Shown: in pieces, positions 1-23,836 of the stretch
How the letters are laid out: every line of letters starts with the position of its first letter
How positions within the stretch are numbered: the first letter of the stretch is position 1
Origin: a virus
Lineage: Duplodnaviria; Heunggongvirae; Uroviricota; Caudoviricetes
IMG/VR virus record: IMGVR_UViG_2648501149_000019
Direction: 5' to 3' (one strand)
DNA: 23,836 bases
Translations under genes and position numbers: made by a program
The notes under the pieces: generated by a model
Database searches by the model: none
Told to the model about the DNA's origin: nothing
What the model saw: only the letters and a program-made list of their open reading frames with translations

Positions 1-1314
1 CTAACCCACTGATTTTAATAAGTCTCTTGTGTCACTTTGGTGACCATGGGACATCATTGGGACATAATCTGCCAGCTTCTGATTCAGCATTGCGATCTGT
101 TCTGCATTACTGTCAGTCATCCATGCTCCGTATACATTGAACACCATCTGGGCACTTGCATGGCCCATCTGGCTGGCAATGAAGCTTGGGTTTGCTCCGG
201 CAGATAATGACCAGCACGCATAAGTGTGTCGTGACTGGTATGCTTTCCGGTGCCTGATGCCCGCACGCTTAATGGCTGTTTCCCATGAGTCGCCAATAGA
301 ATCTACCTTGTAGATAAAACCGACCTGTTTGCTTTTTCTAACCACCTGGGGGTTAAATACGAAAGTACATTCATGATTCACTGAACGCCCATATTCACGT
401 AGTTGAACCTTGATGTGGTGCTGCTTACCCAGTCTTGTCATTTCAGCCTGATTTTTCAGGACACTGATAGCGGGCTGGATAAGATGCACAACCCTGTTTG
501 TACTTGCTTCAGTTTTAGGTAGAGCGAACTCACCGAGTTTCGTATAATTGCGCCTGATAGTAATAGTTCCTGCTTTCAGATCGATATCTTCCCAGGCCAG
601 GGAGACCAGTTCACCGTGACGCATTCCTGTGTACACAGCCAATGACCACAGGTTTTTCGTCTGCTGATGTCGGCAAGCATCTATCAGGCGAATAAATTCG
701 TCACGAGTTAGCGGATCTGGCTCTGCCCTGGCTCTTTTAAGAGGCTTAATTCCCTGGAAAGGATTTGCTTCTAGGTAACCGTGATCTGCAGCAAACTGAA
801 ACATTCCAGCGATTGTCGTCATGTAATAATTTACAGTAACGACGCTCCGTCCTTTTGCTGCTGCTTTGTTTTTCGTTGAATTCTGATATCCGGTCAGCAA
901 ATCTTTCCTGATATACAGCAATTCCTCTTTAGTTACCGATGACACCAGTCTGCTGCCTCCAATTTTCGGAACCATCGTTCTTGCAACGGATTCATAGCGA
1001 TTGAATGCATTTGCAGAGATTTCCATTCGTTTCAGATCCAGCCACTTTTCTTCAAGTTCCTTCACCGTAATTTCTTTTTTACTTACCCCAAAAGCCTTGA
1101 GGTTAGGAGAGTCAGGGAACTGCGCAGCGTAATCAAAGTTTCCTGTACGAATAGCAAAACATACAGATGTCCGCAGCTCTCCGGCGATCTTCCTGTTCTT
1201 GGCAGTGTCAGGGACACCAAGATTTTCCCTGACACGTTTACCTTTAAAATTAAACCAGATGCGTAATGTGCCACCGTGGTTTTCGACGCCTGTTGGATAT
1301 TTGACTTTATCCAT
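1..1314 (-). CDS. int: Phage integrase, tyrosine recombinase (complete; stop codon at 1-3)
   Basis: 437-aa ORF. N-terminal arm-binding-like segment 'GTLRIWFNFKGKRVRENLG' as I recall for Rac-type (DUF3596) integrases. C-terminal catalytic boxes: Arg in 'TGMRHGE', His-x-x-Arg in 'SRHTYACW', Tyr in 'NVYGAWM'. SD 'GGAGG' 5 nt upstream of the ATG at 1314. Confidence 0.9.
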   Translation of the reverse strand: MDKVKYPTGVENHGGTLRIWFNFKGKRVRENLGVPDTAKNRKIAGELRTSVCFAIRTGNFDYAAQFPDSPNLKAFGVSKKEITVKELEEKWLDLKRMEISANAFNRYESVARTMVPKIGGSRLVSSVTKEELLYIRKDLLTGYQNSTKNKAAAKGRSVVTVNYYMTTIAGMFQFAADHGYLEANPFQGIKPLKRARAEPDPLTRDEFIRLIDACRHQQTKNLWSLAVYTGMRHGELVSLAWEDIDLKAGTITIRRNYTKLGEFALPKTEASTNRVVHLIQPAISVLKNQAEMTRLGKQHHIKVQLREYGRSVNHECTFVFNPQVVRKSKQVGFIYKVDSIGDSWETAIKRAGIRHRKAYQSRHTYACWSLSAGANPSFIASQMGHASAQMVFNVYGAWMTDSNAEQIAMLNQKLADYVPMMSHGHQSDTRDLLKSVG

Positions 1315-1369
1315 TGATACCTCCAGACACCCAAGAGCGATACGAGCTTACATACTTCATGGCATTAAA

Positions 1370-1606
1370 TCACCCAGGTTGTTTGTTTTTCATTGAAGCA
1401 ACCCAGGCATCTATTGCTTTTCTGTTATACATACATTCACTGGAAGGCTTTGGATTACCGTCTGGTGATACGTGAATATACTCTCTTCCAACCATCCAGC
1501 ATTCTTTCCGGGCCCGAAGAATTGTGCCTGGTTTGAGCCCGGTAATTGCGATTAGAACGCTTTCACAAACCCATTCATTGGGAGCCAGTTGAATCACATT
1601 GCCCAT
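1370..1606 (-). CDS. xis: Excisionase-like small DNA-binding protein
   Basis: 78-aa ORF immediately upstream of int on the same strand. Motifs '...GREYIHV...' and '...YNRKAIDAWV...' resemble the excisionase family from memory. SD 'GAGGT' upstream of the ATG at 1606. Confidence 0.55.
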   Translation of the reverse strand: MGNVIQLAPNEWVCESVLIAITGLKPGTILRARKECWMVGREYIHVSPDGNPKPSSECMYNRKAIDAWVASMKNKQPG

Positions 1607-1614
1607 GCATTACC

Positions 1615-1761
1615 TCACACAACACTCAGCCCACGGCAGTGGCACCACACTTCAAACATTCGTTTCACAATTTCACGACAGTAGAAACCGTCAACATCTC
1701 GTGTCAGGTCATAGCGATTGCCGTAACGCTGGTGGACCCATCGTTCAAATGCTTTATTCAT
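1615..1761 (-). CDS. Small hypothetical protein (48 aa)
   Basis: ORF below the 60-aa track cutoff, found by manual translation (MNKAFERWVHQRYGNRYDLTRDVDGFYCREIVKRMFEVWCHCRGLSVV). SD-like 'AAGGAAG' about 7 nt upstream. Sits between the upstream gene and xis with 3-nt and 8-nt gaps. Confidence 0.3.
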   Translation of the reverse strand: MNKAFERWVHQRYGNRYDLTRDVDGFYCREIVKRMFEVWCHCRGLSVV

Positions 1762-1764
1762 TCT

Positions 1765-2007
1765 TTACTTCCTTTTCATGGCTCGTAATTTTTTCAGATG
1801 AGCTTCCTGCTCTGTTTCTGCCAGAATTTGTCGGTATTCCTGGTGATCGATCCGTTCAAACAGTTCATTAAAATCGTTTATTTTTACCGACTGTGTTCGC
1901 CCATCCATTCTTCTGTACAACACGATATTATTTATGCAGCGAATAATTTTTACCGGGTAACCGGCACTGTCGGTATACAGTTGCCCTTGATTAATCAAAG
2001 CGAACAT
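1765..2007 (-). CDS. Hypothetical protein (80 aa)
   Basis: Track ORF 1765..2103, trimmed to the internal ATG at 2007 (MFALINQ...) because 'AGGAG' lies 5 nt upstream. No recognisable domain. Confidence 0.5.
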   Translation of the reverse strand: MFALINQGQLYTDSAGYPVKIIRCINNIVLYRRMDGRTQSVKINDFNELFERIDHQEYRQILAETEQEAHLKKLRAMKRK

Positions 2008-2038
2008 TTTTTCTCCTGTTCCCTGAGTTGTGAGAACT

Positions 2039-2398
2039 TCAGAGCCGTATGTTTGTAGCGGGTTCAATACTGATAATTTCTGCTGAGATAAGCATTCCGG
2101 CAAGCCATAGCTCTCCGATCAAGTTTTCATCCTTGCATTTCACGCCGCCGATATTAATGGTGGCGATGATATCGCGCTCATCCTCGACTTCTTCATAAGG
2201 CAGCGTTTCGTACAGGCTTTCAATAGCGCAACTGATAACATCGAGTCCGGTCAGGTTGCCACCGACAGTGACTTCGAATGTTTCGCGGTATTCCCATAGC
2301 CCGAAAATTAATCGAACGGTTTGTTTTGCCATGCGTCCGCATAACGTCAGATTTGGGTCATAGTTCATTATTTGCGGTTGAGTATTATGAGTGTTCAT
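2039..2398 (-). CDS. Hypothetical protein (119 aa)
   Basis: ORF with SD-like 'AAGGGAAAAG' upstream of the ATG at 2398. A GC hairpin (2412-2430) separates it from the SPFH gene. Confidence 0.55.
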   Translation of the reverse strand: MNTHNTQPQIMNYDPNLTLCGRMAKQTVRLIFGLWEYRETFEVTVGGNLTGLDVISCAIESLYETLPYEEVEDERDIIATINIGGVKCKDENLIGELWLAGMLISAEIISIEPATNIRL

Positions 2399-2438
2399 CT
2401 GCTTTTCCCTTAGCCCGGCGGCCTGCCGGGCATATAAG

Positions 2439-3266
2439 TTATTTAACCTGGATAAAGGGTGTATTGGCTCCGCTGGTCATGTATTGCGGCAGTGTGCCGT
2501 TCCATTTATTGATGGCTTCCAGCTCCATAACTCCGGGGTTCTGGCGCAGAGCTTCACCGCGTAAACGAATAGCATCGGCTTCGGCCTGGGCTTTTGTGCG
2601 AATTGCATCTGCCTGTCCGGCAGCCTCCGCACGCAACATGTTGGCTTCCGCTTCGCGCTGTTTTACTTCCTGCTCGCGTTGCAGGGTTTTCTGGTTTGCC
2701 GTGACTTTGGCGTTAATGCTGTCGATAACGGTTGGCGGGTACTCCGGTTTACCTACATAAGACAGGCTCATTACCTGAATACCGATGGGCGTCATTTCTG
2801 CCTGAATATCTTTTAGAGCTGCATCCAGTAGTTCAGATTTGCCACCGTCGATAAATTTATCAGTGGTCATTTTGCTGGCCAGCCGATTTAGTGCATCTGC
2901 TATCTTCTGGCGCAGGTCGGTGTCGGTAATGTCATCCACACCTTTGCGGTAGGTTTGAAACACCGTGGTAACTTTGGATGGATCAACCTTGTAGGCTACT
3001 CCGATGTGGTAACCAATGGTTGTTCCATCGCTCATCTGGAAACTGAATGGATCATCGTAGGTCTTCATCTGCTTAAAGGTCGGGAAGATATAAACTTCAG
3101 TGTTCCAGCCTGTCCAGTAGCGACCAACACCGACCACTTCACCGACGCCTTTGTCGTCGCCAAGTTTGTTGACTTTGATGCCCACATTACCAGGCTCAAC
3201 ACGATCACAACCGACAAGGCCAATGGCAGGCAGAACAATGGCTAAAGAAAAAATAATTTTTTTCAT
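2439..3266 (-). CDS. SPFH/Band-7 (prohibitin/flotillin-like) lipoprotein
   Basis: 275-aa ORF. N-terminal lipoprotein signal with lipobox 'AIGLVGC'. Central region matches the SPFH fold pattern from memory. Ala/Glu/Gln/Arg-rich coiled-coil C-terminus (QREQEVKQREAEANMLRAEAAGQADAIRTKAQAEADAIRLRGEA). Start overlaps the upstream stop (ATGA). Confidence 0.8.
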   Translation of the reverse strand: MKKIIFSLAIVLPAIGLVGCDRVEPGNVGIKVNKLGDDKGVGEVVGVGRYWTGWNTEVYIFPTFKQMKTYDDPFSFQMSDGTTIGYHIGVAYKVDPSKVTTVFQTYRKGVDDITDTDLRQKIADALNRLASKMTTDKFIDGGKSELLDAALKDIQAEMTPIGIQVMSLSYVGKPEYPPTVIDSINAKVTANQKTLQREQEVKQREAEANMLRAEAAGQADAIRTKAQAEADAIRLRGEALRQNPGVMELEAINKWNGTLPQYMTSGANTPFIQVK

Positions 3267-3451
3267 CTTTTATCCTTAGTGAAAGAAAGCCCCTTATAAA
3301 TGGCATAAATGCATGGCGGGGTCAGAAACGCCAGTGCAAAGCCAGAAATTACCGCTACCGTATCCTTCATTGATATCAGAAACGGGACGAGTAATCCGTA
3401 AATGCATGAGATAATTGCCAGTGATATGACTATTCTGAAATAAATATTCAT
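3263..3451 (-). CDS. Small membrane protein (62 aa, two predicted TM helices), coupled to the SPFH gene
   Basis: Hydrophobic segments 'IVISLAIISCIYGLLVPFLI' and 'VAVISGFALAFLTPPCIYAIY'. Stop overlaps the SPFH start and its own start overlaps the upstream stop (ATGA junctions). Confidence 0.6.
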   Translation of the reverse strand: MNIYFRIVISLAIISCIYGLLVPFLISMKDTVAVISGFALAFLTPPCIYAIYKGLSFTKDKR

Positions 3452-3726
3452 GCTCCTCCTGATATCTTTCTGATTGCCTTTTTCAACTTTTTACTGTTAT
3501 TCACGCTACAGTAAATTTCGGCAATCTCACGTGATAACATTATTTCTCCACTGTTTTTATCTATAGCAACGAGACCGGGATTGTCTCGTATGAGTTTCTT
3601 TATCATTGGCATTGCCATAAACTCTTCTGGCGTATAGATGCGTGTATGGCGGCGAACGTGTTTTATCACAGGTGTTTTATGTTTTGACTCAACCTGAAAT
3701 ACATTAATTTTATTCTGATTTGACAT
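3448..3726 (-). CDS. Hypothetical protein (92 aa)
   Basis: ORF in the coupled leftward operon. 2-nt gap to the upstream gene, 4-nt overlap with the downstream gene. No clear SD, so translational coupling is likely. Confidence 0.55.
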   Translation of the reverse strand: MSNQNKINVFQVESKHKTPVIKHVRRHTRIYTPEEFMAMPMIKKLIRDNPGLVAIDKNSGEIMLSREIAEIYCSVNNSKKLKKAIRKISGGA

Positions 3727-3728
3727 AT

Positions 3729-4310
3729 TTAATGTGCCACTGGTGTTTCTGGCATACCATGAGTATTCAGATCGTGAATCATTTCATCCAGAAGAAGTTC
3801 AAGCCCTTCTCGTCCCATAGCAGAGACAATGAAGCCATTATCAGGATCTGCGATGAGCATTTTTTGATAGAGAAACAGAACTCGCCCCATGCCTTCAGCT
3901 TCGCCATATTTTTCAATGAATCCCCATTCGACATGGTTTTGCAGGGCAATGCGAATTGGTTCAGGGTATATACTCATGCAACCATATTTCCCCTTATAAA
4001 TAACTGCACGATATGTAGTCCCATTATCGTTAGGGATATCAACGGTGCCGTTCCTGACTTCCTCTTCATTTATAAACGTCGTAACATACAGCCAGCGCCA
4101 TTGAGCAACTTTCATATCGACGGATAATTTTCCCAGCAATCCGGCATCATCCGCTTCAGCAAGGCACTGAAGAATTCTTAAACCGCGTGAATTTGGATAA
4201 TCATATTCACCATCATTAAGTCGCTGTACGGCCTCGGCATAATCTATGGTTGTATTGCCAATTTTTATACCGTGTGGCGTAACTTCTGGTCGGAACTCTG
4301 AATGATTCAT
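3729..4310 (-). CDS. Hypothetical protein (193 aa)
   Basis: Track ORF 3729..4367, trimmed to the ATG at 4310 (MNHSEFRPE...) preceded by 'AAGGAG' 8 nt upstream. That start overlaps the upstream ORF stop (ATGA). Confidence 0.6.
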   Translation of the reverse strand: MNHSEFRPEVTPHGIKIGNTTIDYAEAVQRLNDGEYDYPNSRGLRILQCLAEADDAGLLGKLSVDMKVAQWRWLYVTTFINEEEVRNGTVDIPNDNGTTYRAVIYKGKYGCMSIYPEPIRIALQNHVEWGFIEKYGEAEGMGRVLFLYQKMLIADPDNGFIVSAMGREGLELLLDEMIHDLNTHGMPETPVAH

Positions 4311-4495
4311 AATGTTTGCTCCTTTGCTGGTGGAATAATAGTGTAACCCGCTCGTTTTACCATCCACAAAAATGTATCCGTGCAGCCAACAAATTCATTA
4401 TCCAACAGATGTTTTGAGTGAATTACCTTCCCATTTTCAATGGTCAACAACACTCTGACTTTTTCATGTGTTATGTTCTGTTCTTTTTCTTCCAT
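4307..4495 (-). CDS. Small hypothetical protein (62 aa)
   Basis: Track ORF 4307..4510. Preferred start is the second ATG (MEEKEQ...) with 'GGGAGAT' 6 nt upstream. Appears to be the first gene of the coupled operon. Confidence 0.45.
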   Translation of the reverse strand: MEEKEQNITHEKVRVLLTIENGKVIHSKHLLDNEFVGCTDTFLWMVKRAGYTIIPPAKEQTL

Positions 4496-4695
4496 TGATT
4501 TATCTCCCATATGCTTTGCGCAAATACAGGTTGGCTATATGAAGATAAGAATCTCCATGTTGTGCAATGAGGCAGGCAGTTTTATACGATGCCTTATTTT
4601 TCAGGAAAGTCATAACTGAGTTCCATCTGTGAATAAAGGTTGTAACAATCCCCGGCGATAAAACCGTAATAAACGTTCAGGGCATATTTATTGTG

Positions 4696-5052
4696 CTAAT
4701 TATTTTCGGCAGCAGCTTTTGCATACTCACATGCAAAATTCAGAATTTCGCTGCCGAGTGTTTTCGTTTCGTGATTACTGGAAATATGTAATACCTGTGT
4801 TGCATGCAATAAATGATAAACATTTACCGCAAATGAATCAGGCTCCAGACAAATGCCTTCATAATCATCTTGTTGTGAGGTTGTTTCTGTCATTGCTCCT
4901 GAAGTGCATGCGAGCCTGTTTTTGACAATTCTCTTTCCTCTAATCACTATATCGGCAACATCTATTGCCTTTACAACCTCCGGGAGAAGTTCCTGGTTTG
5001 TATAATCAAAGTTATCAACATGGAGAACAGTTATGTTTTCGAACTTTTTCAT
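4696..5052 (-). CDS. Hypothetical protein (118 aa)
   Basis: ORF with SD 'GAGGAA' upstream of the ATG at 5052. No recognisable domain. Confidence 0.55.
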   Translation of the reverse strand: MKKFENITVLHVDNFDYTNQELLPEVVKAIDVADIVIRGKRIVKNRLACTSGAMTETTSQQDDYEGICLEPDSFAVNVYHLLHATQVLHISSNHETKTLGSEILNFACEYAKAAAENN

Positions 5053-5180
5053 GGCTTCCTCAGCTGACTTATATGTTCTGCTATATAGCGAGTCTCAGAA
5101 GTGTTTTCATATTGAGACTGTTTCCGCAATGATTGATAAAAATGTTCGCATGTACCTTGAGGGGCGAAGCGGCGATTATG

Positions 5181-5678
5181 TCACCATTGGTATTGGTTCT
5201 TCCGTAGAAGAGCTTCGCGAGATAAGGAGCAAACTTGTTGAGATGCGTCATGGTGTTGCTGCTCCTCACTTTTTGGTTGCTCCGGAGGAGTAACCTCACC
5301 AGTTAACAGGCACATCGGATCGCAGCCAAGAATATTTGCCAGTGGGATAAGCATACTGATAGTTGGTTCATACTCTCCGCTCTCCCACTGGATGATAATT
5401 TCTTCATCGAGATCGAGCAGCCTGGCGAGTTCGGCTGTTGTTAAGCCGCAGGCTTCGCGTTGGGTGCTAATCCGATTCTGGGAATTAATAGCTAAATTTT
5501 GTTTGCATAAACGCGACGCTGTGAGGCTATATTTTTGAGTTACAGCCAGGATGGAGCTGGCAAGTTCAATTAACTCAGGGTTATTGCTGCTATACAGTAG
5601 TGCACCAGCCCCGACTAAGAGCTGAATATTCTCAAGAGCATCGTGCTGATTTGTTGGTAACCCCATATACGATGACAT
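5181..5678 (-). CDS. HTH (XRE-family) DNA-binding protein with about 70-aa N-terminal extension
   Basis: XRE-type helix-turn-helix 'LTTAELARLLDLDEEIIIQWESGEYEPTISMLIPLANILGCDP' in the C-terminal half. Start chosen at the second ATG (MSSYMG...) with 'AGAGGA' 8 nt upstream. Has its own sigma70-like promoter (5728-5756). Confidence 0.6.
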   Translation of the reverse strand: MSSYMGLPTNQHDALENIQLLVGAGALLYSSNNPELIELASSILAVTQKYSLTASRLCKQNLAINSQNRISTQREACGLTTAELARLLDLDEEIIIQWESGEYEPTISMLIPLANILGCDPMCLLTGEVTPPEQPKSEEQQHHDASQQVCSLSREALLRKNQYQW

Positions 5679-5727
5679 TTTTCTCATCCTCTATAATTGT
5701 TTTGGTGAGTTCGATACCTATGCCATG

Positions 5728-5756
5728 ATAATAGGTTTGCCGATTTTTCCTGTCAA
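5728..5756 (-). promoter_or_regulatory. Sigma70-like leftward promoter (pL-like): -35 TTGACA, 17-bp spacer, -10 TATTAT
   Basis: Minus strand reads TTGACA (plus 5751-5756) then TATTAT (plus 5728-5733) after 17 nt. Located about 50 nt upstream of the HTH gene start. Operator-like motif ATCGA-N4-CCGAT overlaps the -35. Confidence 0.45.
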
Positions 5757-5777
5757 TCGGTTTATCGATTTCTTTCC

Positions 5778-5803
5778 AAAAAAAAGCCCACTTAAGAGTG
5801 GGC
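5778..5803 (-). terminator. Intrinsic terminator downstream of the cI-like gene (leftward)
   Basis: Minus strand forms hairpin GCCCACT-CTTA-AGTGGGC followed by a run of 8 T, about 20 nt past the repressor stop. Confidence 0.55.
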
Positions 5804-5821
5804 GGGTTAAATGATTTTTGC

Positions 5822-6514
5822 TTATGCAAAACGGTGTAGTGTCATAGGCCAACTGACAATTACTTTTCCGTCAATGTGAAGTTGTTCAAAGTCTTCCGGT
5901 TCGATAGCCCAATCCTTGTAAGCTGGGTTGTCAGATATCACCGTTAGAGTATCTTTGATTTTTTGAAGTCTTTTGATGTGCGATGTTCCAGAGTATGTAA
6001 AGGCGTATATACCATCACCATTAAATGCGCGAACTGATACATCTACAAATACCAAGTCTTCAGGGTCTATTGTGCCTTTCATACTGTCGCCGTGGGCGTT
6101 TATTGCTTTGATTGCTGATGCTGGCCTGCCGCCAAAAACTCTTGATGCGTATCCTGGTTCTATCGCTATAGATCTGACAATGTCAGGAAAATCAGAGTTA
6201 TAACTACCAGGTCCGCAACTATATCTGATGTCTAAAACATCCACGACATACGAATCAGTAACCCAATCCTCAGAAATGTTACGTATTTGGTGTGAGTCTG
6301 CAGAGGTCACGATTTCCATTGGGCCAACACCCGATGCGAGCCATTCCGGGTTAACGCCCAAAACTTTTGCTATTTCGACTGTTTTTCTGGAACCGTTGGC
6401 TTTGTTAAGTAGTTGATTGACACTGGACTGAGCCATACCCACTTCTTTGGCCAGCCTACCTTGCGTAAATTTTGCGTTGCGCATAGCTAAATCAAGTCGT
6501 TCTGAAAATGTCAT
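5822..6514 (-). CDS. cI: CI-like phage repressor (N-terminal HTH plus C-terminal LexA-like S24 peptidase domain)
   Basis: 230-aa ORF. N-terminal HTH 'FTQGRLAKEVGMAQSSVNQL'. C-terminal S24 signatures: Ser in 'HGDSM' and Lys in 'IKRLQ'. SD 'GGAGGAAAA' upstream. Divergent from the Cro-like gene. Confidence 0.85.
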   Translation of the reverse strand: MTFSERLDLAMRNAKFTQGRLAKEVGMAQSSVNQLLNKANGSRKTVEIAKVLGVNPEWLASGVGPMEIVTSADSHQIRNISEDWVTDSYVVDVLDIRYSCGPGSYNSDFPDIVRSIAIEPGYASRVFGGRPASAIKAINAHGDSMKGTIDPEDLVFVDVSVRAFNGDGIYAFTYSGTSHIKRLQKIKDTLTVISDNPAYKDWAIEPEDFEQLHIDGKVIVSWPMTLHRFA

Positions 6515-6548
6515 TGCGATTTTCCTCCCCTCTCTATCTTGGCTAGTC

Positions 6549-6564
6549 TATCGGCTTTCCGATA
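6549..6564. promoter_or_regulatory. Candidate operator: 16-bp perfect palindrome TATCGG-CTTT-CCGATA in the cI/cro intergenic region
   Basis: Perfect dyad symmetry seen directly. A related copy (ATCGA-TAAA-CCGAT on the minus strand, plus 5756-5769) overlaps the leftward promoter -35. Confidence 0.5.
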
Positions 6565-6582
6565 AATGTTCTAGGTTTAACG

Positions 6583-6611
6583 TTGAATATCGCTTTTCCT
6601 GTTGTTATTAT
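6583..6611 (+). promoter_or_regulatory. Sigma70-like rightward promoter (pR-like): -35 TTGAAT, 17-bp spacer, -10 TATTAT
   Basis: TTGAAT at 6583-6588 and TATTAT at 6606-6611, about 22 nt upstream of the cro-like ATG. Confidence 0.45.
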
Positions 6612-6633
6612 GCGTTCAATAGGAGATGCGATT

Positions 6634-6897
6634 ATGAAACATAAAGCCATAGAGAAAGCTATTGAGATTCTTGGAAGTCAGCAAGCCTTAGCCAAGCGAT
6701 GCGGAAAGGCCCAGTCAACAGTCTGCGATTGGTTGAACTGCAAGAACAAGATTTCACCAGAATTTGTGCCGTTATTGGTTGCAGCTGTCGACGGAAAGAT
6801 CCAAGCGTATGAATTTCGTCCAGACCTACCAGAGCTTTTTCCACATTCAGGCTTAGCGCACACAGAGGATGACAAGCCCACAGGAGACCAACAATGA
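6634..6897 (+). CDS. cro: Cro-like small DNA-binding regulator
   Basis: Track ORF 6583..6897, trimmed to the ATG at 6634 (MKHKAIEKAIEILGSQQALAKRCGKAQSTVCDWL...) with SD 'AGGAG' upstream. HTH-like segment. Divergent from cI. Confidence 0.65.
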   Translation: MKHKAIEKAIEILGSQQALAKRCGKAQSTVCDWLNCKNKISPEFVPLLVAAVDGKIQAYEFRPDLPELFPHSGLAHTEDDKPTGDQQ

Positions 6898-7601
6898 ACA
6901 CCGCAATTTTTAACGGCAAAGCATCCATGACCAGCGTTGAGATCGCAGAGCTGGTGGGTAGCCGCCATGACAAAGTGAAACAATCCATTGAGCGCCTTGC
7001 TGAACGAAGGATTATTCAGCTTCCCCCAATGGGGATTTCTGAAAATATCAATGGGTTAGGTTTAACTCAAAAAAGTAAGCATTATCTTTTCGAAGGTGAA
7101 CGAGGCAAACGCGACAGCATCATTGTCGTCGCACAGCTTTGTCCCGAATTCACAGCCCGCCTGGTAGATCGCTGGCGCGAACTGGAAGAACAGATCCGTA
7201 AGCCAATGAGCGAAATCGAAATGGTTGCCGCGATGGCTCTTGAAGCTGTTCGTCAGCAGAAACGGATCACTCAGGTGGAAGAAAAAGTCAGCCACGTTGC
7301 CGAAACAGTTGAGCAAATCAAAAAGGGCAACATTCGTGAGGGCTATGCCGGATATCGCCAACTGAAAGCAAAAACCGGTTTGTCAGATGATAAATGCCGC
7401 AATCTGGTGAACGCTTATCAAATTCCTACAGACACCCATGAGTTCATGACGCCGGACGGATTGTTGTCACGTCGCGCAATTGTTGCTGTGGAACCGTTTA
7501 TGGCTGCTTTTTATCGGATTATGGAGGAAGCAGAACCGCGAGGGACTCGCTGGTATCACCCGAAAATGGGGTTATTTCAGGTTATTGGTTGGCAGTGGTG
7601 A
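6894..7601 (+). CDS. Rha-family phage regulatory protein
   Basis: 235-aa ORF. N-terminal pattern 'MTSVEIAELVGSRHDKVKQSIERL' matches the Rha signature as I recall it. Start overlaps the cro stop. Confidence 0.7.
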   Translation: MNTAIFNGKASMTSVEIAELVGSRHDKVKQSIERLAERRIIQLPPMGISENINGLGLTQKSKHYLFEGERGKRDSIIVVAQLCPEFTARLVDRWRELEEQIRKPMSEIEMVAAMALEAVRQQKRITQVEEKVSHVAETVEQIKKGNIREGYAGYRQLKAKTGLSDDKCRNLVNAYQIPTDTHEFMTPDGLLSRRAIVAVEPFMAAFYRIMEEAEPRGTRWYHPKMGLFQVIGWQW

Positions 7602-7625
7602 AAAAAAGCCGGGTAGTGACCCGGC
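7601..7625 (-). terminator. Intrinsic terminator-like hairpin oriented for leftward transcription, inside the rightward early operon
   Basis: Minus strand reads GCCGGGT-CACT-ACCCGGC followed by 7 T. On the plus strand the A-run precedes the hairpin, so it would not terminate rightward transcripts efficiently. Confidence 0.5.
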
Positions 7626-15825: not shown

Positions 15826-15848
15826 GCTCGCTTTTGCGGGCCTTTTTT
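15826..15848 (+). terminator. Intrinsic terminator-like hairpin after the tRNA cluster
   Basis: GCTCGC-TTTT-GCGGGC (one G-U pair) followed by CTTTTTTG. Confidence 0.5.
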
Positions 15849-15980
15849 GTATCCGCGCCACGCCCGGCGCATACCAACCACAGAGCCTTTCGGGGGTGAG
15901 CTTACGGAGTGGTCAGTGTGACTTTCTCTGTGGGCAGATCGCTCCCGGGCGTTGGCTCCCCCACCCAAAGAAACGTCACG

Positions 15981-16399
15981 ATGTTTGGTATTTTTGGTAA
16001 AAAGGCCCGCAGAGCGGCAACGGAAATTAAAAAGTTTTAAAAACGCGATCTGGCACAGGCGGTGATTAACGCCGCATACCTGGTGGCTTGTGCAGGTGGT
16101 GAGTGAGGCTTCCGATCGAACAGGTACTGCGTAATCAGCCAGCGCTGTCCGCGTTTACGTCAGAAATTAATGCGATGAGCGCAACCATTATCGGTCAGCT
16201 GGATACGAACTTTAAAATTGGTCGTCGTGCGGCGTTACGTGAGATCGAGGATGTGAAACACGATACGCGTGAAGCGGAAGATGTGCTGGATGTGGCGGTG
16301 GCCATTGCGGAGGCAGAAGGCGAAATTGAGCCGGAAGAGCGCAAGGTGCTGGAAGAGATTGCCGGTGTTCTGGGTCTTCGTATGGATAATCACCTGTGA
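15981..16399 (+). pseudogene. TerB-like (tellurite-resistance TerB family) gene disrupted by a nonsense codon and a frameshift
   Basis: Frame 0 from ATG 15981 gives MFGIFGKKARRAATEIKKF, then TAA (16038-16040), then KRDLAQAVINAAYLVACAGGE, then TGA (16104-16106). The TerB-like continuation (RLPIEQVLRN...EINAMSATIIGQLDTNFKIGRRAALREIEDVKHDTREAEDVLDVAVAIAEAEGEIEPEERKVLEEIAGVLGL) is in the +2 frame (track ORF 16103..16399). Confidence 0.5.
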
Positions 16400-16563
16400 C
16401 GGTAAAACTGCGCCTGGTTGTGGCTGCACTCCTGCTGTTTCTGGTGGTGATGGTGGATTTCACCAGCAGAATCATGTCGGTGCTGGCGGATGGGGTGCTG
16501 GTCTGCGGCATTGTGGTATTGCTGTGGCCGGTGATAAAAAGAAACAGCATAAATAATGCTTGA
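16396..16563 (+). CDS. Small hydrophobic protein (55 aa), GTG start overlapping the preceding stop
   Basis: Manual translation VTVKLRLVVAALLLFLVVMVDFTSRIMSVLADGVLVCGIVVLLWPVIKRNSINNA. Two hydrophobic segments. No clear SD. Below the track length cutoff. Confidence 0.3.
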   Translation: MTVKLRLVVAALLLFLVVMVDFTSRIMSVLADGVLVCGIVVLLWPVIKRNSINNA

Positions 16564-16777
16564 TTTTTTTATTTACTGTTTATTAAAAACACTACTGCAT
16601 GGTGAATCCCCCTGTGCGGAGGGGCGACTGGTGTAGGTAGCATTTATTATGTTATAGGCAAGCCGACGCGGGTTCAGTGACACCGGCTGAATTCACCGGG
16701 AGGCACCCGGCACCATGCGCTGCAACAAAAGTGTTATTTCTGTTTTTCTCAAACTATCATCGTTATCCCTTTATTTC

Positions 16778-16806
16778 CGGCTGCGCATGGCGCGGCCTTT
16801 TTTTTA
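16778..16806 (+). terminator. Strong intrinsic terminator
   Basis: GGCTGCGC-ATG-GCGCGGCC hairpin (8 bp, one G-U pair) followed by 8 T. Confidence 0.6.
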
Positions 16807-17151
16807 CGACCAGCCACTGGCAGATGGTCATCCTGCGATTTGATTCCGGTTCCGGCTTTTTAACTCTGTTCCTGTACACGGGAGAAATTCGATGTCGATT
16901 AATCGTTATGATATTGGTTACAAGAAGTACCACGTATGGTGTTGAGATAAAAAGCCTGGTGCCAGAGGTAAATGCAGCAGCATAATAAAAAAAGAGCCAG
17001 CGCAGAAGAGAACGGGTAAAAGAGTCTGCGCTGGCGTGGGGATATTCCCCGTGGAGAAATGATATGTAACACACATCGGGAACCTTTCTATATAAACATT
17101 ATCATTATTGTCAATCATAACAGTCAGGTATTATGACGTTTATGCATCAGG

Positions 17152-17180
17152 GCCATCAGGAATTAACTGGTGGCTTTTTA
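17152..17180 (+). terminator. Terminator-like hairpin about 35 nt upstream of the holin start (candidate tR'-type element)
   Basis: GCCATCAG-GAATTAA-CTGGTGGC (8 bp, one G-U pair) followed by TTTTTATTGTTG. Confidence 0.45.
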
Positions 17181-17214
17181 TTGTTGTCAGCTTCCGGATA
17201 ACGGGAGACGGGGT

Positions 17215-17430
17215 ATGTACCAGATGGAAAAAATCACAACAGGTGTGTCATACACCACGTCAGCGGTGGGGACGGGATACTGGCTACTGCAGTTGCTGGA
17301 CAAAGTCTCCCCATCCCAGTGGGTGGCAATAGGTGTATTGGGTAGCCTGGTGTTTGGCCTGCTGACGTATCTGACAAACCTTTATTTCAAGATTAAAGAA
17401 GACAAGCGTAAGGCTGCACGGGGAGAGTAA
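17215..17430 (+). CDS. S: Class II pinholin, phage-21 S-type, with dual-start motif
   Basis: From memory, strong similarity to phage 21 S ('[40 protein letters not shown]'). Two TMDs. Starts MYQMEK, with Met1 and Met4 matching the S21 dual-start layout. SD 'GGAG' 8 nt upstream of ATG 17215. Confidence 0.85.
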
Positions 17431-17434
17431 TTCA

Positions 17435-17986
17435 ATGACTCAAAACTATGAACTGATTGTGAAAGGGATCCGCAATTTTGAGAATAAAGTTACGGTAACT
17501 TTAGCGTTACGGGACAAAAAACGCTTTGACGGTGAAATTTTTGACCTGGACATCTCGCTGGACCGTGTTGAAGGTGCCGCGCTGGAGTTTTATGAGGCAG
17601 CAGCCAGAAGGAGCATCAGACAGGTCTTCCTGGATGTTGCCGCCGGGTTATGTGAAGGGGGTGAGCAGTCGCCGGAAAAGCGCCCCATAATTTTAGAGGC
17701 GCAGAATGTGTGGATAACCTACAAAGGAAAGCTACCGGGAAGAATTACTGGTTCTCTGAAGACGCCACCGACGGCATTGCGGTCAGAAAAAGATGATATT
17801 GAATCGCCCATTGAAAAACTGGAGGGCAGAGTCGCTGATCTGAATAAAAAATTGTCGGTGCTGATCCCTTCTGAAGATGAAAAAAAACGCCGCGATGAGC
17901 AGTTTGCGGCGTTTTACGATTATTGCATTGAGGTTACTCGCAGGAATTTTGTGAAGATTTTTGAGGAGGGTAAATCTCTTCAGTAA
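17435..17986 (+). CDS. Hypothetical soluble protein (183 aa) inserted between holin and endolysin
   Basis: ATG 4 nt after the holin stop with SD 'GGGAGAG' 7 nt upstream. No TM segments. Charged C-terminal half. No recognisable domain. Confidence 0.65.
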   Translation: MTQNYELIVKGIRNFENKVTVTLALRDKKRFDGEIFDLDISLDRVEGAALEFYEAAARRSIRQVFLDVAAGLCEGGEQSPEKRPIILEAQNVWITYKGKLPGRITGSLKTPPTALRSEKDDIESPIEKLEGRVADLNKKLSVLIPSEDEKKRRDEQFAAFYDYCIEVTRRNFVKIFEEGKSLQ

Positions 17987-18194
17987 GCTTAATGGCGGAC
18001 GCTGCAATTAATTCTGGAAGGTCCGCAAGGTCATCTGTCAGTGGGAATGATGAAAAATCGGCGGCAGTTCTGTTAAGACGCGCTTTAACTAATTCCTTTT
18101 CTTTCTCCGGCAACAAGTTGATTAGAGCTACGACTGCTTGCCTGAGTGCGATTAAATCAGCAAAAGTTTGTTTTGGTAGATTTGTGTAATCCAT
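17934..18194 (-). CDS. Hypothetical acidic protein (86 aa), convergent with and overlapping the 3' end of the 183-aa gene
   Basis: Track ORF 17934..18200 (GTG). First ATG at 18194 (MDYTNLPKQ...). Weak SD. A GC palindrome lies upstream (18228-18252). Confidence 0.4.
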   Translation of the reverse strand: MDYTNLPKQTFADLIALRQAVVALINLLPEKEKELVKARLNRTAADFSSFPLTDDLADLPELIAASAIKLTEEIYPPQKSSQNSCE

Positions 18195-18306
18195 AGTCAC
18201 TCTGTGTTTATCAGATTGACATCCTCCTCCCGCCAGTGCCCATCACTGGCGAGGTAAGATTTAACATATCCGGGGATTTGAAGCCGATAAATCCTGATAA
18301 ATATCC

Positions 18307-18840
18307 ATGAGCGCAAAAATCAAATATGGCCTGTCGGCTGCCGTTCTGGCACTGATTGCCGTCGGTGCGCCTGCGCCTGACATTCTTGACCAGTTTCTGA
18401 ATGAAAAGGAAGGTAACCATACCACGGCATACCGCGATGGTTCCGGCATCTGGACCATCTGTCGGGGGGCCACGATGGTGGATGGAAAACCCGTTTTTCC
18501 CGGTATGAAACTGTCGAAGGAAAAATGCGACCAGGTTAACGCTATTGAACGTGATAAGGCGCTGGCATGGGTGGAGCGCAATATTAAAGTACCACTGACC
18601 GAATCACAGAAAGCGGGTATAGCGTCATTTTGTCCCTATAACATTGGCCCCGGTAAGTGTTTCCCGTCGACGTTTTATAAGCGGCTGAATGCCGGTGATC
18701 GTAAGGGTGCATGCGAGGCGATTCGCTGGTGGATAAAAGATGGTGGGCGCGATTGCCGCATACGTTCAAATAACTGCTATGGACAGGTTATTCGTCGTGA
18801 CCAGGAAAGCGCATTAGCCTGTTGGGGGATAGCTCAGTGA
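18307..18840 (+). CDS. R: SAR endolysin (phage lysozyme, T4-lysozyme-like/GH24, R21-type)
   Basis: 177-aa ORF. N-terminal signal-anchor-release segment '[18 protein letters not shown]'. Catalytic Glu-Asp-Thr pattern in '[22 protein letters not shown]'. Follows a pinholin. Confidence 0.9.
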
Positions 18841-19301
18841 GCAGAGTCGCTGCGATTATTTATGCTCTGGTTATCTGCATAATCGTCTGCCTGTCGTGGG
18901 CGGTCAATCATTACCGTGATAACGCCATCGCCTACAAAGAACAGCGTGATAAAAAAGTCAGTGAGCTGAAGCAGGCGACCGCCACCATTACTGACATGCA
19001 GCGGCGCCAGCGCGATGTTGCTGCACTGGATGAAAAATACTCAAGGGAGTTAGCTGATGCAAAAGCTGAAAATGATGCTCTGCGTGATGATATTGCCGCT
19101 GGTCGTCGTCGGTTGCGCATCAGAGCAGTCTGTCAGGCCGGACGTGAAGCCACCGCCGCCCCCGGCGTGGGTAATGCAGCCGCCCCCCGACTGGCAGACA
19201 CCGCTGAACGGGATTATTTCACTCTCAGAGAGCGGCTGATAATAATGCAAAAACAACTGGAAGGGGCACAGCTATACATTCGTGAGCAATGCCTCAGATA
19301 A
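18837..19301 (+). CDS. Rz: Rz i-spanin
   Basis: GTG start overlapping the endolysin stop (GTGA). N-terminal TM '[17 protein letters not shown]', coiled-coil periplasmic domain. From memory, strong similarity to E. coli prophage Rz proteins. Confidence 0.85.
19057..19239 (+). CDS. Rz1: Rz1 o-spanin (outer-membrane lipoprotein) embedded in Rz in the +1 frame
   Basis: 60-aa ORF wholly inside Rz. Lipoprotein signal with lipobox 'VVVGC'. Pro-rich mature region (PPPPPAW...PPPDW). SD 'GGGAG' 7 nt upstream. Confidence 0.8.
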
Positions 19302-19489
19302 AAACCGGCCAAGGATAATCCGCTGAAGATTCGCCGGTGGCACAAGAGAGCCAAGAGTTCAGCTTAGGCCATTACTCCTGTCGATGCAATGCACCGTCTG
19401 TGTGACGCCAGTGGATGCCTGATTTATTTCTGTGTTCTGTATCAGACGCTCGTTCATGGCTGCCTGGCTGACGGGTCCTCCCGGTGGGG

Positions 19490-19600
19490 TGGCCTGCCAC
19501 GGGGCGGGAGCGTCGCGGAAAAAGGCTAGTTTTTGAAATTTTATTCGTCATCACCACCACTGTAACTTATTGATATTAAAGTAGTTTTATTTTTATGGTG
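19490..19600. other. Lambda-like cos site (cosN about 19502-19513 plus cosB-like region)
   Basis: 'ACGGGGCGGGAGCGTCGCGG...TTTTTGAAATTTT...TTCGTCAT...AACTTATTG...TTTTATTTT' parallels the lambda left end 'ACGGGGCGGCGACCTCGCGGG...TTTATGAAAATTTT...TTCGTCAT...AACTTAATG...TTTTTATTT' from memory. cosN lies about 186 bp upstream of the terS ATG, against about 190 bp in lambda. Confidence 0.6.
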
Positions 19601-19687
19601 TCGATTTTGATTGTTTTTTGTTCACCACTAACACCGTTTGCCTAAAGTTGTTCGCAAGATGCATGTTTAAAACATTCTGGAGCGGGT

Positions 19688-20182
19688 ATGGATCAAGAGT
19701 TAAAAAATCTGACGCTGAATATCAGTCAACTGGCGGCACTGTCAGGTGTACATCGCCAGACTGCTGCGGCAAGGCTGCAAAATCTACCCGTTGCAGGGGG
19801 GCATGAAAGCAACCTCAAGCTTTATCGGGTGGTTGATATTGTGTCGGCATTTCTGGCATTACCACCGCCGGTTGCAGAAGGCGAAATGGACGCGCATGAG
19901 CGCAAAGCCTGGTATCAGTCTGAACGTGAGCGTCTTAAGTTCGAGCAGGAAACGGCACAACTCATTCCGGCCAGTGATGTCAGACGGGAGTTTGCCATCT
20001 GGGCAAAAGCGGTCGTGCAGGTGCTGGAGACATTACCGGATATTCTGGAACGTGACTGCGGTCTGCAGCCTGCCGCTGTGAGCCGTGTTCAGTCCATTAT
20101 TGATGATCTGCGCGATCAGATAGCCCTGCGGGTGACTGAAGCAGGTGCGGATGATGAGGAGGAATTACAGCAGGAGGAGTAA
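19688..20182 (+). CDS. nu1: Terminase small subunit (lambda Nu1-like)
   Basis: 164-aa ORF directly after the cos-like site. N-terminal HTH-like 'LNISQLAALSGVHRQTAAARLQN'. Acidic C-terminus. SD 'GGAGCGGGT' upstream. Followed with a 1-nt overlap by the large terminase. Confidence 0.75.
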   Translation: MDQELKNLTLNISQLAALSGVHRQTAAARLQNLPVAGGHESNLKLYRVVDIVSAFLALPPPVAEGEMDAHERKAWYQSERERLKFEQETAQLIPASDVRREFAIWAKAVVQVLETLPDILERDCGLQPAAVSRVQSIIDDLRDQIALRVTEAGADDEEELQQEE

Positions 20183-22284
20183 TGCTGAATCAGGAAACCG
20201 CAAAGGCAGCACGAACCGATTCAGGTTATATCCTTCGCGCACCGAGACGAATGCGGGTTGCTGATGCCGTTGCTCAGTATATGCGGGTGCCCATGGGGGC
20301 AGGGAACTCAGTCCCGTGGGATCCGCTGGTGGCACCGTATGTTATTGAGCCGATGAACTGCCTGGCCTCGCGTGAATACGACGCAGTGATATTTGTTGGC
20401 CCGGCACGAACCGGCAAGACTATCGGCCTGATTGACGGCTGGGTGATTTACAACGTGATTTGCGATCCTGCGGATATGCTGATCATTCAGATGACGGAGG
20501 AAAAAGCCCGCGAACACTCCAAAAAACGACTCGCCAGAACGTTTCGCGTCAGCCCGGAAGTGGTCAGTCGCCTGAGTCCGAACAAAAATGACAACAACGT
20601 TTATGACAGAACATTCCTTGCTGGCAACTACCTGAAAATCGGCTGGCCGTCAGTCAATATCATGTCTTCATCAGATTATAAATGCGTGGCGCTGACGGAT
20701 TATGACCGTTTTCCGGAAGATATTGATGGTGAGGGGGATGCCTTCTCTCTTGCCTCAAAACGTACCACCACATTTATGTCCAGTGGTATGACGCTGGTGG
20801 AGAGTTCCCCCGGCAGGGATGTGAAGGATGTGAAATGGCGACGGACTTCACCGCATGAGGCTCCACCAACCACGGGGATACTGTCGCTCTATAACCGTGG
20901 CGATCGCCGTCGCTGGTACTGGCCCTGTCCACACTGTGGTGAGTATTTTCAGCCCTGCGGCGATGTGGTTGCTGGTTTCCGTGATATTGCCGATCCTGTG
21001 CTGGCAAGTGAGGCGGCTTATATTCAGTGTCCTTCCTGTTCAGGACGGATTTTGCCTGAACAAAAACGCGAGCTGAACGGACGTGGGGTCTGGTTACGGG
21101 ATGGTGAATCCATCAATGCAGATGGCAGTCGTTATGGTGATCCCCGGCGTTCACGTATTGCGTCATTCTGGATGGAGGGTCCGGCAGCTGCTTATCAGAC
21201 ACTCTCGCAACTCGTTTACAAACTGCTTACTGCAGAACAGGAATACGAGACAACCGGAAGTGAAGAAACACTCAGGGCGGTTATCAATACCGACTGGGGA
21301 TTACCTTATCTTCCCCGCGCCAGCATGGAGCAACGAAAAAGTGAACTGCTTGAGCAGCGGGCAGAGCCAGTTCCTTCCCGCAGTGTGCCGGATGGCGTTA
21401 ATTTCCTGGTGGCGACAGTTGATGTGCAGGCGGGACGTCATCGCCGTTTTGTGGTTCAGGTAACGGGCTATGGCAGCCGTGGCGAACGCTGGATTATTGA
21501 TCGTTACAACATCACGCAGTCATTGCGCGGTGACAGCGACGGGGAGAGCCAGCGGATTGATCCGGCCAGCTATCCGGAAGACTGGGATGTCCTGCTGACG
21601 GATGTTTTTCATAAAAACTGGCCGCTGGCCTCCGATCCTTCTCAACAAATGCGACTGATGGCAATGGCGGTGGACTCCGGCGGTGAAGACGGGGTCACTG
21701 ATAATGCCTATAAATTCTGGCGTCGTTGCCGTCGTGATGGCCTTGGTAAACGTATTTACCTGTTTAAGGGCGACAGCATCCGGCGCGCAAAACTGATCAC
21801 CCGTACATTCCCTGATAACACCGGACGAACGGGCCGACGGGCGCAGGCCGCAGGTGATGTGCCGCTCTGGCTTCTTCAGACGGATGCCCTGAAAGACCGG
21901 GTGAATAACGCGTTATGGCGTGACTCGCCAGGTCCCGGCTATGTGCATTTCCCTGACTGGCTGGGGAGCTGGTTTTACGACGAACTGACGTATGAAGAGC
22001 GGAGCAGCGACGGGAAATGGAGTAAGCCGGGTCGCGGTGCCAACGAAGCTTTTGACCTGATGGTGTATGCCGAGGCTCTGGTCATTCTGCATGGATACGA
22101 AAAGATTCGCTGGCCGGATGCACCGGAGTGGGCGAGCCGGGAAACCTGGCTGGAGTGTGTCCAGGACAGTACCGAACCGTCATCCTCACCGGAACCGGTA
22201 TCCACGCCTGTTAAAAAACAAAAACGGAAGAAAACAGTAACTGACGATGTTAACCCCTGGCTGACTTCCGGAGGATGGTTATGA
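20182..22284 (+). CDS. Terminase large subunit (lambda GpA-like)
   Basis: 700-aa ORF. Walker A 'VGPARTGKT'. Size and position match lambda A. SD 'GGAGGAG' upstream. Confidence 0.9.
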   Translation: MLNQETAKAARTDSGYILRAPRRMRVADAVAQYMRVPMGAGNSVPWDPLVAPYVIEPMNCLASREYDAVIFVGPARTGKTIGLIDGWVIYNVICDPADMLIIQMTEEKAREHSKKRLARTFRVSPEVVSRLSPNKNDNNVYDRTFLAGNYLKIGWPSVNIMSSSDYKCVALTDYDRFPEDIDGEGDAFSLASKRTTTFMSSGMTLVESSPGRDVKDVKWRRTSPHEAPPTTGILSLYNRGDRRRWYWPCPHCGEYFQPCGDVVAGFRDIADPVLASEAAYIQCPSCSGRILPEQKRELNGRGVWLRDGESINADGSRYGDPRRSRIASFWMEGPAAAYQTLSQLVYKLLTAEQEYETTGSEETLRAVINTDWGLPYLPRASMEQRKSELLEQRAEPVPSRSVPDGVNFLVATVDVQAGRHRRFVVQVTGYGSRGERWIIDRYNITQSLRGDSDGESQRIDPASYPEDWDVLLTDVFHKNWPLASDPSQQMRLMAMAVDSGGEDGVTDNAYKFWRRCRRDGLGKRIYLFKGDSIRRAKLITRTFPDNTGRTGRRAQAAGDVPLWLLQTDALKDRVNNALWRDSPGPGYVHFPDWLGSWFYDELTYEERSSDGKWSKPGRGANEAFDLMVYAEALVILHGYEKIRWPDAPEWASRETWLECVQDSTEPSSSPEPVSTPVKKQKRKKTVTDDVNPWLTSGGWL

Positions 22285-22493
22285 ACCAGAATGATATCGA
22301 AGCCATGATTCAGCGTTATATGGAAGCTGAAATGGCGGTGCTGGACGGAAAATCCGTCACCTTTAATGGTCAGCAGATGACCATGGAAAACTTATCTGAG
22401 ATCCGGCAGGGACGGCAGGAGTGGGAGCGCCGCCTTGCGGCTCTGATTACACGACGACGGGGGCATCCCGGGTACCGGCTGGCGAGGTTCTGA
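22281..22493 (+). CDS. Head-tail joining protein (lambda gpW-like)
   Basis: About 70-aa ORF between terminase and portal. C-terminal 'RRRGHPGY' parallels lambda W 'RRRGPAGF'. Start chosen at the second ATG (MNQNDIEAM...), 9 nt after 'GGAGGA'. Confidence 0.7.
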   Translation: MNQNDIEAMIQRYMEAEMAVLDGKSVTFNGQQMTMENLSEIRQGRQEWERRLAALITRRRGHPGYRLARF

Positions 22494-23836
22494 TGGCAAT
22501 TCTTGATGATGTGATTGGCGTTTTTTCACCTGGATGGAAAGCGGCAAGGCTGCGTTCCCGTGCGGTGATCCAGGCTTATGAAGCCGTAAAAACGACGCGG
22601 ACACACAAAGCCCGACGGGAGAACCGAACTGCCGACCAGCTAAGCCAGTACGGGGCCGTGTCGTTACGTGAGCAGGCCCGTTACCTTGATAACAACCACG
22701 ATCTGGTTATTGGTGTATTTGACAAGCTGGAAGAACGGGTGGTGGGGAAAAACGGGATTATTGTCGAGCCACATCCGGTATTACGCAATGGGGCCATTGC
22801 CCGTGATCTGGCAGCGGAGATTCGCACCCGATGGAGTGAATGGTCTGTCAGCCCGGAAGTCACCGGGCAGTTTACCCGTCCGATGCTGGAACGTCTGATG
22901 CTGCGTACCTGGCTGCGCGATGGTGAGGTGTTTGCCCAGATGGTTTCCGGGCGCATAAACAGCCTGACGCCTTCTGCCGGTGTTCATTTCTGGCTGGAAG
23001 CGCTCGAGCCAGACTTTATTCCCATGACCAGTGATGAGAGCAACAGGCTGAATCAGGGCGTGTTTGTTGATGACTGGGGGCGTCCCGAAAAATATCTGGT
23101 GTATAAAAGCCGTCCCGTATCCGGGCGGCAGATGGAAACCAAAGAAGTGGATGCAGAGCGAATGCTGCATCTTAAATTTGTTCGCCGTCTGCACCAGATG
23201 CGCGGGACGTCTTTGTTGTCCGGTGTGCTGATCCGCCTCAGTGCCCTGAAAGAGTATGAAGATTCTGAGCTGACTGCAGCAAGGATCGCCGCTGCTCTGG
23301 GGATGTACATCCGCAAAGGCGACGGGCAGAGCTATGAACCGGATGGTAATGGCAGCAAGGATAAGGAACGCGAGCTTACCATTCAGCCAGGCATTATTTA
23401 CGACGATCTGAAACCCGGCGAAGAAATCGGAATGGTGAAGTCGGATCGCCCCAATCCTAACCTTGAAACTTTTCGTAATGGTCAGTTGCGTGCCGTGGCG
23501 GCGGGCAGTCGTCTGAGTTTTTCCAGTACAGCGCGCAACTATAACGGCACTTACAGCGCCCAGCGTCAGGAGCTGGTTGAATCCACTGATGGCTACCTGA
23601 TCCTGCAGGACTGGTTTATTGGTGCCGTCACCCGCCCGATGTATCGTGCATGGCTGAAACAGGCTGTGGCATCCGGTGTTATCAGGCTACCCCGCGATCT
23701 TGACCGTTCTTCACTGTATACCGCGGTGTATTCCGGACCAGTGATGCCGTGGATTGACCCTGTTAAGGAGGCTGAGGCCTGGAAAATCCAGATTCGTGGT
23801 GGAGCGGCGACAGAATCAGACTGGGTACGTGCTGGT
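22493..23836 (+). CDS. Portal protein (lambda gpB-like), 3'-truncated by the window end
   Basis: Open frame from ATG 22493 (overlapping the gpW stop, TGATG) to the window end with no stop (448 codons). Not in the ORF track because no stop is present. Position after terminase and gpW. Confidence 0.85.
   Translation, partial: MAILDDVIGVFSPGWKAARLRSRAVIQAYEAVKTTRTHKARRENRTADQLSQYGAVSLREQARYLDNNHDLVIGVFDKLEERVVGKNGIIVEPHPVLRNGAIARDLAAEIRTRWSEWSVSPEVTGQFTRPMLERLMLRTWLRDGEVFAQMVSGRINSLTPSAGVHFWLEALEPDFIPMTSDESNRLNQGVFVDDWGRPEKYLVYKSRPVSGRQMETKEVDAERMLHLKFVRRLHQMRGTSLLSGVLIRLSALKEYEDSELTAARIAAALGMYIRKGDGQSYEPDGNGSKDKERELTIQPGIIYDDLKPGEEIGMVKSDRPNPNLETFRNGQLRAVAAGSRLSFSSTARNYNGTYSAQRQELVESTDGYLILQDWFIGAVTRPMYRAWLKQAVASGVIRLPRDLDRSSLYTAVYSGPVMPWIDPVKEAEAWKIQIRGGAATESDWVRAG

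Follow-up and report, generated by a model that had tools for sequence, protein, structure and literature searches.

Do five phage genes that are chained together by overlapping codons also work together? We asked this of a block of genes, ending with one for an SPFH/Band-7 lipoprotein, in IMG/VR virus record IMGVR_UViG_2648501149_000019 (Caudoviricetes). The whole stretch of DNA analysed, 23,836 nucleotides, is referred to as the window. An earlier note on this DNA described five coupled minus-strand ORFs, placed them in an early-left operon upstream of xis-int, and took them to be a single functional unit, perhaps an exclusion or abortive-infection module. The first two parts of this description agree with our analysis. 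Coordinates, from the ORF list and the sequence, are in Table 1. ATGA stop/start overlaps are read at 4307-4310, 3448-3451, and 3263-3266, with a 2-nt gap at 3727-3728. The same five genes are present in the RefSeq annotation of E. coli MS8345, which is 99.4% identical. The setting is the early-left operon of a phiP27-like prophage. Here, the gene order is repressor, terminator-like hairpin, strong promoter-like site, five-gene block, and then xis and int. Judged by its consensus match alone, the promoter-like site is probably the early-left (PL-like) promoter for the whole block. A CII-like regulator is also encoded within the window.

Table 1. Positions of the genes and regulatory features discussed in the text.
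Feature	Position	Strand	Details
Terminator-like hairpin	5803-5786	minus	3' of repressor gene
Sigma-70-like promoter	5756-5728	minus	TTGACA-17-TATTAT, 11/12 consensus matches
62-aa ORF	4307-4495	minus	start ATG at 4495
193-aa ORF	3729-4310	minus	start ATG at 4310
92-aa ORF	3448-3726	minus	
62-aa two-TM partner ORF	3263-3451	minus	two hydrophobic helices; cassette core gene 1
275-aa SPFH/Band-7 lipoprotein ORF	2439-3266	minus	cassette core gene 2
GC-rich hairpin	2413-2431	minus	7-bp stem GCCCGGC/GCCGGGC, 5-nt loop, no T-run

None of the five proteins matched a family in PADLOC-DB v2 (2023 library) at E <= 0.1, in line with the earlier note, in which no named defence system was recognised. Extending the PADLOC search to the neighbours returned HTH matches on the adjoining regulator and nothing else. 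Base composition was considered as a sign of foreign origin and rejected. While GC content is 46-55% for the SPFH gene, compared to 37-44% upstream, the partner gene is AT-rich and the measure is not decisive.

The final gene of the block encodes a protein of 275 amino acids. The N-terminus, MKKIIFSLAIVLPAIGLVGC followed by DR, is a lipobox. From sequence, we predict a signal peptide with lipobox LVGC, in which Cys20 is followed by Asp at +2. A cysteine just ahead of the SPFH body occurs in 119 of 128 family representatives. Residues 22-208 match Pfam Band_7 (PF01145; 1.1e-30, 107.5 bits against a cut-off of 23.6) and the best PHROG match is phrog_200 ‘lipoprotein’ (1.8e-114). In an AlphaFold (AF2) model, with a pLDDT of 82.5, the SPFH domain precedes a 65-residue C-terminal helix (residues 178-242). 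Foldseek searches, at full length, placed prohibitin, HflK/C, erlin, stomatin, flotillin, and QmcA on top, with E values from 4e-14 to 1e-7. The lipoprotein signal, SPFH fold, and coiled-coil tail, all read previously from the letters of the sequence, are thus consistent with our predictions. Note that, in E. coli, Asp after the lipobox Cys points to inner membrane retention (the ‘+2 rule’). The lipoprotein most likely sits at the inner membrane, on the periplasmic face.

Relationships to individual SPFH proteins are less distinct. The best PDB sequence matches are HflK (E = 0.001) and prohibitin. Similarly, HflC and HflK are the best NCBIfam matches, but both fall far below the cut-off (TIGR01932 hflC, 24.6 bits against 134.4; TIGR01933 hflK, 22.7 bits against 159.4). 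We also aligned the family profile, using hhalign, with four E. coli SPFH proteins. The best match was QmcA (6.3e-8), followed by HflC (4.9e-6), HflK (1.3e-5), and YqiK (7.7e-3). The label ‘HflK/C-like’ was rejected, as HflK/C had no advantage over QmcA in this comparison.

The preceding gene, which shares the ATGA overlap at 3263-3266 with the SPFH start, encodes the 62-aa partner. Its two transmembrane (TM) helices are separated by a conserved turn, VPFLISMKD, containing the motif P-x-L-x-S. This motif aligns with N4 gp19 and 27 other partners or fusion N-termini, and the partner aligns with the N-terminal part of natural fusion proteins. The PHROG match is phrog_1130 ‘membrane protein’ (1.5e-23). 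No NfeD or other domain was found in Pfam or NCBIfam. The absent domain match, and a length that is too short, rule out the partner being an NfeD protein. Every untruncated viral contig with this SPFH allele has the partner. Divergent homologues lie directly 5' of the SPFH gene in P88, a P1-like phage, N4, phi1026b, and many bacterial genomes. Even so, the partner is not universal, since about 20 Bacteroidota genomes have an SPFH lipoprotein of this family alone, and Pseudomonas phage TL has a different ORF upstream of SPFH.

The other three genes behave differently. As stated before, their products are without recognisable domains; for the 62-aa (4307-4495), 193-aa, and 92-aa proteins, sequence searches of Pfam, NCBIfam, and PDB found nothing, and two of them belong to function-unassigned PHROG families. 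These are phrog_340, for the 62-aa ORF at 4307-4495 (1.3e-22), and phrog_1515, for the 193-aa ORF, which has no known fold relative. For the 92-aa protein, the PHROG search was also empty. The 62-aa ORF at 4307-4495 is found in 26 phage records, all of them E. coli or Salmonella temperate phages. Carriers include ASU11, which is without the SPFH pair, and Stx1a phages, absent from the SPFH matches listed. Its allele type follows presence of the 193-aa gene, not SPFH. We conclude that this ORF is cargo of enterobacterial lambdoid early-left operons. The 193-aa gene is absent from about a third of 80 SPFH-matched viral contigs, and its family has 37 clusters, in Escherichia only, compared to 3,004 SPFH representatives across phyla. 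It is an Escherichia-restricted phage ORFan, independent of the cassette. Of the 80 viral contigs whose SPFH gene is near-identical, about 8 have the 92-aa gene, for which ASU11 is the sole phage record. In phiP27, the slot holds a different, 35-aa, one-TM ORF. Although co-transcribed and translationally coupled here, the 92-aa ORF is sporadic cargo outside the conserved unit. In Stx2 phages, the SPFH and TM genes are the only ones of the five to be shared.

Hence, co-conservation fails for three of five genes, only the two-TM and SPFH genes being co-conserved, and the proposal that the five form a single functional unit is not supported. Note that overlapping stop/start codons are usual across phage early operons and, alone, are no sign of shared function. 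We think that the block is probably a mosaic early-left operon in which the sole conserved functional unit is a two-gene cassette, of the N4 gp19-gp20 type.

The limits of this cassette can be placed with some precision. Phage ASU11 is without exactly window positions 2399-3447 (1,049 bp, with the GC-rich hairpin inside) and keeps the three upstream genes. The two-TM and SPFH genes come and go together, as a clean indel. The hairpin begins 7 nt past the SPFH stop codon, in an 89-nt stretch 3' of the stop with a predicted structure of -19.3 kcal/mol. P88 has an equivalent stem-loop after the SPFH stop, and those of N4, Yersinia, and Salmonella carry T-runs as well. While the stem-loop sequences differ between relatives, the feature itself is kept, and the hairpin probably marks where the cassette ends on its 3' side. 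In all, the conserved cassette spans about 1.05 kb (2399-3451) and comprises the two-TM protein, the SPFH lipoprotein, and the 3' hairpin.

The two genes are linked over unrelated phage backbones and bacterial phyla. The pair recurs in P2-like and P1-like phages, coliphage N4, Klebsiella myoviruses, Burkholderia phi1026b, and bacteria of several phyla, for which we scanned genomes using a 7-sequence alignment as the SPFH family query. TM homologues adjoin SPFH in N4-like and ~145-kb Klebsiella phages, and linkage is seen in Luteibacter and Salmonella too. Overall, a TM homologue adjoins 28 of 52 SPFH genes, compared to 9 of 339 control genes (odds ratio of about 43; the p-value ignores phylogenetic relatedness of loci). 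Furthermore, among 17 extended SPFH representatives, at least 12, from distant lineages, carry the partner motif and are one-protein fusions. P0002 and P0344 are further examples.

The SPFH gene is found in 383 phage records, among about 50,700 deposited phage genomes, and many of these phages are strictly lytic. Carriers include phiCbK-like, crAss-like, and Lak phages, and the family extends to phages of Caulobacter, Ruegeria, Myxococcus, and Agrobacterium. The cassette is common in prophages and plasmid-prophages, and window relatives are frequent in pathogenic E. coli and Stx phages. In all five phage contexts examined, the pair or fusion is within an early or replication operon. Briefly, the pair is in the early operon of a P2-type phage, between dmt and ban in a P1-like phage, and on the left arm of N4, just past the RNAPII genes; in the remaining contexts, the pair or fusion is in replication modules. 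For the lambdoid, P2-like, and P1-like backbones, the early operons are repressor-controlled. The SPFH pair of P1-like variants has been inserted at the variable plp/upl locus. We rejected plp/upl of P1 as a named equivalent because Plp of reference P1 has 125 aa, and Plp and Upl are unrelated tRNA-region ORFs.

What might the cassette do? Since we found no published experiment on the pair in the searchable literature, we infer ring formation, partner contact, localisation, and timing from the comparisons above. Most likely, the cassette specifies a ring or cage, made early, on the periplasmic face of the inner membrane. After export, the lipoprotein would receive its lipid at Cys20 and stay on the periplasmic side of this membrane. 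The SPFH domain and long helix would then drive ring or cage assembly, as for HflK/C, prohibitin, and stomatin. The partner would insert with both ends in the cytoplasm, placing the P-x-L-x-S turn at the periplasmic interface, and would either anchor to the ring base or be enclosed by it. The fusions have two TM helices and a signal-like third helix, an arrangement that would force SPFH onto the periplasmic side of the inner membrane. Production of the pair, early after infection or induction, would result from read-through of the repressor-controlled early promoter. In this way, the pair may fence off a patch of inner membrane.

With regard to timing, a consensus scan found no promoter-like site directly upstream of the two-TM/SPFH pair, in this window or in phiP27. 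We rejected an own promoter for the cassette on this basis; such scans are crude and a weak internal promoter could escape detection. Two observations count against an early-only model. First, the cassette ends in a hairpin or terminator, as morons do. Second, PM0222 of Pasteurella multocida, a possible relative, is found in lysogen cultures and outer-membrane vesicles, a misfit with strict early-only expression or inner membrane retention (PMC9872710).

Such a structure could serve to exclude superinfecting phages during infection, to protect the envelope, or to modulate FtsH; all are possible. Our best guess is that the inner membrane of the infected cell would be protected or insulated, for instance so that DNA of superinfecting phages is excluded in the lytic cycle. 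We also prefer, as a best guess, such lytic-cycle protection to a defence expressed by lysogens. Taken as a whole, we put forward only tentatively that this is a widespread phage-encoded SPFH cage with a two-TM subunit, made early and facing the periplasm, that serves in conflict by excluding later phages, by shielding the membrane against depolarising abortive-infection effectors of the host, or through control of FtsH.

The alternative that survives best, though we regard it as unlikely, is that the two-gene cassette is an exclusion or defence moron, expressed in lysogens, with the periplasmic lipoprotein stopping DNA entry of other phages. Periplasmic lipoproteins are a recurring solution to exclusion, and Llp of T5, Cor of phi80/N15, and Ltp of TP-J34 act in this way, by blocking DNA entry. 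The cassette also behaves as a self-contained mobile unit, closed by a 3' hairpin or terminator, and is often found in prophages and plasmid-prophages. The Pasteurella prophage SPFH protein, possibly a relative, was detected in lysogen cultures (PMC9872710). However, lysogen-specific defence is improbable because the same pair is in strictly lytic phages such as N4, N4-like phages, and the ~145-kb Klebsiella myoviruses, and the SPFH gene is in lytic phiCbK-like, crAss-like, and Lak phages. Moreover, there is no promoter-like site before the pair (window and phiP27), the early operons are repressor-controlled, and no PADLOC model matched. Of the module first suggested, exclusion during infection is kept among the possible roles, while lysogen expression is weakened by the lytic carriers, the empty adjacent promoter scan, and the early-operon contexts.

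A protected membrane patch is also preferred to a phage analogue of HflK/C that captures or modulates FtsH from the periplasm, and so stabilises phage proteins, as a counterpart of cIII. Lambda cIII occupies the same place in the PL operon, and the window encodes a CII-like regulator. The predicted topology, with SPFH on the non-cytoplasmic face, is that of HflK/C and prohibitins. HflK and prohibitin are the best PDB sequence matches and among the top fold matches, HflC/HflK are the best NCBIfam matches, and a universal target like FtsH would suit the very wide host range. Against this, the NCBIfam scores are 22-25 bits, where cut-offs are 134-159, and the profile is no nearer to HflK/C (1e-5) than to the cytoplasm-facing QmcA (6e-8). 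In addition, there is one SPFH gene, not a K/C pair, with a lipid anchor in place of a TM helix, and many carriers are lytic, with no lysis-lysogeny decision to influence. We consider this role rather improbable.

We give very little weight to the lipoprotein being a lysogenic-conversion or virulence factor that stimulates TLR2 and is released in vesicles, as reported for PM0222, which is found in vesicles and whose deletion attenuates virulence (PMC9872710). Window relatives are indeed frequent in pathogenic E. coli and Stx phages, but an effect on animal hosts cannot account for a family that is kept in lytic phages and phages of environmental bacteria. Besides, any triacylated lipoprotein stimulates TLR2. 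Least credible of all is that the five genes together form a prophage-expressed, membrane-associated exclusion or abortive-infection system: despite tight translational coupling of all five ORFs, a position typical for lambdoid accessory genes, and no known unrelated function for any of the proteins, conservation of three genes is uncoupled from that of the other two, whichever way the comparison is made, their taxonomic spread varies over orders of magnitude, PADLOC has no matches, stop/start overlaps do not in themselves point to shared function, and the co-conservation test largely refutes it.

SPFH proteins, such as HflK/C, prohibitins, stomatins, and flotillins, are cellular membrane organisers, and HflK/C were discovered through their effect on lambda lysogeny. 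Our analysis shows that phages have an SPFH protein of their own, with a fixed two-TM partner; the SPFH gene spans very different phage types and host phyla. Instead of five genes, the unit of interest has two, covering about 1 kb. Hence, the experimental unit is simpler, and N4 gp19-gp20 offers a tractable model system. The overlaps here join genes with ranges that are orders of magnitude apart, and caution is due before coupled phage early operons are taken as systems. If the periplasmic cage is real, it would be a new viral route to remodel the bacterial inner membrane.

Among known systems, the nearest likeness is in N4. The genes for gp19 (a 68-aa membrane protein) and gp20 (a 278-aa lipoprotein), of PHROGs 1130 and 200, have the same order and an overlapping junction. 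Over residues 2-275 of the 275-aa protein, gp20 is 62% identical, with a lipobox, while gp19 has two TM helices and the same turn (LLPSMVSA, compared to VPFLISM in the window partner). Both pairs are in an early region, outside the lysis cassette. Conversely, N4 is strictly lytic, residue +2 of the lipobox is Tyr rather than Asp, and a canonical terminator follows the pair. We found no published function for gp19/gp20, or for phage SPFH lipoproteins, in the searchable literature, so this comparison names the cassette without explaining it. Indeed, the role of phage SPFH lipoproteins is called unclear outright in PMC13239085; an N4 lysis preprint tabulates other rapid-lysis mutant classes (bioRxiv 10.1101/2025.11.12.688109).

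The sole experimentally studied phage-borne SPFH protein that we found in the literature is PM0222 (OAZ06802.1), an HflK/C-like protein of 25-35 kDa from a Pasteurella multocida prophage island. That study dealt only with virulence and with its action as a TLR1/2 agonist, and did not address phage biology (PMC9872710). PM0222 is prophage-encoded and of similar size, and may be related to the 275-aa protein. HflK/C of E. coli, which form an FtsH-associated SPFH cage, share the SPFH domain, long helix, and predicted location on the periplasmic inner membrane face. They differ in having an N-terminal TM helix, and in being a heteromeric pair, whereas the window has a lipid anchor and a single SPFH gene; the 275-aa protein does not reach the HflK/C cut-offs and, by profile, is no closer to them than to QmcA.

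T4, a lytic phage, produces Imm and Sp early, and these proteins block DNA entry of phages that arrive later. Like T5 Llp, phi80/N15 Cor, and P22 SieA, they are small phage proteins of the envelope, and some of this group are lipoproteins. The timing and location of Imm/Sp would fit those proposed for the cassette, but none of these exclusion proteins has an SPFH domain, or any sequence or fold relation to the cassette, and the likeness is functional speculation. Finally, in SPFH-NfeD operons (QmcA-YbbJ and YqiK-YqiJ; PDB 8z5g), an SPFH gene is likewise co-transcribed with a gene for a small membrane-protein partner. NfeD partners carry an OB-fold domain, whereas the window partner consists of 62 aa, with two TM helices and no OB-fold. 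Similarly, SPFH of QmcA faces the cytoplasm, while that of the window is phage-borne, lipid-anchored, and predicted to face the periplasm. For a cage that encloses a membrane partner, such operons are the nearest precedent.

The window covers the left arm of a lambdoid prophage of phiP27 type, from integrase to large terminase; strain MS8345 carries a copy, 99.4% identical to the window, beside the yecN-cmoAB locus. An earlier note proposed that five coupled minus-strand ORFs, ending in an SPFH lipoprotein gene, form one exclusion or defence operon. All five ORFs were found, and RefSeq calls the same five. Their coupling was also borne out, with ATGA overlaps at 4307-4310, 3448-3451 and 3263-3266, and a 2-nt gap at 3727-3728. 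The promoter-like site downstream of the repressor gene is, from its sequence, likely the equivalent of PL. Next in order are a gene for an HTH 'CII-like' protein, a 118-aa gene, the five ORFs, DUF5406 and DUF4222 genes, xis and int. Because of this gene order (repressor, hairpin, promoter-like site, ORFs, xis-int), the five ORFs can be placed within the early-left operon, as had been supposed. Consensus matching identified no promoter-like site directly upstream of the genes encoding the two-transmembrane (two-TM) and SPFH proteins. Elsewhere, between the replication and late regions and on the opposite strand, a DUF4236 gene is in the classic moron position; its product has no PADLOC match. 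A DNA methyltransferase is encoded nearby, with no restriction enzyme partner among four neighbouring ORFs scanned.

Features of the window and their coordinates
Feature	Coordinates	Strand	Remarks
Integrase gene	1-1314		
Stem-loop	2413-2431		without T-run
SPFH lipoprotein gene	2439-3266	minus	275 aa
Two-TM partner gene	3263-3451	minus	62 aa
92-aa gene	3448-3726	minus	
193-aa gene	3729-4310	minus	
Upstream 62-aa gene	4307-4495	minus	
Promoter-like site	5756-5728	minus	near-consensus sigma-70, TTGACA-17-TATTAT, 11/12; region's strongest; consensus match only
Terminator-like hairpin	5803-5786	minus	directly 3' of repressor gene
Repressor gene	5822-6514	minus	HTH + Peptidase_S24
DUF4236 gene	12688-13875	minus	395 aa
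DNA methyltransferase gene	14588-15526	plus	PADLOC MTase_II, 2e-131
Large terminase gene	20182-22284		

The five genes do not behave as one unit. We tallied them in 80 IMG/VR contigs with an SPFH protein 97-100% identical to that of the window. The two-TM gene was present in every untruncated locus. Conversely, the 193-aa gene was missing in about a third of the contigs and the 92-aa gene occurred in only ~8. The upstream 62-aa gene has two divergent allele types, which track the 193-aa gene and not SPFH. Stx2 phages have only the SPFH and two-TM genes in common with the window. Phage phiP27 lacks the 92-aa gene, and the slot immediately upstream of the two-TM gene is itself variable. In phiP27, an unannotated 35-aa minus-strand ORF (~3515-3622 of that locus), encoding one hydrophobic helix (MKSNRELNRVKLILILATVLTLTEIIIFFITLSVG), takes the place of the 92-aa gene.

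Phage ASU11 has the same synteny as the window (int, xis, DUF4222, DUF5406, 92-aa, 193-aa, 62-aa, 118-aa, CII-like, CI) and lacks exactly window positions 2399-3447 (1,049 bp: hairpin, SPFH gene and two-TM gene). The DUF5406 start abuts the 92-aa stop (ASU11 locus 2365-2382), and both junctions are at gene boundaries. Hence, this is a clean presence/absence polymorphism, which defines the cassette. The families also differ greatly in taxonomic range. At 50% identity there are 3,004 representatives of the SPFH family; the 193-aa family has 37 clusters (essentially all Escherichia), the upstream 62-aa family is found in 26 temperate phages of E. coli or Salmonella, and the 92-aa protein in one phage record. 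We conclude that the genes dissociate both ways and that the proposed five-gene unit fails on co-conservation, a test that the note had itself set. The earlier observation stands, and its interpretation survives in part.

The three upstream proteins are best regarded as early-left-operon cargo of narrow range. Neither the 62-aa nor the 92-aa protein gave informative matches. The 193-aa protein, found only in Escherichia phages, has a confident AlphaFold model (pLDDT 86.6, pTM 0.84) with no PDB fold match. Since the 62-aa allele type tracks the 193-aa gene across the 80 contigs, these two genes (3729-4495, minus, ATGA overlap included) may be a separate linked pair.

The 275-aa protein had been correctly described as an SPFH lipoprotein. 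It matches Pfam Band_7 (1.1e-30). In its AlphaFold model (83-sequence alignment, mean pLDDT 82.5), the SPFH domain, an alpha/beta fold, leads into one 65-residue helix (residues 178-242). Among solved structures it best matches, over their full length, SPFH proteins that form cages (E down to 4e-14), namely prohibitin, HflK/C, erlin, stomatin, flotillin and QmcA. The N-terminus has a signal peptide, a lipobox (LVGC), Cys20 and Asp21. According to the E. coli '+2 rule', Asp at +2 favours inner-membrane retention. This residue is not constant across the family. A Cys lies just ahead of the SPFH body in 119 of 128 family representatives. Lipid anchoring is therefore a hallmark of the family.

Small two-TM ORFs overlapping or abutting the SPFH start also occur in phage backbones otherwise unrelated to the window. 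In P2-like phage P88, a 67-aa partner with an ATGA overlap lies between cox and gene A within the early operon. A P1-like phage has a 78-aa partner, with a 20-nt overlap, between dmt and ban. Coliphage N4 encodes gp19 (68 aa) and gp20, with an 8-nt overlap, and Burkholderia phage phi1026b encodes gp49 and a lipoprotein. The pair is also present in N4-like and ~145-kb Klebsiella phages, and between the ssDNA-binding protein and DNA Pol A genes of a Salmonella prophage. All these partners share TM1, an invariant Pro in a P-x-L-x-S turn, and a TM2 with a conserved Gly. In P1-like plasmid-prophages (phage MH445380, locus positions 3967-5011), the cassette fills a variable locus, bounded by the tRNA genes and ban, that holds tciABC in reference P1. 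As for P1 'plp' and 'upl', both overlap the tRNA region and appear to be dubious ORFs.

Linkage was surveyed at 53 loci from species-representative genomes, 52 of them scorable. A partner accompanied 28 of the 52 SPFH genes; among the other long ORFs of these loci, the figure was 9 of 339 (odds ratio ~43; Fisher p ~6e-21, a generous value, as the loci are not phylogenetically independent). It was directly upstream of, or fused to, SPFH in Enterobacterales, Xenorhabdus, Morganella, Sutterella, Muribaculaceae, Saprospirales, Bacteroidales and, in variant form, Binataceae. Loci without a partner can be accounted for. About 20 are a Cytophagales-type subclade, with proteins starting CTRIDAG, that may be a chromosomal, partner-independent branch. 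This Cytophagales/Bacteroidia group, with CTRIDAG as mature N-terminus, includes L109, L111, L117-L121, L123-L128, L130, L132, L133, L137 and L138. In Shigella flexneri and E. coli chromosomes (L086/L087, ~5600-6000), the partner has been lost, and an IS3/IS600 element directly precedes an SPFH gene of 96% identity. The corresponding cluster, P0001, has 1,366 member sequences, which makes an orphaned copy common among Shigella and E. coli. In Luteibacter sp. (L143, 6735-7852), an 89-aa two-TM ORF overlaps SPFH by 4 nt. The neighbours (UvrB, GspH and a PI-PLC-like gene) look chromosomal rather than phage-derived; hence, the cassette is not exclusive to phages.

N-terminal extensions of 55-120 aa are found in 17 of 150 SPFH family representatives. 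At least 12 contain the same two-TM module and turn, then a signal-peptide-like helix, lipobox Cys and SPFH domain. Examples are P0002, from a P1-like element, and P0344, in the replication region of a lytic-phage-like contig. Gene fusion is the strongest argument for a two-gene cassette. With two TM helices and a third helix, the fusions would place the SPFH domain at the inner membrane, facing the periplasm. Both partner ends would then be cytoplasmic, and the conserved turn would lie at the periplasmic interface.

By tblastn, the SPFH lipoprotein occurs in 383 phage records. Strictly lytic phages account for many of these: N4 and N4-like phages, Vi01-like and other large myoviruses, LUZ24-like Pseudomonas podoviruses, phiCbK-like Caulobacter phages, crAss-like phages, Lak megaphages, Myxococcus Mx1 and a jumbo phage. 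Temperate carriers include phi1026b, SSU5, and P1-like, P2-like and Stx phages. In every phage context examined, the pair or fusion ran in the same direction as early or replication genes, outside lysis and structural modules. A GC-rich stem-loop usually lies 3' of the SPFH stop codon; with its T-run in N4, Yersinia and Salmonella, it resembles a canonical terminator. Our data show a discrete two-gene cassette, with an SPFH fold and long helix, a lipobox, and conserved linkage or fusion to a two-TM partner, in lytic and temperate phages.

We suggest that the pair is produced early and that the lipoprotein is anchored to the inner membrane on its periplasmic side, where it assembles as a ring or cage, as other SPFH proteins do. 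The partner would sit at or within the ring base, and together they would isolate a patch of inner membrane. What the phage most likely gains, during infection, is envelope insulation or superinfection exclusion. N4 gp18 (N4 locus 3407-3721), encoded just ahead of gp19-gp20, carries the annotation 'superinfection exclusion; similar to P22 gp17'; this adjacency is noteworthy given the exclusion hypothesis and may be coincidence. Exclusion expressed in the lysogen ranks next, followed by FtsH modulation. Of these readings, a role in virulence has the least generality. Pasteurella PM0222, a prophage SPFH protein with a putative relation to this family, is treated as a virulence factor (PMC9872710), and we found no other experimental work on a prophage SPFH protein.

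The locus is better viewed as a single copy of an uncharacterised phage cassette that is widespread and has N4 gp19-gp20 as its best-known instance. As the earlier note suspected, it is not a named defence system: comparison of the five proteins with PADLOC models gave no match. We found no functional study of the pair in the literature, and a 2026 paper states that the reason for an SPFH lipoprotein in a phage genome remains unclear (PMC13239085). The lipoprotein is an SPFH superfamily member and not HflK/C. Its NCBIfam HflK/C scores are far under the cut-offs, and profile comparison places the family no closer to HflK/C (~1e-5) than to QmcA (6e-8). Furthermore, HflK/C is a gene pair with a TM helix, whereas the cassette has one SPFH gene and a lipid anchor. 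Like the SPFH-NfeD operons (QmcA-YbbJ, YqiK-YqiJ), it pairs an SPFH gene with a membrane partner. Unlike them, its partner has no NfeD domain and its orientation is probably periplasmic. The cassette varies a known theme, the SPFH protein with a membrane partner.

Follow-up and report, generated by a model that had tools for sequence, protein, structure and literature searches.

A disrupted TerB-like cargo gene at the stx insertion site of an Escherichia coli lambdoid prophage

In the slot between the antiterminator gene Q and the lysis genes, where Stx phages carry the toxin genes, a viral sequence of 23,836 nucleotides (IMG/VR record IMGVR_UViG_2648501149_000019; hereafter the window, meaning the whole of this stretch) holds a TerB-like reading frame that is interrupted by stop codons and resumes in another frame, followed by a small hydrophobic ORF. 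The window is from an E. coli lambdoid prophage. Is the interrupted gene a decaying piece of cargo, the product of sequencing errors, or the source of a shortened but functional protein? A first-pass annotation, made from the sequence alone, favored a disrupted, decaying TerB-like moron, and direct reading confirmed all of its coordinates: the ATG at 15981, the TAA at codon 20, the TGA at 16104-16106 and both ORFs. The positions of the features discussed below are collected in Table 1.

Table 1. Features of the cargo region and its surroundings in the window.
Feature	Position	Strand	Basis or remark
Q	12155-12520		
DUF4236 protein gene, 395 aa	12688-13875	-	between Q and the Stx-phage-like region
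Late-operon DNA methylase pseudogene	14563-15526		
Three phage tRNA genes: CAT (ileZ-like), Arg-TCG, Arg-TCT	15567-15810	+	immediately upstream of the cargo
Terminator-like hairpin and T-run after the last tRNA	15826-15849	+	
Cargo segment allelic to stx2A-stx2B	15860-16578	+	BLAST breakpoints against Stx2_EH2246
Degraded Shine-Dalgarno, AAGGA to AAGAA, G>A at 15971	15966-15972	+	comparison with intact alleles
TciA/TerB-like pseudogene	15981-16399	+	alignment to intact CDSs in L002, L018 and phage Evi
Nonsense codon TAA, from GAA (E20), G>T at 16038	16038-16040	+	alignment; common to L022
D39G, codon 39 GAT>GGT, A>G at 16096	16095-16097	+	first A-D-G motif of the TerB domain
Junction of 2-bp deletion (AT)	16102-16103	+	alignment to intact 432-nt homologues
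Junction of 11-bp deletion (GAGAAAGCGAA)	16113-16116	+	alignment; takes out invariant residue E46
98-aa remnant ORF, GTG start	16103-16399	+	first 4 codons novel, the rest equal to TerB residues 50-143
Intact DUF3927/TciB-like small membrane protein gene, 55 aa, GTG start	16396-16563	+	Pfam DUF3927 5e-18, PHROG 1470 1.5e-29
STnc100-family sRNA gene, directly 3' of the cargo pair	16571-16751	+	Rfam RF02076, 117 bits against a gathering threshold of 47
P21-type holin	17215-17430		

The TerB/DUF3927 pair and its place in the prophage

The intact form of the gene spans 432 nt and encodes a protein of 143 aa. An intact homologue matched the Pfam TerB domain (PF05099; 55.8 bits against a gathering threshold of 24.4, 7e-15), PHROG 632 ('tellurite resistance', category moron; 7e-69) and, over residues 15-137, Klebsiella TerB (PDB 2JXU; 4e-8). 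An AlphaFold2 model of the intact protein, built with 31 homologues, was all-helical (pLDDT 88.6), with helices at residues 4-36, 44-55, 64-80, 82-94, 100-115 and 122-135 and a short C-terminal helix at 139-142. Foldseek searches of the PDB returned only weak matches, none at E <= 0.001; the best were to the TerB-like structures 2h5n (E 0.027) and 2ou3 (E 1.5). 2JXU was absent from these structural matches, and the sequence-level match to it is the better evidence. In the first D-G-x5-E motif, the residues D39, G40 and E46 range from conserved to invariant among the 31 homologues, with D39 conserved at a level of at least 90%.

Klebsiella TerB, which belongs to the terZABCDE tellurite-resistance/phage-inhibition operon, has the same Pfam domain as the intact prophage homologue, but the other ter genes are absent near the window gene. 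Its neighbors are tRNAs, DUF3927, an sRNA and holin/lysozyme/Rz genes, with no terC- or terD-type gene among them, and the tellurite label comes from homology only. None of the PADLOC defence models gave a significant match: the intact TerB homologue scored below threshold (15 bits, E = 0.002) and DUF3927 matched none. A literature search found no tested function for TciA, TciB or DUF3927. The family itself is widespread. TerB-like homologues occur in 130 phage records, from P1 to Erwinia jumbo phages, and the TerB/DUF3927 pair was matched in 966 of 5,426 complete E. coli genomes, at a median of six places per genome; copies in complete genomes are annotated as 'tellurite resistance TerB family protein' and 'DUF3927 family protein'. 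The intact prophage pair (WP_136139198.1 and WP_000216636.1; phages Evi, PPyecE_EH1910 and JLK-2012) has the same locus, flanks and gene order as the window, with a DNA identity of 95-97% outside the lesions. The window allele differs from it by a mutated Shine-Dalgarno sequence, a stop at E20, D39G and the deletion of 13 nt. The gene for sialate esterase (nanS-p) that usually follows the pair is missing both from the window and from phage Evi, which has the same layout from the pair to the holin gene.

The GTG start of the DUF3927 gene overlaps the TerB stop by 4 nt (GTGA, 16396-16399). Because stop and start overlap, the two genes are probably translationally coupled. The Shine-Dalgarno sequence in front of the DUF3927 gene is weak (-3.1 kcal/mol), and the gene probably relied for its translation on ribosomes finishing at the TerB stop. 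The 55-aa product is an exact match to WP_052893037.1 and is 50% identical to TciB of phage P1. In P1, the gene for a TerB-like protein of about 142 aa (tblastn identity 41-52%) overlaps the gene next downstream, for a DUF3927 protein of 54-55 aa; tciA, tciB and tciC overlap one another and lie among tRNA genes including one with anticodon CAT, as does the module in the window. The window thus has the order of a tciA-tciB module, a TerB-like gene and then an overlapping DUF3927 gene. We found no equivalent of tciC in the window: judged by eye, the 26-aa ORF after DUF3927 is unlike P1 TciC (35 aa), and the position of tciC in P1 is filled by the STnc100 sRNA region. The window copy further differs from that of P1 in that it lies in a lambdoid late operon and not in the ban region, and in that its tciA homologue is a pseudogene. 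Both the P1 tci module and the window pair are variable cargo, the former lost from about half of P1-like elements (PMC9603915). A natural fusion of the two proteins also exists: P0008 of E. coli PA11 (197 aa), which arises from a frameshift at the gene junction, has both Pfam domains.

The gene order in the window is Q, DUF4236 (reverse), methylase, the three tRNAs, the TerB remnant, DUF3927, STnc100, holin and lysis genes; downstream of the holin gene follow, in order, DUF1327, lysozyme, Rz and terminase. The cargo is therefore flanked by the Q-dependent late promoter/tRNA cluster on one side and by the lysis cassette on the other. The tRNA trio is the same as that found upstream of stx2, and the hairpin that follows it is kept in the Stx2 phage and in Evi. 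Homology to the Stx2a phage Stx2_EH2246 (L005) covers the methylase, the three tRNAs and the terminator up to window position 15859 and is found again from 16579. The BLAST breakpoints equate window 14586-15859 with L005 4146-5426, and window 16579-16717 with L005 6796-6940; stx2A-stx2B, at L005 5469-6709, lies inside the 1,369 bp between them. Since homology ends at 15859 and restarts at 16579, the cargo segment of the window is exactly allelic to stx2A-stx2B. The earlier proposal of a moron in the Q-to-lysis cargo slot was thus borne out to the base, the breakpoints being those of stx. For both cargoes the insertion point runs from the argO-like tRNA terminator to the STnc100-like sequence upstream of the lysis genes, and both are under Q-dependent late transcription; a crude scan for a promoter within 15811-15980 on the + strand found no sigma-70 consensus site. 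The two cargoes have no sequence or functional relationship, and they differ in size (719 bp in the window, 1,369 bp for stx2AB). The comparison provides a base-resolution record of the TerB/TciA-DUF3927 pair and stx as alternative cargoes of one slot.

Lesions of the TerB-like gene and spread of the allele

The ATG at 15981 is followed by 19 sense codons (MFGIFGKKARRAATEIKKF) and then by the TAA; past the TAA, the same frame runs on (KRDLAQAVINAAYLVACAGGE) to the TGA at 16104-16106. We aligned the window with the intact genes of L002 (E. coli O145:H28 16003), of L018, a metagenome contig that has the intact allele closest to the window, and of phages Evi and PPyecE_EH1910, and also with L001 (E. 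coli 90-3040), in which the gene is annotated from a different start. The first-pass annotation had implied one nonsense mutation and one single-base indel. The nonsense mutation was confirmed, but in place of a single-base indel the alignment revealed two deletions, with a net loss of 13 nt. The larger one lies between 16113 and 16114-16116, where GA microhomology makes its exact placement ambiguous. Alignment to intact homologues not only located these lesions but also added to the earlier inventory the loss of the Shine-Dalgarno sequence, D39G and the second deletion. All intact alleles have the Shine-Dalgarno sequence AAAGGAAC; the energy of the duplex with the anti-Shine-Dalgarno is -5.6 kcal/mol for the intact alleles as against -0.9 kcal/mol for the window. 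Further changes specific to the lineage are an A>C at 15959 in the 5' leader and the silent substitutions A>G at 16004 and C>T at 16088. No uninterrupted frame of the disrupted gene contains both D-G-x5-E motifs; the second alone survives. Programmed recoding, that is, readthrough of the stop combined with frameshifting, was ruled out: the intact homologues are contiguous, and 13 nt with an invariant residue are missing.

In the intact relatives, a 143-aa, all-helical TerB-domain protein would be translated from an AAGGA Shine-Dalgarno sequence, with the GTGA overlap leading, probably through translational coupling, into a 55-aa membrane protein with two predicted helices (DUF3927/TciB-like). 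The pair is a moron of the lambdoid late operon, between the ileZ-argN-argO-like tRNAs and the lysis genes. In the window lineage, which has lost the Shine-Dalgarno sequence, translation is predicted to end after 19 residues, so that the canonical frame could yield only a 19-residue peptide. A product of re-initiation would be cut off by the 13-nt frameshift, and the encoded domain has glycine in place of D39 and lacks E46 and the start of helix 2. With the coupling to TerB broken, translation of DUF3927 is likely to be reduced in the window.

Alternatively, the stop and the frameshift might be errors of sequencing or assembly, and the real gene might be intact. None of the complete E. coli genomes has the lesions: a megablast of the lesion region against the 5,426 genomes found intact alleles only, the best match being 90.2%. 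Many genomes also hold several copies of the locus, a situation that can mislead short-read assembly. However, the 611-bp segment 15960-16570 is 100% or 610/611 identical in 11 loci, drawn from independent NCBI assemblies of different projects, among them contigs of 80-119 kb, and from one ENA metagenome scaffold. The identical allele is present on at least 19-24 contigs of independent E. coli assemblies, and the exact 98-aa ORF is recorded on 19 contigs and has been deposited as 'TciA/TerB-like protein [Escherichia coli]' (CTT57563.1 and others). Errors do not typically take the form of eight separate differences with an 11-bp deletion among them, and five of the private substitutions recur in a related allele. 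We therefore take it as practically certain that the lesions are real.

The only site that varies among the carriers within 15960-16570 is 16528 (C/T), which changes residue 45 of DUF3927: it is P in the window, L007 and L015-L017, and S in seven other contigs. One assembly, GCA_001265795.1 (JHSC01000013.1), is 100% identical to the window over 13396-19563. Another contig, L014, has the same allele in a different RusA/Q backbone, and thus the dead allele has survived prophage recombination.

The remnant ORF and the history of the lesions

The 98-aa ORF, which ends at the TGA at 16397-16399, is still recognized by PHROG 632 (3e-41) and, just above the gathering threshold, by Pfam TerB (25.9 against 24.4 bits, 1.3e-5), although only over profile positions 63-109 of 118. 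Given the PHROG and Pfam matches, the TerB/DUF3927 feature is not a product of chance. The remnant has neither helix 1, nor the first metal-binding-type D-G-x5-E motif, nor the start of helix 2. Its GTG is preceded by a Shine-Dalgarno-like sequence, AGGTGGTGA, with a duplex energy of -10.2 kcal/mol that ranks among the strongest 6% of positions in the window. The spacer between the two is 0-3 nt, however, which is too short for normal initiation, and the geometry, as judged from the sequence, appears unsuitable for it.

An intermediate allele bears on the order of the lesions. L022, a 953-bp contig from a public read-set assembly and the one contig from which this allele is known, has 15959C, 15971A, 16004G, 16038T and 16575A as in the window. 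It has no deletions and retains D39, and its 3' end is of the L001 type; in this state, a 116-aa ORF with both motifs is open from GTG 16062. The combination 16571G+16575A in L022 is present in neither parental type, so that this combination is not a k-mer chimera; a join is possible within 16038-16088, a 50-nt identical stretch. Taken at face value, L022 suggests that the Shine-Dalgarno sequence was lost and the nonsense mutation arose first, and that D39G and the two deletions were later additions, which put an end to the 116-aa ORF. At its 3' end (16382-16594), the window allele clearly has the L018/L006 type, unlike L022, its nearest 5' relative, and this points to recombination within the gene. 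A dN/dS-style argument for the 3' end and DUF3927 was dropped, the apparent non-synonymous differences from L001 and L002 there being those of this existing allele type.

The changes are also clustered. Eight of the nine lineage-specific events fall within 156 bp (15959-16114; scan p ~4e-4), and the four events of the second phase fall within 27 bp (p ~1e-4); there are none in the next 454 bp, which comprise the 98-aa ORF and DUF3927, and none in the 131 bp upstream. This is not what uniform neutral decay predicts. It could reflect a short tract converted from an older pseudogene that has not been sampled, one event of error-prone repair, or homogenization of the flanks by co-resident copies.

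The clustering raises the possibility that the changes were imported in one step, as a gene-conversion tract from an older pseudogene or through one error-prone repair. The product would still be a pseudogene, with a different history. Templates would be ample, at a median of six places per genome, and the allele type of the 3' end, compared with L022, is evidence that recombination did occur in the gene. On the other hand, L022 implies at least two steps, and a donor is absent from the 5,426 complete E. coli genomes, from GTDB (one genome per species), from the JGI metagenomes and from the window itself. Exact scans of the GTDB and JGI sets with the deletion junctions and with a 21-mer spanning two of the SNPs gave no matches, so that these sets provide neither a donor nor further intermediates; a search of the window and its local repeats for a template-switch donor of the patch at 16086-16108 turned up nothing convincing. 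We regard import in one step as rather unlikely, with perhaps one chance in a few of being right. A different reading takes the 98-aa fragment for a functional, shortened protein: the A>G at 16096 and both deletions would have made a new Shine-Dalgarno-like element and a GTG, and the new ORF, in frame with the old C-terminus and ending at the GTGA, would couple DUF3927 again. The strength of AGGTGGTGA, the open frame down to the native stop that overlaps DUF3927, the Pfam score just above threshold, the non-random grouping of four mutations in 27 bp and the absence of lineage-specific substitutions from 16117-16570 all speak for it. Yet the spacer of 0-3 nt and the truncated domain weigh against such a protein, and the 131 bp of non-coding sequence upstream are equally free of private changes, so that the clean 3' part is no evidence of constraint. 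Furthermore, the intermediate still had an open 116-aa ORF that contained both motifs and was coupled in the same way, so that more was lost than gained through the later deletions; nor do other lineages, which break the gene in unrelated ways, converge on this architecture. We consider a functional 98-aa protein highly unlikely. The suggestion that only this fragment is expressed, offered as an alternative in the first-pass annotation, is likewise improbable, for what would be half a TerB domain with no usable ribosome-binding geometry predicted for it.

Very doubtful, too, is the idea that D39G and both deletions were selected after the coupling had been cut, the SD-like element and the GTG re-establishing an ORF that leads into DUF3927, with DUF3927 as the selected cargo and the TerB half-domain as a translational 'leader'. 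If true, it would fit the recurrent breakage of TerB with the DUF3927 frame kept open; the evidence, however, stands against a rescue of DUF3927 translation by the late mutations.

We conclude that 15981-16399 is very probably a non-functional allele of a prophage tciA/terB-like gene that has decayed stepwise. The lesions relative to intact alleles, the intermediate and the recurrent, independent disruption of the gene elsewhere all support decay, and the original description of the locus was in essence right. Decay has probably been progressive, because the neighboring methylase is also broken in the window and in two sister contigs. A frameshifting deletion of 95 bp just after codon 7 (junction 14585/14586) has removed the TDPPYF catalytic motif of the methylase and left the ORF at 14588-15526 (312 aa). 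This deletion is found only in the window and the sister contigs L008 and L016; in the other contigs with the dead TerB allele the methylase is intact (352 aa), and its lesion is therefore younger than those in TerB. The gene family, its position and the exact remnant ORF are already in public databases, and the gene is an ordinary pseudogene; it adds to the decayed cargo genes of E. coli prophages and carries little weight alone. It does bring a warning for annotation: database entries for a 98-aa 'TciA/TerB-like protein' are fragments of a pseudogene.

Other broken alleles and neighboring elements

At least six other alleles of the TerB-like gene are broken in other ways, and the DUF3927 reading frame is open in all of them (54-55 aa in six, 84 aa in L024 and 43 aa in L026). 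In L020, L024 and L025, a single base is missing from an A-run at codons 6-8 or 16-18, and in L023, 2 bp are missing near codon 60. In L021, L026, L027 and L006 (E. coli Z1323HEC0477), the 5' part is replaced by unrelated sequence, which leaves a C-terminal TerB fragment and the DUF3927 ORF; PGAP labels the gene of L006 'missing N-terminus'. This form probably explains PHROG 3920, a family of 48 aa that covers the TerB C-terminus only. The repeated inactivation of the TerB-like gene beside an open DUF3927 frame may be a clue to which gene of the pair selection acts on. In L006, the replacing sequence adjoins a small ORF for a 'TrmB family transcriptional regulator'.

The two A-runs in the first 18 codons (window 15999-16005 and 16026-16037) vary in length (A6/A7; AAAAA/AAAA). 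Variants in L001, L018, L020, L024 and L025 produce several independent frameshifts or alternative annotated starts; in L001 and L018, for example, a run of seven A instead of six shifts the N-terminus, and the annotated start differs. These runs look like hotspots of slippage.

Several other elements surround the cargo slot. The reverse-strand DUF4236 gene is another cargo insertion, located between Q and the sequence that matches the late-promoter-proximal part of Stx phages. Sequence homologous to STnc100 lies behind stx2B in the Stx2a phage (L005 6796-6940). STnc100 has been related to the PasD prophage sRNAs in a 2026 preprint, which describes TerB as a conserved neighbor of PasA/PasC. 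In the intergenic region before the holin gene, the tandem TTCCGG TTCCGG at 16838-16849 is a 6-bp duplication, present as a single copy in L002, phage Evi and L006. Finally, farther upstream in the window, Rfam detected the Hfq-binding RNA isrK at 7771-7847 (+; 57.6 bits) and a C4 antisense RNA at 7872-7959 (+; 85 bits), both adjoining ORFs for Ant-like antirepressors (6894-7601 and 7480-8376). C4 antisense RNA is a control element of P1/P7-type (immI-like) immunity.

Follow-up and report, generated by a model that had tools for sequence, protein, structure and literature searches.

The window analysed here is a 23,836-nucleotide stretch of DNA from a virus (Caudoviricetes; IMG/VR record IMGVR_UViG_2648501149_000019) and contains a lambdoid lysis cassette with late-operon signals, an STnc100 late leader and tR', upstream at positions 16571–16797. 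The cassette begins on the plus strand with an S21-type class II holin, or pinholin (17215–17430; PF04971, 112 bits, E 1e-32; phrog_20 and phrog_9876), which has dual starts at M1 (17215) and M4 (17224). It is followed by a plus-strand ORF for a 183-aa protein, ydfR (17435–17986; PF07041, phrog_2091), by a minus-strand gene for an 86-aa protein (17934–18194; phrog_2572), and by the plus-strand SAR endolysin gene R (18307–18840; PF00959, phrog_7). A preliminary description of this DNA placed about 870 bp between holin and endolysin and gave the two intervening genes a convergent 3' overlap of about 50 nt; the gap measures 876 bp and the overlap 53 nt (17934–17986), and both ORFs, their overlap, and a GC palindrome before R are all real in the sequence. 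The Shine-Dalgarno (SD) sequence that had been reported 4 nt past the holin stop is instead the ydfR start codon. The SD of ydfR is GGAG at 17422–17425, within the final holin codons, and the placement of the gene fits its proposed co-translation with the lysis genes. Holin and endolysin had also been taken to be normally adjacent, which is true of only ~45% of this holin's close relatives: S and R are adjacent in 33 of 74 IMG/VR loci and have intervening sequence between them in 41.

The first part of ydfR, codons 1–112 (17435–17770, plus strand), encodes the DUF1327 N-domain and a conserved linker. PF07041 matches residues 1–112 with 142.3 bits against a gathering cut-off of 25, phrog_2091 spans the full 183-aa protein (E 7e-110), and in the predicted model the N-domain (aa 1–74) consists of three beta strands and one helix. 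DNA matching the N-domain is present in 3894 of 5426 complete E. coli genomes (72%), including the Qin prophage of K-12, where the gene order is essQ-ydfR-rrrQ, and the gene in the window likewise has a class II (S21-type) holin before it and the lysozyme of the lambdoid cassette after it. In E. coli lambdoid prophages, ydfR is a common third gene of the S21-type lysis cassette. The 183-aa gene is therefore not an inserted novelty, and the earlier view of a two-gene insertion is half right: the minus-strand gene is variable, while the plus-strand gene is a common ydfR of which only the tail varies.

The N-terminal 112 residues are homologous with K-12 YdfR (Qin, P76160; DUF1327/PHROG 2091, 406, 1085), with ~69% identity over the shared part, and the two genes occupy the same slot, directly after the S21-type holin and before the lysozyme. 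K-12 YdfR itself has 103 aa, diverges past approximately residue 77, and ends in a stop codon that overlaps the start codon of rrrQ. In contrast, YdfR of the window is 183 aa long and carries a helical tail; 320 nt separate its end from R, and the minus-strand gene overlaps its 3' end. Like LydB of phage P1, a soluble antagonist encoded beside the holin LydA, YdfR is soluble, encoded directly after the holin, and co-translated, a likeness that is a functional analogy only. A 2026 report described binding of the K-12 YdfR N-domain (aa 1–72) to the catalytic N-terminal half of RNase E, co-purification of RNA with the protein, and few changed transcripts on ydfR over-expression (PMC13232886). This RNase E-interacting region is, by sequence, the part conserved in the 183-aa protein, with binding reported for K-12 YdfR only. 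The preliminary description had allowed that the two genes might be a conserved, characterised part of this cassette family; the arrangement is indeed conserved, while its characterisation is confined to the RNase E report on K-12 YdfR.

What varies is a block of ~470 bp (about 17771–18243) that is missing from the empty-site variants, cassettes L094 and L095, which are otherwise ~95% identical. The GC content of the block is 0.436, compared with 0.49 in the holin gene and ydfR N-domain and 0.52–0.53 in R and Rz, and block DNA (query 17830–18230) matches 353 E. coli genomes, or ~6%. The tail and 86-aa gene are 90–100% identical among copies while the holin is 75–100% and the N-domain 72–100% identical. 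Within ydfR, the block supplies codons 113–183 and the stop codon (17771–17986, plus strand), which are missing in the empty-site variants and encode a 71-aa helical-hairpin tail with helices at residues 123–143 and 147–182 in the predicted model. In Salmonella prophages, a homologue of the tail stands alone as a 73-aa gene (alignment A3; family P0143–P0151). Comparison of these sequences indicates that the tail is more than a by-product of read-through, because Salmonella has the separate 73-aa gene, start-coupled to a spanin gene, and because pN/pS is 0.38 in the unconstrained part of the tail, outside the hairpin and the overlap described below. A match of the tail to PARP1 (E 0.011) was also seen and probably reflects compositional or coiled-coil similarity.

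The 86-aa gene begins at an ATG at 18194, and an alternative in-frame GTG start at 18200 would give 88 aa (17934–18200). Its product matches phrog_2572 over the full length (E 6e-52) and is predicted to be a soluble three-helix bundle; described earlier as acidic, the protein is mildly so (pI 4.7, charge -4.5). The ORF is intact in 80 of 95 scored IMG/VR loci, and both genes are intact in 72 of the 95. Diverged alleles that are 40–55% identical, which came to light in an exhaustive search of proteins and in assemblies of metagenomes or Salmonella, keep the ORF at 86–93 aa with dN/dS of 0.23–0.47 (0.23–0.36 at dS>1), and a scan of GTDB species representatives found the family in E. coli only. 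Across 30 near-identical haplotypes, codon positions 1, 2, and 3 hold 2, 5, and 6 variable sites, which is no third-position bias among too few sites. The ribosome-binding region (18195–18206, minus strand) reads GAGTGACTATG in the window, a 1-nt deletion compared with the GAGGTGACTATG that is intact in 29 of the 30 haplotypes; the deletion is confined to the window, L014, and L015, and most copies carry the SD GAGGTGA. In a subgroup with a 176-aa tail, the ATG is changed to ACG. Because of the SD deletion in the window and the lost ATG in this subgroup, expression of the 86-aa protein may be weak or decaying in some copies, and in the closest genome copy, 98.3% identical, PGAP annotates ydfR as a pseudogene and the minus-strand ORF as truncated, at 51 aa. 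The coding comparisons nevertheless indicate that chance alone does not account for the minus-strand ORF.

Beginning 18 nt past the stop codon of the 86-aa gene, an inverted repeat (I15) folds into an intrinsic-terminator-like hairpin on the minus strand (17880–17915), with AAAACGCCGC, a 12-nt loop, GCGGCG, and then U8. Its 10-bp stem is encoded antisense in the tail codons KKRRDEQFAAFY, and the plus strand of the same hairpin also folds and is followed by UUUU. The hairpin is kept in four diverged alleles, with compensatory GC->AU and GC->CG changes and with 86% of alignment cells paired compared with 37–61% in slid controls; the covariation rests on single sequences, and 50 of 500 shuffles reach the observed count. 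The diverged alleles have weak U-tracts after the hairpin. Synonymous sites at the hairpin are nearly frozen (pS 0.024), and in a 329-aa form of ydfR that has no minus-strand gene the stem is mismatched. As far as sequence can tell, the minus-strand gene thus has a terminator of its own, as a moron should. In the coding overlap (17934–17986, both strands), codon position 3 of one frame faces position 2 of the other. Other cargo or allele types overlap by 35, 59, or 68 nt, each length leaving a remainder of 2 on division by 3, and the overlap in the window is the least polymorphic segment, with only 2 of 53 sites variable.

Upstream of the 86-aa gene lies the GC palindrome, CGCCAGTG-CCCAT-CACTGGCG, with 8-bp arms and a 5-nt loop. 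It had been recognised correctly and assigned to 18228–18252; its true span is 18231–18251, extendable to about 18227–18254. It is the single match in the window, with 0.04 expected by chance, and on minus-strand RNA it folds into a stem-loop of -23.4 kcal/mol (z -4.3) that would stand at the 5' end of the predicted minus-strand mRNA. Every cargo type described below has a hairpin at the same position, its sequence differing in the 90-aa and L012/L139 types, and the left arm of the palindrome is missing from the empty site. Two other roles for the palindrome were rejected, that of an intrinsic terminator, since neither strand has a U-tract, and that of a repeated operator, since it occurs once in the window. 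A candidate sigma-70 promoter for the 86-aa gene lies further upstream on the minus strand (18263–18291), with a -35 element TTTATC (18291–18286), a 17-nt spacer, and a -10 element TATGTT (18268–18263) that together would place the transcription start near 18256. It shares only 7 of 12 positions with the consensus and scores too low to be reported by the consensus scan. The pattern TTTATC-17-TAT(G/T)(T/G)T is invariant, with diverged spacers, in nine sequences drawn from four cargo families and relocated Salmonella copies (alignment A13), and the empty-site type is without the -10. The promoter overlaps a conserved block that directly precedes the R start (18252–18306, plus strand) that contains the direct repeat CCGATAAAT/CCTGATAAAT and in which no SD for R was found. 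This block may be a relic of the 3' end of a short ydfR, with a similarity to K-12 ydfR of ~55–60% only. A uORF that would couple R to upstream translation was considered and rejected, because the frame ending in ATGA can start, at GTG or TTG, in the window variant alone and not in the other cargo types.

In a sample of 120 IMG/VR loci, the slot is empty in 27 and occupied in about 70, and the minus-strand cargo is a 90-aa gene in 37, the 86-aa gene in ~15, 79/87/91-aa genes in 8, a 104-aa gene in 6, and a 233-aa gene in 2. These distributions identify the slot as a recombination hotspot with at least five alternative minus-strand cargo genes. No homology was detectable between the 90-, 91-, and 104-aa cargoes and the 86-aa family (hhalign probability <1%). 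In a MAFFT alignment, a similar N-terminal pattern was seen in those cargo proteins and the 86-aa family. The YdfR tails vary with the cargo, the 90-aa gene being accompanied by a 114-aa YdfR and the 104-aa gene having no overlap. Cargo was observed on the minus strand only, likely because a rightward constitutive promoter would transcribe the SAR endolysin and spanin genes. The P2/P4 hotspots are phage loci for accessory or defence genes, and the slot resembles them in its conserved flanking genes and in the alternative, unrelated cargo of each genome. Unlike theirs, its cargoes are single small soluble proteins (79–233 aa) without a PADLOC model match.

A second setting for the block is found in Salmonella prophages, where a tail and 86-aa-like pair, 40–55% identical, sits after the spanin gene of a different lysis cassette (holin_8/holin_3_7/GH19/DUF2514) with a 59-nt overlap kept. 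The Salmonella tail is the free-standing 73-aa gene, which is under purifying selection and translationally coupled to the spanin gene. Two types of tail N-part and two types of 93-aa protein occur there in all four combinations, and one locus, L301, keeps the 73-aa gene with its partner half-deleted. A model with a one-gene moron does not predict a separate tail gene under purifying selection.

Searches for the function of the two proteins gave few leads. NCBIfam and PADLOC returned nothing usable for either protein, and Pfam gave only a sub-threshold DUF1823 match for the 86-aa protein (E 0.068), which is the source of the 'DUF1823' label in one phage record. PADLOC-DB v2 gave one weak match, to PDC-M63B (E 0.003, 15 bits, 1 of 7 family members scanned), which does not identify a defence system. 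AlphaFold models of the two proteins had pLDDT of 57.6 and 72.1, and the structure search that the preliminary description had proposed (Foldseek against PDB and BFVD) found no match at E<0.1. Rfam returned only a sub-threshold GcvB in the region (19.9 bits compared with 42). Neither protein has a hydrophobic (transmembrane or periplasmic) segment, in sequence or in predicted secondary structure, of the kind expected of antiholins such as T4 RI or long S. A toxin-antitoxin pair of type I or II was rejected, as the genes are convergent, no significant domain was found (Pfam, NCBIfam, PADLOC), and both proteins are hydrophilic (GRAVY -0.16 and -0.81). AcrIIC4, an 88-aa protein from a Haemophilus prophage, resembles the 86-aa protein in size and helical content, and is both its best PDB sequence match bar designed repeat proteins (hmmsearch E 0.2, 62 residues) and its top Foldseek match. 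Homology with AcrIIC4 was rejected as non-significant (Foldseek E 4.1, TM 0.34; hhalign probability 7.8% over 25 columns), and E. coli is not known to have a type II-C Cas9.

The explanation that we favour, and hold to be somewhat probable, is that ydfR occupies the interval and carries, in a hotspot in its 3' part, a lysogen-expressed moron that is probably silenced by crossing late transcription. The anatomy of the block, its presence/absence polymorphism, alternative cargoes, coding status, portability, and hairpin conservation are observations; promoter activity, lysogen expression, late shut-off, and phenotype are what we infer from them. In this explanation, ydfR would be transcribed from the late promoter, with its start 4 nt past the holin stop, and the block would be a self-contained leftward unit between the conserved ydfR N-domain and the conserved R-upstream block. 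The unit would consist of a weak sigma-70-like promoter over the R translation-initiation region, the 5' stem-loop, the SD and 86-aa ORF, and the intrinsic terminator. The 71-aa YdfR tail and the 53-nt overlap would then exist because ydfR reads through the terminator and the 3' end of the 86-aa gene. In the lysogen, the 86-aa gene alone would be transcribed, with its transcript ending at the hairpin. After induction, Q-antiterminated late transcription would pass the terminator from the other side and occlude the minus-strand promoter, generating RNA antisense to the 86-aa mRNA while YdfR with its tail and R are produced. The mutual antisense interference proposed earlier is probably lopsided, because the minus-strand transcript would stop ~110 nt inside ydfR and late transcripts would run across the entire minus-strand gene along with its promoter. 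The influence on lysis timing or competing phages that was also suggested then is pure inference, and we can only guess that the 86-aa protein is a lysogen-benefit factor, for example one that excludes or defends against other phages.

The identification of the minus-strand gene as a moron in the preliminary description is borne out by its presence/absence pattern, lower GC content, own SD in most copies, terminator-like hairpin, and candidate promoter. Morons (a concept of Juhala/Hendrix) are known from lambdoid phages, with lambda bor, just after Rz, as an example. Morons of the lambda bor type are also extra genes in some otherwise similar phages, have promoter-like and terminator-like signals of their own and a differing GC content, oppose the late operon, and lie beside lysis genes. 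Unlike them, the moron in the window sits inside a coding gene, giving its host a new C-terminus and overlapping ORFs, and its candidate promoter and 5' hairpin are common to at least four different cargo genes, like a fixed socket; its expression in the prophage is predicted.

An alternative, which we consider possible but unlikely, is that the tail and the 86-aa protein work together as a two-component module, for example with an effector made in the lysogen and neutralised by a late partner. Convergent transcription would stop synthesis of the effector, giving a built-in lysogeny-to-lysis switch or self-immunity. The pair is co-inherited at dS>1 and moved as a unit to the other lysis cassette with the overlap of 59 nt kept, the spanin-coupled tail ORF is under purifying selection with its length maintained (71 compared with 73 aa), and each product is predicted to be a small, helical protein. 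However, the pair physically share the terminator and the overlap, which in part compels their co-inheritance, and the occurrence of all four type combinations in Salmonella argues that the two parts do not co-vary. L301 retains the 73-aa gene beside a half-deleted partner, and other cargo types have quite different tails or none. A more specific and distinctly less probable form of this idea is a portable two-part switch on lysis cassettes, in which a conserved antisense promoter 'socket' over the endolysin start region would drive production of the 86-aa protein in the lysogen; a late partner would neutralise this protein while convergent transcription shuts off its synthesis. The late partner would be the RNase E-binding YdfR fusion in E. 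coli and the spanin-coupled protein in Salmonella.

It is equally improbable, in our estimate, that the two genes are accessories of the lysis cassette, with YdfR (via RNase E) and a minus-strand antisense RNA tuning the expression of S and R and the minus-strand protein being secondary. The module does lie within or at the end of a lysis cassette, coupled to lysis genes, in both E. coli and Salmonella; the minus-strand promoter overlaps the initiation region of an R without an SD; and the promoter and 5' hairpin are conserved whatever the cargo ORF. The RNase E binding and RNA co-purification of the K-12 N-domain also fit such a role, but over-expression of K-12 ydfR changed few transcripts (PMC13232886). 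Moreover, the adjacency of S and R in 33 of the 74 cassettes with near-identical holins implies that neither gene is needed for lysis, the empty site without a -10 argues that the antisense promoter travels with the cargo and not with the cassette, and the cargo ORFs have good SDs and are under purifying selection. Finally, it is very improbable that the minus-strand ORF is no gene, but a chance or decaying ORF opposite ydfR with the 183-aa protein as the sole product: the PGAP calls in the 98.3%-identical copy, the damaged SD of the window, and shallow polymorphism without codon-position bias would suit this idea, but the ORF stays intact in most IMG/VR loci and at similar length under constraint in diverged alleles, matches phrog_2572 in full, and has a canonical SD in most copies and a dedicated terminator-like hairpin.

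With the favoured explanation of a moron in ydfR, an apparent oddity becomes a defined unit, a hotspot inside a very common prophage gene, in which small genes facing backward replace one another behind a common promoter and stem-loop, beside genes that are lethal if mis-expressed. The block is a natural case of a gene terminator embedded in the coding sequence of another gene, and the variant C termini of YdfR could help dissect the reported RNase E interaction. PHROGs 2572, 2411, and 1853, together with the 79/87/91-aa and 233-aa families, form a screening list for lysogen phenotypes. The accessory gene in the end of ydfR is well defined and fairly ordinary. The two-part switch, if true, would endow the prophage with an activity confined to the lysogen, for example exclusion, defence, or restraint of accidental lysis, and with an inbuilt means of releasing it at lysis. 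Joint action of the tail and the 86-aa protein would amount to a new kind of lysogeny-to-lysis switch; otherwise, the 86-aa gene is an ordinary moron.

The window is a lambdoid prophage that encodes a CI-like S24 repressor, Rha, DnaC- and DnaB-like replication genes, and a DNA methylase, with DUF1441 and the large terminase encoded further downstream. An STnc100 late-leader RNA (16571-16751; Rfam, 117 bits) is directly followed by a hairpin plus T8 terminator (16779-16797), and this stretch, ~420 nt upstream of the holin gene, resembles the short leader transcript of a lambdoid late operon together with its tR'. Among the first genes past the late terminator is the S21-type holin gene, S (PF04971, 17215-17430), which is followed on the plus strand by a 183-aa ORF (17435-17986), the SAR endolysin gene R (PF00959, 18307-18840), and Rz and Rz1 (18822-19301 and 19057-19239). 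An 86-aa ORF on the minus strand (17934-18194, GTG at 18200) converges with the 183-aa ORF, overlapping it by 53 nt (17934-17986). Elsewhere in the window, isrK (57.6 bits) and C4 antisense RNA (85 bits) are adjacent at 7771-7959, adjoining a Rha-family gene (6894-7601), a group that resembles a P1/P7-type antisense-controlled antirepressor module within a lambdoid prophage. Three tRNA genes, Met(cat), Arg(tcg), and Arg(tct), are found at 15567-15810, upstream of the late region and just past the DNA methylase gene (14588-15526).

The preliminary description interpreted the S-to-R interval as a two-gene insertion, a late-expressed moron. A moron is present, but the inserted DNA amounts to a single gene and a tail, with the widespread ydfR as host gene. 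The plus-strand gene is this ydfR and holds no novelty: residues 1-112 of the 183-aa protein match DUF1327 (142 bits against a cut-off of 25), and the entire protein matches phrog_2091. The Qin prophage of E. coli K-12 has the same arrangement, with essQ (annotated essD), ydfR (103 aa), and rrrQ, where the ydfR stop overlaps the rrrQ start, and DNA of the ydfR N-domain was matched in 3894 of 5426 complete E. coli genomes. S and R had been described as normally adjacent, which holds for 33 of the 74 IMG/VR loci that were sampled using close relatives of the window's holin as anchor; in the other 41 the intervening DNA is usually ydfR. The Shine-Dalgarno sequence placed 4 nt past the holin stop proved to be the start codon of the 183-aa gene, and its Shine-Dalgarno sequence (GGAG) lies within the last holin codons. 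The two-gene arrangement is conserved, but uncharacterised.

Members of the ydfR family fall into length classes of 103, 114/116, 176, 183, 211, 268, 296, and 329 aa, with a common N-terminal part and different tails. Residues 1-72 of K-12 YdfR bind the catalytic N-terminal half of RNase E in two-hybrid and co-purification experiments, and the protein co-purifies with RNA, with few transcripts altered on over-expression (PMC13232886, 2026); we found no functional information in the literature beyond this report. The N-domain is modelled as three beta strands plus a helix and the tail as a helical hairpin, while the linker between them (aa 70-122) is predicted by AlphaFold with low confidence and as disordered (pLDDT 27-40) yet is conserved in sequence. 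Within the linker codons EKRPIILEAQ falls a second terminator-like minus-strand hairpin (17677-17703: GCGCCUC, a 9-nt loop, GGGGCGC, then UUUU), which lies ~50 nt past the cargo stop in loci with a 90-aa cargo gene. Linker conservation might therefore reflect nucleotide-level constraint from this hairpin. Automatic annotation of the interval is inconsistent. In the closest complete genome, E. coli Z1323HEC0477, which is 98.3% identical to the window region, PGAP treats ydfR as a pseudogene and the minus-strand gene as merely 51 aa, and the minus-strand gene is unannotated in several phage records, such as 2H10.

Comparison with phages vB_EcoS-640R1 and vB_EcoS-689R5 delimits the insertion. Both match the window at ~95% on either flank but have a 116-aa ydfR, with R starting 63 nt later. 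The extra window DNA aligns to about 17771 to about 18243 (~470 bp) and holds the last 71 ydfR codons, the 86-aa gene in full together with its leader, and a palindrome's left arm and loop. This block is poorer in GC (0.44) than the flanking genes (0.49-0.53). When 17830-18230 was used as query, the block matched 353 genomes, always in the chromosome, with 294 matches covering at least 80% of the query. Identity across the tail and 86-aa gene stays at 90-100% while the holin and ydfR N-domain vary (75-100% and 72-100%, respectively), which indicates that the block is shuffled by recombination.

The 86-aa ORF is a genuine gene and carries signals of its own. Its product matches phrog_2572 over the full length, and true homologues (89-93 aa, 40-55% identity) emerged when 1.8 billion representatives were searched exhaustively. 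Deep pairs give a dN/dS of 0.23-0.36 and a Salmonella set gives 0.47, and both genes are intact in 72 of 95 IMG/VR loci carrying block DNA. The ribosome-binding region GAGGTGACTATG is present in 29 of 30 haplotypes; only the window and two comparison loci, L014 and L015, have a 1-nt deletion giving GAGTGACTATG, which changes the cargo Shine-Dalgarno sequence from GAGGTGA to GAGTGA (18195-18206). In a separate subgroup with a 176-aa ydfR, the cargo ATG is mutated to ACG. Judging from these changes, expression may be being lost in some copies. The 86-aa protein is modelled as a three-helix bundle. Library and fold searches named neither it nor the 183-aa protein, and a similarity to AcrIIC4 is weak and serves as a lead only.

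The slot between the ydfR N-domain and R is a hotspot. Among 120 IMG/VR loci with the exact 27-mer upstream of R, it is empty in 27, holds a 90-aa minus-strand gene (phrog_2411) that shares 35 nt with a 114-aa ydfR in 37, and holds the 86-aa gene in about 15. Eight loci carry a 79/87/91-aa gene with a 68-nt overlap with a 176-aa ydfR, six a 104-aa gene without overlap (phrog_1853; orf6 of Stx2 phage 86), two a 233-aa minus-strand ORF, and three a 329-aa ydfR without a minus-strand gene. Two copies are disrupted, L199 by a long transposase-like ORF fused into the 86-aa gene and L135 by a truncation of ydfR to 85 aa, with an interval ~780 nt longer. Profile comparison found no relatedness of the 90-, 91-, and 104-aa families to the 86-aa family. 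Cargo proteins of four sizes were analysed (86, 90, 91, and 104 aa); all are hydrophilic, their pI values spanning 4.5-6.2, and all cargo genes are oriented against the late operon. The convergent overlaps seen (35, 53, 59, and 68 nt) are all congruent to 2 mod 3, so the relative reading phase is the same in each.

Upstream of the cargo genes, an alignment of nine sequences from four cargo families and relocated Salmonella copies revealed an invariant block, ATATTTATCAGG.TTTATC, followed by a 17-nt diverged spacer and TAT..T. On the minus strand of the window this gives a candidate promoter with -35 TTTATC (18291-18286) and -10 TATGTT (18268-18263). Its activity is only inferred, because it matches 7 of 12 consensus positions and was not reported by a promoter scan. 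These elements imply a putative transcription start near 18256, which would place the palindrome CGCCAGTG-CCCAT-CACTGGCG (18231-18251) at the extreme 5' end of the predicted 86-aa mRNA. The palindrome is the sole match in the window (0.04 expected by chance), and its minus-strand RNA folds at -23.4 kcal/mol (z -4.3). All cargo types carry a hairpin here, with a different sequence in the 90-aa type and in loci L012 and L139; the empty site has neither the palindrome's left arm nor the -10 element. An intrinsic terminator at the palindrome was ruled out because no U-tract follows on either strand. Ahead of the R start codon, which has no Shine-Dalgarno sequence, is a direct repeat, CCGATAAAT/CCTGATAAAT (18284-18306), that is invariant across all cargo types and kept in the relocated Salmonella copies. 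Where S and R are adjacent, and in K-12, the R ATG overlaps the upstream stop, so translation of R may be coupled there; in the window, by contrast, R must initiate unaided.

At its other end, the cargo gene is followed by a terminator-like minus-strand hairpin (17880-17915 in plus coordinates: AAAACGCCGC, a 12-nt loop, GCGGCG, then U8) that begins 18 nt past the 86-aa stop and is antisense to ydfR tail codons KKRRDEQFAAFY. Four alleles whose synonymous sites are otherwise saturated retain it, with stem pairing in 86% of cells against 37-61% in slid controls. In Salmonella the synonymous sites of the hairpin codons are almost frozen, with pS at 0.024 compared with 0.23 over the N-terminal 35 codons, and in the 329-aa ydfR without the 86-aa gene the stem contains a mismatch. 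Compensatory changes (GC-to-AU and GC-to-CG) are seen even though the plus-strand residues go from RR..AA to HH..VA; this covariation comes from single sequences and is statistically not strong, the observed count being reached in 50 of 500 shuffles. A separate small hairpin at 17242-17256 (GGTGTGTCATACACC, plus strand), terminator-like on the minus strand according to the scan, spans holin codons 10-14, just past the dual start M1/M4.

The tail is not simply an accident of read-through. Diverged 86-aa alleles are always convergent with an ORF whose C terminus aligns to the window's tail, and always overlap it by 59 nt in the same phase as the window's 53 nt. In L012 and L139 the pair is located between ydfR and R. 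In Salmonella enterica prophages it follows the spanin gene and precedes DUF1441 and terminase, in a quite different cassette of holin_8, holin_3_7, GH19 endolysin, and DUF2514 spanin. There the tail is a free-standing 73-aa gene whose ATG overlaps the spanin stop; its product forms nine clusters, 71-100% identical and all 73 aa, and its first 35 codons, outside the hairpin and overlap, have a pN/pS of 0.38. The conserved promoter block and what is left of the R start region accompany the pair at the relocated site, which means that the stretch from the tail start through the R ATG moved as one piece. It is possible that the tail and cargo protein act as a functional pair. However, tail and partner variants are found in all four combinations, one locus keeps the 73-aa gene with its partner half-deleted, and other cargo types have different tails or none.

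The mechanism we prefer is that of a classic moron, in which the cargo gene would be transcribed leftwards in the lysogen, ending at its own hairpin. Once the prophage is induced, Q-modified polymerase arriving from the late promoter would pass through the terminator hairpin and run over the cargo promoter, yielding RNA antisense to the cargo mRNA, and the cargo would be switched off while YdfR-tail and R are made. Cargo may be confined to the minus strand because a rightward constitutive promoter here would drive the SAR endolysin and spanin genes. Apart from small shifts in coordinates, the ORFs, convergent overlap, and palindrome first described are real. The interval holds a well-delimited moron in a lambdoid hotspot, with two mildly unusual features: a terminator embedded in another gene's codons, and a promoter and hairpin 'socket' common to unrelated cargo genes.
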